Shown here: piece by piece, positions 1 to 64,000 of the stretch
How positions within the stretch are numbered: position 1 is the stretch's first letter
How the letters are laid out: the number at the start of each line of letters is the position of its first letter
Source of the DNA: Xylographa opegraphella
Taxonomy: Eukaryota
DNA: 64,000 bases
Assembly: GCA_022813865.1 (NCBI GenBank)
Contig: JALDZX010000005.1
Location: 1 to 64,000, forward strand
Direction: 5' to 3'
The notes under the pieces: generated by a model
The model's database searches: none
Seen by the model: only the letters and a program-made list of their open reading frames with translations
What the model was told of the DNA's origin: nothing
Translations under genes and position numbers: made by a program

Positions 1-63
<63 letters not shown>
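1..63. repeat. (TAAA)n tetranucleotide microsatellite, about 15-16 units, cut by the window start
   Basis: Perfect TAAA tandem run seen directly. Confidence 0.97.
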
Positions 64-64
<1 letters not shown>

Positions 65-535
65 CACAGAATTATATATTTATATATTACTAACGTCGTC
101 GGGTTTACGACGGCTCCAGCTTTTATTTAATAATTTTCGCTATTTTGTAAACAAGGCGAAATTTTATTTTTAACAAGAAAAATAAATTTACGTTTGCAAT
201 ACCTTTTTTATTATATTTAAATATATATATATAATAATAAACGTAAAGATTTATAAAATTGCAAAAATTTTGAAAAATTTTCATTAAAGAAAGTAAAAAA
301 TTACTAATATCGAGTTAATAATTATTATATTTACAACTTTAATATATTAATAATAATTCAATAAAACATTGATTTTATTATAATTATTTCATTTATTCAT
401 TTCAATTATAAATTATATATAAAATAAAACATTAAAAATTATACTTTCGTTAATTGATTAAAATTTTATATGTATAGCAGCGCGATAATTAACCCAATAT
501 GGGTAATTTAATCGATAACATTGTAGCTTGCTATT
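64..535. other. Very AT-rich block, possibly a degraded repeat or transposon relic
   Basis: Far more AT- and TpA-rich than the rest of the window, with no ORF and an abrupt switch to normal composition near 540. The repeat origin is inference. Confidence 0.5.
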
Positions 536-823
536 AATAGCGCCAACGATCCGCTGTGTCCGCACCCTGTACTGAGGCAACCAAATCGCCGAGAGTGGTT
601 GGATACCCGCCCCCACGCAGCGAAGCGGAGGGGGTTTTTAACCGACGAATATATGATTATTTCATTTTATATTCAAATAGCAAGCTCCATCTTTGACGAG
701 AATTTCCCCCACGACGGACCATTTTTGCCGAATTCGATTGCCGTTGTTAAGTAGTACTGCGAGCTTTGAGCTACGGCTGAGGCAAAGTTTCGATCATCGT
801 AATATCACCCATTGCTTTCAAAT

Positions 824-1988
824 ATGAAAATTAGCCAGGTAGTTCCTTCAAAGCCAGAAAGTACATTTGCCACACACTGAATATAAATAGCTGTATACGT
901 ATCCAATCAAATCGTTGCGAGGCGCGGCCTTGGACTCGTCAATCGTTACTCCCTACGGCTTCCCTTATGATCGTCGATTTATGCTGTTGAAGGTCCTCAA
1001 TAATGGAGCACCTCCAACATTTCGGAACATGACCATCACCTATTTCCCAGATATGGTCCTCTTTTCGCAAGAACTACGATTCTCTCAGGGCGGAAGTTCA
1101 GAAGGGGTTGTCGTGGTAACTCATCTATCTCCGGAATCCAACATGCAAACTCAAATTGAGATTCCATTGGTGCCCGACAACTCCCATCTGGAAGTAATAA
1201 ATGTCGTTTTACATAACAGTTCTACAAAGGCCCACGTAATGCAGCGCAAATACAGTGAATGGTTTTCGTCTCGGTTCGGTTACGAAGTGATACTCGTGTA
1301 TATAGGTTCCCATCTTCGTCCTGTCCTCGGCAATTTGTCTCCAAATGCACCCATGCTCGAGAAGGATACGAGTACAACATGGCTGTCAACTTTGACAAAT
1401 TACGTACCGTTTCTGGGCAGTTCTCGAGTGGGAAACATGGATAGCATAACATTCGCGGATGTCGCACCATACTTGGTCGTCACTGAGAAGTCCTTAGAGG
1501 ATGTATCATCTCGACTGCCAGAGGGTGAAGATATGGACATCACCAAGTTCCGACCGAACATAGTCTTGGCAGGCTCAGCAAATGCATATGACGAGGACTT
1601 TTGGGGAGGTCTGCAGATAAGCCCAATGGCCGATACCCTGGATGAAAAGAAGTCGGTTTATATGGACCTCACGCAAAACTGCGCTCGTTGTGCAAGCATT
1701 AATTGGGACTATGAAACTGGGAGAGTCACAGCTGGAGAAAGTGGGACCGTTTTGAAAAAGCTGATGAATGATCGACGAGTGGATAAAGGAACGAAGTACA
1801 GTCCAATTTTTGGGAGATATGGCTTTCTCCAGAACGCTATGAGAGAATGCAGTATTGCAGTAGGAGATACCGTCGAAGTTTCCAAGATAAATGCAGCAAG
1901 AACAACCTTCAGTAAGTCAATTGAATGCTTGCCATGGATGAAGCTAGCATTGAATTTTGGCACAGACTGGCCTGGTCTCGGCAATTAA
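824..1988 (+). CDS. MOSC-domain protein (mARC/YcbX-like, MOSC_N + MOSC)
   Basis: ATG at 824 and intron 839-890 give MKISQLYTYPIKSLRG. Motifs YDRRFML, FADVAPYL, KFRPNIV and CARC. Probable second intron 1912-1965. Confidence 0.9.
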
Positions 1989-3173
1989 CCTCCTGTGACA
2001 ACCTCCAAGCATTCATAAAAATCACCCATGAATACCAGTTAGTGGGTACCCGACGTACTTGGGCCTACATGTGAATTTTACAAATATTATGTACTTCAAG
2101 GCACCTTTAATATCAACTGTCCTTTTGTTATAGTAGGTAAACCCCTCGTTGTTCCGTCATGGTTTGAAGTTTACCCTACTCAGCTGAGTGTTTCGAAATT
2201 TCATGTTTGAATAAGCAATCGCAACAATTTAAGGTCAAATGTTAATTAATTAAGCTCACGCCTTCAGCATAGTCAATAGCCACATTTTCCTGTGTATGAA
2301 TATTCTTGTGATCTTTACCTTAATCATGACCTCAAGTCCCTTTGTTGTTGCTTAGGCAAATCGGCGACTAACAAATTAAACTTCGGTATGAAATGCTTAA
2401 GTTTGTCGAGTTTTTATTCACATTTTTGGCGACCATGAATAGAGTTTGCTATTCTCAATCGATTTTATGGTTTACTTATCTCCGGGTTGTTTCTCCTTAT
2501 TTCGCCTCTTTTTCGTTATGTCTGCGTAGCAACCGTATTCTGGAGGGCCTCACATGCACAGCAGTATTTGAGCTATCTTCAAGGCCTCGGGAAAAAAGAT
2601 TTTCCAAAGTCACTGGTAAATATTTTCATTTCGAGGAACTGAGGCAACTGATTACATCTATGAAACTTGCTTTGCGGTGCCATATCTTTTCCACTGAAGG
2701 CCATGCGTACTTCTGCACTTGCTTGATATCGATTTCCGAATCAACCTAACGGAGCTATAAAAGGTGAATATCCTTATGAGCTGCTCGAGCAGCTCATTGA
2801 TAAGATATGGAAGTTTATTCTTTGATAATTTCGGTCCATAAGCTTGACTTTTCGCAGTTTCTCGCAGAGAGCTATAAGCACGCACGAGTGATCCTTGCGC
2901 AGCTGTTGAGCACGGCAGACTGGACATTGAGAGGCTAACACAGCTCTTCTGTTGCACCACCCGGGTATGTTATGAAGTGCAACGACTGCGGGCAAACACA
3001 CGAGCTCATTCACATGTCTATCGACCTCACATGAGATGGAGACGGTAAACAGGAAAACCAGCGAACTGCAGAGGAAAGTTGAAGGATATAGATATATAAA
3101 GTTATCCAATTCTATCATATTGTTGGTAATAATAAAACAGCTAAGATCCGACCTATACATCGACATAGGCTGC

Positions 3174-4904
3174 TCAAACCGCAGACTTCTCCGACACGAT
3201 CGGGTGCTGGCCTTTCTCGATATCGCCGTCGTCGACCACGGCAACGCCCTTCTGGGTGAGACCCATCTCGTCCGCGAACGTCGAGTGCGGCACCCACTTG
3301 GCAGAGTTTCGAGGGTTTGTCTCCTCCAGCATCCGGTCAACCTGTTCGAGGGAAAGACCCTTCATCTCGGGGACGAGGAAGTATGCGAAGGCGCAGGAGA
3401 TGCAGCAAAGGGATCCCCACAGGAAAAAAACCTTGGCACCAAGGTTGGCATCACCAGGCGCGGTACCGACAAGGTAGGGAGTAATGACACCAATGATCTG
3501 AGGTGACAGTTAAAATCGGAGCTCGGAAGGTTTATCTGGGTGGTCAAGAAAACTTACGCAATTCCAGAACCAGTTGGATGCGGTGGAGAGACCAACACCA
3601 CGGGATCGGATGGGGATAGGGAAGATCTCGCCGACCACGACCCATGCGGAAGGACCCCAGGTAATGGCGAAGAAGAAAATGTTGATGCAAATGAAGGCAA
3701 TCATGGCTTGGACTGCACCAGCGTTGTTGTTCTGCGGCGCGCCAGCGGTCACACCAACGATACCGACAATGAATTGAGCAACGATCATCCCCATAGCGCC
3801 ATAGATGAGAATGCTTCGTCGACCAAATCGTTCAATCATCCAGAAGGACAATGGAGTAGAGCATGTGTTGACAAGAGAAGTGATGAGGGTAATCAGGAAA
3901 GGGTTCGATATCGTACCAAGCGACTGGAAGAAAACCGTCCCAAAGTAGAAGATGAAGTTGATCCCAGTTAATTGCTGCATCATCTGCATGAGGATGCCGA
4001 CGGTGGTGCGACGCGAATTGCTACTACCTTTCAGAATATTTCCCTTGAAGCAGTTGGTCCATCCGCCAATGTAGCTCGTCTGCGGAATAACCTGCATTTC
4101 GTATTCGTGATTCGCCATAATTTCCGCCAGTTCATCCTGAATGTACTCGGATTCTATTGGCTGTCCTCGCACCGAGCACAAAGCCTTGGCAGCCTTTTCG
4201 AGCTTGCCCTTCTTGACGAAATAACGTGGCGACTCGGGGAGGAAGAAAAGACCGGTGGACAGAATGATGGCCCACAAGAACTGAACGGCAATAGGGATCC
4301 GATAAGATCCCGTGTCGTCACGGTTCTGGGTCGCGTAGACAACGCAGTTAGCGAGGAGGATGCCGATGGTGATACAGAACTGGTACCCAGCCACCAGGGC
4401 ACCGCGCACTTTCTTGGGAGCGATCTCCGACATATACAGAATGATGATGGCGGAGATGAAGCCCACGCCGGCACCGGCGATCAAACGGCCGACGACCATG
4501 ACAGCCAGACCGGTCGACGCGGTTTCGAGGATGCAGCCAACGGAGAAAATGAAACAGCCGGCAATGATGGTCATCCGGCGACCGATGAAGTCGGCGATAT
4601 CCCCGGCGATGATAGCTCCGAAAAAGGTACCAGCGGAGAGGATGGAGGTCGTCAACGACTGATCTTGGGCCGTCAGGTGGAAGGCTGTCTTGGCAGCCTT
4701 ATCACCAGGAGCGGGATACTGGAGGCCAGTGTATTGACGGATGAAGTAGGGCATGCCCAACACCCCTCCCATCCAGCCAGTATCGTAGCCAAAGAAGATA
4801 CCACCAAAGGCGGCGAAAGCGCACATCAGATAGGCCTTGATGGTCACGGGGGCTTCAATGCGGCCCGTGTCGGCCGTGCCGGTGATGACCATTCCTCCAG
4901 GCAT
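3174..4904 (-). CDS. MFS sugar porter, high-affinity hexose transporter type
   Basis: Starts MPGGMVITG at 4904. Motifs FGGIFFGYDTG, DFIGRR, PESPRY, QQLTGINFIFYFG and PEMKGLSLEQVD. Intron 3498-3557. Confidence 0.95.
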
Positions 4905-4936
4905 GACGGGCAGTTTGAGGCTGCAGTGGCTGGGGG

Positions 4937-4939
<3 letters not shown>

Positions 4940-4997
<58 letters not shown>
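4940..4997. repeat. (GA)n/(CT)n microsatellite, about 28 units with one interruption, in the probable 5' UTR of the transporter
   Basis: Seen directly, about 35 bp upstream of the ATG. Confidence 0.95.
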
Positions 4998-5079
4998 GAA
5001 AGTCGAGGGGACTGCGGAGGAGGAGGAGCGCGGACGACGACGAGAATCAGAATCGGAGGGCAAGGCTGGCTGGGGGAGC

Positions 5080-5085
5080 TTTATA
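5080..5085 (-). promoter_or_regulatory. Putative TATA box of the hexose transporter
   Basis: TATAAA on the minus strand within GC-rich sequence, about 175 bp upstream of the ATG and just above a pyrimidine-rich tract. Confidence 0.55.
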
Positions 5086-8000
5086 CACCGTCCAGGACGT
5101 TTCGAGGAGGCGGGTGGGGGGAGAGTGAGACCAAGCTTCCTTGCGATTGAACAAGTCGGGGACCCCGCATTGCAGGGGAAGGAACACACACATGGATGAT
5201 GGGTGCTAGAGGGCTGACCGGGGCTGATGGGCTGCCAACTGGGTGAGAACAGGGAGGAATTGGGGTCGAGTTGGCGGGTGGCGAGTGGTGAGTGGCGAGC
5301 GTTTGAGTGCTTTGGTGGTGCAGGTGTGCTGGTTGTGATAGTTGGTGTGGGTGAGCAGTACGGGGAGTAGGAAGTCGGTACTCCGTACCTAGGTGCGGAG
5401 TAGTCAGATGCTAAAGCGGGCCCACCACACGAGCGTCTGGATTCGGGTGACGGACAGGGAAGACCGTGGTGCTGCCCACTACCCGCACCGTGCTTCAAAG
5501 TTCAGGCTGGCCTGTCACGAAGCTTCGCGCCACTCCGCACCTTGGCGCCCTTCAGCGGCCAGCTGCAGCTGTCGACGGGCCAATGACGAGGAGGCGAAAG
5601 GCTGGCTTGCAACATGCAACCCCGGACCCTCCATCACGTGAGCAGAGTCTGTCCAGCGGCGAAAGAGGTTACTTGTCCCAGAAAGTCCCAGCATGCCGAT
5701 GAACATGACCCATTCACACCCCTCCCCCCCCGCCACCCCTGCTCGCACTTCCCTCCAGCAAACGAGAACAGACCTGGGGAAACCTGTGGGCGCTGCCATC
5801 TTCATGCACACGGCTACTCTCCTCCGTGTACGGAGTAGGTAATCTCTACTAGGGATGGGGTCGACTCGACGTACTAATTTCGAAGGGGCACTTTGGTACG
5901 CAGTAGTATTTTCTGACGACTGCACTACGACAATCGTGGATTCGAATCAGCCGATGCACTTCTAATCTCCCGTTCATTACGGAGTATGGATGCGGCCATG
6001 GCCCCACGCTGGACGGCGTGGTAGGTGGCACCCGACCCTTTCCCGTACTCACCCATACTGCAAAATGTGGTTGCACCACCTGGCTGTGAGAGGTGAGCTG
6101 CTGTTGAGCGTAAGGTATTACCTTACCTTAGGAAGCCCCTCTGCAGCTTTTCTCATGCAGCTTATCGAGCCAGAACGTTCTTGCCGCCTTCCAGAAGCCC
6201 AACGGCCGAGATGCCGTCCGTCTTGGATGCAAGTCCTACCTGGCCCTTGAGGCTGGTCCCGCTAACATTTAGGATTCACTAGTCTGGCGAGCACTCGCGG
6301 TACTGCACCCTGATCTGGTCGAGCCTTCACAACCTATGAAAATTGCAAACCAGCTAAGGAATGAATACGGAGTACTCTGGTGCATGTCGCCTGCCGCCAT
6401 ATTATTGATTCTCATCGAACCGCCGTCTCTCGTACAACTCAGGCTGGCTCGCCAGGCAGGGATCTAATGCGGATACAAAGAAATGCCAGTCCGCCGCTTG
6501 TGTCAGCGCTATTTCAGCATTCATCTCGCCCCTACAACACGGCATGAGGAGGGGCTGCTTAGGTCGCCGCTCAGCGCGTCGAGCCTCCACTAGATGCCTT
6601 TGTTCGGCCTCTTAGCCCACTCTGTGCCGCAACGTACTCGACATGAGATCAGGTGAGGAAATGACACGCAGAACGGCTCCACTGAACGGGCCTGGCACGG
6701 CTTTCCGAAGTCACAAGCCAATAGCCGTGGGACAGCGGCTGAATATCGTCCCGTATTGGAGAACAGTGCGGTCGTCGGCGGTGGGAATCTTTCGGCGGTG
6801 GGAATCTTTGAGCGGTGAACCTCTCATGTAGCATGTTAGACTCGGAGAGGGTGTGTGACGACCCGGCGATGGCGGGACACATAGGGTTGTTCATGCCTTC
6901 TCATCAATTGATTGAGCTTGTCTGGTGTGGCCACCGTACCCACGGTCCCGGATGTTCGAGAGGAGTACGGGAAGTCATGCACACCCTCCGTAGATGGCTG
7001 GATGTTGCACAGCGCAAAGGCTTTAGAGCAATCGTTGTCGGAGGTTCTGTAAGAAACTAATGCCAGTGCTCAGCACTCGACGCCTCATCCCCGTAACAAA
7101 TATCCACAATTACCTGGATCGGGCGCTAGGATGATCTTCCTCACCAGCACGCCTCTTCCAGATCCTGCCCCACCACTGGCCGGAGAAATGATCCCTTCTC
7201 CCCGCAAGTGACGCCAAACATCGACCAGAGGTACCCAAGGTCAATACCATGGGTACCTTACCTACAGTACTTTACAGGCTACGGCAAGGTAAATAAAAAG
7301 ATATTGACCGGATCCATGCGCGCCAGCAGAGTCCGAGTCTCGGAAAAAGTACGTCTGGGTAGCGTAAGGCAGGATAATGATGATCGCGACGGCAGAGCCG
7401 TAAACAGCCCGCCTATCAAAACAACCGAACAGCTGGCCGGCTCGATTGAAGGCGTAGGAGTAGGCGCCATATGGCCGAACACGTAATCTATATAGCCACA
7501 GAGTTCTTACATAACGTCTTCCAAAGATCACGTTTCTTACACTCGTCTCACATCACATTGTGACAATACCAAATCAACAGACAAAACACCGCGTGATCCG
7601 GTCCCCCCATCAGACCATCGCTCAACTCTTAACCGCTCTGACATCTTTACACAAGCAATTTGAGCCGACGCCGCCTAGCCACGTTTGTTCGCTACGGGCT
7701 CATTCTGGTAGACTGGCGGATTCGATTATGAGGATGCACATCGGCGCTGTATCCGGGAAAAAGGCAAGTCCAGGAGGAGCTTGTGCGTGATATGAGCAGC
7801 ACGGTAGTCGCTATGAACGGATAGTTACATACGGGATCCTAAAGGTTCCTTCGCTAGTGCAAACTACGGCTTCCAGTCTCCCAAACCCCCTTTGACGGTC
7901 TCGCCCTCCACCGTGTCGCATATAGGGCTTGAATCCAACCTAATTAAACCCTCCAGCAAGCTTTTCGAGGGGGGTTGTCCAAGGCAAAGATTATTGGCAT

Positions 8001-9001
8001 CCGAAAACCTGCATGACAAGGCTCTTCGCTGAGAGATGATCCGCCAAAGATTCAGTGGCTGTTGGATGACGGACAAGTCTGGAAGGTAATTGTAGTTGTG
8101 ATCTACAACCACATCCAGAGTCGCTGCGATGCTTGACAGAAGCAATTTCTTTTCTGCACATCCTGGTGGTAGATTCGTGTCTGTGCAGGAATAATGGCGC
8201 TCTCTGCTCTCTCTGGAAAAGTCAAAGACCATCAAGATCGAGCCTGACGTCGACGCCACTCCAAAGATCGAAGACTCCGGGTTCGTTTCGGGTCTGGACA
8301 CTGCCACTTACCAGCTGCTCTATCTTTTATACCTTCAGGTCGGGATCACATCTTGTCACGTAGATAAAGGCCAAGGCATAACCGAGGAGTTGCCCCAATA
8401 TTTATTCCGTGTCTTTAATTTGAAGGGTAGTGGACTATCGTCGGAATACAATGCGTGAAACGACTTCAATGGAGGAACACTTTCACCGAAGCAGGACAAC
8501 TATGTATAGTTATCAGATAGGTTGACATGATACCTAGTAAAGCTCTCGTGGTCGAGCTGGTGGTAACAACGGATTCTGTCGCTATGCAAGTCCCAGACAT
8601 GCATGAATTCGCCATAGATTCAACTTCTCCTGCCGGGGCTCTCCTCAACAGGCAGCACGACACTTGCCACACCACCAAGCAATCTTTTTACGAGCCATTT
8701 TGACCGCACAACTGACCGCTCTTGTTAATAACGTCCAAGAACGGGTGACAGGCTGTCATGAAACCCTGGTAGGAAAGCGGCACTGGCGCGGTGTTTTTCA
8801 GCGTTATCCGCATTATTCAGGTGAAAACTTTGAGCCACGAATAGGTTTGTCGCGCAGCGCTACCGCATTTTTTGTAATTAAATTACGACCAATACAGCTG
8901 GTTCGGTTCTTAATGTCATGTAGTGTAAAGCCTGAGAGGACTGCGACTGAGAATACCCGGAAGCGCTCGTATGGCTGCGATCTCATGGTATTAGTGGAAC
9001 T

Positions 9002-11534
9002 TCAAACCATCTCACCTTCGCCCTCTTCCTCTGCTTCTACTTCGTCGTCCCACTCGACGTCTGCTGCGGCTATTTCCGCTGCGCGCTGAACCTGTTTCTG
9101 GTAAGCCAAAGCATCACAGTAAATGCCTTCGTAAGAAAAAAATTACCTCCGCTAAACCACTGACCTCCTCTACATACCCCTTTTCATTGAGAGCTCGTTT
9201 CACAAATTCCCATCCCTCGCTGATATATCGCGCGGTGACTTTGTCGGAGCAGGCACTGCAGGAATCATAGCTTTTGCCGCTGATTACCATGTTCTGAAAA
9301 GTCGATAGAAAACCGCGTATTTGGTGTGGCACTATACCCAGTGGATGATCTCCTGTGTCTCTTTCGTCATGAGAAGGCGATGGTGCCAAAGGGCCTAGTG
9401 GATGCTGAAGAACAGACACGAAAATCTCAACCAGGAGCGCTGAAGCAATGGCCGCAATTCCTGGGCGAGTCACCGTGCATTGCTGATCAAGGGTTCGGTC
9501 CGTTAAGGACTAAACATGAGGTCAGCACGAAATGTGATAGCCATATGGATGAGGTACACTAACATCGGTGGGCGCCACTACATCGTTGCAAAAGTAGCAT
9601 CCAAGCTCGGTTCCTTCACTTGGCTTACCTGGATCCTTCCATCCATGTCTCATGACCACGAACGTATCAAAACCGAGAGCCGCGTTTAACACAATTTTAC
9701 CCTTTGCTTTGCCCACAAGCGTCGGAAGCCACCGACTCTCACGAGTGTCCATGAGGAGAAAGATGGCATCGTGATCATCGATCAGCTTCTCCAGAACATC
9801 GAATTCAGCCTTGACAGCGTTCTCGTCCATTACAGGATGACCCGCCATAGGTACCATTAGGGTATGCCCTGCCGAATTAACTCCCGGATAAATCTCAGTT
9901 AATGCCTCAGCCGCCCGAACAGCCTTCTTAGCTCCTCCAGCGAGGCAGTCCTTGAAGTCGAAAAGGGGTTGTCGGACTGGATTGGAAAATGAGACATTGC
10001 CATTGTCGACAAAAGTTATCATACGAACACCCCAACCCTAATGACGCGATCTATTAGAAACCGCATCTCTCCAGCATGAGCCGGAAGAATAATTCAGAGC
10101 TTACAAGAAGATTTCTGGCTACGTAAGTACCAAGTGTACCTGCTCCAAGAAGTAAACACTTTGTCTCTTTAATTTTCTCCAGGTCCAGACCAGGCGCAAT
10201 ACGCCATTTAATAAGCTTCAGGTTCAGATCTACTGCCTGATCGGCAAGTCTGAACCATTTGGTCAGTAGAGCCAAAAACCGCATCAATTGTCCCACATAC
10301 CGTTGTGGATCCATATACTCCCCAAGATTCGCAACTTTGCTGACCACCTTTGCATCCTTGTTACGTTCCCAACCTGTGATCTTGGGTACCTTTAACCGTT
10401 GTGCTGTCGCGCTGGAGATACCAAGCTTTTCAAAGCCAGTGGATAAACCAGCTGCCGAAGTCCGCAGATGAATTATGAAGCTTCTTGCCTCATGACGCTG
10501 CGACTGAATATCTCTGTAACACAGAATCTGTATCTGTGCCAGTTTCCACCGATGACGCACAAGCATTAATAAGTTTCGCAACATCCACCCAGGATGGACA
10601 GAGTAATTCGAGGGGTCAGCAAAGCATACGAGGCAGTCCTCTGGGCGCGCACCATCGAAAAACCCTTCCTCGTATTGCCCAAGTGATCCAATCATCCAAG
10701 TGAAGCCAATGTCTATCCCGGGAGTCCCAGGAGTCACTGGTCGCAATCGCTCTGCATCCGAATCCCAGCTACCGTTGGTTGAGGTAGCTCTTGCCTTTTT
10801 CGCAAGGAAGAATCCATACTGACGGGCATCGACACCATATCGCCAGGTTTGCACGCTGTCGACAAGTGCTGTAGTCTCATCCCCCTTAAGCGGAATTCCG
10901 AACCCATCCCATAACCCGGATTGGGTTGAAGACCCTGTAAAGTGGTACTGTGGGTCAAGTGTCCAGGGGAGGTCAAAGTGAAGAGCTGGAAAGCCGAACA
11001 GGTAGGTGAACTTATACTTCTTGAGATCTGCGAAACAAACAATCGTGAAAGAGGCCAAAAGGGATGGGCACGAGTAGATGGTGCCGTCATCTATCGCAGC
11101 CCAGATCTAGCGGTCGGGGTTAGCAAGCTGAGCAAGGCAGCATGGTGTTCGCGACATCAACGTACGGTGCGTCCTGCCTGGTTCAAAATAGCGCTTTTAT
11201 CTAACGCTCTGTAATCTTCAATAGTATTGACATTCTTAATCATCCCTTCAGCTCGATAGAAACCTGCAGGTACTCTGTGTCTTGCGGTCAGCGACGACCT
11301 CAAGAGACTTTTTTGGTAGGGACATACTGACTCGTCCCCAGTCAACGCATTTGCATGTAATTGCATTCGGCACGATGCGTTATCCGAATCTTTGGGATTC
11401 AACTCGTACAGCCCTAGCACACGTCTCGCCGAGTCGTCCAGTTTATCATGATTGATTTTATGTGAAGCTAGCGAAGTATAGAAAGGTAACTCGATATCGG
11501 ATGTGAATGTTGCGTACTTAAACGTGCCTGCCAT
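9002..11534 (-). CDS. ATG7: Autophagy E1-like activating enzyme Atg7 (multi-exon)
   Basis: Motifs [54 protein letters not shown] and [13 protein letters not shown] (catalytic Cys). Acidic tail EEEGEGEMV with TGA at 9004-9002. Confidence 0.96.
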
Positions 11535-11827
11535 TGTGGAGAACGGAAACAGTAGGTCGTGAATGAGGAATCGAGAACTAATGCGCAGGGTATAAAACGT
11601 AACTCCGGAGTAAGGTACATGACACGTAGGTTGTGACTTGTTTCTATAGTCCCATAAGGCAACTGGCACCCCGTCATCCGACACGACGCATGTTCCGACC
11701 CCAGCACTTCCTACCCGGTGATGAGTGCACCTGGCGCGTTAGAGCACACGCCTGTTATCCCTTTTTAGCTAAGTAGACAAATGTGAAGCAATATATTTTA
11801 GCAACTACTATAGCTGTCACCTTAATA

Positions 11828-12989
11828 ATGCTTATAGGTATCTGCGGAGGTGCGCGAGATCTATTGCCGAACGAAAGACTAGGTAGTTCATTTCATACTA
11901 ACCGCTTGACCAGGTATCTGTGCTGGAAAGCACGAAGTAGCCAAATATCTGATACAGCACCACGGGTTTCTGGAAGTACATCTATCTCGCACAAATACAA
12001 CAATCTCAACGGAGGAACCCACTCTTGAACCTTGGCCTCCACGTGTTGAGCATTTGCCCGTTTCCGCAAACGAAACAGGAGAGTATTCCTTTGCGGCGAT
12101 AGATTCACTTCTGGACTTTGTCACAAAGCGCTGGCAAGAACGCTGGGTCTTGACTGAGATCTGGAATGAGAGTATCTTAGAGCGTCTGGTACGACGACCG
12201 TTCTTCCTGCTCGTGAGCATCACTGCGCCAGTGGGCCTACGCTGGCAGCGCTCAAAGGATAGGTATATATGAGAGCCTTCAGCCAATTAAGTCCGATGAA
12301 CAAGCTGACATGGTTTTAGATGTGAGCGTAATCACCAAATTTCACCATCGTTGGAGGAGTTCATCAGACGTGACGATGACTATTTGTACAATCAACCGTT
12401 CGGTCTGGCTGGCTTAATTGATCGAGCCGAAGTTCGCTTGATCAATTCGACTTCGTGTCTGCGAAAACTACACGAATCCCTGAACACACTGAATCTGATC
12501 AACGATGAGCGCCTGAGACCGAATTGGGACCAGTACTTCATGCGATTAGCGTCTCTGGCAGCACAGAGGAGCAACTGTATGAAAAGACGCGTGGGATGTG
12601 TCCTAGTGCGCGAGAAGCGTGTTATTAGCACGGGATACTGCGGTACACCGCGTAACCTCAAGAACTGCAACGAAGGCGGTTGCCCGAGATGCAATGACGC
12701 CCAAAGAGCGGGTATAGGATTGTCAACTTGCCTATGCATTCACGCTGAAGAGAATGCTTTGCTGGAAGCCGGGCGCGAACGGATTCGAGAAGGTTCTATC
12801 CTTTACTGCGATACTTGTCCATGCCTTACTTGTAGTGTCAAGATTACTCAGGTAGGGATTTCGGAGGTGGTCTATTCTCAGGCATACAGTATGGACCAAG
12901 CAACGGCCGCTGTCTTTCTGCAAGGTGGTGTGATGCTTAGACAATTCTCCCCAACAAGCAAAGGGATAATGTATCTAGGCTCGGGCTGA
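11828..12989 (+). CDS. DCD1: dCMP deaminase
   Basis: Spliced start MLIGICGGICAGK (intron 11850-11913, second intron near 12263-12319). Motifs RPNWDQYFM, RSNCMKRRVG, HAEENAL and PCLTC. Confidence 0.95.
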
Positions 12990-13116
12990 GAGAACCTTGC
13001 CACGCATCCGAGTTTGCAATACCGCCGAGTGCTTCTGAATACTTGTTGCGGAGATTCACGTTGTTTTCTCGCCAAATGACTTATCCGTGATCCGGCCCGC
13101 CCTCGGCCATCCTTGC

Positions 13117-13123
13117 TGACTCA
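13117..13123 (+). promoter_or_regulatory. CpcA/Cpc-1/Gcn4 response element TGACTCA
   Basis: Perfect consensus 70 bp upstream of the HIS7 ATG. Confidence 0.7.
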
Positions 13124-13192
13124 TGTCTGAGCACCAACCCATTCTGTTGGACTAGCAAAATCCACAAGGAAATATGTATCACAGGTTCAGCA

Positions 13193-14958
13193 ATGCCTAG
13201 CGCTCATCTTCTCGACTATGTCGCAGGAAACGTGCGTTCCCTTGTGAATGCTATCGAAAGGGTCGGTTACACCGTTCACTGGGTCAAGGATCCAAAGGAT
13301 ATTGAGGACGCCGAAGTGAGGATTCTATCCGTCGCATATCTTCGTGTACTGAATCTTCCGCGAAGAGGCTCATTCTGCCCGGCGTGGGTCACTTCGGCCA
13401 CTGCCTTAAACAGTTCGCCGATGGAGGTTACTTGAATCCCATTCGTAAACATATCGAGTCTGGTAAGCCTTTTATGGGAATATGTGTCGGCTTGCAAGCT
13501 TTGTTCGAAGGATCGGCGGAGGATCGCGGAGTTCCTGGCCTCGGCCTCATTCCTGGGCGCTTGATCAAATTCGATGATGCAGACAAAAGTGTTCCTCATA
13601 TCGGCTGGAATTCCGCCATCGCATCAAAAGTCGGCGCATCACAGCCTGACAGCCTCTACGGGTTGCGGGCTCAGAGTAAGTATTACTACGTCCATTCTTA
13701 CGCCGTTCCTTATAAGGAACATGTTCTAGAGCATGATGGTTGGACCGTTGCAACTGCAAAGTATGGGTCAGAAACATTCGTGGGTGCTATTGGGAGGAAC
13801 AATGTCTTTGCCACACAGTTTCATCCCGAAAAAAGCGGTGTCGCAGGCCTGCGGGTGATCAAAGCATTTCTGGACGGACAAAAATGGGAATGTCCAGAAA
13901 TACAAAAGGCTCTGCACAATACTCATTCAGGACTTACGAGGAGAATCATCGCATGTCTAGATGTTCGTACCAATGACTTGGGCGATCTAGTCGTAACCAA
14001 AGGGGATCAGTATGATGTCCGAGAGAAAGGAACGACTGCGAATAGTGGCCAAGTGAGAAACCTTGGAAAACCAGTAGATATGGCAAAGAAGTACTATGAG
14101 CAAGGGTCAGATGAGATTGTTTTCCTTAACATAACGTCGTTCCGAAATTGTCCCCTTGTCGACTTACCTATGCTTGAAATTCTGCGGCAGACATCGGAAA
14201 CGGTCTTCGTACCTCTGACCATTGGTGGAGGCATTCGCGACACCACCGACACAGATGGCACAAAGGTCTCCGCTCTAGAGGTTGCTACAATGTACTTCAA
14301 ATCCGGTGCAGACAAGGTCAGTATTGGTTCGGATGCTGTGATAGCAGCGGAAGAATATCTCAGGAATGATAAAGTTCTCTCTGGCAGAACCGCGATCGAG
14401 ACAATTTCGGCAGCATACGGCAACCAGGCTGTCGTTGTAAGCGTGGACCCGAAACGAGTTTATGTACATTCTCCTGAGCAAACTCAGCATCATACTATAC
14501 GGACAAGAACAGCAGGGCCCGCTGGCGAGAGCTATTGTTGGTACCAATGTACCATCAAAGGGGGTAGGGAGGGGCGAGATCTTGATGTCCATCAACTTGT
14601 ACAATCAGTGGAAGCGATGGGTGCAGGGGAAATTCTACTGAACTGCATCGATAAGGATGGCAGTAACTCTGGATTTGACCTGGAATTGATCAATGACGTG
14701 AAAGACGCTGTTAGCATACCAATCATAGCATCCAGCGGGGCTGGCGAACCGTCTCACTTCCAGGAAGTGTTCGAGAAAACAAGAACCGACGCAGCCCTCG
14801 GCGCTGGAATGGTAAAGACATTGCTCTCGGATTCTGTGCACTGGCTAACAAAAGGACTGTCATAGTTTCATCGAGAAGAGTACACCGTCAAAGACGTCAA
14901 GGACTATCTCACGGGTCATGACTTGCTAATCAGGCCTTTCGAAGGAAATTTGCCATGA
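13193..14958 (+). CDS. HIS7: Imidazole glycerol phosphate synthase, fused HisH-HisF
   Basis: Motifs [45 protein letters not shown] and [12 protein letters not shown]. Introns 13316-13365 and about 14812-14866. Confidence 0.97.
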
Positions 14959-16391
14959 TGGGTGGTCGCAGTTGTTGTGAGTTGTCTGTGAACACTGGAA
15001 GGTCCGTAAAGAAGTGTTTATACTGTAGATATTGAAAACATAAAGGTATATTTCTAATATGCTCATTGTAGCAATACCCTAAGTTAGTGTTACACGTATT
15101 TTGTCCTCGCGTGAATTTATCGTGCCTCAGTTGCCTCAATTTCTCAGCCAGCACGTGCGAATTTTGGAAATTTATGGTTATTTCCTAGGAGGTATAAATA
15201 GAGCTAGCGGATTAAGGCTGCCTTTATCGCCTAAGGCCATCTTTAGCTGGTATATCTACCAATGAAATTGGCGTATTTTTGAATCGGGTCCCCAAATGGA
15301 AATAACAACAAAATTTAAAAGAACCATATACTCTGTATTTAAACTTGAAAGAACAGGGTGCCCCTTACCTTTCAAAAAGTTACCATCTACCCACTGGGCA
15401 TCTGCAATTAGAAACGTTACAACGCGTCTTGGCTCCCAGCCTGTTAGTCAGCAGAGCTGAAACACTTACGTTAACTTAACTAACTTAAGTTAACCGAAGG
15501 GGATTAGTGATCAGTATGTGACGTACTCCGTACCTTGGTGAGAGTCATGTGACTTTACTTCTCGCTAGTCAGTGGTGGCAAAGGCTATTTTATGTAGGTC
15601 GTTGTTCGGCTTGAGCTCCTATCTATCACCGTCACCTCAACTCGGATTTTCTGGTTTACCTCCCTCAATTTACGATCCATCATTCGGTTTTCGGCCTCCC
15701 GACTCTTTTCAGTACACTGACGGAAGGGATCGTCGTAGATCTGATAACCTCTTTCCCCGCAACTCTACGACTTCAAACGTCCAACCTGTCCTTTGACCGC
15801 AAATGCGACCATAATACGTCACGAAGAACAACTTTGGTAGGTACGGATCATTGTTCGAGGTGGAGTGTTGGATGCGCAGATTCACTATTAAGAGAATAAT
15901 TGAGCACAATAGGGAGCAGTGTTGGGATTGTCTTTCTTAACGGGGTTTACCTATTGTGGAAATTTTGAGACGTGAAGTGACGAGGCAGCCCTTTGTTCAT
16001 TATTCTTCACCTCAGTCCAAGTCTTCTCGGTGTCATTGTAATCACCTATGTCCTGCCGTTGAAGCTTTATCAAAGCCCAATCCAAGAATCAATATCGTGG
16101 TATCGGATCGTGAAAGAAGCCTCGGGCTTTCTCTCCGAGTTCACTGTGTTGTCACGCATCATTGTTGACATACGTTCTGGGCCCATGATCCACAGCTGCA
16201 TCGCTCAATCTTTAGAACTATAACCTCGTTCTCTTACGCCTATCCTACAACCTCTCGGCTACCTCGCAGTGTTATTTCGTGCTTGTCTCGGGCTGCTGAC
16301 TTGCAATTAACAACAAAGCCTATCTTCCCTGATTATAAAAACTGACGATAAAGACACGTTTCAAGATTCCGGCGCTTGCCTGGTTGAAATC

Positions 16392-18454
16392 ATGGCGTCT
16401 TCTGTCTTCTTCCGCTTTAAGTCCCAAAAAGAACCCACACGAGTGACTTTTGACGGTACAGGCATATCTGTCTTCGAGCTCAAAAGAGATATTATTGCAG
16501 CAAGTCAGCTGGGAGATGGAACAGATTTCGAACTTATCTTGTCTTCTGACGAAAATAACGAAGGTATAGATGTTCATGCACAGTGATATATGTCCTTATT
16601 GAAGCCTTGCTGATACAGACTTAGTGTACGATGATGACACAACCATCATACCCAGATCAACAACTGTTGTCGCGAAAAGACTTCCCGCATCTAGACCAGG
16701 TCGTGGAGGCGCACAGCGATACGTGTCTGGGAAAATGCCCGTCAGTGCAAAAAACACCCACCGATCTGAATCGACAGCACTGAGGACGAACGGGAGAGTT
16801 CAGACTGTGCAAACTCTCAACAAATCATCCAACATGTCAGAACTGCGAACCGAGGAAGAGAGGGAGGCAGCGGTCCTTCAGATGGGGAAAGACCAGTGGG
16901 AACAACAGCAACAAGAGATGGCCAGGTGAGTAATGTTTACACAGTAACTATTCGGCTTATCTTTTTCACTGTCTATCTCCCCCGTACTTTTGATTGCTAA
17001 CATGCCCCTTTAGCGCTACACGTGTCGCCACGCATCATGGAGGCCCTATGAAGGGGAAGCCCATCAACGTTCCTGATCATCCTCCACCACCAGGTTATCT
17101 CTGTTATCGTTGCCAAGAGAAAGGTCAGTAAAGTCATTCACCCGCGAGATGCTCGATCAACTGACTGTTCTCAGGTCATTGGATTCAGCAATGTCCAACC
17201 AACGACGACCCCGCGTTTGATAACAAACCGCGGATAAAACGCACAACTGGTATTCCGCGTTCGTTTCTAAAGGTCATTGAGAAGCCAACATCCTTACTAA
17301 ATCATGGTACAACCGATGATACAAAGCAACCATCAGGAATAATGGTAAATGCTGATGGCGATTGGGTTATAGCTGAACCAGACAAAGTGGCTTGGGAGCA
17401 GTACCAGGCAAAAGCAAAACAATCAGCTGCAGCCCAGGAAAAGGCAAGTCGAGGCAACAAAGAATTGCAAGATAAGGGCTTAGAGTGCACCATCGATAAG
17501 CGTTTGTTTGTAGATCCAACCAAAACACCCTGTTGTCAGACTACCTACTGTAATGAATGTATCACAAATGCTTTGCTTGACGATGATTTACAATGTCCGG
17601 GTTGTGGGAAGGAGGGAATATTGATAGACGATCTTACCCCAAACACTGAGATGGTGGCTGAGATTCGTAAGTACGAAGAGGAGAAGGCTGGCGCAGGAAA
17701 TGAGCAGGATGCATATAAGGACAAGGACGAAGACACCCTAATTAAGGAAAAAGATCTGTCTACAAATCTCGAGGATTGTCCAAAGTCGAAGTCTCCCACA
17801 AATAAGAGATCTCCCTCAAGTACTAGCTCTACGGATGAAAACCCGAAGAAACGTCGAGCTGATGAAGATCTTGAGAACCAGCATGCTCCACCAAGGCCGC
17901 TCGCCTCAATTACTGTAGCAACTCCTGTTCAGCCAAAAACGACTCAGGGCTCACTTTTCCCGCCAGAACTAGCGTTCCTCAACCAGCTTCCCTCGTCGAA
18001 TTCAAACATAATGCCAGGTATCAATGCAATGGCATTTTCAAACATCAACGGATTTATGGGTATGCCGATGAGCATGCCTCAAATGATAGGGTTCAACCCT
18101 GCTATGATGAATCCGATGATGGTGCCGAACGCCTTTCCCATGGCAGGCATGAGCAACCAATGGAATAACATGAATGGCATGTACCCTAACCAGAACAGTG
18201 AGATGTATGCAGGAGGCAACTTCCCTATGAATGGGATGCCGAATGGGCAAATGCCGACAGGGAACAATTACAACACCGGGAATACGATGGTATTTGATGG
18301 TGGCCGCGGCACTTTCATCAATCAGCAGCGGACTGTATTCAGTAACAATCGAACGGGCGCAGAAGACAGTGCGTACTTCCGTCAACCTGTAAACCCACAT
18401 CGTCATCAAGGCCGGCGGAATATGCAACGACCAACAGACTATCGAGAGATTTGA
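16392..18454 (+). CDS. MPE1: Mpe1/RBBP6-like cleavage-polyadenylation factor (DWNN, zinc knuckle, RING-like)
   Basis: MASSVFFRFKSQK, YDDDTTIIPRSTTV, spliced PPPGYLCYRCQEKGHWIQQCPT, and CTIDK...TPCC..TYCNEC..CPGC. Three introns near 16564-16624, 16926-17013 and 17124-17175. Confidence 0.92.
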
Positions 18455-19097
18455 GAGGATGTAACATACCCAAGCCTTGAATAAGGACTACAATTGTACG
18501 TTTTATGCGATCACTAGCAAGAGCCTTCGTTGCGAGGATAAGAACGACGAATTTCGTCTCGCATACCACGCCATCGTTCAAGGCCATTCGATTTGGTACC
18601 GAGGAATGTCTTCAATATGTTTCCATCATTAGCGTGGCGTTCAGGAACAATCGGACACATCTTGACATCCGGACGATGCAAGTATTAGGGGTAGGTAGGT
18701 CGTCGATGGAAGTCTTAACATCTTCCGTCAAGGGGAGTGGAACGACTATGTGCTTGAACCCACAGACGTTGTATGATAGGCATAATATATAGCTTGCGAA
18801 CATAAATCTTACTGACGTATCAATTCCTAGAGCTATTCTATATTACCCACCCCTGATTTTCGCTTGATCTTGTCAGCACGCCTAATATGAATTTTGTATA
18901 ATGAGGTACGGAGCCATAAGACTTGCACAGCCGGCCAGACATCTGAGTTATCCAGTCTACATATCGGGTTCCACGGTCAATGATCTCACGCGTCTGATAA
19001 TTCGGTTCGGTCTCACAAGAGATTCGAGGATTATTTTGTTTTCTCTAAACTAGGTATCCACGCCTTCAAATGCAGATCTCGCTAGGTGTCACGCACC

Positions 19098-19982
19098 TCA
19101 AATTTCCATTGACAATATGAGCCACTGATTGCTTATATCTTCTACACCACCATTCCACGGGGCTAAAGTAGTGAGTTCGAACCCTACCCAGCCTAGGTCT
19201 CTGATGAGTCGATTCATATCGGTCGAATTGATTGAGCGATCAACACACACCGTTAGCTCCGTACATGCAAGCGCAGGATGATTGGCGAGCTCGATCAAAG
19301 CCATCAATCTATAGGGCCATTAGAACCATGGTTCGATAGCTGTAAACCTTCCACCGATCACACTTACCCTGACTTTAGATCCTTTTCCACCACACAGGGT
19401 TCAAAGAAAATGAACAAGCTCTTCGCCCCTCCATTTCCTCCCACAAAGCCTCTGAAGTTCAGATCGCTAGTGTATTCCCAAATCTCGGTCCATTCACTTA
19501 TAAACGGCTTATGCTCGGCACTCCTGGTTTGCATACCCACCACAAGTGACTTCTGTTTAACTGTCTCTCTCTCAACCAGAAAGATAGCTTCCAGCTTGTC
19601 GCAAAAGAGTCTCTCACACTCTTCCGTGATGTGGTACACAGTCCCCCCTTGGCGGCCTCTGATAGCACTTTCGGTCGGTGAGTACTCGTCGTGACTGACC
19701 GCGGCTGCCAGGGGGGGACTTCGTGGCGGTGATGGTATTCCCGAGCCGACCTCAGGAATACCACTGTGCCCCTGCAGCAACAGAACAGTCAGCAAATGTA
19801 TTCGCGAAGAGCCAACAAGGTAAAGGGAAGCCCTTACCACCAGCCCCGGTAGTGGAGTAGTGAAGCCCCTTCAGCATGGTGCAGCGGGCATCGACAGTAT
19901 AACAACTAGCGAGAATAGTAGGACGAGTCCCTGATCGATTACTACTACTATTCTTTCTGGTGTAATTGTGGGGTTTCGCCAT
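19098..19982 (-). CDS. OAZ1: Ornithine decarboxylase antizyme; needs a +1 programmed ribosomal frameshift (about 252 aa product)
   Basis: ORF1 of 54 aa (ATG 19982, intron 19772-19837) ends TGG TAT TCC TGA at 19763-19752. The +1 frame continues EVGSGIPSPP...EECERLFCD...WEY...DLKSG, then after intron 19309-19367 LMALIELA...LIRDLGWVGF, typical of fungal antizymes. Confidence 0.93.
19640..19720 (-). other. RNA stem-loop 3' of the antizyme shift site
   Basis: mRNA arm AGUCCCCCCCUGGCAGCC (19720-19703) pairs with GGCCGCCAAGGGGGGACU (19657-19640) at 16 of 18 positions, with a 45 nt loop. It starts 31 nt after the UGA. Confidence 0.75.
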
Positions 19983-20539
19983 TGGAGAAAATTGCCACGG
20001 TTGCGGTCTTTGAGAGGCGGGTGAATACCAGAGGTTGTTCAGGCACGGAGGCAATTTTATGTAGTACAAGGTAATACGATTTCCAACTTGACCTTCAGTG
20101 AAGGGTAGGATGACAAACTGCTGAAGTGGCACGAGAAAGAACATCTAGTGCGTGCGGGACTAGCGGCTGAATGTCGGGCCGCAACGTGTAGCGCAAGCGG
20201 CCCATAATTGGTTGGAGTCCACGTCACAAGGACGACCTTCCCATACCGACTGCAGCCCCTCATCACACCCGGAAGGTCACGGCTGGCCTAGAACGGTGGT
20301 AATAATGCAGCAGAGGATGCCTATCACTAAACTACTTCCCCTGCCTCTTCTGACTGTCCAATTGTTCATATATGGTGATCTTCTCCCAACATTTCGCCTA
20401 TAGCTCTGATGCGATACCTCTTCGTAGCGTTCTTAGGCTATCCAATTTCAGCCATATGACTGAGTGACATCCATAATAGGGTCAAGTCAAGAGGGCCCAA
20501 ATCACAATCTGCATAAAGACCAGACCAACCTTCTTCTCT

Positions 20540-21256
20540 ATGGCGTTTCTCAACCGACTTCCCCCTCCATCTATCTTCCCCACCTATCTCCTTCCCTCCT
20601 TGCCGTTCAGCAGGCGCAAGACCAGCACGGACTCCACGAGTTCAGCCGAGACCAACGACTCGGTAGAAGCCCAAAACACCGCCCCATCACCACTTCCTGC
20701 TGCATACCTCAGCGGGCACACTTCCTACCTTCGTTGTGGTCGCTGTGGTACGGATCTTTGCTTCACTTCTCAAGTCATTAGCAAGGGCTTCACCGGACGC
20801 CATGGGCGGGCATACCTAGTCTCTGCATCCACAAGTGCTCATGGACATTCCACGAACGGTTTATACGATGTGCCGCCATCGTTACCTAATACTCATATCC
20901 ACAAGGTTGTGCCCCGCCAGCTGGTTACTGGCGCTCATACTGTCAGCGACGTATCCTGCGCTTTCTGCGGTAATATGCTAGGATGGAAATATGTTGATGC
21001 AGAGGAAGAATCTCAGAGGTACAAGGTGGGAAAATTTATTCTAGAGACAAAGAAGATTTGCACCGCGGTTAGCTGGGACAACGTTGAAGGAGCGAGGAGT
21101 GAACTGCCGCTGTTCGACACAGAAGCAGAAGACAGTATTGAATTTGACAGTCAAGACGAGGATGAGTGCGAGGATCTTTTTTCGGGCCTATGGGACCCTT
21201 CTTCGGCGTTGAAAAGGAGACGTCTTAGAAGATTTGGTCGTGAAGACTCAAGGTGA
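20540..21256 (+). CDS. Yippee/YPEL (Moh1-like) zinc-binding protein
   Basis: CGRC...SKGFTGRHGRAYL...LVTGAHTVSDVSCAFC...LGWKY...KVGKFILE. Single exon. Confidence 0.9.
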   Translation: MAFLNRLPPPSIFPTYLLPSLPFSRRKTSTDSTSSAETNDSVEAQNTAPSPLPAAYLSGHTSYLRCGRCGTDLCFTSQVISKGFTGRHGRAYLVSASTSAHGHSTNGLYDVPPSLPNTHIHKVVPRQLVTGAHTVSDVSCAFCGNMLGWKYVDAEEESQRYKVGKFILETKKICTAVSWDNVEGARSELPLFDTEAEDSIEFDSQDEDECEDLFSGLWDPSSALKRRRLRRFGREDSR

Positions 21257-21912
21257 TCCCCGGACCATAAACATCGACTATATGACTGGTAACCTCCAGC
21301 AGCATCTTTGGTGGTCATTCAAATGATAGATCCGCTCACTAATATTGGACCACGAGGTTTTGCTTTCCCCATGAGTAAGAAGAGATGGCGTGCTTTAGAG
21401 ACGGCGTTTAGGCGAAAAACTGGCATTCGCAATGGCACCGCAGATATACCCCTATACCCATGTATCCAGAATTGAACGAGATTGATTAATGAGAGACAAC
21501 ACTCTGATAAGATGCTCTGTGCATCAGCGCAAAGGTAGCTAGAATTTTTGCGAGGTTCCTGGCATAGCCTTTTCAGCTATGTAGACCTAGAAATATCACA
21601 AACTCCGATGTCTCAACACTAAATAAGTTTTCCTGCTTGACCACATCTGCACAAATGTTTGCCGTGCACTGAAGGTTTATCCAAAACTGTAACTTGGTTC
21701 TCGTAGTGGAATCCCTTGGGGCGCTGGCTAAAGCCCCATAGCTGATATCGCTGAAGCTTTTCTGGCTAGACATTTTATCGGCGCGTCAATTGAGTGGCTG
21801 AGCGCTGCATGATAAGCATGCATCCAACTTGCGTTGAGGCATCATAATCTATTGTGGAGCTGGGCAGTTTCGACTCCAATGTCACAATGTTCCATTCTTT
21901 GTACTTAACTCT

Positions 21913-23396
21913 TTACCTATCTTCCGATTTCGTCTTTTTAGCTCGGGTTTCTTCTTCGAGGTCGTCCAACTTCCGCTTTCCCAAGCCAGTCGACGTGACC
22001 GCCGACGCTGACTCTGCATCACCTTGGACGGGCTTCTTCCTCCGGACAAGTTTCGTCAAGTCCTGGGCAACCTGTGATGCCTCCTCTATTCTTGCTCTCT
22101 GTGATTCAGGAGACTCCCCTAGTATAGACCCAAGAATTCCACTGAATGGAATGGTACCATCAACCGAACCGGTTCCTCTAGGGTCATTGATAGAGACTGG
22201 AGGCTGGCGAAGCTCCACTAACTATACAATGATCAACATGAGAGTAATCCCGCCCCCGAGAGAACACTTACCCGTTGCTCCATATCTTTGACCATTTCTC
22301 TAACGTCGTCAATACTCGCCTTAGTCACCTTGGATTTCTTGCTGTTACAGTTCGTCGAGATTCCGGATGCCAAAGCAGCCTCTTCCCGTTCTATTCTAAC
22401 TTTACAGCTTTTTATAGCGGCCTCCATCTCTATTGCTGCTTCCTGACGCATGGTCTCGTCGATGTGGGCCGTCTGGTTGGCTTCAACTTCTCCGTTTTCG
22501 TCCTTCTGTTGCGTTACTGAAGAGAACTCTAAGGCCAGAGAAAGCTTGTAATGCGCTTCTGCAATCAGGCTAGAGTCTTGTGGAAAGAGTTCTTCCTTCA
22601 ATTGTAGAGCAGCTCTCAAGTCAACAACAGCATTTGGAAAGCGCTCCCCTTCCAGCGATATTTCTGCTTGTAAATCATAGGTGTCGGCTAGTCGCTCCTT
22701 CAATTGTTTGACATCAGCTGAATCACCATCTGTACTCCCTATGACTTCACTAGCTGCTGCCACCTTTAGTTTTCGTTGTAAAAGCAACCGTGCTAAATCA
22801 AGCACTTCGTATGCATTTGAAAAATCGTCCTCCTCCACCTCTGCTTCCGCTGCGCCCTCTTCACCTCCTACCTCTTCCTCGTCTTCATCCGAGTCATCGA
22901 AATTCTCATCCCCAGTGAATGCGAAATATGGCTTTCTCTCAGGCTTCCCATTATCAATTAGCAGTTGACCAGTCTTCTCGATAGCCATTGCAGAAACTAG
23001 CTCTTTAGCTTCCCTTTCATCCCCGTGTCTTTCATCATACTTTTCCGTCCTTCCTTCTGTCCATTTCGATTTGGCTGGCCCCTGTGCCTCTTCGCGCTTT
23101 TCACCGGCTACTTTCGAACCTAACACGTCGCTATTACTAACGGCGACATGATAGAGACATCTCCCGTAAGAATATAGCAGGTCTGCATTCTGAGACGACA
23201 TCTCGCCATTCATTTCAGCTTGTAGTTCTGTTGCCTGGGAGTACAGCTCCGCAGCGGTGTTGTAGTCTTTGACAGCATATTTGGCAGTGGCCTGAGCTAT
23301 AAGATCTTTGAGTAGAGATTTTCGCGTGCAAGAACCATCTTGCTCGATACCGCCAGGTGGAAGGTCCGGACTAAATGTCGCATCTGCTTGTGCCAT
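21913..23396 (-). CDS. NASP/Sim3/Hif1-like SHNi-TPR histone chaperone
   Basis: AAELYSQATE...DLLYSYGRCL, an acidic insert, DDFSNAYEVLDLAR, LQAEISLEGERF, AEAHYKLSLALEF and C-terminal DLTKLVRRKK. Intron 22222-22271. Confidence 0.88.
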
Positions 23397-23601
23397 GTCT
23401 GACAGACGAGAGTACTTTCAAAGCCGTCAAAAGTGTGATTCGAGGGTCGGAAACAAATAGCCAAGCCTAACAGAGGAGGATTAAAATAGCAATAGATGAC
23501 AGAGTTTCCGGTTTTGTGAACATGGTGCAAATGCTGATACGAGCCGAAGGCCACTGTGAAGTGCGATGACATGCTTTTAGGAGTGAACTCGGTTCACCGA
23601 A

Positions 23602-23636
23602 ACGCGTCACGCGAAAAAAGCACTTTATGAACGCGT
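23602..23636. promoter_or_regulatory. MCB/SCB-like cell-cycle box cluster
   Basis: ACGCGT at 23602-23607 and 23631-23636, plus CACGCGAAA at 23608-23616, inside the 332 bp divergent promoter of the NASP-like gene and DPB2. Confidence 0.7.
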
Positions 23637-23728
23637 TAACCGTGTCCCACCTTTGCTGGTTCCTGAAACTTGGAATAGTATGAGCAACACAGGATTAGGT
23701 GTGGTAGGGTTGTTACTGTCTATTAAGG

Positions 23729-26134
23729 ATGAACGAACAATCAAGACCTGTGACTACACGGGTCGCACCAATATTTCAAACCGTTACTCCAGCACATGCA
23801 GACATTATTCCCTCCTCATCCCCTGCCTTTTCTACCCCGATCCATCCTATACTATTGCAGAAGCATGCTCTACAGCAACAAAAGCCAACGATACTTCCAG
23901 TGCTTCTACCAGCGGCGACTCTGCGCCCGTTGGCCTTTCGGATCTTTACAAAGAAACATAGTCTAACACTTAACTCAGCATCTCTTCAAATACTGGCCAG
24001 TTTCATCGGTAAACACTGCGGATCTGGATGGCGCGAAGAGGGACTGGCTGAGAGTGTCTTGGACGAAGTTGCGAAATTTTGGAAGCGGAATAATGGCGGT
24101 CTTATTGTGGAAGGAGATAGTAAGCAATTCAAGGATATATTGCAAAACCTTGAAGGTTATATGAGTGGAGGTAGAATCCAGATCCAGCGTGATTTGAGCC
24201 GCAATGAAAGCTATTCTAGACACGATCTGAGCACAAACGAAGTTATCGGAGGTTACGATGGCAGATCGACCTCGGTGGCAAGGGAGGACAGCGAAACGAG
24301 TCTGGGCATCTCGAGATTGGACGTCGAGGACGAGAAAGAGGAGGACTTCCGCGCACAAGAGCTTCGACACTTCCTTAAGGTGGTGGGAGCCTTTGAACAG
24401 CCACGATTCAAATACGACGCACAGAGGAAGCATTTCGAAAATTTAATAGCAGCACCATCTTTATTTCCGGATCCGTCACAGAAGACACAACTGTTTCGCA
24501 ACCGCTACAATCTGATACACCAGCGTCTGCTACGTCACGTGTCCTTTCAAGCTCCAACCATTGCAGTCTCCAAGGTTCAATCATTCCAAAGGTCCTCTTC
24601 TGCTATTCTAACCGTGCAGCAAGCGTACAAGCTTACCCCAATCGCCAATCTACTCGGTCGGAGCGGTAGCAGTCATGTCCTGCTTGGGTTACTTACGATC
24701 GCTCCTACAGGCACTTTGGCCATAAGTGATCTGACTGGCAGCATTGCTCTAGATATTCAGCACGCCCGGCCAATACCCGAAGATGGAGCTTGGTTCACGC
24801 CTGGAATGATTGTCATCGTAGATGGCATATACGAGGAGGAAGGCTCGGCAACCTCGTCTGGCCTGGGAGGAGGTGGTGGTATCGGTGGAACTATTGGCGG
24901 AAAATTTATGGGACTTTCGGTTGGAGGGCCACCATGCGAACGACGTGAAGTGACGCTCGGCATCGGAGGCGCTAATGGGGAAGACGGTTTGAGCTCTGGT
25001 GGTGGCTTCGGCTGGGTAGATTTTCTGGGAGTGGGAAGCGAAAGGGCAACTGGCTCCAGAATGAGGAAACTGGAGAAGACCGTCCTCGGACGGCGAGGTC
25101 TCTCAGAAAATGCTGCTGGACGGAATAAGATTGCAATCCTAGGCGAAAGCAACCTGGATAGTCCCAAGTCGATGGAAGCGCTAAAGAAAGTCCTCGCTGT
25201 GTATGCGGCAGATTCAGAAGAGCACGTTCCTATCACTTTCATACTTGTCGGCAGCTTTGTCAGGTACGCTGTCGTTGCTGGTGGTGGTAGTGGAGGAAGC
25301 ATTGAATACAAGGAATATTTTGACTCCCTTGCTTCTGTGCTCTTGGAGTATCCTACTATTCTGCAGGCGTCCACATTTGTTTTTGTTCCGGGTGACAACG
25401 ATCCTTGGCCATCGACGTTCTCGGCTGGAGCGGCCACAGTACTGCCTAGAAATGGTATACCGGAATTATTCACTTCCAGAGTCAAGAAAGCCTTCACGGC
25501 CGCCAATACAGAAGCGGGCAGGTTATCGGGCTCAAAGACAGATGGAAAAGCAATATGGACAACCAATCCGACGCGTCTGACACTGTTCGGCTCTACACAG
25601 GAGATAGTTGTCTTTCGGGATGACATATCTGGCAGACTTCGCCGAAATGCCTTGACCTTTCAGAAGCCGGACGCCAATGGTTCCGAAGGTTCTTCGGATA
25701 CACTTACAGTAGGCCAAATTATGAACGGCAATGCAAGCTCAGATGAGCAAGTGGAGCGTGATACAGCGGTAGTGGATGCAGAATCGCATGTTCCAACCGT
25801 TGAAAATACTCAAATCAACAAATCTGCTGTTCAGAAAGATTCGCAAGCCGCCCGGAAGTTGGTCAAGACAATTTTGGACCAGGGCGATCTATCCCCGTTC
25901 CCGCTCAGCACTCGTCCGGTTTTATGGGATCATGCGGATGCGCTGCGATTATACCCATTGCCTACAGCACTAGTTCTGGTGGATCCCGAAGCCCCGCCAT
26001 ATACTGTTACTTACGAAGGATGCCATGTCATGAACCCTGGGCGACTCGTTGCGGAAGGGCGGAAAGCGGTCGCGAGATGGATCGAGTTTGATGCCAGAAC
26101 AAGACGGGGTATGATTCGCGAAGTTAAGTATTGA
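23729..26134 (+). CDS. DPB2: DNA polymerase epsilon subunit B
   Basis: Intronless 801 aa ORF with LRPLAFRIFTKKHSL, LFRNRYNLIHQRLLR, FVFVPGDNDPW, NPTRL...EIVVFRDD, KLVKTILDQG and LYPLPTALVL. Confidence 0.96.
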   Translation: MNEQSRPVTTRVAPIFQTVTPAHADIIPSSSPAFSTPIHPILLQKHALQQQKPTILPVLLPAATLRPLAFRIFTKKHSLTLNSASLQILASFIGKHCGSGWREEGLAESVLDEVAKFWKRNNGGLIVEGDSKQFKDILQNLEGYMSGGRIQIQRDLSRNESYSRHDLSTNEVIGGYDGRSTSVAREDSETSLGISRLDVEDEKEEDFRAQELRHFLKVVGAFEQPRFKYDAQRKHFENLIAAPSLFPDPSQKTQLFRNRYNLIHQRLLRHVSFQAPTIAVSKVQSFQRSSSAILTVQQAYKLTPIANLLGRSGSSHVLLGLLTIAPTGTLAISDLTGSIALDIQHARPIPEDGAWFTPGMIVIVDGIYEEEGSATSSGLGGGGGIGGTIGGKFMGLSVGGPPCERREVTLGIGGANGEDGLSSGGGFGWVDFLGVGSERATGSRMRKLEKTVLGRRGLSENAAGRNKIAILGESNLDSPKSMEALKKVLAVYAADSEEHVPITFILVGSFVRYAVVAGGGSGGSIEYKEYFDSLASVLLEYPTILQASTFVFVPGDNDPWPSTFSAGAATVLPRNGIPELFTSRVKKAFTAANTEAGRLSGSKTDGKAIWTTNPTRLTLFGSTQEIVVFRDDISGRLRRNALTFQKPDANGSEGSSDTLTVGQIMNGNASSDEQVERDTAVVDAESHVPTVENTQINKSAVQKDSQAARKLVKTILDQGDLSPFPLSTRPVLWDHADALRLYPLPTALVLVDPEAPPYTVTYEGCHVMNPGRLVAEGRKAVARWIEFDARTRRGMIREVKY

Positions 26135-28040
26135 AGGCAGTTAGTAACGATTAGCATAAATCGTAAAAATAATAGATTAGACGAAAACAGCATGCTGACA
26201 GTGTCTGAAATGCAGAATGATACCGAAGGAAGCAAAGCCGAGGCTGAGGAATACCGAAAATGTGAGATGCTGCTGCTCTGAAGCCGAGCGGCAGCGGGTG
26301 AATAACCGATTCATCGTATCCGGCCCTCTGTATCCTGAATATGCTGGAAATTAGCGAGTAAGGCTTCTTTCAATTTTTGAAGTCCGCTATCCGAGGGACA
26401 GACGAGGCGCGTGGCAAATTCTCGGCAGACGAGGCTGTGGACAGTTCGTTAGTTCGTCTAGGGCAAAGGACATGCAAGACCTGTTCGGCACTACATATCG
26501 AGAAACCCTAGTGATGCCTACAGGATGGGTATGGTGGCATGCATTCAGACGTTGGAGAAATGACCACCAAGGAGAATTCTCGTTGATATGGAGCCAGCCA
26601 GTGGATGCTATCCTTCTTGGAGTAAGTGGAGTGACGAAGGTGTGCCGAGCACTTGTGGTATATTTGGTGGGCCGGCCTGGAGAACTCTAAGGTTTTCATA
26701 ACAATGGCCGTAGCAATAGGGGCAACGATAGTTATTATTCAAGAGCTTCTGCCAGACGCCAGGAACGACTCTACCTATCTGACGAACCAGTCAAGAGGCC
26801 ACCAGTTCGCGAGTCATGGGGACGGTGTAAGCACTCAAGCACGGCTGATTTTAGTCCTTCCAGATGTTGGCGGATGGATGAGTTCTCAATATCCAATAGC
26901 CTGATACTGCTCGTAAATTTGGTTGTCTCACATACGAGTGGACATCCCCAGCGGATAGGGTCGGGAAGCTCGCCATCGCTGAAGGAGTCCTAAAAATAGC
27001 CCACTGAAGAGGACGTCGTATTCGTACCTTACCTTACCTTAGTTTGTACTCCGGCACCGCATGACGTTGCCAAGCCTTCGGCCTCTTCATCCTCAGCCAT
27101 ACCTAAGGTAAGGTACCCAAGAGCTGACTTACAAGCCATGTAAGGTACCGTATGTAAGTAATCTTTCACCTATTCCCGTTCGGTCCTTGCAGCACACTCG
27201 TGGAAGCTGGAAGCCACGTCCACGTGCATCAAGCCTGGAAGGCCAACAGCTCATGGCGGCGGAATTCTTGCGTGCTACCATCACCGGTATGTTGCTCAAT
27301 TAGTCAATCGTCAATAGTTAATGGGCGGTTTGCTCGAGGGCCGTCGCATGAAGCAGGAGTGTACGGAGTACTGTAACGCTGTAAGTTACTAGTATATGCC
27401 TTACGTGACTCGCGTGACTGGGGCACCCGCCCCAGTAACTTTACCTAAAGCGCTAGTCCCCTATCATCCTAGTCTCATCGGCCGCGTTTCTGCACCAAAG
27501 CCCCTATGTCTCTAATAGGATAAGCGGAAACGGCCGTGGGCGCTCAGCATAAAGATTGCCGTTGTTCTTCCTGTTCGTGTGTTGATGGATGGGTGACTGA
27601 AATCACTTGTGTCGCTCCTCCGTCTCATCTTATTGTTATTGTCAAGATCAACTGCGATAGCTTTCTGCCGCTCGTTCGCCGCCTTCGCTCTCCTCAAATA
27701 AACTGTTCCGCTTTTTTCCCTCTTCGACAAATTGACCGGGCTGTGCCTGAGTATATTCAGTCCTTATAGTTTCCATCCTTCTCAGCGGTTGGCTATACTG
27801 AGTTCTCTGTATCCTGGCTGCATAATCGATTGCCACAGCGTCTATTGGACCCGCTGCCTTATTGATAGTACATTAAATCCCTAGCCCTTCCAGAGATTGT
27901 GCTGAGCGTACGCACTGAGAAGCAGACTCTACTTCTTCAGCCAGCTGCAAGAGGTGGGCCGACAACCTGGTTCTCTATACTTGATCACTTTGCATCAACG
28001 GTATATCCTCATCGCTTGCGCTGCAAACTCAAACTTCAGC

Positions 28041-30393
28041 ATGAAGGCTTTACTTGGACAGAAGGCGAATTCCATAGTATTCTTATTGGCCGGGCTTATA
28101 CTGGGCGACGCCTTAGCGGGCAATGTCCTATCATCCTCTGGCTTCACGAACTGTGAGAACAATGCAACCATCACCGTCAACAACGCCAATGTGGAATTCG
28201 ATCGCTCCTCCCTCACCGTCACTTTCGACGTATCAGGTACCAGCTCAGCGCAACAAAAAGTCATAGCCGATTTGACTGTGAGTGCATACGGTAATCAGGT
28301 CTACCAGAAGACATTCAATCCATGTGATGCCTCGACATTTGTCAGTCAATTATGTCCCGGTAGGACCCCAAAAATATCCCAACTACAAAACTATTTCCTG
28401 ATTTGTACTATAGTTCCAGCGGGTACCTTCTCCGCTCAGGGCTCGCAAGTCATTCCAACGAGCTTCGCCAGTCAAATTCCGGCAATCGCTTTCTCGATTC
28501 CCGACTTGGAAGGCGAAGCTACTTTGAAACTCACAGCCGTCGATGGTGGTCAAAATCTTGCATGTGTACAGTCTGGTGTGACTAATGGCCAGAGTTTGCA
28601 GCTTCCTGCAGTAACATACGTTGCAGCTGGGATTGCCGGAGGCGCTCTACTTCTTACTGGCCTTTCAGCTCTTGGTGGCGGCGCTGGTGCTGTGGGCGGA
28701 CATTCACCCACCCCCAGCTTCAGTACGGTTCTCTTATGGTTCCAAGGACTGGCAATGAATGGAATGATGAGCGTGAACTATCCTCCCATTTATCGAAGTT
28801 TCACAAAGAATTTTGGCTTTTCCACTGGTCTCGTCTCATGGACTGCAATGCAAACATCGATCGATAATTTCAGAAACGCCACTGGCGGCAATCTGACGGC
28901 TAATAACGTTCAATATCTACAGAACGCGACTCTTGTATTCACTGATGGTTCGTCAAATACGACTTCCTTTTCTAAGCGCAATTTATTGTCCTTGGAAAAC
29001 ACTTTTCAATTCGAAGCACGCGATGTAGCTGTAACTCAAAATAACACACAAACCAGCAACAGTAACAGTACTACGCAAGTTACTCAAATCGTACACGGTA
29101 TATCTGGCTACGTGGAGCAGCTAACGATTCCCCAGGCCAATACATTCATGTTTGCATTCTCTCCCTAATTTGGATCACACCAGCTGATAGAGCATAGGAC
29201 CGTCCTGCTGGTATTCGCGATCGTCATCGCAGCGATCACAGTCGGTATTCTCCTGTTCAAGGTTATCTTGGAAACCTGGGCCCTTTTTGCCTCGTTCCCA
29301 AAGCAGCTGACCGGCTTCCGCAAGAGATACTGGAGAATACTCGCGAAGACGATCGTCAATCTAATATTGCTGCTGTACGGGGTTTGGACGCTTTACTGCG
29401 TTTTTCAGTTCACCAATGGCGATTCGTGGGCGGCAAAACTACTTGCCGGCATCACATTAGGAATATTCACTGTCGTTCTTGGGTTCTTCACATTCCGTAT
29501 CTGGTACATTGCTCGCAGGTACAGGAAGGCCGAGGGAGACGTCTCAGCACTTTACGAGAACAAGGAGACTTGGCTCAAATACAGTCTCTTCTACGATTCC
29601 TACAAGAAACAATGTTGGTGGCTCTTCATGCCGGCTATTGTCTATATGTTCGCTAAGGGCTGTGTAATCGCAGTGGGCGATGGTCATGGGTTGACTCAGA
29701 CTGTCGGCCAATTGATTATTGAGTCATTGATGTTTCTCCTCCTACTCTTCACGCGGCCTTACGCCACCAAGGGCGGTAATTGGCTCAACATCATCATACA
29801 GTTTGTCCGAGGATTATCGGTGGTTTCTATCTTGTTGTTTGTGGAAACTTTTGGCATTGCGCAAACTACAAAAACAATTACAGGAATCATATTGATTGCA
29901 GTTCAATCGGCGTTATCGGGCGTGCTTGCTATCCTCATTGCAGTCAACGCAATTATCACATGCTGCAAGGAGAATCCGCACCGCAAGAGGAGAAAGGCGG
30001 CAGGTAAGTACCATGCACTTACGGTTCCGTGCTTCTCACTAATGTAACACAGAAAAATTGAACCGTGAGTTCGATAATCTCACGCCCCTCGATGCCCGGA
30101 ATTCTCTCCTGATCGATCCATCACACGGCAAGAGTTCTTTGCCAGGATATCCAATGGGTCCATACCAAGGTTCGAAGCGCTATGAGCCAGTCCCAAAATC
30201 TGCTGGTCCCGGACGTTGGGGACCACGTGAGAGCCTTGATCACCTGGTCCCGTCAGCAGCCGACATGGGCTACTCCTACGACCGCAGTCACAGCCAAGAC
30301 AGTCATGCGGCTAATACAGAGTCCTTGACTCGCCAGCCCACTGTGCCTGATGTAGGAATGCCTGGGGGATATGCCGAGCGTCGGGTGCTGTGA
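28041..30393 (+). CDS. FLC/Pkd2 family TRP-like membrane protein (signal peptide, ML-like TRP_N, TRP domain)
   Basis: FNPC....QLCP, IPAIAFSIPDLEG, ACVQSGVTNG, MSVNYPPIYRSFTKNF and several transmembrane stretches. Introns 28360-28413, 29150-29197 and 30004-30052. Confidence 0.9.
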
Positions 30394-30955
30394 GAACGGA
30401 CAGAAAACCATTTATATTGTTTTTCTTGCCAATTTTAGCGTTTGCATGGTTGGAGTAGTCGTAGCTCTCCGCGGGGGTCGCTAAGTAAAGTTGCATTTGG
30501 ATTGATAACGACTCTGATAACCACTTCTAAAGGCTAAATGTGCGGAAGGGATTCGCATTGGTACATCTTGGGTCACTCGAGCAGGTTACACATAGACGGC
30601 ATCTAAGTGCCGTCATCGTTTTAGATTTTCATTTCACGAGCACCATGCACTCTCGGTATTATGTCGAGATCTTTCATATGTCCTTTTCGAGGATTTACAG
30701 CAGACCGTTCGACATACGAGCGCCGCCTCATGGGATGCTCAGCAATTGCGTTCCCGAGGTTGACTTACGGAATTCCAGGTACATAAAGTTCAATGTATTT
30801 TGGGCCTCTCATCCCTGGATGCTGAAATTGCCAAAAGCATTATGACTAAAAATCGCGTACCGGCTCTTGTATCCTCACAAATTCCTGCCCAACCCTATAT
30901 AGCTTCCGTGATATCCTTCATGAAAGCAAATACACCCATGGACTCAGGTCAGGGA

Positions 30956-31933
30956 TCATGACAAGCACCAAAACGCCGCCAGCACAACAAGTAGGCTCGA
31001 GCCAGCAAAGGCGGTGTGACTCGCTGCGCTGGGGACAAAGCCTGTGGCCGAGCCACCCAGGTACCAGCTGCCGATGTCAGTAAGCTGTCCGCCCTGGGTG
31101 AGCATGGCTGCGTCAGGCCCGACGTTAGAGACGGAGCTGCGGAAGGAGCCGAAGTAGGAGTAGCGAGTGATGTAGCTGGAGGAACGCGTCAGCATTGCGA
31201 ACACACCATGGGAGACAGGATGGGAAGAAGCGCACTCGATCCGATCAAAATACTGCGAGCTCTCGTTGAAGAAACTCTGCGAGTCCGTCAGGTTCACGCC
31301 CGGATTCGCATATTCGGTGATCCAGATGCTCATGTTCGGGTACGCGGCCCGCACCTGTCCGATATGGCTCGCCAGGCCGCCAAAGTCTCCGTACCAGTGA
31401 ATGGGAATGAAATCCGCGCTGCACTTCCCAGCGCAAGCAGTGAAGAACTGCTGCAGCCATGTGAAACCCGTCTGCGCGCCCGTGACGGCCGGTGCGCCCA
31501 GCTTCACGCCGTGCGACTTCAGAGGCTCGACTTCGCGGATCCACGTTTCGGCGGCAAGGATGGAGGGAACGTCGCTGCCGCCGGTGGCGGAAGTGCCGTC
31601 AGGTTCGTTGAAGGTGAGGATGTAGGAGATGTTTGCGCCGGTGGAGATTTGGGACTGGACGGAGGCGAGGAAGGAGGTGTCGGTGGTGTCGTTTGGGGCG
31701 CCGAAGAGCATGGGGACGAATTGGAAATTGGTGGCATTCGAGAAGTTGGGGGAGGGCTCGGGACCGTAGTTGTAGTACCAAGTCAGATCGGAGCTGGGGG
31801 AGTCCCAGATGTTATTGTCTTGGGGGTAATTGGGATTGGGCACGTAGACGAGACCTCGTTTGGGGGACGTTGTGATTTGAGAGAAGGCGGGCGGGAGGAT
31901 GGCGAGGACGCTGAGTATTATTGTTGAGCGCAT
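30956..31933 (-). CDS. Secreted, probably GPI-anchored GH128 beta-1,3-glucanase-like protein
   Basis: Signal peptide, KRGL, WYYNY, FVPML, FNEPD, HWYG and IWITEY motifs, and a hydrophobic C-terminus. Intron 31176-31235. Confidence 0.88.
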   Translation of the reverse strand: MRSTIILSVLAILPPAFSQITTSPKRGLVYVPNPNYPQDNNIWDSPSSDLTWYYNYGPEPSPNFSNATNFQFVPMLFGAPNDTTDTSFLASVQSQISTGANISYILTFNEPDGTSATGGSDVPSILAAETWIREVEPLKSHGVKLGAPAVTGAQTGFTWLQQFFTACAGKCSADFIPIHWYGDFGGLASHIGQVRAAYPNMSIWITEYANPGVNLTDSQSFFNESSQYFDRIECASSHPVSHGVFAMLTRSSSYITRYSYFGSFRSSVSNVGPDAAMLTQGGQLTDIGSWYLGGSATGFVPSAASHTAFAGSSLLVVLAAFWCLS

Positions 31934-32450
31934 GATTCAGATGTGGTTCGCAGATTGAGGATGAGATAGGTAATCAACAAGAGAGGACTGCTGAATATGA
32001 GAGCGCGACGGAAGGACTTCCCAGAAACGACAGACACCGAGCTCTAATAAACGAAGATATACGGCAATCACAATCGTATGTACAGGTACATAGTATCAAC
32101 GAGTGTATACAGCGAGCACAGCGAAAGAAAGAAGAACCAAAAGCAACGTCGAGAAGGATAGGCGGGAGTGTGGACGCAGGAGAATTTCCATTTCCCTATT
32201 CTATTTACAGCCACATCGTTATCTCTGCAGGGGCCGCCCGTTGCCTGTTCCCGGGGGCCCATCCCTGTTCGGTACCCTAAAGTGGCCGCCCAGGCGTGTC
32301 GATCATTGATGGGACACCACACAGTCTCCTTTTGCTCTGCATCCCCCTTTTCAGCTACGCCCCGACCTTGTCGTCCACCCCGAATATGGATACGTCTTCC
32401 ACGTCAGTATAGTACCTAGTGGCTCCCCCGCGCACTGATAATGGCACTTT

Positions 32451-33315
32451 CTACGAAGTAGTATCTGGGCGCGCTATGGTGGATAATCCTGTATGGTAAT
32501 TGTCGAACTCGACCCTGAGGAGATCCATGACTTGAGATCTCGTCCACTCGTGATCAGGTCGCTGTCTCGAGTCACGATGACTGGCTCTGGTATGTTCGCT
32601 TTCGAACTCCGTATAGCGGACGTCGAGGTGCAGCAGCCTCTTATCGGGCCGACTCAGGACCTCTGCAAACCTCTGCATGGCGGTCTTGACTCTCGCATAC
32701 TCATAACGAGGAAGCCGACAACAGAAGGCTTCGATGGCGATGGCAAGAACGATACGTTTCATCATCCGGAGATAGCGCATGGCCATCTGGAGGGTGTTGT
32801 TCTCCATGCGAGCCGGGTTGATCAAGTTGGCACAATGGGTGGTTGCGACAAGGGCGTGGAAACGCGAGCGAGTAAACATATTGAAAGCCGCTTCTTCTTG
32901 CACCTGCTTGGATATGGTTAGGAGACAAAATGACCGTCGCCCTGGACAGCAGAGATCGAGCGGTGCGCACATGTCATCATCATACGAAAGGAGATGGGGT
33001 GGATGTGGATAGGCCCCGTCGGTGACGATGGTGTCTGGTGAAAGGAGGCAGAGAGCGAGGATTTCGTCACGGATCGGGCGTGGCAAACACAAGAAAGAGA
33101 AGGACTCCGGAGCATCATGTTTAGAGCCTTTCCCACGGGAAGCTGCGTGCCACTATGCATGCATCAATTGGGATGATTGGGACGACGGCGATGTTCAGCT
33201 CACTCTTGGTTGATCGTCGGTTGACTGGGAATGAGATGTCACTGTTCCGCACAATGATCGGAGAGTGAGTGTTGACCGCGCTGAAGACCCTCTTACGCTT
33301 CTTCGATCCTGCCAT
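32451..33315 (-). CDS. Hypothetical protein with an F-box-like motif
   Basis: Exon MAGSKKRKRV joins by a probable GTGAGC...CAG intron (about 33144-33204) to SFSFLCLPRPIRDEILALCL...LLTISKQVQEEA, resembling the common fungal FLxLPxEIRxxI motif. Confidence 0.55.
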
Positions 33316-34255
33316 GTCGGCATGCTTTTACGCTGCTGTACAGTTATTCCTGGTCAAAGTGGGCTCTTCATGTGACGGCTGGGATGTTCACATCGAGCCA
33401 TGAAAGCAGCGAGGGGAGATTATTACGGTCCAAATACGCATGCGCACTCCCGGGCGAAGAGCGAACGATGAACAATCATATGTCTAGATTTCAGTCATGC
33501 ATCGGGTTGATATGGTAGCTTATTTCCTACTGCGGTGAAGCTCCGTGGGCTGTTCTCATTCACGTGTACAATCCCCGTCTCTACCAGACCGAACGCAATG
33601 AGTTTTCGCCACGAGGCTCACAACCAAGAGTGATCACGCCGGAAACATGTCTCAGGATTCGTTCAGTATTTCATGTAATATACAAACCGTCTGTGTTCGG
33701 CACCGATTTGAAGGTCCGTAGCCAGACATGGAGGATTGTGGGCTTGACTGTTGCCTCGAGATTGCTTTGGACCATTCTATAATTGCCACGAACTTCATGA
33801 GTCAAGGGTCAAAGTTAAGAGTGCTCGCCATATAATCAGACGCGCGGTACTTTCTAGTCCACTAATAGATTCTCGTCCAACTAAGCTGGACGGCCATACA
33901 CACCGCTGAATATCAACGCACTGGTGGACTTGTGATTGGGGAGTTTTATCGTCTAGACTTCTATCATATCACGGCCCCACTTGGCACACGAGGCTCGATT
34001 CCAAATCCCTGCATCTGCGCCAGCCATGTTGCTTCTGCTGTTCGTGAGAAATTGGACCCTCTCACAACTAGAGATGACGTTACGCCGGTTGCCCCTTTTC
34101 CAAACACGTCCAGCCGCACGGCTCCGTAGATGGCCGCCCGATGGAAACAAGCTCATCACTTGCAAAGAAAGACCCGCCTAAACAAGCGTATCTTCGGGCC
34201 AGATAGTGTACAAGAGCGATGAGAGTGGGGCCCGTGGTTCCGTCACGGAAACCCG

Positions 34256-37200
34256 CTACTTCCGAGCATACGGATGAAACCCCCCACGGTGAGCACCCCG
34301 CCCGCCTCCCCGATAGTTGGCTCCGGGAACACCGGCATTCTTGGGTCCTGTGGGAGCGTTTGCCGGGGGGGCTTCTTTCGGTGCCTGTGGACCTTGGGAG
34401 CCCCGGTTCTGCTGAGGGCCTTTGTTGCCACTGCCGTTTGAGCCTTGTGACATCTGCCGATTGAAGCCTCCTTGCTGCATGCCACGACCCACCCCTCCCC
34501 CCCCCATGTTTGGTTGGGGGACGTCGTCGTACATGCCCTCCCAGGAGGTAGGACCGCTGCCATATTGCATTTGCTGTGCCTCTTGTGCCGCACGACGAGC
34601 TTGCTGCTGCTCATACTTCTGCTGCTCGAACATAAGTTGCTCCTGAGCATTATAGCCTGGTGTACCCCGTCGAGCTCCACTTCCTGCCGGCCCCGTTGCG
34701 CCAGCCGCACCAAACCCGCCACCCATGCTTGGACCGGTGGGTACTGGCGTACCGCCATTCATCTGGACACCGAATGCGGCGCCTCCCTGAACTTGTTGCG
34801 ATTGGACCTGCATCTGCTGCATCTGTTGCATCTGCTGCATCATTGCTGGATTCATTCCTTGCATATTCTGCATACCTTGCATGACTTGGGCACCTGGACT
34901 TTGTGGATGAGGACTTTGAGATCCTTGCTGACGTCCCATTTGCTGCTGCATCGCTTGCATTTGTTGCATCTGTTTCATTTGTTGCATCATGGCAGGGTTC
35001 ATCGCACCCATACCCATAGATCCTGCCATTCCTCCGCCCTGAGCCGCTGCCACCGCGGCCATCTGCTGGGCGATGAATTGTTGCATGCGTTGCCAGTATT
35101 GCGCCATCACCTGTGGAGTCATCCCATTGGCAAATTGGGCACCTTGTTGACTCTGAGCCTGATTTTGGTTATTTGATAAATTGTTGTTGCCACTGCTGCT
35201 GTTGTTATTGTCATAATTGTTGCGGTCATCTCGAAATCGATCATTTTCTTTGCCGCCACGCCGTCCGCCACGGCGGTCTCGACCCTCGTCCTCATCTCGC
35301 ATGTTCCCACGTGGCTGAGCCTTCTTGACTTCTATTGGTTTGCCTAGAATTGTTAGATCGCCCTGCAGGCAATTATCCACAGCCGACTCGTTGTCAAAGG
35401 TGACGAATCCGAAGCCACGAGGTCTACCAGTGTCTTTATCGATCATGAGAGTGGCATCAACCACTCGACCATACTGCATGAAATACTCCTTGAAATCTTG
35501 CTCAGTAGCGTCTTGACTTACACCACCAACAAAGATCTTGCTTGTCCTTTCCTGTTCGTCTCGAGGTATAGCGCGTTTAGGATCAATCTTATTAAACAGA
35601 TCCAACTGTGAGCATTCCTTCTTAAGGCGACGAAATCTGAAGGGGGCATTTGTAGAATGTGAAATAGATGGCCTTACGATTTTACCGTCCAAATAGTGCT
35701 CCTTGACCATGACGATGTTTACAGTCCGGGCATCTTTAAACGTGAGGAACCCAAATCCACGTGAGCGTCCCGTCGCACCATCTCTCATCACGGTGCATTC
35801 ATGGACTTCTCCGAACTGGGAGAAGTAATCCTTAAGTGACTCTGGCAAGGGATATGGTCAGCCTCCAGAGGGAAATGATGAATCATATGATGTGGAACGT
35901 AGAGCCACTTACGATCCGTTGTCTCCCAGTTAAGGCCACCAATGAACATCTTACTGCAAAGTAATCGTTAGCAAATGTCTTATCGGTCAGAAGCAATGGA
36001 GATTGGTCCACTGCAGGAAGTAAAGCAAAGACACAGTAAAAAGTGCTGCTGGTGACGGGGAGGGCTCCAGAACAGCTAGTGGTATATTCATATTTCGTCC
36101 TAGGTTTCCGAGGCATATCAGACTTGAATTCCGAATTTCGTAGTTCCATAACCTTGGAGGTGACATCTGTTACCGCCACGTTGGCGTTCATGGTAGTCAG
36201 AAACATTCTCTTATGGTATATTTTATGCGGATAGCAAACAAGCCACCACTTGAATCCACCACAATAACGCGTTGATGCAGATGAAGCACAAATCTTTTGG
36301 CCATTGCCATGAAATCGTAGAGGCATCAGGTGCACCAAGCCTAGGTGGACAATAACTTGGACAAATTGATTCGAATATTCTCGTCTTTTTGCTATAAGTC
36401 GTACGCTAGGTAGCAGTGCCACGCTGGGTTCTAGATAGCGTGACGGCAGTGACTACCTTCCTGCTCTGCTCTATGAAGATGATATCGACAGTAAGCTAAG
36501 TAGTAGCAGTAAGCTATAGTCGCTTGTCCGGCATTGAGTGCATTGCATATGACCCATGTCCGCCAATCAGCCCTTATATAATGCTCATACTTGTCTGCTT
36601 CATTTCCGTGGCATTCTCCAATGGGCGTTCTCTTCGTCGTGCTAAGTCTTCCATTGCCTGACATAAACTTTACTTTCCGGTCCACCCTTTCATCCAAGAC
36701 CACCCTTAGCCATTCGATGGAGTGTCTTAATACTTCGTTATCATAATTGTGGCGTGAACGCTTCTCAGTTCCAAGAAAGAATTCTTTTCCATAGTGCAGC
36801 CAAACTCGAAGAACCATCATGGTAGCTGGTGCAGATGGTGCTTGAGAATGACCCCATCCATTCTAGCGATGTCGGCCCAGCTCCAAGCAGCCATGGCGGT
36901 ACAAATCGCTAGCTCCTAGTCGTAGATACACTTGTTTGGTCATATCCAGTAGCCCCGGCAACATTCCCATAACGTGAGGAGAGCAACTCGACGTGCAAGA
37001 ATGGTAGCGAGGGTAACACCGCGAGAAAAGATACATAATACCACTTACCCATCTTCTTTTATACCAGTACCATGCTGCTCGGGCTCCCCAACAGCATCGT
37101 CATATTCTTGACCATTGCCACCTATCGTATGTTCATCCTGCCAGCGTGGACCGTTGCCTCCGCCTGCACCATTTTTCTGTTCGTTTTGGGAAGAACTAAA

Positions 37201-37457
37201 TACTTCTGGTCCAGATTCGTCCTTGATGTCTTGCATAGCCTGGTCAGCGACTGTGCCAACAGCACCACGATCTGGCGGATCAGCAGTCTCTGAGGGTGCT
37301 TCAACTTTGACTGTAGGTGCTGGTTTTGTCGCCACCTCATCTTGATCGTACCTACCGATGCTTTAGTGCGGCTTCAAGCTTATTCAAATACCTTAATGTG
37401 AAGGTAGACATACAAATCAGCGAAGAGATCCTCGTCAAGTTCCTCGGGCTCGGTCAT
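34256..37457 (-). CDS. HRP1: Hrp1/Musashi-like tandem-RRM RNA-binding protein with a Q/M/G-rich tail and PY-NLS
   Basis: MTEPEELDEDLFADL...IKEDG|KMFIGGLNWETTD|QSLKDYF, RSRGFGFLTF, KIFVGG, RPRGFGFVTF, ending RGGFHPYARK. Introns near 37351-37413, 35954-37048, 35842-35912 and 35588-35677. Confidence 0.88.
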
Positions 37458-37964
37458 CGTGGCGCAAATCAGTCCGGGAAGACAAATCAGTGAGGAGTAT
37501 GCAGCGCTTGGGCAGCCGTTGAGGACGTGAGAGACTCAAGCTAGGGAATCGACGAAGAGACTGGATGTCTACAGCCGGAGGTGAACCGTGTCACACCTTG
37601 TTCAATCCGAATTGAATAATGCGAAAGCGGTACCGGGCAGCATCTATGCCATTAGAGCCATCAATAACATTTAAGGACGGGCAAGTGACAAGGTAGAAGG
37701 AGACAAAAGGTTGTGAAAGTGTTGTGTCGTGTTGTGAACAGCATGCGGTCGATTCTGCGAAGCTGAACAAAGTCGCCGGGACGAAGCACACTAGTGAGTA
37801 ATTATGCTAGCGGTCCTGTTAGAGGGGAGCTAGCCCAGAAGTGGATTCGACGAAGCCATCTGCCTCGCGGCTGGGTATGAGGGAGGGCGTCATTGGATCT
37901 GATATGCGCAGCTCCACAAGAGCTACTTGTAGGCCTTGACCAGAAAAGAAATCTGGTAATCAAA

Positions 37965-40177
37965 ATGGGTTCTAAGCAACCTTTACATCAGGTATGCAGC
38001 CCGGATCTGAACAGCTCATTTGGGGCTGCTTCAAGACTGACCGACTCTACGCTAGGAAATGGTTCAGGTCGGTTCGTAATTCATGCACGTCTTTCCTCCA
38101 GATCAGAGCAGACGTGTCTTGGCCGTCTGTCCATGTCGCATATATTCGGACTACAGCTGCTGACATGAAAACGGCCATTCTTAGAACGAAATGGGTAAAC
38201 ACTAAACTTATCGAGTGCTCTACGGTACAGTTTGCAAGCTTACGCATGAGTAGTAGATCTACCTCCCCTTTCTGGAGGCAGCGTCCTGCGAACGCCCGGA
38301 ATGGATCGCCCAAATCTAAGGCATACGACCCAAACGTTGTCGTCGGAGCTTCGTATTCGCATGCAGACATGCTTAAACTCGACTCGTTGTATGTCTCATC
38401 CATATGCGGCTGACTTCTCTGGCCTGCTAACCTTCAATTCAAGAAAACTTGCATCCTCTTCCTCGCGACCACGGACACCACCATCCTCATCTTACAATAT
38501 CGCTCGAAACACTAATACACCGCCTCCACGGAGACCAAGTTCAGCGTTGTCGAATACGCACTCTCGACCAGGATACGCTACAAGTTTAAGGAAAGATAGC
38601 GATTGGCTGTCGAACGATGAAGATGAAGAAGCTGAAGAGGAAGACCATGCAGACTATGACTTGAATGAAGATGAGGACGAGTTTGGACTTCCGAGTATAG
38701 CAAATGCGCGCAGAGCCGCCAGACGCGCCGGTGGCCCCAGTCTTGATATCCTGGGTGACCGCCGACATCACATGTTTTCCGATGCTTATCTTTCTGGTGG
38801 CACACTCGTTACTAGTAGACCTAGAGCGAATAGTACTGATATCGCCGAAGAAAGGGGCGCTCCAAGCTATCCTATTCCTAGGAAGAGCGAGGGCAAAATC
38901 TTACGACCGCAATATAAAGACATCCTCCGAGGTTCGTACGTCGTCAATCTGGCCTCTATCCCGCTGATAGCCTCTCGCTAGATCCTGCGAACTCTCTTCA
39001 CCTCATTAGTCATTCCCCAATACCTTTTAACGCTTCGGCGAAAGAAATAGAAGCCCATTCAACTCGAATATCCAGGATCAATAAGTTCAAACGTATACTA
39101 CAAGCCAGTACAATATCGTTGAACGAGCTCCGGAATCTTGCGTGGAAAGGAGTCCCAGAAGAAGTTCGTAGCATGTCATGGCAGATTTTATTAGGTTACC
39201 TACCCACGAGCTCTGAACGGCGAGTTGCAACTCTTGAACGGAAGCGAAAAGAATATCTGGAAGGTATCCGGCAAGCCTTCGGAACTCCGGGCTCCGGGAT
39301 TGAATCTCCTATAACTAGTAAGGTAAAAAACTCCTTCAGCCAGGGCCGTAGCCGTGGCTTGGATGAGAACGTCTGGCATCAAATCTCCATCGACGTTCCC
39401 CGGACGAGTCCGCATATTGAATTATATGGCTACGAGGCTACGCAACGATCTTTGGAACGCATTCTCTATTTATGGGCGATACGACATCCGGCCAGCGGGT
39501 ATGTGCAAGGTATCAATGATCTCGTGACTCCGTTCTGGCAGGTATTCCTGGGGTGCTACATTACAGACTCTGATATCGAAAGCGGTATGGACCCGGGACA
39601 GCTTCCGCGTCCAGTCCTTGATGCTGTTGAAGCAGACTCGTTTTGGTGCCTTACCAAGCTTCTTGATGGCATTCAGGATAACTATATCTTCGCACAGCCC
39701 GGTATTGTTCGCCAAGTCGGTGCACTTCGAGATTTGACAACTCGAATCGACGTTGGCTTGGCGAAGCACCTCGAACACGAGGGTATCGAGTTTATGCAAT
39801 TCAGTTTTCGATGGATGAACTGTCTCTTAATGAGAGAAGTAAATGTGAAGTGCACTATACGCATGTGGGATGCGTATATGGCAGAAGAGCAGGGATTCTC
39901 GGAATTCCACATCTACGTATGCGCTGCTTTCCTGGTGAAGTGGACCGAACAGCTCGTCAAGATGGATTTCCAAGTAGGTACAGCTTCATCGGAGCCTTTG
40001 AACCAAAGCTAATGTATGTCTTAGGAGATTATGATGTTTTTGCAAGCACTTCCCACGCGCAATTGGACGGAAAAGGACATTGAGCTTCTGCTGAGCGAGG
40101 CATTTATTTGGCAAACTCTATATCGTGGATCAAGTGCCCATCTGAAGAACTATAATGTATCCAGTGCTGTCACATAA
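37965..40177 (+). CDS. GYP1: TBC-domain Rab GTPase-activating protein Gyp1
   Basis: LRNLAWKGVP, QISIDVPRT, HPASGYVQGINDL, EADSFWC and FRWMNCLL. The start is uncertain (ATG 37965 with intron 37992-38230, or ATG 38246). Stop TAA at 40175-40177. Confidence 0.9.
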
Positions 40178-40247
40178 AATAACATAATGATTGAACGGGG
40201 TCTTGTCCTTATCGGTTGGTTATGATACTCAAACTCTCACATTAGCT

Positions 40248-40277
40248 CAATTTGAACTGAACCAATTTGAACTGAAC
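40248..40277. repeat. 15 bp tandem duplication (CAATTTGAACTGAAC)x2 between the convergent GYP1 and DIM1 3' ends
   Basis: Seen directly. Confidence 0.85.
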
Positions 40278-40441
40278 CTGTAATCAAAGTGGATAGCCTC
40301 GGATTTTAGCTCTGAGATACTTGTGAGGTGCGTTTCACCGCAGATATGATTTCTGTCGTTGTCGAAATTAGAGTTCCATTATCACCCTCAACGCCTTGCT
40401 TACGAACATAATTAAGGGGGATCTACAGTTGAAGGCGCAGC

Positions 40442-41682
<1,241 letters not shown>

Positions 41683-42141
41683 CGTACTCTTTATGTCCCC
41701 TTACCTCATACTATATCGTATTTGATTTTCCACGCTGGATGTTCTGATGTTGTACTACGTGTATCATAAAAACAATCCTCAATGCTCAAAATAGGTCCTA
41801 CACTAATGAAGTATATTTGAATTTCGCTTAACCAGTTGATAACACCAAGAAAAAGTCTCGGGGCTACTGGAGCAGCCTTGGCTGGATTCCAACATAGCAG
41901 TGCTTTACATGTCGGTTACCACTTTTGCTTGTTGTTCACAGTACATGTAGAAATGCGTAGTACTCAAAGTGGAAGTGCCGAGAATGTTTAGAACCACTTT
42001 GTATATCTCAAGCGTCATAGTTTCGGCTTCCGGATCCTTGTGCGATTAAACCAAGCCAATACGGATAACGTGCAGTATTGCCTGCGTTTGAAGACCGGCA
42101 AATCCTCCGTTTCTACCGCTAAATATCACAATTACAACGTA

Positions 42142-43311
42142 TCACCACCCTTCGATAAGGCCATTACTCTGCACACTATTCTCGTCCACCACCTTCCGTG
42201 CCCCTTCTGCAGCAACCACAGGCAATCGCCTCGCGCTCTTTCCTGACGGTATCAGTTTCGGATCCAACAATCCTATCTGCACAAGCACAGTCGCCTGATC
42301 CCAGTAAATATGCTCATGATATAGTTTCCCACCTCGAATACAAACAACAGAGACTAGGGCGACCTCCACTTCCATATCGGTAGGTGCAACACCAGGTAAC
42401 ATCCAAGGAATTTCCTGGGTATGTTTGAAGTGTACATACATTTCATCCACAACCCTATCTATGCCGACTGTTCTCGAAATTAGGCGCATCGTCATTGAGG
42501 GAGGATTACCAGGAATGAAGAAGTCCTTATAAAAGCGGAGCAAGTCTTTATGTCCAATCCCGCCAGTCAGTGTCGGAATATGATTGACGTATGGTTCGGC
42601 TACCATGGTTTTCATTGTAGCATCCGCATCTTTTATAGCAAATTCCACTATTGATTATCTTAGCATGAGCAGACCAGTCTCTCGGATTGACTGTTACACG
42701 TCAGATGATTCTCCCACACTTCCTCCAGATCGACCTGAATCCCAAAGGCACTGCGTATTACCCCTAAAGTCCGCGACCAAGCAAGACCGGCGGATACTTT
42801 GTCATATGTCCCACGGCCGGCCTCAGCGAACCCGGCGTCCACATGAGGGTACACGTAAGACTTACATCCTGGAATTTTCTTCTGTGTACCAACTGTATGC
42901 AATAATATATCTAGACCTTGAGGGTAGCCAGCAGAAGTCTTTGGCAGTTCAGCTGGGTAGTAGGCGATGACTGTACTCAATTTCGGAATTGGTGTGCTAC
43001 AGGCGTCGAGAATCACTGCTGCCGCTGCACCATATCCTATTGTATCGGCGCCCCTCAGCAATAATCTCCTGGAAGGCAATCGTGATGGGGTCACGCAGAC
43101 CCACTATTGCGAACTGCTCTCCAGAATTCAATGAACTGCAAATGTCGTTGACTTCGTCGATATAATGTGTTTTATAGCTTGTACCATTGTACGGAAGAAA
43201 TAAGACATTGAAGCCTTCATCCTTCCAGTCGCTCATGATCTTCTCGTCGAAAACAAGACCTTCGGCACAAATGTAGAGACGTGGTGAGCTCGGGTAATCA
43301 AGAAAGCCCAT
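42142..43311 (-). CDS. Dienelactone-hydrolase-like / SnoaL-like protein
   Basis: AYYP, YPHVDAGFAE, AGLAWSRTL, DLEEVWENH, PYVNHIPTLTGG, RTVGIDRVVDEM and HEHIYWDQATVL. Two introns. Confidence 0.85.
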
Positions 43312-43629
43312 GCTTGCTGCTATCATTTGTGTATAACGCCCAGATCTGAAAATGCATATGACGGGAGTGAGGGCAGTCGAGATTCGTAAAAGCTGTATTC
43401 ACCTGAACTAGTGGGGTAGAGAACGTCATAGTTTCTATTGTCCAACGTTGTCGAAGAACAGCCTTGACCTTGCATGTAGTAAGCACAACCTGCAATATCT
43501 GGATACTCCAGTGGCGTACAATTGTTGGAATGTGGCCTAATATGCTCCGTAATAATTCTTGGATCTGACAGCAGATTCACGTGTAAAACGAATTTCAATT
43601 GTCGTGTAGAGTGTATGGCTGGAGCGAGC

Positions 43630-45108
43630 TCAAACTAGAGCAAGGGAGTTCAGATGGTCTCGACCGATAAATGTGCACACTGGGAGGCGGTAGATAGGCA
43701 GTTGCCAATACGGTCGTTTGATTCCCTCCCACTGCCTGGTACGATCCAGGTCTGGCACGACAATCGTTTCCCAATCTACATCATACCCCGCCTCCAGCAA
43801 ATCGATCTCGACTACCTTTGTATACACATCGTAGCAGATCTGCCGGTCGGCGCCGAGCCCGTTAAAAAAACCCCACTTGCCATCGTGGTCAAGAAGTCCA
43901 AGAACGCTATCCTCGAAAAACGTGTGCAATACTTTGTAGTCCTCAGCGAACGTGTCAAAGTAAATCGCGTCGAATAAAGTCCCCTCCTCTATGAGCTGCG
44001 GAACCACATCTTGCCACTTGCCTGCATGAACTGTGACTCCTACTTTTCCCGCCCAATTACTTTTCTTCATCTGCTCAAGAACTGCTGGATGAGCCTCAAT
44101 AATATGATGTGCAGACGGCGACCTTTCCTGAAAAAAGCGGTCTATAATTCCCATACCGTGACCAATATTTAGAACACGAAGGCCTCGTACCGGTGCTAAA
44201 AGCTCTGCTGTCCGCTCCATGATACCAGTTTCCCATGCCATCATTACACCATTCTTATCTTCATCGAATAGACTCTCGGTAGTGAATGTCAAGTTAGAGC
44301 GGAGGTAATCTTCACTATTCACATCGGGCAGAGTTGCTTGAGTCATAGCTGTTTGAGCTTTGTCATTGTGCTCGGTCTCAGTAATCTGGTCTAAACCGGT
44401 CGAGTTGGCTGAGAGATCAGATTCCGCAGCAGTAGTGTTTGGCTCGAGTCCCCCCACTTGTTTCTGCTCTTCCTCGCCGTCCTCGCCGTCCTCGCCGTCC
44501 TCGCCGTCCTCGCCGTCCTCGCCGTCCTCGCCGTCCTCGGCATCTAGTAGTAACTCGTACCCGTCGAGGCGACTGAGTAACATCTCTGCCCTAACGCCGG
44601 CATCAACCATGATATGATATAGTTGACTGACACCCAATCTCTTGGCAAGACAGCCAGGGGTCTCGTTGTTCTTGTCGAGATCGTTCCAGATGGCTCCATT
44701 CTGTAATAAGAGTCTTACCGTTTGCTCGGCAGCTTCAAGTTCGGGCCGTCTGCAATCACCCTTTTCATCGCTAGTAGCTATGCCACCGTTCCTGATACCA
44801 CCCGCAGTAGCCTCAGGACCATTCTTATTGGCCCTTTCAGATTTGTCATTCCCACTCGTGACATGCCCATCCGACTGGACATCATTCTCCCGGGGCACAG
44901 TCGAGACAACAGGAGACAGCGCCGGTGAAGCTTCACAGGCAGCAATCGCAGAATGTAGTGGTGTATATCCTGTATCAAGATCTTGAACATTGGCCGAACC
45001 TGTTCGAAGTAGTGTACGCAGAGCTTCAAGGTTATGATTGCTAGCTGCGAGAAGAATCAGTTGAGCTTCGAGCTCGGGATCAGACTCTGGATGGTCATCG
45101 TTCATCAT
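43630..45108 (-). CDS. RMT2: Protein arginine N-methyltransferase 2 (ankyrin repeats + GAMT-like methyltransferase)
   Basis: TPLHSA, LLQNGAIWNDLD, GVMMAWE, VLNIGHGMGIID, IIEAHP, IYFDTF and FFNGLGADR. Confidence 0.94.
   Translation of the reverse strand: MMNDDHPESDPELEAQLILLAASNHNLEALRTLLRTGSANVQDLDTGYTPLHSAIAACEASPALSPVVSTVPRENDVQSDGHVTSGNDKSERANKNGPEATAGGIRNGGIATSDEKGDCRRPELEAAEQTVRLLLQNGAIWNDLDKNNETPGCLAKRLGVSQLYHIMVDAGVRAEMLLSRLDGYELLLDAEDGEDGEDGEDGEDGEDGEDGEEEQKQVGGLEPNTTAAESDLSANSTGLDQITETEHNDKAQTAMTQATLPDVNSEDYLRSNLTFTTESLFDEDKNGVMMAWETGIMERTAELLAPVRGLRVLNIGHGMGIIDRFFQERSPSAHHIIEAHPAVLEQMKKSNWAGKVGVTVHAGKWQDVVPQLIEEGTLFDAIYFDTFAEDYKVLHTFFEDSVLGLLDHDGKWGFFNGLGADRQICYDVYTKVVEIDLLEAGYDVDWETIVVPDLDRTRQWEGIKRPYWQLPIYRLPVCTFIGRDHLNSLALV
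44471..44540. repeat. Coding 9 bp tandem repeat (TCCTCGCCG)x7 plus a partial unit, encoding (EDG)n in Rmt2
   Basis: Seen directly. Confidence 0.95.
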
Positions 45109-45687
45109 GAAAATCCTTAGCTTTTAGGCGTAGAGATTCCGTGCTACCTTCGCAAGGTTAAGGTACCTTAAAGAGAGCTGTGTGCCATCTCGGCCGTTTC
45201 AATTAAAGGTTCGCGGCTCGCATGGGGTTGTCTAGTGTATACGCTAGGCTATACTCCGTAAATTACTTAACAAGGATACCTTAGTACTACTACTCCCGTA
45301 GGTACTGCTTTACCTGAGGTACCTTACCGTTAATGTATGACAAAGAAACCAGTCCTACCTGCCGTAGCTCAACCTCCACGGAGGCTTTGCTCTATGGTAT
45401 AATTTTAGCAAGAAACAAACATCAGTAGTCGTGAAATATGTACGGTAGTTATGGCGGTCAGGTTTGTCATTGCAAAAAGGGATGCTGGACTCCGCCAGAA
45501 GAGGTTACTTGACAAAAAGCCATAGTTCTCTTTGATCTGGAAGCATGTCATCTGTAAGCATCCGATACAAGAATCGCACATCCTGATTCAAACCCCCTGC
45601 ATCCGCTTCCGGGTTTCCTTGAAGTTTGACCATTCTCATTCTCAACTGCTCCTATCTTCTCTGCTGCACTCGCCGAACACCATCAAG

Positions 45688-46205
45688 ATGTCCCAAAAAT
45701 CCTCCTATTTCGCCGGATTCGTGGGTTTCGTGCCAGATCCTAGGTCGTCTCTGGAAGCAGAGTTTTCCCGTCTTGTTCAACACCAGCAATGGTTGTCGGG
45801 GAGTTCGAAACATGCAAAGGAACGCCGCAAATGTGTCCTTGCAGAGTACGACTTCCATTTGGGCTCGATCGAAGTTTCAGGGAAATTGGACGCCTGGCAG
45901 AGGCTCTGCAAAGAAGTCGGTATTCGAAAACCACCAGCATCCATCACGCAGTGCAAGAAGGTAGCATCCGTCGCTGGTTAATGACATTTAGCACTGTTAC
46001 TGAACGTCTGTTCGTGCAGGTTCTGCACGGTGTACACATCAACCTCGTGGATCTGGTTAGTAGCAGACGCGAAGGGACGAATGTACGCAGGTTCTCGAAT
46101 GCTGAAGAACTGCGAGCATATACTTTAAGCGAGGACAAGATCTTTCCAAAGAAGAAGGCGAAGACGGATGGACTGATCAAGATCTTCTTGCGTGGCATTT
46201 TTTGA
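45688..46205 (+). CDS. Small conserved fungal hypothetical protein
   Basis: MSQKSSYF...LDAWQRLCKEVGI...SITQCKK, intron 45961-46019, then VLHGVHINLVDLV...ELRAYT...KIFPKKKAK. The splice is canonical and joins two ORFs. Confidence 0.75.
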
Positions 46206-46673
46206 GGTTGTTCGAATGTGGTTCTGCTCCAATCACTAAGGCTCGTCTGCAGCTTCTCGTCCTATGGATGCACATTCTGGCTTAATTGACAGATAAAAGT
46301 TAGCACAGCATCTAGAATCACTATAGGTAGCACGCCTTCGTAAGTTGACATAATATCTCAATGTGTTGGCACTGGGATTACACGGTTGAAAGCGTTTTGT
46401 GACAGAATTCGACAGATGTGATCAAGATTTTCTTACAGGGACGAAATGATGGCAAGATGATATCAGGATTCGCACACATGGAGCGAAACATGAACAGCTC
46501 TTGCGTGTTCCAACGCATTCATTCCCAGTTCCCCCAAAATAATTGGCAATGCTTACATAGATGGCATCTTGGATTGTAAACAGAATAGAGAGATAAGCGA
46601 GTTTCACCAGTTGACTGGACCCGTCGGTGCTTCGAAGGTGAGGTCCGAGGGCCCTAACGAATCACCAATCTCT

Positions 46674-49454
46674 TTATGAGTACGATGGCGTGTTTAGTTC
46701 GCCGTTGTTTGTGTCCGGTGGGAACAATTTATCCCACTCATTCTGCATACTGTCAGTACGCTCTAGATAAGCACCCGGTCGTACGTACCCAATCAATATC
46801 ATTCATCAACTGATCAGTCATATTCAAGTCCGGCGTCATCCCGTTGCTCATTGTGGTTGGAGCCGAGGTACTGGAGGTCAAACTTGGCGCTCTGGATTCC
46901 ACGCTGAGTTCTTGCGGGGGAGGGTCTGGACCATCATCTGTGCGGAATCGGACACCCATAATCGTATTTGGAGCACGTCCGACGCCGATTTGTAGAACCG
47001 GATCTGCTCCTGGGCCTGCATCTGCCGCCGACATCAATGAGCTATCATCACCTGTCCTTCTCGGCGGTGACATCCCAATTCTCTGCAGCATTCCTGTCGG
47101 AGCACGTAATCTCCTCGCCCGTGAATAGACGCCTAATCGATCCCTGATCTCAGTGAGAATCAGCCTGGCTTTCTGGTCACGAGTCAGATCAAGAGGGGGC
47201 TCGAAAACAAAATCCAGACAGCGCCAGATACGATCGGATTCTTTGCGCATGGGGTAAGCCCATACTTCGCCAAGAAGAAGAAAAGCCACCTGGTACTGCT
47301 GGATAGCGCCGGAGTACCATGCCCACGGTGCCAAGGGATGGTGCGTCTCGAGCAGAATGGCAGACTCCAATAGTTCCGTGCCCGAAGTGAGGATGATCTG
47401 ACGAAGGCGGTCTGTATGATGTCAGTCTTCGTGAGGCTTGATGCTGTATTAGGACTGGCAATCAGATCTCACCTGGAATGCGAACTGCCACGCTATTATG
47501 ATATCGGTGGAGAATCATTATATGCATTCTTCTCAGTAGGATATTCAGCACGGTACGTGCGCACTGTTGTATGGGGATGTTCTCGTCCATTAACGAAAGA
47601 TATTTCTCTTCAGTTATTTTCCGAAAGTTCTCGATCTTGCCCAGAACAGCGGTTAGGCTGATTTGCTTCTTCTCGAGCTTAGGGCGATCGAACCACAGAG
47701 TCCGCATCATCTCATTGCACTCCATTCGTATCAAGGAGAAGGTCATCTCTGTCCAGCGCTCGGTTGACTTAATTGGAGCTACATCCTGATCTAATTCCGA
47801 ATCATTCACATTGAGTGGAAGTTGAGTGTCAAATTCTTCCTGGCGAATGCCAGGCCTTGGGCCTTGTGCCTCGCAAGTTCGGATGTCGAGGTAGCACAGC
47901 TGATACCAAACCAACCGCCGGACGTGGATTTCAACAGGTTTGAGCCCGTATTCCGTGCCATCGCGATGTAGCGCCATACATTCCGCAAGACGAATACCCA
48001 TGCCAACAAGCGCTGAATGGGCCCGGGATATCTGATCCCGGCACAGGGATATCTACATATATGTAGATTAGCTGAGTCGATGTTGAAAAGCTCAGTCACG
48101 TAAGCGGCCTCAGAACTAGAGCAGAACCTAACGCGAGAAATAGGGCTAACTAATGACTGCCTATAGGTGGTCAACATACCATGTATATGACAAAAGCTTG
48201 CATGGTTTCTGTTTTAGTAGTCCGGAGAATGTTTGCTCGAATTAGTGCTGTCTCGGTGCCTTGCTGGAAATTTTCCTGTAGGTCCTTTTTGGCGACGCCA
48301 AAGTCTTCCAGGATTCTTCCTTCTGGCATACTGACTACGCCCGCAAACATCGCAGCAAAGATTAGCGCCTGCAAAGAGCCTACAGGCTCTATCCCTAAGA
48401 TAACTTCGTTCCAGAATATGTCATATCTCCTTTGGAACGATGGCCTGTGAACTGTACGAGCGATAGGATGCACTGCGTACCAGTATTGTTGCATCAGACG
48501 GTCAGCAGCATATTTTGAAGGGAGAAAGTCAATTAGCGAGTTCCCATGGCTTCCAGTGGCAAAGAAGAAGCTCGATGTAGGTGCAATATAGGTGGGTCCT
48601 GGGGCCGCAAAATGCGCAGGCATCGAAGAAATCGATTGGGCAGGATCTGGCGTCAAGGCTTTTTCCTCTGGCGGTCTTCTATCGTTACGAGCGTCGGTTA
48701 AAGATACAGTAAGCTAGAAGCCGATCAGCATGTTTCCTGTGAATCGGGTGCAAAACTGCGAGGGAGGGAAGATGACCTCCTCGCTGATCTTAGGACGAAA
48801 AAAACCTCCGACTCTATCGGTCAGCCTTAGCTTCCCCATCTGCACACCCAGATCCATCAAGTCATCGTCCGCGTCTTCATCATATGCTGCATCTAGCACT
48901 GCTAGAGGAGACGGCTCTAACTCCTTTTCGTCTTCCGGTTCGGGGGCAAATTCGAAGTCATCGTAAATACCGCCGTGTTGAGCTCCTTCGAGCCCACCTT
49001 TCCTGGGCTCCTTTCTCGCACTATTCCTTGCAACGTCTTGTTCCAGCACTCTCTCCAAAGATCCCATCTTCTCCTTTATCTCCGTTAACTTGAGCTGCGA
49101 TGCGGAATCCAGCGCTGGGGCAAGAAACACACAATCGCGAGCGAACTTGGTGCAATTGGTGCATGGATGTGTTTTATCACATTTCAGTTTACGTCGTCGG
49201 CATTCCAAGCACGAAGTTATCATGCGATTCCGACGACGTATCCGTGGGGCCACAGGAGACGAACTTGATTGAGCTGGCGAGGGGTTGCTCGAGGCTTCCG
49301 AAGCAGAATATCTCTTTCCCGTTAAAGACGAAGCCGGACCGTCTGAGCTTATGAGCGGGTTACGACTCGTATTGTCCATCGAGCCACGGGGAACCATTCC
49401 TGGAAACATGTGGCTTGATTTTAACTCCGTTGTACCTGACATGCCAGGGACCAT
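46674..49454 (-). CDS. Zn(II)2Cys6 transcription factor with a fungal-specific TF domain
   Basis: SCLECRRRKLKCDKTHPCTNCTKFARDC, GIRLAECMALHRDG and RRLVWYQLCYLD. Multi-exon, last exon NEWDKLFPP...YS* ending at 46674. Confidence 0.92.
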
Positions 49455-50745
49455 TGAACGGAGTTAAGGGCAAGGGAATGATGGATTATTGTCCGCGCGC
49501 CGCTTGGGGAAGTGGATATTCGGATCGAGCATTTTTCCTGGCCGTAGCTAGGACTTAGGAGGCTAGTTCTGCATGTTAGTGTTGCCGAAATATGTCGATT
49601 TTTTAAACCGTCGTTGCCCTCACCCTGGATTCGGTGACGAGTATTGCTTAAGGTACTTTGATAAGTACCTATGCATTGTTGAATTGCATGTCCCTGTTGT
49701 ATCCACATCTCTTGCCTCCATCAGCTTCACGGCTTTCAATGGTTCCCGCGACCTAATATCCGCATTTACCGAAGGCCCTGCCCCTTGGCTCGGTGGCCGT
49801 GTTCTTACCTTCCTCAATTACTCCGTTCAAATGTCATCCTTACCTCCAGGCCGGAGATTCTTTGGGTTTCGGAAATCAATTTTCATCTGCGAGATGAGAG
49901 TGGCAGCCCATCCACTTCAGCCATAAGGTTATTGCATCGACACGATCAACAATGAACCTTGCCTCTCTAACCACTGGAGCTCATCCTGACTCATTCCGCG
50001 CCGGGTTTGTGCATGACATGCGGAATGTCTTATGAGAGGCAAGAATGTTTCATATCCTACAACTGGAGAGGCTCACAGGCCGCACATGTTCTCCTGTTAA
50101 CATATCATGGTCATTAAATCAAGCATGATTAAGGTCTGTCGATCGCTGCTCAGAAACATGAACGTTGATCAATTCGGTACAAAACGGACTACAGAAGACC
50201 CGATATGCCTACACAGACATACGATATACGTACACCTTTTGTATCATAATCATCATTTCTCAATCAATCCTGACGTATTAATAATGAATGTCACGATAAT
50301 ACAATGATAGCTAACTAATTTAGGGTAAATACTAACCTGGCTGGGTTGTACACGATTAATTCATACTTGCAGGGAGATGTCTCGATTGACGATTTCGCCA
50401 TCATCCTTACTGACCTGTCAACTTTTACGATGGCATTTCAAGCAGGCTGTGTTGGCTGATACGCAAGGCGCTGGCCAACCGATAAGTGAGTAAGATTTTT
50501 CAGCCTTGGATAAGGTAGCGAAATATTGAGAGGTTCAAAGGCGGCGGGAAGAATGGAATTCGAGGTTTCAACCCACTGTCAGCTCACTGGACTGGATCAT
50601 TCATATGCTCATTGACATCAATCAGAAGTTGAGCTATGTCGAGTACATTTTCCACATGTCTGTACTGTTCCATTCCGATATTCAATGGTCGTTCAAACGC
50701 CTCCCTATGCCAGTCAATGTCATCTTGCTAATCAATGCACGCTTG

Positions 50746-52372
50746 CTAAAGAATCAGTGCTCCCGCCAAAATACCACAAGCGGCCATTCCTACGCTATGC
50801 AAATGTTTGTTCAAGCTTCCAGCTGCTATAGCAACTGGTGTTAATGCTGGCGAGCTGGAACTGGATGTGGTGTCCGCTAGTATCACGCCCTTCGCAATTG
50901 CAGACGTTGGAGTCGGCGTGGCAATCAATGTAGTCGGCGTGATCAAAAACCCCTGCACATCATAACTCTTGGATGCAGTTGACCATCCTACGGGCTCAGT
51001 GACGACGGTAAGAAATCCTTGCTGATCATACGTTGTAACGATGTCATAACCAGCCAAAGCTGCCGAGGAAGAAACCGGCGGTAAGACTACCGTAAACGAT
51101 GTAGATAGTGCTGGAGGGGATGCCGACTAAGTCCGACCAGGTCAGCGGACAGTTACTCACTCTGAGCTGCAAGGATAGAAGGGTGTCTCACTCACAGGTG
51201 CCGCGCTTGGCGGAACGACTTTACCAGAAGGGTTAACGGTCCAACCACTGGGTAGTCCAGGTATGCTTGTGACAGGCGTGGTCGCAGTCTGTAATGTTGT
51301 AGGACCTGGTACCCAAGGATATACGTCTGGCGTAGTATATGTTGATGTGGTATCACCATGTGTGCCGGAAAACGGAATAGGAGCTCCGTTTGAAATTGCA
51401 GTAATTGATGGAGCCGCGGCGGCGGCGGAAGCGTCGGGGTTTGAGCCAGTGGAGCCGACGGTACCGCCAGCGGACTTGATGCTTTGCCAGGAACCACTCG
51501 TATCTCCGTAAGTATATTGGGTTCCGCTCGAGTAGTCTACCGCCTTCACAGATTTGACCTGCATCATGTAAGGACCGCCCCCATAGTTCGTGGGTCCTCC
51601 AGCCCATTCTGAATTGGTGGTCAGAGCGTTGTACACGTAGCCTTTTGTTAAGATAGACTCACGGATAGTTCCAGGTGCATTGGAAGGATCTCCTCCACTC
51701 CAAACGCCAATCTTCAGTTGCATAGGAGTTTGTGGATATTGGCCGGATTCGGCATTGGCTTGTGTCAAAGCACGAAAGGTTTTCCCGTCAATCTGCCATA
51801 CGATCTGGTCCGCCGTCCAGTCAACCGTATACGTATGAAAGGCATTTTGGTTATTTGGATCCGGATGAAAAGCTCCACGATTATAAGTTGTAGTTTGGCC
51901 TTTGCCGAAATAATTACTTTGCACTTGGGTATTGTCTGCTCCAAGCCATTCATAATCTATTTCGTCCAGGTCGTCTGATTGAAGTACCATGCTGCTGACT
52001 ATACCAACACCAGGAGCTGCTTTGAGTACCACCTCTACATGCCCAAACATTATATACCAATCTGATATGAGGGTCGGTGCATCGCCAGATTTCGCTACGG
52101 TGAAAGAAGCGCCGTTGGTGGTGTCGTAGGTAGGGGCTCCGCTGGCCGAAAAGCCGCTCAGAGCCCCTTGTGTAAAATCGAACGTCTCGGATTTGCCCAA
52201 CGCCGGATCTGCTGGACAAGTTCCTAAAGCACTATCAGCAGAGTATTCTAAGCCTCCAATCCGGAACAAGTGTACCTTGAAGAGGATTACACTTCGTGGA
52301 AGTCTGGCATAAAGCCAGCTCAAATGTTCGGGAACTGGCGATGAGCCAGATCGAATATCTCAAGAGGCGCAT
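50746..52372 (-). CDS. GH16 Crh-family chitin-glucan transglycosylase, probably GPI-anchored
   Basis: Signal peptide, CNPLQ|GTCP (intron 52224-52275), WYIMFG, catalytic SDDLDEIDYEWLG, YPQTPMQ, an S/T-rich tail and a hydrophobic C-terminus. Confidence 0.9.
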
Positions 52373-54033
52373 GATATGTGTAATACTGTAGGGCGAAAAA
52401 TCTCGTTTTTGACGTGTGCGAGGTTGAGCAACAGTCGAGCTGTCGGATGGGTACCTGCAGATTGTGGCAGCTTTACAAAGATTATACAGAGTATACTGAG
52501 TAACACTGTGGAACAACGGGAGAAGAGTGAGATATTACAGGAGTGAATGGGAAAAGTAACTATGGCCAAAGGAAGGGGATTCTAACCGCGTCCCTCGCTC
52601 GAGCTACTGCAAGCAAAGTCTCCAATAGGATCCGTTTTCGGGCTTTTATCTGCAGGGGAAAACGGAGGCTGGGAGCAGCTGTTCAGGTATTTTGATTGGA
52701 TTTGCGATGCGATGCGCTGGCAGAGTAATTTCTAAAACGGTGGGGCTGGCGTGAAATGCAACGGCGGGGGCAGCTTCCGTTTTCATGCGGAGTAACCTAG
52801 CTTAAGCGAAAGAAAATATAAGTCTTCGTTGGCACGACAACAGCGCAAGCACGGATGAGGTCAACGAAATGACGCTTGGGACAGAATCAATGCTCGTCAT
52901 ACTGTGTATAGCGGGATCAGCCAAGTCAAATATTACTACCAAAGAATAGTGGCGGGAGATAGCTCTCTACTAACGAAGCCAGCTACACCGTCTGAGTCGT
53001 TATTGTACTACACCTCTGTATAAGGGCTGACTTAAAGCGTTGATATGTGCTTCGCTGCCTTGGGAGTTCATCCACCAAGAACGATTGAAAGCATTTTATT
53101 CTACCAACGCAAGCACGCCGTCCAAGGCTCAAGCATGTTATTAGCATTGCAAAAAATTTGAGTCTGGTCTGCTTGACATCAAAAAGGTCGCTTTGTCAGG
53201 ATCGAAAACCTAGCTGTCCCGGTTGCAGCAGACCAGCCGACACCATGCTTTTATTTAGCGAAATGGCTCTTCACCCATCGACTGCACATCGATGTGGGTG
53301 GGAGTCAAGACGTTCTCCAGGATTATATATTTTTGGTACTGTGAAAGCCCTGAAATTTGTCATCAAATTTCCTCATGGCTTTTTTTAGGCACTTCCATTG
53401 GCGCGAGCTACCTACACTTCCAACACAAGAACTTTCCAACGGATTATTGTTTTGTTTTCCCGTGGTATTGCCTTTCGTGACGGTGCTACAAATATGACAA
53501 GAAAAGAGATTCAATTTTCCATACGTCTCTCTACCAAAGCTTCGTAATTCCAACCAATAGCCCTGACACAAGGGTCTCAGGAACCCAGTATTTCTCTTAG
53601 CTTCCGACTGTTTCTGGAAATCCCGTGGACGTATCCAAACTACTATGTGATATTCGCCATAGGTGCAAAGGGCTCTGCACCTGCTCTTACTAAGCTTTGA
53701 CTAAGCACACTACAGGTGTGTACAAAGTATAATGGCTGGAGGCGCTCTTTTAGTTAGACAATTCTCTTATGCATCACAGCTTCATGGCCAGCAAAATGTC
53801 GAAAGTAGAGTAAGGATCAGGTCGCTCGACTGTACAAATCTGACAGGAGAGGTGCTGACAGTGAACTTACGATAAGGTAGCCAGTCAGCCAGCGTCAAGA
53901 TCACGTACGTTCGTTGGTGGATGCAGTGGGTTGCCGTGAAGGGTGGCCGTGGTCGGTGTGCATTTTAAGGTTGTGGGATGCGGCCCGTCAGCCTTGACGA
54001 TTAGGATATCTTAGTGGGCATTTAAAGCTCAGC

Positions 54034-54049
54034 TGAGTCATGCGAGTCA
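54034..54049 (+). promoter_or_regulatory. CpcA/Gcn4 element TGAGTCA plus a near-match CGAGTCA
   Basis: About 150 bp upstream of the TYS1 ATG. Confidence 0.6.
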
Positions 54050-54191
54050 CATCAGCCAGGCCACAAACCAAAAGGATGTAAACAATTTTGATAATTTTTC
54101 GATTGATTTATCTGAAAGCAACCATATACGCGCATCTGAGGTCTGAGCCGTGCCTTGAAAGGCTAGAGAAAAGCCTACGACGGCTCTCGCT

Positions 54192-55570
54192 ATGATGGCA
54201 CAGTCTCTCAATGCTCAACAGAAAATAACGCTCATCAATTCGCATCTCCAAGAAGTTCTGAAGCCGGAAATAATCGAAGATGTTCTCATCAAGCAGAACA
54301 GGCCTCTTATCATCTACTGGGGTCTGTTTGTATTCTCCAAATAACTTGTTCTCCGTCTTGTTGACTTGCTACACCAGGTACTGCTACAACTGGAAGGCCG
54401 CACTGCGGGTATTTTGTGCCTATGCTCAAGATTGCGCACTTCTTGAGTGCGGGATGTGTGGTCAAAATACTTCTTGCGGACATACACGGCTTCCTCGATA
54501 ACTTGAAGGCACCAATCGAATTGGTCACCTTCAGAGCTGAATACTACAAATATGTCATTGTTTCCCTCATGAAAGCGGTCAACGTGCCTATAGAACGACT
54601 CGAGTTTATACTCGGGAGCTCCTACCAACTGTCTCAAAAATACACAATGGATCTTTTCAGGCTGAGCTCTGTTGTTACAGAGCACGATGCGAAGAAGGCA
54701 GGAGCTGAGGTAGTGAAGCAAGTAGAGAACGCAACTCTAAGTGGTCTGCTCTATCCACTCATGCAAGCATTAGATGAAGAGCATCTTGGAGTGGATGCCC
54801 AGTTTGGTGGTGTAGATCAGAGGAAAATTTTCACTTTAGCTGCTGAACAGCTGCCCAAGATTGGCTACAAAGAAAGGGCGCATCTTATGAACTCTATGGT
54901 ACCCGGACTCGCTGGTGGGAAGATGTCATCCTCAGATCCAGACTCTAAAATTGATCTCCTGGACACTCCCGAAGTTGTGAAGAAGAAGCTGAAAAAAGCC
55001 TATGCCGTTCCCAAAGAGGTCGATGGAAATGGAATCATAAGTTTTGTCGAGTATGTTCTATTGCCTATCGGTGGATTGAAATATGGCGGTCAAGGTCGAT
55101 TCGTGGTCGAAAGACGACCAGGGGAGGGAGAGCCACTTGTCTATAAAAATATAGAGACATTGAAGGAAGACTACAAAGCTGATAGGGTAGATCACATTCT
55201 TGCCTTACTTATGGACTTAAAACCTAACGCGAAATAGTTAACTCCACAGCTGCTTAAGGCCGGAGTTACCACTGCTCTCGTTGCACTCCTCGAACCGATA
55301 CAAGCAGATTTCAAAGCATCAAAAGAATGGCAAGATATTGAGATGAAGGCCTACCCCCCCGCTGAAACCAAGAAAAAGGAGAAAAAGGTCAAAGACAAGG
55401 GGAGCAGACATCCCGGAGGTGTCGCCAAAGGCGTTGAAGCTCAGCCAGATGGACGTGTGGAAGGTACGCGGAAGGACGAAGTGAATCTGTCATCTGGGGC
55501 GGAAGTCGCCATAGGAAACCTCGACATCAAAAGCAATGGAGCAGAAATTGAATCTTTTGTATCTGAATGA
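54192..55570 (+). CDS. TYS1: Cytosolic tyrosyl-tRNA synthetase
   Basis: Spliced [43 protein letters not shown] and KMSSS. Two introns. Confidence 0.96.
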
Positions 55571-56000
55571 ACAGGATACTCGAGGACGGAGCCCGTTCCT
55601 AACTATTCATGATGCTCGCGACCACGGACTTTGACGTACCTTGTCCCATCCACAGCGTCGAAGCATGAGCCATTCGACGGTCGAACCGGTCTGAGTACGA
55701 CTGAAGACATGAAATGCACTGAACTTACATTAGTCTCGCCATCAATTGTGGCAACATGACCACCTCTCTGCTGCTGTCTGTCGCCCTTTCGATCGTCAAT
55801 TGATCGCTGTCGAGCGCTAGGTAATATGGAGGACCCATGCGTTCCCGTGCGTGATTATCTGCTACGTCGTCTTCTGTTTGGTGAATGTGTACGATGACCT
55901 TCAGGAAGCCATTCCAAGCGGAAGATACCTGTTGTGGTATCGCCGGGCCCAAATACGTGCCTCAAATATCACCGTTTGACTACCATGACTGGGGCCTGGT

Positions 56001-56060
56001 AAGATCCCTGGAAAGATCCCTGGAAAGATCCCTGGAAAGATCCCTGGAAAGATCTCTGGA
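56001..56060. repeat. 12 bp minisatellite (AAGATCCCTGGA)x5, last copy with one mismatch
   Basis: Seen directly. Confidence 0.95.
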
Positions 56061-57115
56061 AATAATCCCGGATGATCGACTACAGACACAAAGGCTTTCT
56101 AGTGTGCCGACTGAATCAACCATTCCGATGAGTGTATTGAGGTCTGAGGATATTTTCGTTACTCGCGGTTGCAATATTTTACCGGACCCTTTTCAGCAGT
56201 AGACAATGTCCAGTCCTACGTTTGGTGCTCCCTCGCAGCTGTACAGCAATACGTAGGCAATTTATATTGGTCATAAGCATATATCTGATTTCTTGTCCTA
56301 GATTGTTTAGGACACTTGGCAACGTACTGTCGGGAATCGACACTGGCCCTTGCAAAGCATCTTTCGTGATGCTTTTCTTCGAGGCGAAAACCCAAAAGAA
56401 TACTACTTGGTCAGAAAAAGTCACTGCAGTCCCGAAGTCAGAACTGAGCGTCCTGACTTGGGGGGAACGCAGTAGGTCCTGCGGAAAGGGGTTCGGTGTA
56501 ATGATGAAAGCGGCTTCTACGACGTAGTACACTAGATGACCGAGTGAGAGACAATGACAATCTCAGACAGGGCACCCATGGAGGGGGACATTATTGACGT
56601 CCCCTGGTAGCAATCGTAACTTGCCTTCGATAAGGCTCGGGCAAGCCTCCCCCATGTCACGCATCATTGGAAGGGGTTAATGCGCGGGAGCGAAGTCTGG
56701 TCTTTCGCTTGTACGGCCGATCAAGCCGGGGGGACTGCCCCACCCCACCCCTACCTTACCTAGGACCTTACCCGGACACTTGCACTGAGGCGTAGATCCA
56801 TCACACGCCGTGTACTTCGTAAGGAGCCACAGCCTTCACCTTCACCTTCACTTCCACTTTCACGTTCACGTCCACCTCCTCTGCGTCGGCGCCGTCATCG
56901 CTGTGTCATCAGGTCGTGCTGTTTGGAGCCCGAGCAATCTTCCTTCCGCATGCCTCGAAGCCCCCCATGTCGCAGGATCGAGAACCTTTGTACTCTGCAC
57001 ATCCACCTCGGCTAGTGTCGCCTGCATCCTCCCTGGCTGAGGTCCGCCCGTGAAGGCATTGGCAATACCCCCACCAGTCGTTGTTGCGGCCGCCAAACAG
57101 AACTCCCCGGTAACA

Positions 57116-60100
57116 ATGACGAGAAGGGAGCATCCGACAAAGCATGGTCCGGAGGCATCAAGCAATGGGAGCCATGGCTCGCATAACAATCCGACAAAGG
57201 CCTTTGCCGGACGAGGCATTCATGGAGGCCCTTTGCAGACATGGACTGCGAAGAGACACATGTAAGTGATCCGCCTTCCCCACCAGGTCTTTCGATGGCG
57301 ACTCTGGCTCGTTCCAGGATTAACAATCACGACCCTGCTGTTTGGGTGGCGTTGCCAGAAAGAAGCAAAGTTGCAATTCAGCGCATTGGAACAAAGACTT
57401 CACGACCATCGCTGCGACTAACAGAACTTTCTCTTTCTAGATTCGAGGATGACTCTCCTGTTTCACCGGGGACCGTGGGCCATACGGGATCCAACTACTT
57501 CTCCAATCCTCCCAATGTCCCGCCCAAAGATCGAGGTATGACGGGCACATTTCGCGATTATCGGCGAGAGCTTGCCGGGTCTGTGGAAAACTCCACTGGG
57601 AGTATTCCCTCGATATCTAGGGAACCACCGTCTGCTCCTCTCGCTCAGATTGCGCCTTGGGCAAGCGAATCCTCCTTGATGCCATCGACTGCAATGCTGC
57701 CTCCAGCTCGGAGCTTTTTCGATGATGGAGACGACGATTTACCGTCTCCTTCTTTCAGGCCCGATACAGCGCGCACTGACACCAGCGACTCGATGGATAC
57801 GCTCTGGCATGGCGATGAGCGCCGTCCTTCCGTAGCAAGTGCGTCGACCATGGGTAGCCAGGATTCGAATACAAGAGCCGGTGGTGGTAAAGCGTCATAC
57901 CAGAAAAAGCTCGCGGGGTTTTTTGGTGAGGACATAAGCGGCCGGACATCTCAGCAAGGCTCCGACACGAGCATTCCAGCGTCCATACATTCCAGTAGAA
58001 AGCGAAATACCGAAAAGGCCAGAGTAACTTCTCCAGCTTCGTCAAGGCCACTCACACCTCTGCCGTCTAGTGAGATTGTACCATGGATGTTTCAAGATCC
58101 AAAGGTAAGCTCCATTGCCAAAGTGTCTGTTTCACGCAATCGGTTGGTGTTTGTTTGCGCATCATTATGCCGAGGTTCTAAAAATCGAGATTCAATCTGC
58201 AACTCGAAGTGCCCAACTCTGCAAATAATCGCAAACAAACAATGCAGTGAATATGTGGAGCGTCCTGAAGCATACTAGGCTCTACAGTGCCTATCATGAA
58301 GAAGAATCCCCCAGATTTGATTCATAGTCTGTGCCGGTAGAGCTTTGGATATCCACGTCCAGCCCATATCGTTTGCCGTGGTGGCTGTTGTTGAATGAAA
58401 AAATGTTTCTTCAGCTGATGTGGACTTCCGCAATCGTTACGGTTGAGTGCTGCTGCATCAGATTTGAAGGGCATCGTGCCTTTTTCGGTAAAGACATTAC
58501 ATCAGAAGCTAATGTGAAGGTGCAACAGGATATTTCGCAATATGGAGATGCACCAATCAGGCAGGCGCCAGCCGGGCCTGACAAGCAGCGATTCGATCAC
58601 GATATTCATTCACCCGCCAGCGCTGGCCACCTCCACCGATTCCATTTTCCTGCTCATCGCCACACCAGGAGTAAGGAGGAAGACTCAAAGGCTTCACATA
58701 GAGTGGTCAGTAACGGCTATCCCAGTCGGCCGGCTACAAGCAGAGAAGAGGGTAGTATCGATGTACGCCAGCCGACGGACCTCAACTCATCTCCCATTTC
58801 TCCCATGGCTTCTCGGACCACACTTGGCATACGCGGAATAAGTCCTACACCGAGTGGCAGCAGTACATTCAGTCGAGATATGCAACGTTCCCCTGCTGAT
58901 GGATCTACCAGCGCCAAGAGATCGTTTTTTGACAAGATTCGACGACACAAAGGTGACAGGGGTCTGGATTCACTAAAAAATCTCCCAAGTTCTACGAAGT
59001 CGTTGCAGGACCCTTCTTTAGTGAATGCTAAAGTTGTCAAACTTGACCCGCTTCCTCCTAGGCGGAACAGGGATGGAAGTATTGCCACCTTCGACAGCAA
59101 TTCCACCGTTAAGGCGGTGGACAGTATACAGAGCGATTCATCATCACAGCGCAAAGAGAGCAAAGTTAAGCTACTCCATGGTCATGGCAAATTCTCTACA
59201 CCGACCAGACGTGGCTTCGGGCACGAGCCGTCGAACGCAAAAGACGGAGAAAAGGCCCGTAATGGATCGACAGGGAGTTCACCGTACTGGAACTTGGATC
59301 TGGATATGAGTAACATGGAAGGCATAGTCAGTGCACCACCACCACCAACTCCACCACACGGTGGGATATTCACTGGCGCCGCCCTCGGCGAGGAGCTTCG
59401 CAGGGAGCCGTGGGAGATGAATGCAACGACTGGGCCGGGAGCCTGGGATGCGCCTGACTCGTGGGCAGTTAAAAAGGTTGGGGATGAGAATATGGCAAGA
59501 TTGAATGAAATAGACGAGGCCGGTATTGCTCCCAAGGCAGAAGACCACGGTATCCCTCATTGCGTACGAGTGTTCCGTATCGACTCAACTTTCGCAACCT
59601 TATCAACTAGTGTGAATACAACGGTCTCAGAAATACTTCAGATACTTGGCAAAAAGTCTTTCCTGCAGGATGAGCTGAACAATTATCAAATCGTCATGAG
59701 GAAACATGACTTGCAAAGACAGCTAGCACCCGGGGAGAGGCCGATTGCTGTACAGAGGCGGCTGTTGGAGCAGGCGGGCTACGAAGAGTCGGACCACATC
59801 GAAGAAATTGGGCGGGAGGACAATAGCTATCTTTGCCGTTTTACGTTTGTGCCTACGAAGCTCAGTGGATACCATAGCCTCGATAAGGATAACGGCTTCG
59901 CAAAGATGTCGAAGTTCAGCCACGTTGATCTTCAGGGCCGCAGTTTGGTCACAATTCCAATAGTGCTATATAAGAAAGCTGCCGAAATAGTTTCTCTCAA
60001 TCTTTCGCGAAATCTTTCCCTCGATGTACCAAAGGACTTCATCCAAAGCTGTGTCAATCTTCGGGAAATCAAGTTCACTAGCAACGAAGCTTGGCAATTA

Positions 60101-63100
60101 CCTATGAGCATCAGTCTTGCCAGCCGATTGACAGTCCTTGACATCTCGAACAATCGACTTGAGCAACTCGAACATGCAGAACTTCACAAAATTCAAGGTC
60201 TTGTCAGCATCAAGATGTCCAATAACAAGTTGACACATCTGCCTCAATCCTTCTGCCAATTCAAAGCTCTCCGAAGCCTGAATATCTCCTCTAACTATCT
60301 CAAGATCCTTCCAGACTTCGTCTTCGATCTGAAAACCCTTGTTGATCTCGACATAAGCTTTAACTCGATACACGCGCTGCCTAAAATTGGTCAGCTCACA
60401 ACTCTAGAGCGGTTTTGGGCAACCAACAACGAGCTCTCTGGAGAGTTTCCAGATGACTTCAGAATGCTGCAAAATTTAAAAGAGATCGACGTCCGATTCA
60501 ACGGGCTTACGAGCATTGATGTCATGTCACATCTGACCAAGCTTGAGCAATTGATGGCTGGGCACAATGACATTTCAAAATTTGAAGGCACATTTGTGAA
60601 ACTCCGTATCTTCCACGTCGACCACAACCCTATCACAAGATTTGACCTGAAATCTCCTATGTCGAGCTTAACATCATTGAATGTGGCTTCCGCCAAAATC
60701 GCACAGCTTGACGACAGTCTCTTCGAGCGAATACCGGGCTTGACAAAGCTGAATTTGGATAAGAATCATTTTGTCAATATCTCGGCACAGATTGGTCGGC
60801 TGAAAAGACTTGAATATTTAAGTATCGCCAAAAATCCACTGGAGAAGCTGCCTATTACCATCGGTTGCCTCCAAGAGCTCCGTTTCCTTGACGTACGGGA
60901 GTGTAACCTGAAAAAGCTCCCGGTGGAGATCTGGTGTTGTCTACATTTAGATACACTGAATGTGTCGTCGAATGTCCTTGAAAGCTTCCCGAAGCTGACA
61001 CCTACCTTACAGCTTCCCAGCGTTGATGTGCCAACCAACGTCTCTGTCTCTGCTTCGTCGGGGTCGTCGTTGATGCCTTCTAGCCCTGCGCATGAGGAGG
61101 TGGGCAGGCTTGAGGAGTTTGGCCATCGAAGACCAAGCCAGGCCTCAGGTGGTCTACTAAGTGTCGGTAGCTCACCAGTGGGATCTACAAGAAAAGGATC
61201 AATAGTATCAGTGTATGGTCCTGGCGGCCGAAAAGCATCTGTCATTTCAAGAACACCTACTGAAAGCACGATGTCCTCAATCGTCCGTAAAGACTCCAAT
61301 ATCTCTTCCCGACTCGCAATGACTTTTGCTTCGTCACTTCGACATGTGTACCTTGCAGACAATAGGTTGAATGACGATGTCTTCGATGAGCTGACTCTAT
61401 TATCTGAGCTCCGGGTTCTGAATCTATCCTACAACTATCTCGATGATATTCCTCAGCGCTCTCTCCGGAGATGGCCTCATTTGCACGAGCTGTATTTGTC
61501 AGGAAACGAGTTGAGCTCGTTGCCGTCAGATGACTTAGAGGAAATTAGCTCTATGAAGGTGTTGCATATCAACGGGAACAAATTTCAAGTCCTTCCTGCA
61601 GAACTTGGGAAAGTACAGAAACTTGCGATACTGGACATTGGCAGTAACTCCTTGAAATACAATGTCTCCAATTGGCCGTATGACTGGAATTGGAATTGGA
61701 ATCGAAACCTCAAGTACCTAAATTTTTCAGGAAATAAACGCTTAGAGATTAAGCCAAACTCGACGTTTCCTTCAGCTGGCAATAGGGAAGGTACAGATTT
61801 GACCAATTTCACGTCGTTAAATCATTTACGCGTTCTTGGGCTAATGGACGTTACTCTGACGATACCCTCCGTACCAGATCAAACGGAAGACCGGCGTATA
61901 CGAACGTCAGGTTCAGTAGCCGGGAGTATGGCCTATGGTATGGCCGATACACTAGGAAGACAGGAACATCTATCGACCATAGATATGGTAATACCAAGAT
62001 TCCGTGGCCATGATACAGAAACCGTTTTGGGCATGTTCGACGGTCAGGCTTTGTCAAGCGGCGGATCAAAAGTAGCCAAATATCTACACGAGAACTTCAG
62101 CTTTCATTTCACAGAAGAGCTCGAGAAGCTCAAAATTCCTCAGGAAACCCCGGGAGACGCATTAAGAAGGACGTTCCTAGCGCTCAACAAAGATTTAGCC
62201 ACAGCAGCAAGCCAATCATTAGACGAAAAGGAACACCGTGTTCCACAAATAGCCCATCGTGGTTCCATGACAGCCCAAACTCTCAGCGCTGACGATCTGA
62301 ACTCAGGAGGCGTTGCTACCGTACTTTTTCTAGATAATATGGATCTGTACGTTGCGAATGTCGGTGACGCGCAAGCTATGCTCATGCAGTCCGATGGCGG
62401 CTTCAAAATCCTTACGCGCAAGCATCACCCTGCAGAGCCTAAAGAACGCGAGCGTATTCGCGAAGCAGGCGGCTATGTCTCACGACACGGTAAGCTCAAT
62501 GATGTTCTTGAGGTGTCGCGTGCCTTTGGCTATATCCAGTTGATGCCAGCGGTGATGGCCGCTCCCTACGTGCTACATACGGTCTTGAAGGAACAGGACG
62601 AGATGATCCTTGTCGCGTCAAGAGAGCTTTGGGACTACGTAACACCTGACGTTGTGGTCGATGTCGCACGATCAGAGAGGGGCGATCTTATGCGGGCGGC
62701 CCAGAAACTACGTGATCTGGCAATGGCGTTCGGTGCAACAGGGAAGATTATGGTCATGATGATTGGTGTCAGCGACCTCAAGAAACGAGAGCGCAACCGC
62801 TATAGGGGACAATCCCTATCGATGGGACCATCTCAGATGCAGGATGATCAGATGTTCCCTACCAAGCGTGTCAAAAGAGCTCGCGATGCTCCAGACGATT
62901 CAACGTTAGCACGGCTGGACCAAGAAGTGGAGGCGCCAACCGGCGAACTAAGTCTAATTTTTACAGACATCAAGAGCTCGACAAAGTTGTGGGAATCATA
63001 TCCCGTAGCAATGAGATCTGCTATTAAGATTCATAACGATGTCATGCGGAGACAACTTCGGATAATTGGCGGCTACGAAGTGAAAACAGAAGGCGATGCA

Positions 63101-64000
63101 TTCATGGTTGCTTTTCCCACAGTAACCTCTGCACTTCTGTGGTGCTTCTCTATACAGAGTCACTTGCTGAATGCCCCATGGCCGAGGGAAATCCTCGAGA
63201 GCTTTGAAGGGCAAGAAGTTTTTGACGCCGATCAAAATGTCATCTATAGGGGACTGTCGGTGCGTGTTGGTGCACATTGGGGCAGCCCTGTGTGCGAGAC
63301 AGATCCCGTAACCCGGCGTATGGATTACTTCGGCCCGATGGTCAATCGTGCCTCGCGAATCTCCGCCATTGCAGATGGTGGCCAGATCACGGTCTCAGCT
63401 GACTTCATCGCCGAGATCAGAAGGACACTGGAAACATATACAGAGTCTGAGCGATCAGGCTCTGTCGGCTCCGAAGACGCTCTGGGTGACGATGCTCTGG
63501 GTCAATCCATCCGACGTGATCTGCGGGCTCTCAGCATGCAGGGCTTTGAGGTCAAAGATCTGGGTGAAAGAAAGCTGAAGGGCTTAGAGAATCCCGAATA
63601 CCTATACCTGATGTATCCCCATTCGCTTGCTGGACGCTTGGTCGTGCAGCAGCAAATGGCTGACGCTGAAGCTGCATCTGCATCGAATCAACCAGGCAGT
63701 GCTGCTCGTGATAGCCAGCTGACGATTGATACACAGACAGTCTGGGACCTATGGAATGTCAGTCTGAGGCTGGAAATGTTGTGTAGTGCACTCGAGTGTC
63801 CTGGCCTGACCAACCTGAAGCCGCCGGAGACGGCATTGCTCGAGCGAATGAAGAACAGGGGAGGAGAGGTAACTGACAAGTTTCTCGTGCAATTTGTGGA
63901 GCATCAAGTTTCGAGAATCGAGGTAAGACGTTCGAGACGATTTTGGAAACGTGCACTGAAGCGGAACAGACTTGCATCACTACACTTACCATTCGTAACA
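57116..64000 (+). CDS. CYR1: Adenylate cyclase (G-alpha-binding, RA, LRR, PP2C-like and cyclase domains), 3' end beyond the window
   Basis: Exons 57116-57261, 57441-58104, 58529-63922 and 63970 onward. Motifs HCVRVFRIDSTFATL (RA), many LRRs, NWPYDWNWNWN, YGMADTLG and LYVANVGD (PP2C), FTDIKSST, YEVKTEGDAFMVAF and MDYFGPMVNRASRI. Confidence 0.96.

What the first reader, a model, noticed from the sequence alone, without database searches (positions are those of the whole stretch)
19745..19771. Hidden +1 programmed ribosomal frameshift in the ODC antizyme gene
Seen: after splicing, ORF1 ends GGG GCA CAG UGG UAU UCC UGA G, and the antizyme domain (EVGSG...EECERLFCD...LMALIELA...LGWVGF) lies in the +1 frame with no start of its own near the site. 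The next AG downstream (CACAG) gives the wrong frame, so no nearby alternative splice rescues it. Established: antizymes use a polyamine-stimulated +1 shift at the last ORF1 codon before UGA, with UCC-UGA in mammals and S. pombe. The mechanism is known, but it is invisible in the ORF track and easy to mis-annotate.
Basis: partly seen in the sequence, partly recalled or inferred. Interest (0 to 1): 0.75.

Follow-up and report, generated by a model that had tools for sequence, protein, structure and literature searches.

The report
Fungal antizyme gene +1 frameshift site
This is the ornithine decarboxylase antizyme gene of a lichen-type fungus, which like almost all antizyme genes can only be read if the ribosome slips forward one base at a UCC-UGA site; it is a real but already well-described mechanism.

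Summary
A minus-strand gene (ATG 19982, stop 19098, two introns) has a 54-codon ORF1 that ends UGG-UAU-UCC-UGA-G (19763-19751). The +1 frame carries 198 codons with no AUG before residue 74. It matches Pfam ODC_AZ across intron 2 (profile 1-44 and 46-114).

The same two-frame layout, with a UGG-NNN-(UCC/CCC/GUU/GGG)-UGA-G site, occurs in 78 of 80 related metagenome loci. Fourteen of these have no intron at all, so splicing cannot join their frames.

The window also carries the other signals that Ivanov & Atkins (2007) described for the N. crassa / A. nidulans group of fungi:
- a stem-loop that starts 32-34 nt after the stop and is supported by covariation;
- the nucleotide-conserved GGAAGAGUGUGAGAG... 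(EECERLFC) block about 16 nt after that stem;
- a conserved ORF1 tail.

The closest proteins are from Xylographa species, whose gene models bridge the site with invented splices.

Verdict: a genuine programmed +1 frameshift cassette, and a new member of a known kind, so low interest. One modest extra is that the ORF1 tail (L/F)HYSTTGAGGA is conserved as a peptide. It aligns in register with the proven Agaricomycete nascent-peptide stimulator.

The parts
19838..19982 (-). Exon 1, coding part. ORF1 starts at ATG 19982-19980 and encodes MAKPHNY...ILASCYTVD...LKGLHYSTTGAG + the first base of a Gly codon.
   Evidence: The start agrees with the Xylographa model P0004 (MAKPHNH...). Homology of the related-species contigs X3 and X4 ends at 20010.
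19772..19837 (-). Intron 1: 66 nt, GTAAGG...GCTGAC...CAG, phase 1. It is in frame and stop-free if retained.
   Evidence: The same intron position (17 nt before the stop) is found in 18 unique related loci, with lengths 50-107 nt. Eighteen unique related loci have the joined sequence contiguous. A soil RNA contig lacks a net 66 nt here (weak evidence, depth 4, side 20).
19839..19868 (-). Codons for G-L-H-Y-S-T-T-G-A-G, the exon-1 part of the conserved ORF1 tail. The tail continues as G|GG GCA at 19838 plus 19771-19767.
   Evidence: in 33 unique relatives these positions are conserved as amino acids (0.73-1.0) while third bases vary freely. They align in register with the Agaricomycete nascent-peptide signal quoted in PMC1874602 and tested in PMC4505036.
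19750..19764 (-). Shift cassette core G-UGG-UAU-UCC-UGA-GG. The P-site codon UCC is 19757-19755, the ORF1 stop UGA is 19754-19752, and the U at 19754 is skipped.
   Evidence: reading TCCT as one step gives a continuous AQWYSEVGSG.... G-UGG and UGA-G-G are invariant in alignment A2, though TGG was required when those loci were picked.
19368..19753 (-). ORF2, exon-2 part, in the +1 frame: EVGSGIPSPPRSPPLAA...EECERLFCD...FRGFVGG...DLKSG (last codon split by intron 2).
   Evidence: Pfam ODC_AZ matches residues 85-128 to profile positions 1-44, E 2.1e-11. The N-terminal part is conserved in relatives.
19641..19719 (-). 3' stem-loop. The 5' arm GUCCCCCCCUGGCAGCC is 19719-19703 and the 3' arm GGCCGCCAAGGGGGGAC is 19657-19641, with a loop of about 45 nt. 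It starts 32-34 nt after the stop.
   Evidence: The stem is present in the MFE and centroid folds (z -1.95). A homologous stem is found in most relatives. Covariation is seen at columns 128/323, 131/320 and 134/316. It matches the element described in PMC1874602.
19599..19625 (-). Conserved block GGAAGAGUGUGAGAGACUCUUUUGCGA, encoding EECERLFCD.
   Evidence: TGT in 48/48, AGA or AGG in 48/48 and CTC in 46/48, so synonymous choice is restricted. The block is described in PMC1874602.
19309..19367 (-). Intron 2: 59 nt, GTAAGT...TAG, splitting a Gly codon.
   Evidence: The Pfam profile runs 1-44 before it and 46-114 after it. Relatives read DLKPGLMALIEL across the junction. A soil RNA contig lacks a net 59 nt here.
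19098..19308 (-). Exon 3: LMALIELANHP...RDLGWVGFEL...SMEI plus the stop TGA at 19100-19098.
   Evidence: Pfam ODC_AZ profile positions 46-114, E 2.3e-19.

Best explanation
This is the ornithine decarboxylase antizyme gene of a Lecanoromycete (Xylographa-like) fungus. It is expressed by programmed +1 ribosomal frameshifting.

Proposed mechanism:
- Ribosomes start at AUG 19982 and translate a 54-codon ORF1 after removal of a 66-nt intron.
- With UCC in the P site and UGA in the A site, a fraction of ribosomes skip the U of UGA and continue with GAG GUC... in the +1 frame.
- The product is a 252-residue protein whose C-terminal half is the ODC_AZ domain.

By analogy with characterised antizymes, the shift efficiency should rise with polyamine level, which closes a negative feedback loop on ODC. 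The likely stimulators are:
- the nucleotide-conserved G-UGG-UNU-YCC-UGA-GG core;
- the peptide-conserved ORF1 tail (L/F)HYSTTGAGGA, acting in the exit tunnel;
- a covarying stem-loop 32-34 nt downstream of the stop;
- the nucleotide-conserved GGAAGAGUGUGAGAG block about 16 nt after that stem.

Shown here: the gene anatomy, family membership, conservation and covariation. Inferred: the frameshift event itself, its polyamine dependence and the role of each element.
For: - Family: Pfam ODC_AZ matches both +1-frame pieces, with the profile running continuously across intron 2.
- No own start: ORF2 has no start codon upstream of residue 74, yet its N-terminal 73 residues include the invariant ECERLFC and the conserved IPSPPRSPPLAA.
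- Conserved layout: 78 of 80 related metagenome loci carry TGG-NNN-(TCC|CCC|GTT|GGG)-TGA-G at the ORF1/ORF2 overlap (60 loci, 16, and L028 and L069 in the list). Two loci are truncated.
- Splicing cannot explain it: 14 loci have an uninterrupted ORF1 and a full ORF2 with no intron, and one of them (L034) ends in poly(A).
- Splice junction: the spliced ORF1 tail of the window...HYSTTGAGGAQWYS, equals the contiguous tail of L017 apart from one residue.
- Stem-loop: covariation score 0.183 against 0.126 in shuffles (0 of 500 shuffles reach it). At columns 131/320 the pairs are CG 25, UA 17, UG 3, GC 1, other 2.
- Conserved block: codon choice in the ECERLFC block is restricted.
- Demonstration: reading TCCT as one step gives an open frame across exon 2.
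- Literature: UCC-UGA is the majority antizyme site, and UGG is conserved two codons upstream of it (PMC5009743, passages). The stem-loop, the conserved block and the 5' conservation of this fungal group are described in PMC1874602 (sections 10 and 11).
Against: - There is no RNA or protein data from this organism. The only run holding the stretch in full is probably its own source assembly.
- The RNA contigs that lack the two introns come from relatives at 80-95% likeness, and the intron-1 joint is weak (depth 4, side 20).
- The window's stem-loop folds only modestly better than shuffles (z -1.95; 9 of 200 shuffles fold as well).
- In the register most relatives use, the window's stem has only 7 contiguous pairs.
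- The slide -1 control for the stem scores almost as high (0.177 against 0.183), because the C and G runs can slip.
- The UCCCU element reported 3 nt after the stop in N. crassa and A. nidulans is absent here (GGUCGGCUC).
- The base after UGA is G, which is an efficient termination context in vertebrates.
Confidence: 0.92

Rival explanations
1. The two frames are joined by splicing rather than by the ribosome. An alternative intron, for example from donor 19837 to the acceptor ...CCCCCCUGGCAG ending at 19705, removes the stop and fuses ORF1 to ORF2. Automatic gene models of relatives do something similar.
For: One search lists 41 single GT..AG excisions of 40-400 nt that give an in-frame, stop-free fusion. 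Three of them use the real donor GTAAGG. Annotated relatives are modelled this way (P0004, P0010, P0016, P0025).
Against: Every one of the 41 removes a conserved block: the ORF1 tail, the IPSPPRSPPLAA segment or the 5' arm of the covarying stem. Fourteen related loci have no intron at all and still need the frame change. Soil RNA contigs lack exactly 66 and 59 nt, which are the lengths of the two proposed introns. PMC1874602 reports that ESTs contradicted this kind of annotation in C. neoformans.
Confidence: 0.03
2. There is no recoding. ORF1 is an independent small or upstream ORF, and the antizyme domain is made by reinitiation or leaky scanning at Met74 of ORF2 (AUG in ...VVGMQTRS...).
For: Met74 lies 11 residues before the start of the Pfam ODC_AZ match, so a product starting there would keep the whole domain.
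Against: The 73 residues before Met74 are conserved in the +1 frame, and I42, E45 to C51, F58, L59 and E61 are invariant. That Met is not conserved: relatives have T, A, V or P in that column. The shift-site core is conserved far beyond what a uORF stop would need.
Confidence: 0.02
3. The frame break is an artefact or a decay product: a one-base assembly error or a pseudogene.
For: The only run holding the stretch in full is probably the assembly's own source, so it is not independent.
Against: The same break at the same codon is found in 78 of 80 independent metagenome loci. Both ORFs are intact, and the flanks carry conserved, covarying signals. The Xylographa models read GHSGIPEVGSG, the same +1-frame reading as the window's across the site.
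Confidence: 0.02

Closest known systems
Antizyme genes of the N. crassa / G. zeae / M. grisea / A. nidulans / B. graminis group (Ivanov & Atkins 2007, PMC1874602, Fig. 4A group)
   Same: The ORF1/ORF2 +1 layout is the same. A stem-loop starts 31-41 nt after the ORF1 stop with a large loop (here 32-34 nt after the stop, loop 45-60 nt). The GGAAGARUGUGAGAG... block encoding EECER(L/F)FC(D/E) follows at about 16 nt. Conservation extends far 5' of the site.
   Different: The host is a Lecanoromycete, a class not named among the listed species in the sections I read. The UCCCU motif 3 nt after the stop is absent. The window's G run is one base shorter, so its best stem uses a register shifted by one and extends to about 15 pairs with two mismatches.
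Mammalian antizyme 1 and S. pombe antizyme (UCC-UGA)
   Same: The P-site codon UCC is followed by UGA, and UGG lies two codons upstream (W-x-S-stop). The shift is +1, and ORF2 has no start codon of its own.
   Different: Nothing matched a vertebrate-type antizyme pseudoknot in Rfam. The base after the stop is G, not U. The 3' signals are the distant stem-loop plus the ECERLFC block.
Agaricomycete antizyme with a nascent-peptide stimulator (Yordanova et al. 2015, PMC4505036)
   Same: An 11-residue ORF1 tail is encoded at codons -15 to -5 in their numbering. Theirs is YYYSTTFSGGP and the window's is LHYSTTGAGGA, identical at 6 of 11 positions in the same register and followed by x-W-x-shift codon. 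Both are conserved as peptides with synonymous third-base variation.
   Different: The shift codon is UUU there and UCC here. The 3' structure differs: two stacked stem-loops within 65 nt there. No experiment exists for the Pezizomycotina peptide.
S. cerevisiae OAZ1 (GCG-UGA-C)
   Same: It is a +1 shift at the last ORF1 codon before UGA in an antizyme gene, regulated by polyamines.
   Different: It has a different, intrinsically shift-prone site, and regulation works through inhibitory nascent-peptide elements. None of its sequence features are seen here.

Membership tests
ODC antizyme (Pfam PF02100 ODC_AZ) | Protein matches the ODC_AZ profile above the gathering score | tested here: met
   44.2 bits (profile 1-44) and 69.8 bits (profile 46-114), against a cut-off of 24.2.
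ODC antizyme (Pfam PF02100 ODC_AZ) | Sequence relatedness to solved antizyme structures | tested here: inconclusive
   the only 4 PDB hits of the family profile are ODC antizyme 1 chains, but E is 0.28-0.53.
ODC antizyme (Pfam PF02100 ODC_AZ) | Binds ODC, targets it for degradation and lowers polyamine uptake | not testable with these tools
   This needs biochemistry. No ODC partner sequence was examined.
Antizyme-type programmed +1 frameshift | A short ORF1 overlaps a longer ORF2 in the +1 frame, and ORF2 lacks its own initiator | tested here: met
   ORF1 is 54 codons, ORF2 is 198 codons, and there is no Met in the ORF2 frame before residue 74.
Antizyme-type programmed +1 frameshift | Shift at the last sense codon of ORF1 (UCC in most) directly before UGA | tested here: met
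   UCC-UGA at 19757-19752. Relatives use UCC, CCC, GUU and GGG, always with UGA-G.
Antizyme-type programmed +1 frameshift | [quoted passage not shown] | tested here: met
   UGG-UAU-UCC. The criterion comes from PMC5009743.
Antizyme-type programmed +1 frameshift | The frameshift occurs on ribosomes and is stimulated by polyamines | not testable with these tools
   No expression, profiling or proteomic data are available for this organism. Only contigs of relatives were seen.
Pezizomycotina-type antizyme recoding cassette (PMC1874602, Fig. 4A group) | Stem-loop starting 31-41 nt 3' of the ORF1 stop, with a loop of 18-130 nt | tested here: met
   it starts 32-34 nt after the stop with a loop of 45-60 nt. 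Covariation in the family is shown.
Pezizomycotina-type antizyme recoding cassette (PMC1874602, Fig. 4A group) | Conserved GGAAGARUGUGAGAG... block 16 nt after the stem, encoding EECER(L/F)FC(D/E) | tested here: met
   The block is at 19625-19599. In alignment A2 it starts 16 columns after the last base of the G run in the 3' arm.
Pezizomycotina-type antizyme recoding cassette (PMC1874602, Fig. 4A group) | Extended conservation 5' of the site ('module F', up to about 95 nt) | tested here: met
   the ORF1 tail is conserved back to at least the (S/A)(C/A)YxV motif, about 26 codons upstream. Here the conservation appears at the peptide level. The published module F consensus is in a figure and was not seen.
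Vertebrate antizyme pseudoknot element (Rfam family; name recalled from memory) | Covariance-model match 3' of the stop | tested here: not met
   no antizyme family appears among the matches up to E = 10 in 19400-20000. Only sub-threshold miRNA and snoRNA hits were returned.

The most novel reading that the evidence does not exclude
The ORF1 tail (L/F)HYSTTGAGGA may be a polyamine-sensing nascent-peptide stimulator of the frameshift, homologous to the one proven only in Agaricomycetes. In the window these are codons -15 to -5 counted from the shift codon as -1, spanning 19865-19838 plus 19771-19767. In 33 unique Pezizomycotina-type sequences the tail is conserved as amino acids, with free synonymous change that includes TCN/AGC serine switches. 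By contrast, the last four codons and the ECERLFC block are constrained as nucleotides. If so, the peptide signal would date back to the common ancestor of Ascomycota and Basidiomycota and would operate in the largest fungal subphylum. The 2016 review passage I read says Agaricomycetes are the only case where bioinformatics pointed to such a signal.
Probability: 0.4. Interest if true: 0.45.

Novelty: new member of a known kind. Interest (0 to 1): 0.15.

Why it matters
For annotation, the gene should be recorded as one CDS with a +1 ribosomal slippage at 19754. It should not be split, truncated or 'repaired' with an invented intron, as has happened in the closest annotated relatives.

Biologically, it adds a lichen-forming Lecanoromycete to the known range of the antizyme autoregulatory circuit. 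It shows that the full set of recoding signals known from filamentous ascomycetes is retained there.

The comparative set gathered on the way (80 loci) gives fresh covariation support for the distant 3' stem-loop. It also gives a testable hint that the nascent-peptide stimulator is not confined to mushrooms.

Tried and rejected
- Own genome: the genome search 'own' for PF02100 failed because no genome is held for this window. I could not check for a second antizyme copy or for the ODC gene.
- Sequencing runs: the look-up of sequencing runs found one full holder, probably the source assembly, plus three runs with small shares.
- Read laying: read laying used contigs only, so it gives no depth, strand or expression information. 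Its lists of differences and indels were truncated (156 and 19 rows not shown). I therefore cannot state that the related-species contigs X3 and X4 are identical at the shift site. Parts of the stretch without RNA cover mean nothing.
- Rfam: the scan of 19400-20000 gave no antizyme element. Sub-threshold miRNA hits at 19638-19722 on the + strand merely reflect the hairpin.
- Solved structures: the PDB profile search gave only non-significant antizyme hits.
- Earlier scan notes: nothing for this genome, and one unrelated giant-virus note.
- Intron retention as a regulated isoform: intron 1 is 66 nt, in frame and stop-free. I rejected a regulated isoform as unsupported. The ORF1 frame stays open through the intron in 3 related loci (L029, L044, L068) as well as the window. 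Seven of 19 introns at this position (18 unique loci plus the window) have lengths divisible by three. This is about what chance gives.
- First automatic site picker: it mis-called loci that have an intron between the site and the ECER block. One pick (L073) was wrong and was corrected.
- Literature search for a GGG-UGA antizyme site: nothing found.

Full report
**What is there**

The feature lies on the minus strand. From ATG 19982-19980 an ORF runs MAKPHNY...HYSTTGAG. It then meets a canonical fungal intron at 19837-19772 (66 nt, GTAAGG...GCTGAC...CAG) and resumes as G|GG GCA CAG UGG UAU UCC UGA G. UCC is at 19757-19755 and UGA at 19754-19752. The intron happens to be in frame and stop-free, so ORF1 ends at the same UGA whether it is spliced (54 codons) or not (76 codons).

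The +1 frame, starting at GAG 19753, reads EVGSGIPSPPRSPPLAA...EECERLFCD...DLKS. After a 59-nt intron (19367-19309, GTAAGT...TAG) it reads G-LMALIELA...RDLGWVGFEL...MEI-stop at 19100-19098. The conceptual product has 252 residues. Reading TCCT as a single step gives one open frame through exon 2. The motif TGGNNNTCCTGAGG occurs once in the window, against 0.01 expected.

**Family**

The two +1-frame pieces match Pfam ODC_AZ (PF02100) at 44.2 and 69.8 bits, against a cut-off of 24.2. They cover profile positions 1-44 and 46-114, so the match is continuous across intron 2, whose split Gly codon is position 45. ORF1 alone matches no family.

A profile of the family finds only ODC antizyme 1 chains in the PDB, but the hits are not significant (E 0.28-0.53).

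The closest database proteins are from Xylographa trunciseda (80%), X. bjoerkii (78%) and Trapelia coarctata (56%). The window therefore comes from a lichen-forming Lecanoromycete.

**Why the ribosome, and not splicing or a second start**

*No start codon for ORF2.* The ORF2 frame has no Met upstream of the site, on either genomic or spliced sequence. Its first Met is residue 74. Yet the 73 residues before that Met are conserved in relatives: I42, E45 to C51 (ECERLFC), F58, L59 and E61 are invariant in 18 sequences. The Met itself is not conserved.

*The same layout in relatives.* I fetched 80 related loci from metagenome contigs.
- 78 of the 80 carry TGG-NNN-(TCC|CCC|GTT|GGG)-TGA-G at the ORF1/ORF2 overlap.
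- These comprise 60 loci with the site contiguous and in frame with the ECERLFC anchor and 16 more found with a relaxed search, most with an intron just after the site.
- L028 and L069 appear in the list.
- The remaining two (L058, L072) are cut off upstream.
- TGG was part of the search pattern, so its conservation there is by construction. The unconstrained picker also returned GTGG in most loci.

*Intron-free relatives.* Fourteen loci have an uninterrupted ORF1 carrying the conserved tail and an uninterrupted full-length ORF2 (L002, L003, L009, L014, L015, L017, L023, L034, L049, L051, L052, L053, L070, L076). L034 ends in a poly(A) run. Whether these are transcripts or intron-less genes, no intron is available there to join the frames.

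*A conserved intron position.* Intron 1 sits at the same place (17 nt before the stop, phase 1) in 18 other unique loci, with lengths of 50-107 nt. The spliced tail of the window...HYSTTGAGGAQWYS, lines up with the contiguous tails, for example L017 ...FHYSSTGAGGAQWYS.

*RNA contigs.* In a soil metatranscriptome, contigs of relatives (80-95% alike) lack a net 59 nt at intron 2 (skip 93 with 34 letters between; depth 12.7, side 50). They lack a net 66 nt at intron 1 (skip 70 with 4 letters between; depth 4, side 20, which is weak). Two related-species assemblies cover 19097-20010. Their differences in intron 1 are indels, or a replaced segment of a different length.

Forty-one single GT..AG excisions give an in-frame, stop-free fusion. 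Each of them deletes the conserved ORF1 tail, the conserved IPSPPRSPPLAA segment or an arm of the covarying stem.

The gene models of relatives do exactly this kind of thing:
- P0004 reads into the intron and then jumps into the ORF2 frame.
- P0010, P0016 and P0025 cut the site out.
- P0018, P0020, P0027 and P0032 start in the ORF2 frame.

Ivanov & Atkins already reported this error for fungal genomes (PMC1874602, passage).

**Recoding signals**

*5' side.* In 33 unique ORF1 tails the positions G-F-H-Y-S-T-T-G-A-G-G-A are conserved as amino acids (0.73-1.0). These are codons -15 to -4 with the shift codon counted as 0. Third bases vary freely there: Gly at -15 uses all four codons, and Ser at -11 uses both TCN and AGC.
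- The 33 came from 38 unique tails. Five with a length difference were dropped (L023, L045, L049, L054, L055).
- For 11 loci the script recovered no tail.

By contrast, codon -3 varies in amino acid (Q, G, K, E, R, L) but its third base is always G. G-UGG and UGA-GG are invariant in alignment A2. So the proximal core looks constrained as RNA and the part upstream of it as peptide.

The same division was shown experimentally for Agaricomycetes (PMC4505036, abstract and passages). Their 11-residue signal YYYSTTFSGGP (consensus from PMC1874602) aligns with the window's LHYSTTGAGGA at 6 of 11 positions. The register is the same, and both are followed by x-W-x-shift codon.

*3' side.* The window folds into a stem GUCCCCCCCUGGCAGCC / GGCCGCCAAGGGGGGAC (19719-19703 with 19657-19641) in both the MFE and the centroid structures. 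The whole-segment z-score is only -1.95. A homologous C-run/G-run stem is found in most relatives. Its 5' arm typically starts 31-43 nt after the stop, and its 3' arm ends at a near-constant distance from the ECERLFC block.

On the 48-sequence alignment A2 the 14-pair consensus shows covariation:
- Columns 128/323: CG 39, UA 7, UG 2, none unpaired.
- Columns 131/320: CG 25, UA 17, UG 3, GC 1, other 2.
- Columns 134/316: CG 21, UA 8, UG 5, other 14.
- Covariation score 0.183 against 0.126 ± 0.010 in shuffles (0 of 500 shuffles reach it).
- The slide -1 control is nearly as high (0.177), because the homopolymer arms can slip.
- Pairs 135-137 are mostly unpaired.

By my reading of the frames in the window row of A2, the covarying 5'-arm positions are synonymous third bases of Pro codons. 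Their partners are second bases of Gly/Glu codons. This argues for selection on the RNA.

*Conserved block.* The GGAAGAGUGUGAGAGACUCUUUUGCGA block (19625-19599) follows. Its codon choice is restricted in the 48 sequences: TGT 48/48, AGA or AGG 48/48, CTC 46/48.

*Agreement with the literature.* All three 3' features, and the long 5' conservation, are what Ivanov & Atkins described for the N. crassa / A. nidulans / B. graminis group. They report a stem-loop 31-41 nt after the stop, a loop of 18-130 nt, and a block 16 nt later encoding EECER(L/F)FC(D/E) (PMC1874602, sections 10 and 11). They call the position of the stem 'paradoxical', because it lies outside the ribosome at the moment of the shift. 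That remains unexplained.

The UCCCU motif they report 3 nt after the stop in N. crassa and A. nidulans is absent in the window. No Rfam antizyme element matches.

**Verdict**

The finding is a genuine antizyme +1 frameshift cassette. The mechanism, the shift site, the flanking signals of this fungal branch and the annotation pitfall are all in print. Only the host lineage is new. The frameshift itself and its polyamine control are inferred from conservation, not observed.

**What I saw of the papers**
- PMC1874602: passages, outline, parts 1 and 2 of section 10 (of 3), and all of section 11. Its supplementary alignments and figures were not seen.
- PMC5009743: passages only.
- PMC4505036: abstract and passages.
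- PMC2375905: search listing only.

Noticed in passing
L016:1188-1220 and L025 (same sequence): A related antizyme locus has the site UGG-UUA-GGG-UGA-G, so its P-site codon is GGG. ORF2 is full length (250-251 aa, with WVGF), and an intron acceptor lies 17 nt before the stop. [quoted passage not shown] A search for 'antizyme' together with GGG-UGA found no paper.
   Followed up: partly
Related loci L001-L080: Among 49 unique site contexts, CCC-UGA is the commonest (23), followed by UCC (13, including the window) and GUU (12). The passage of PMC5009743 seen calls CCC-UGA a tiny minority. In all 49 contexts the stop is UGA followed by G.
   Followed up: partly
window 19772-19837; L004, L005, L008, L010-L012, L029, L037 and others: The position of intron 1 (phase 1, 17 nt before the ORF1 stop, inside the conserved peptide-coding tail) is shared by 18 unique related loci. 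A second lineage (L018, L020, L026-L028, L031, L040, L062, L071, L079, L080) has an intron beginning about 10 nt after the stop. So introns cluster tightly around the shift site.
   Followed up: partly
window 19772-19837: Intron 1 is 66 nt, in frame and stop-free. A retained-intron mRNA would insert 22 codons into ORF1, between the conserved peptide and the shift site, and would still stop at the same UGA. The frequency of such introns in relatives is about what chance gives.
   Followed up: yes
L001:672-820; L024: The closest metagenome relative (L001, 61% identity) reads EEGERLF, and L024 reads EESERL. In both, the first Cys of the otherwise invariant ECERLFC block is replaced.
   Followed up: no
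window 20480-21256 (+): The divergently oriented neighbour encodes a Yippee/Mis18-type zinc-binding protein (Pfam PF03226, E 1.4e-14). The antizyme 5' region and this gene lie about 500 bp apart.
   Followed up: partly
window 19875-19877: An in-frame AUG lies 19 codons before the shift codon (…TMLKGLHY…). The X. bjoerkii model P0005 starts at the equivalent Met. Several relatives have Met at this or the next position (…MALKGFHY…). It is a possible alternative start that would yield only the conserved tail.
   Followed up: no
P0004, P0005, P0010, P0016, P0018, P0020, P0025, P0027, P0030, P0032: Public gene models of antizyme in Xylographa, Trapelia, Cryomyces, Coniosporium, Geoglossum and Trichodelitschia bypass the shift site. 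They use invented introns, read through the intron, or start in the ORF2 frame.
   Followed up: yes
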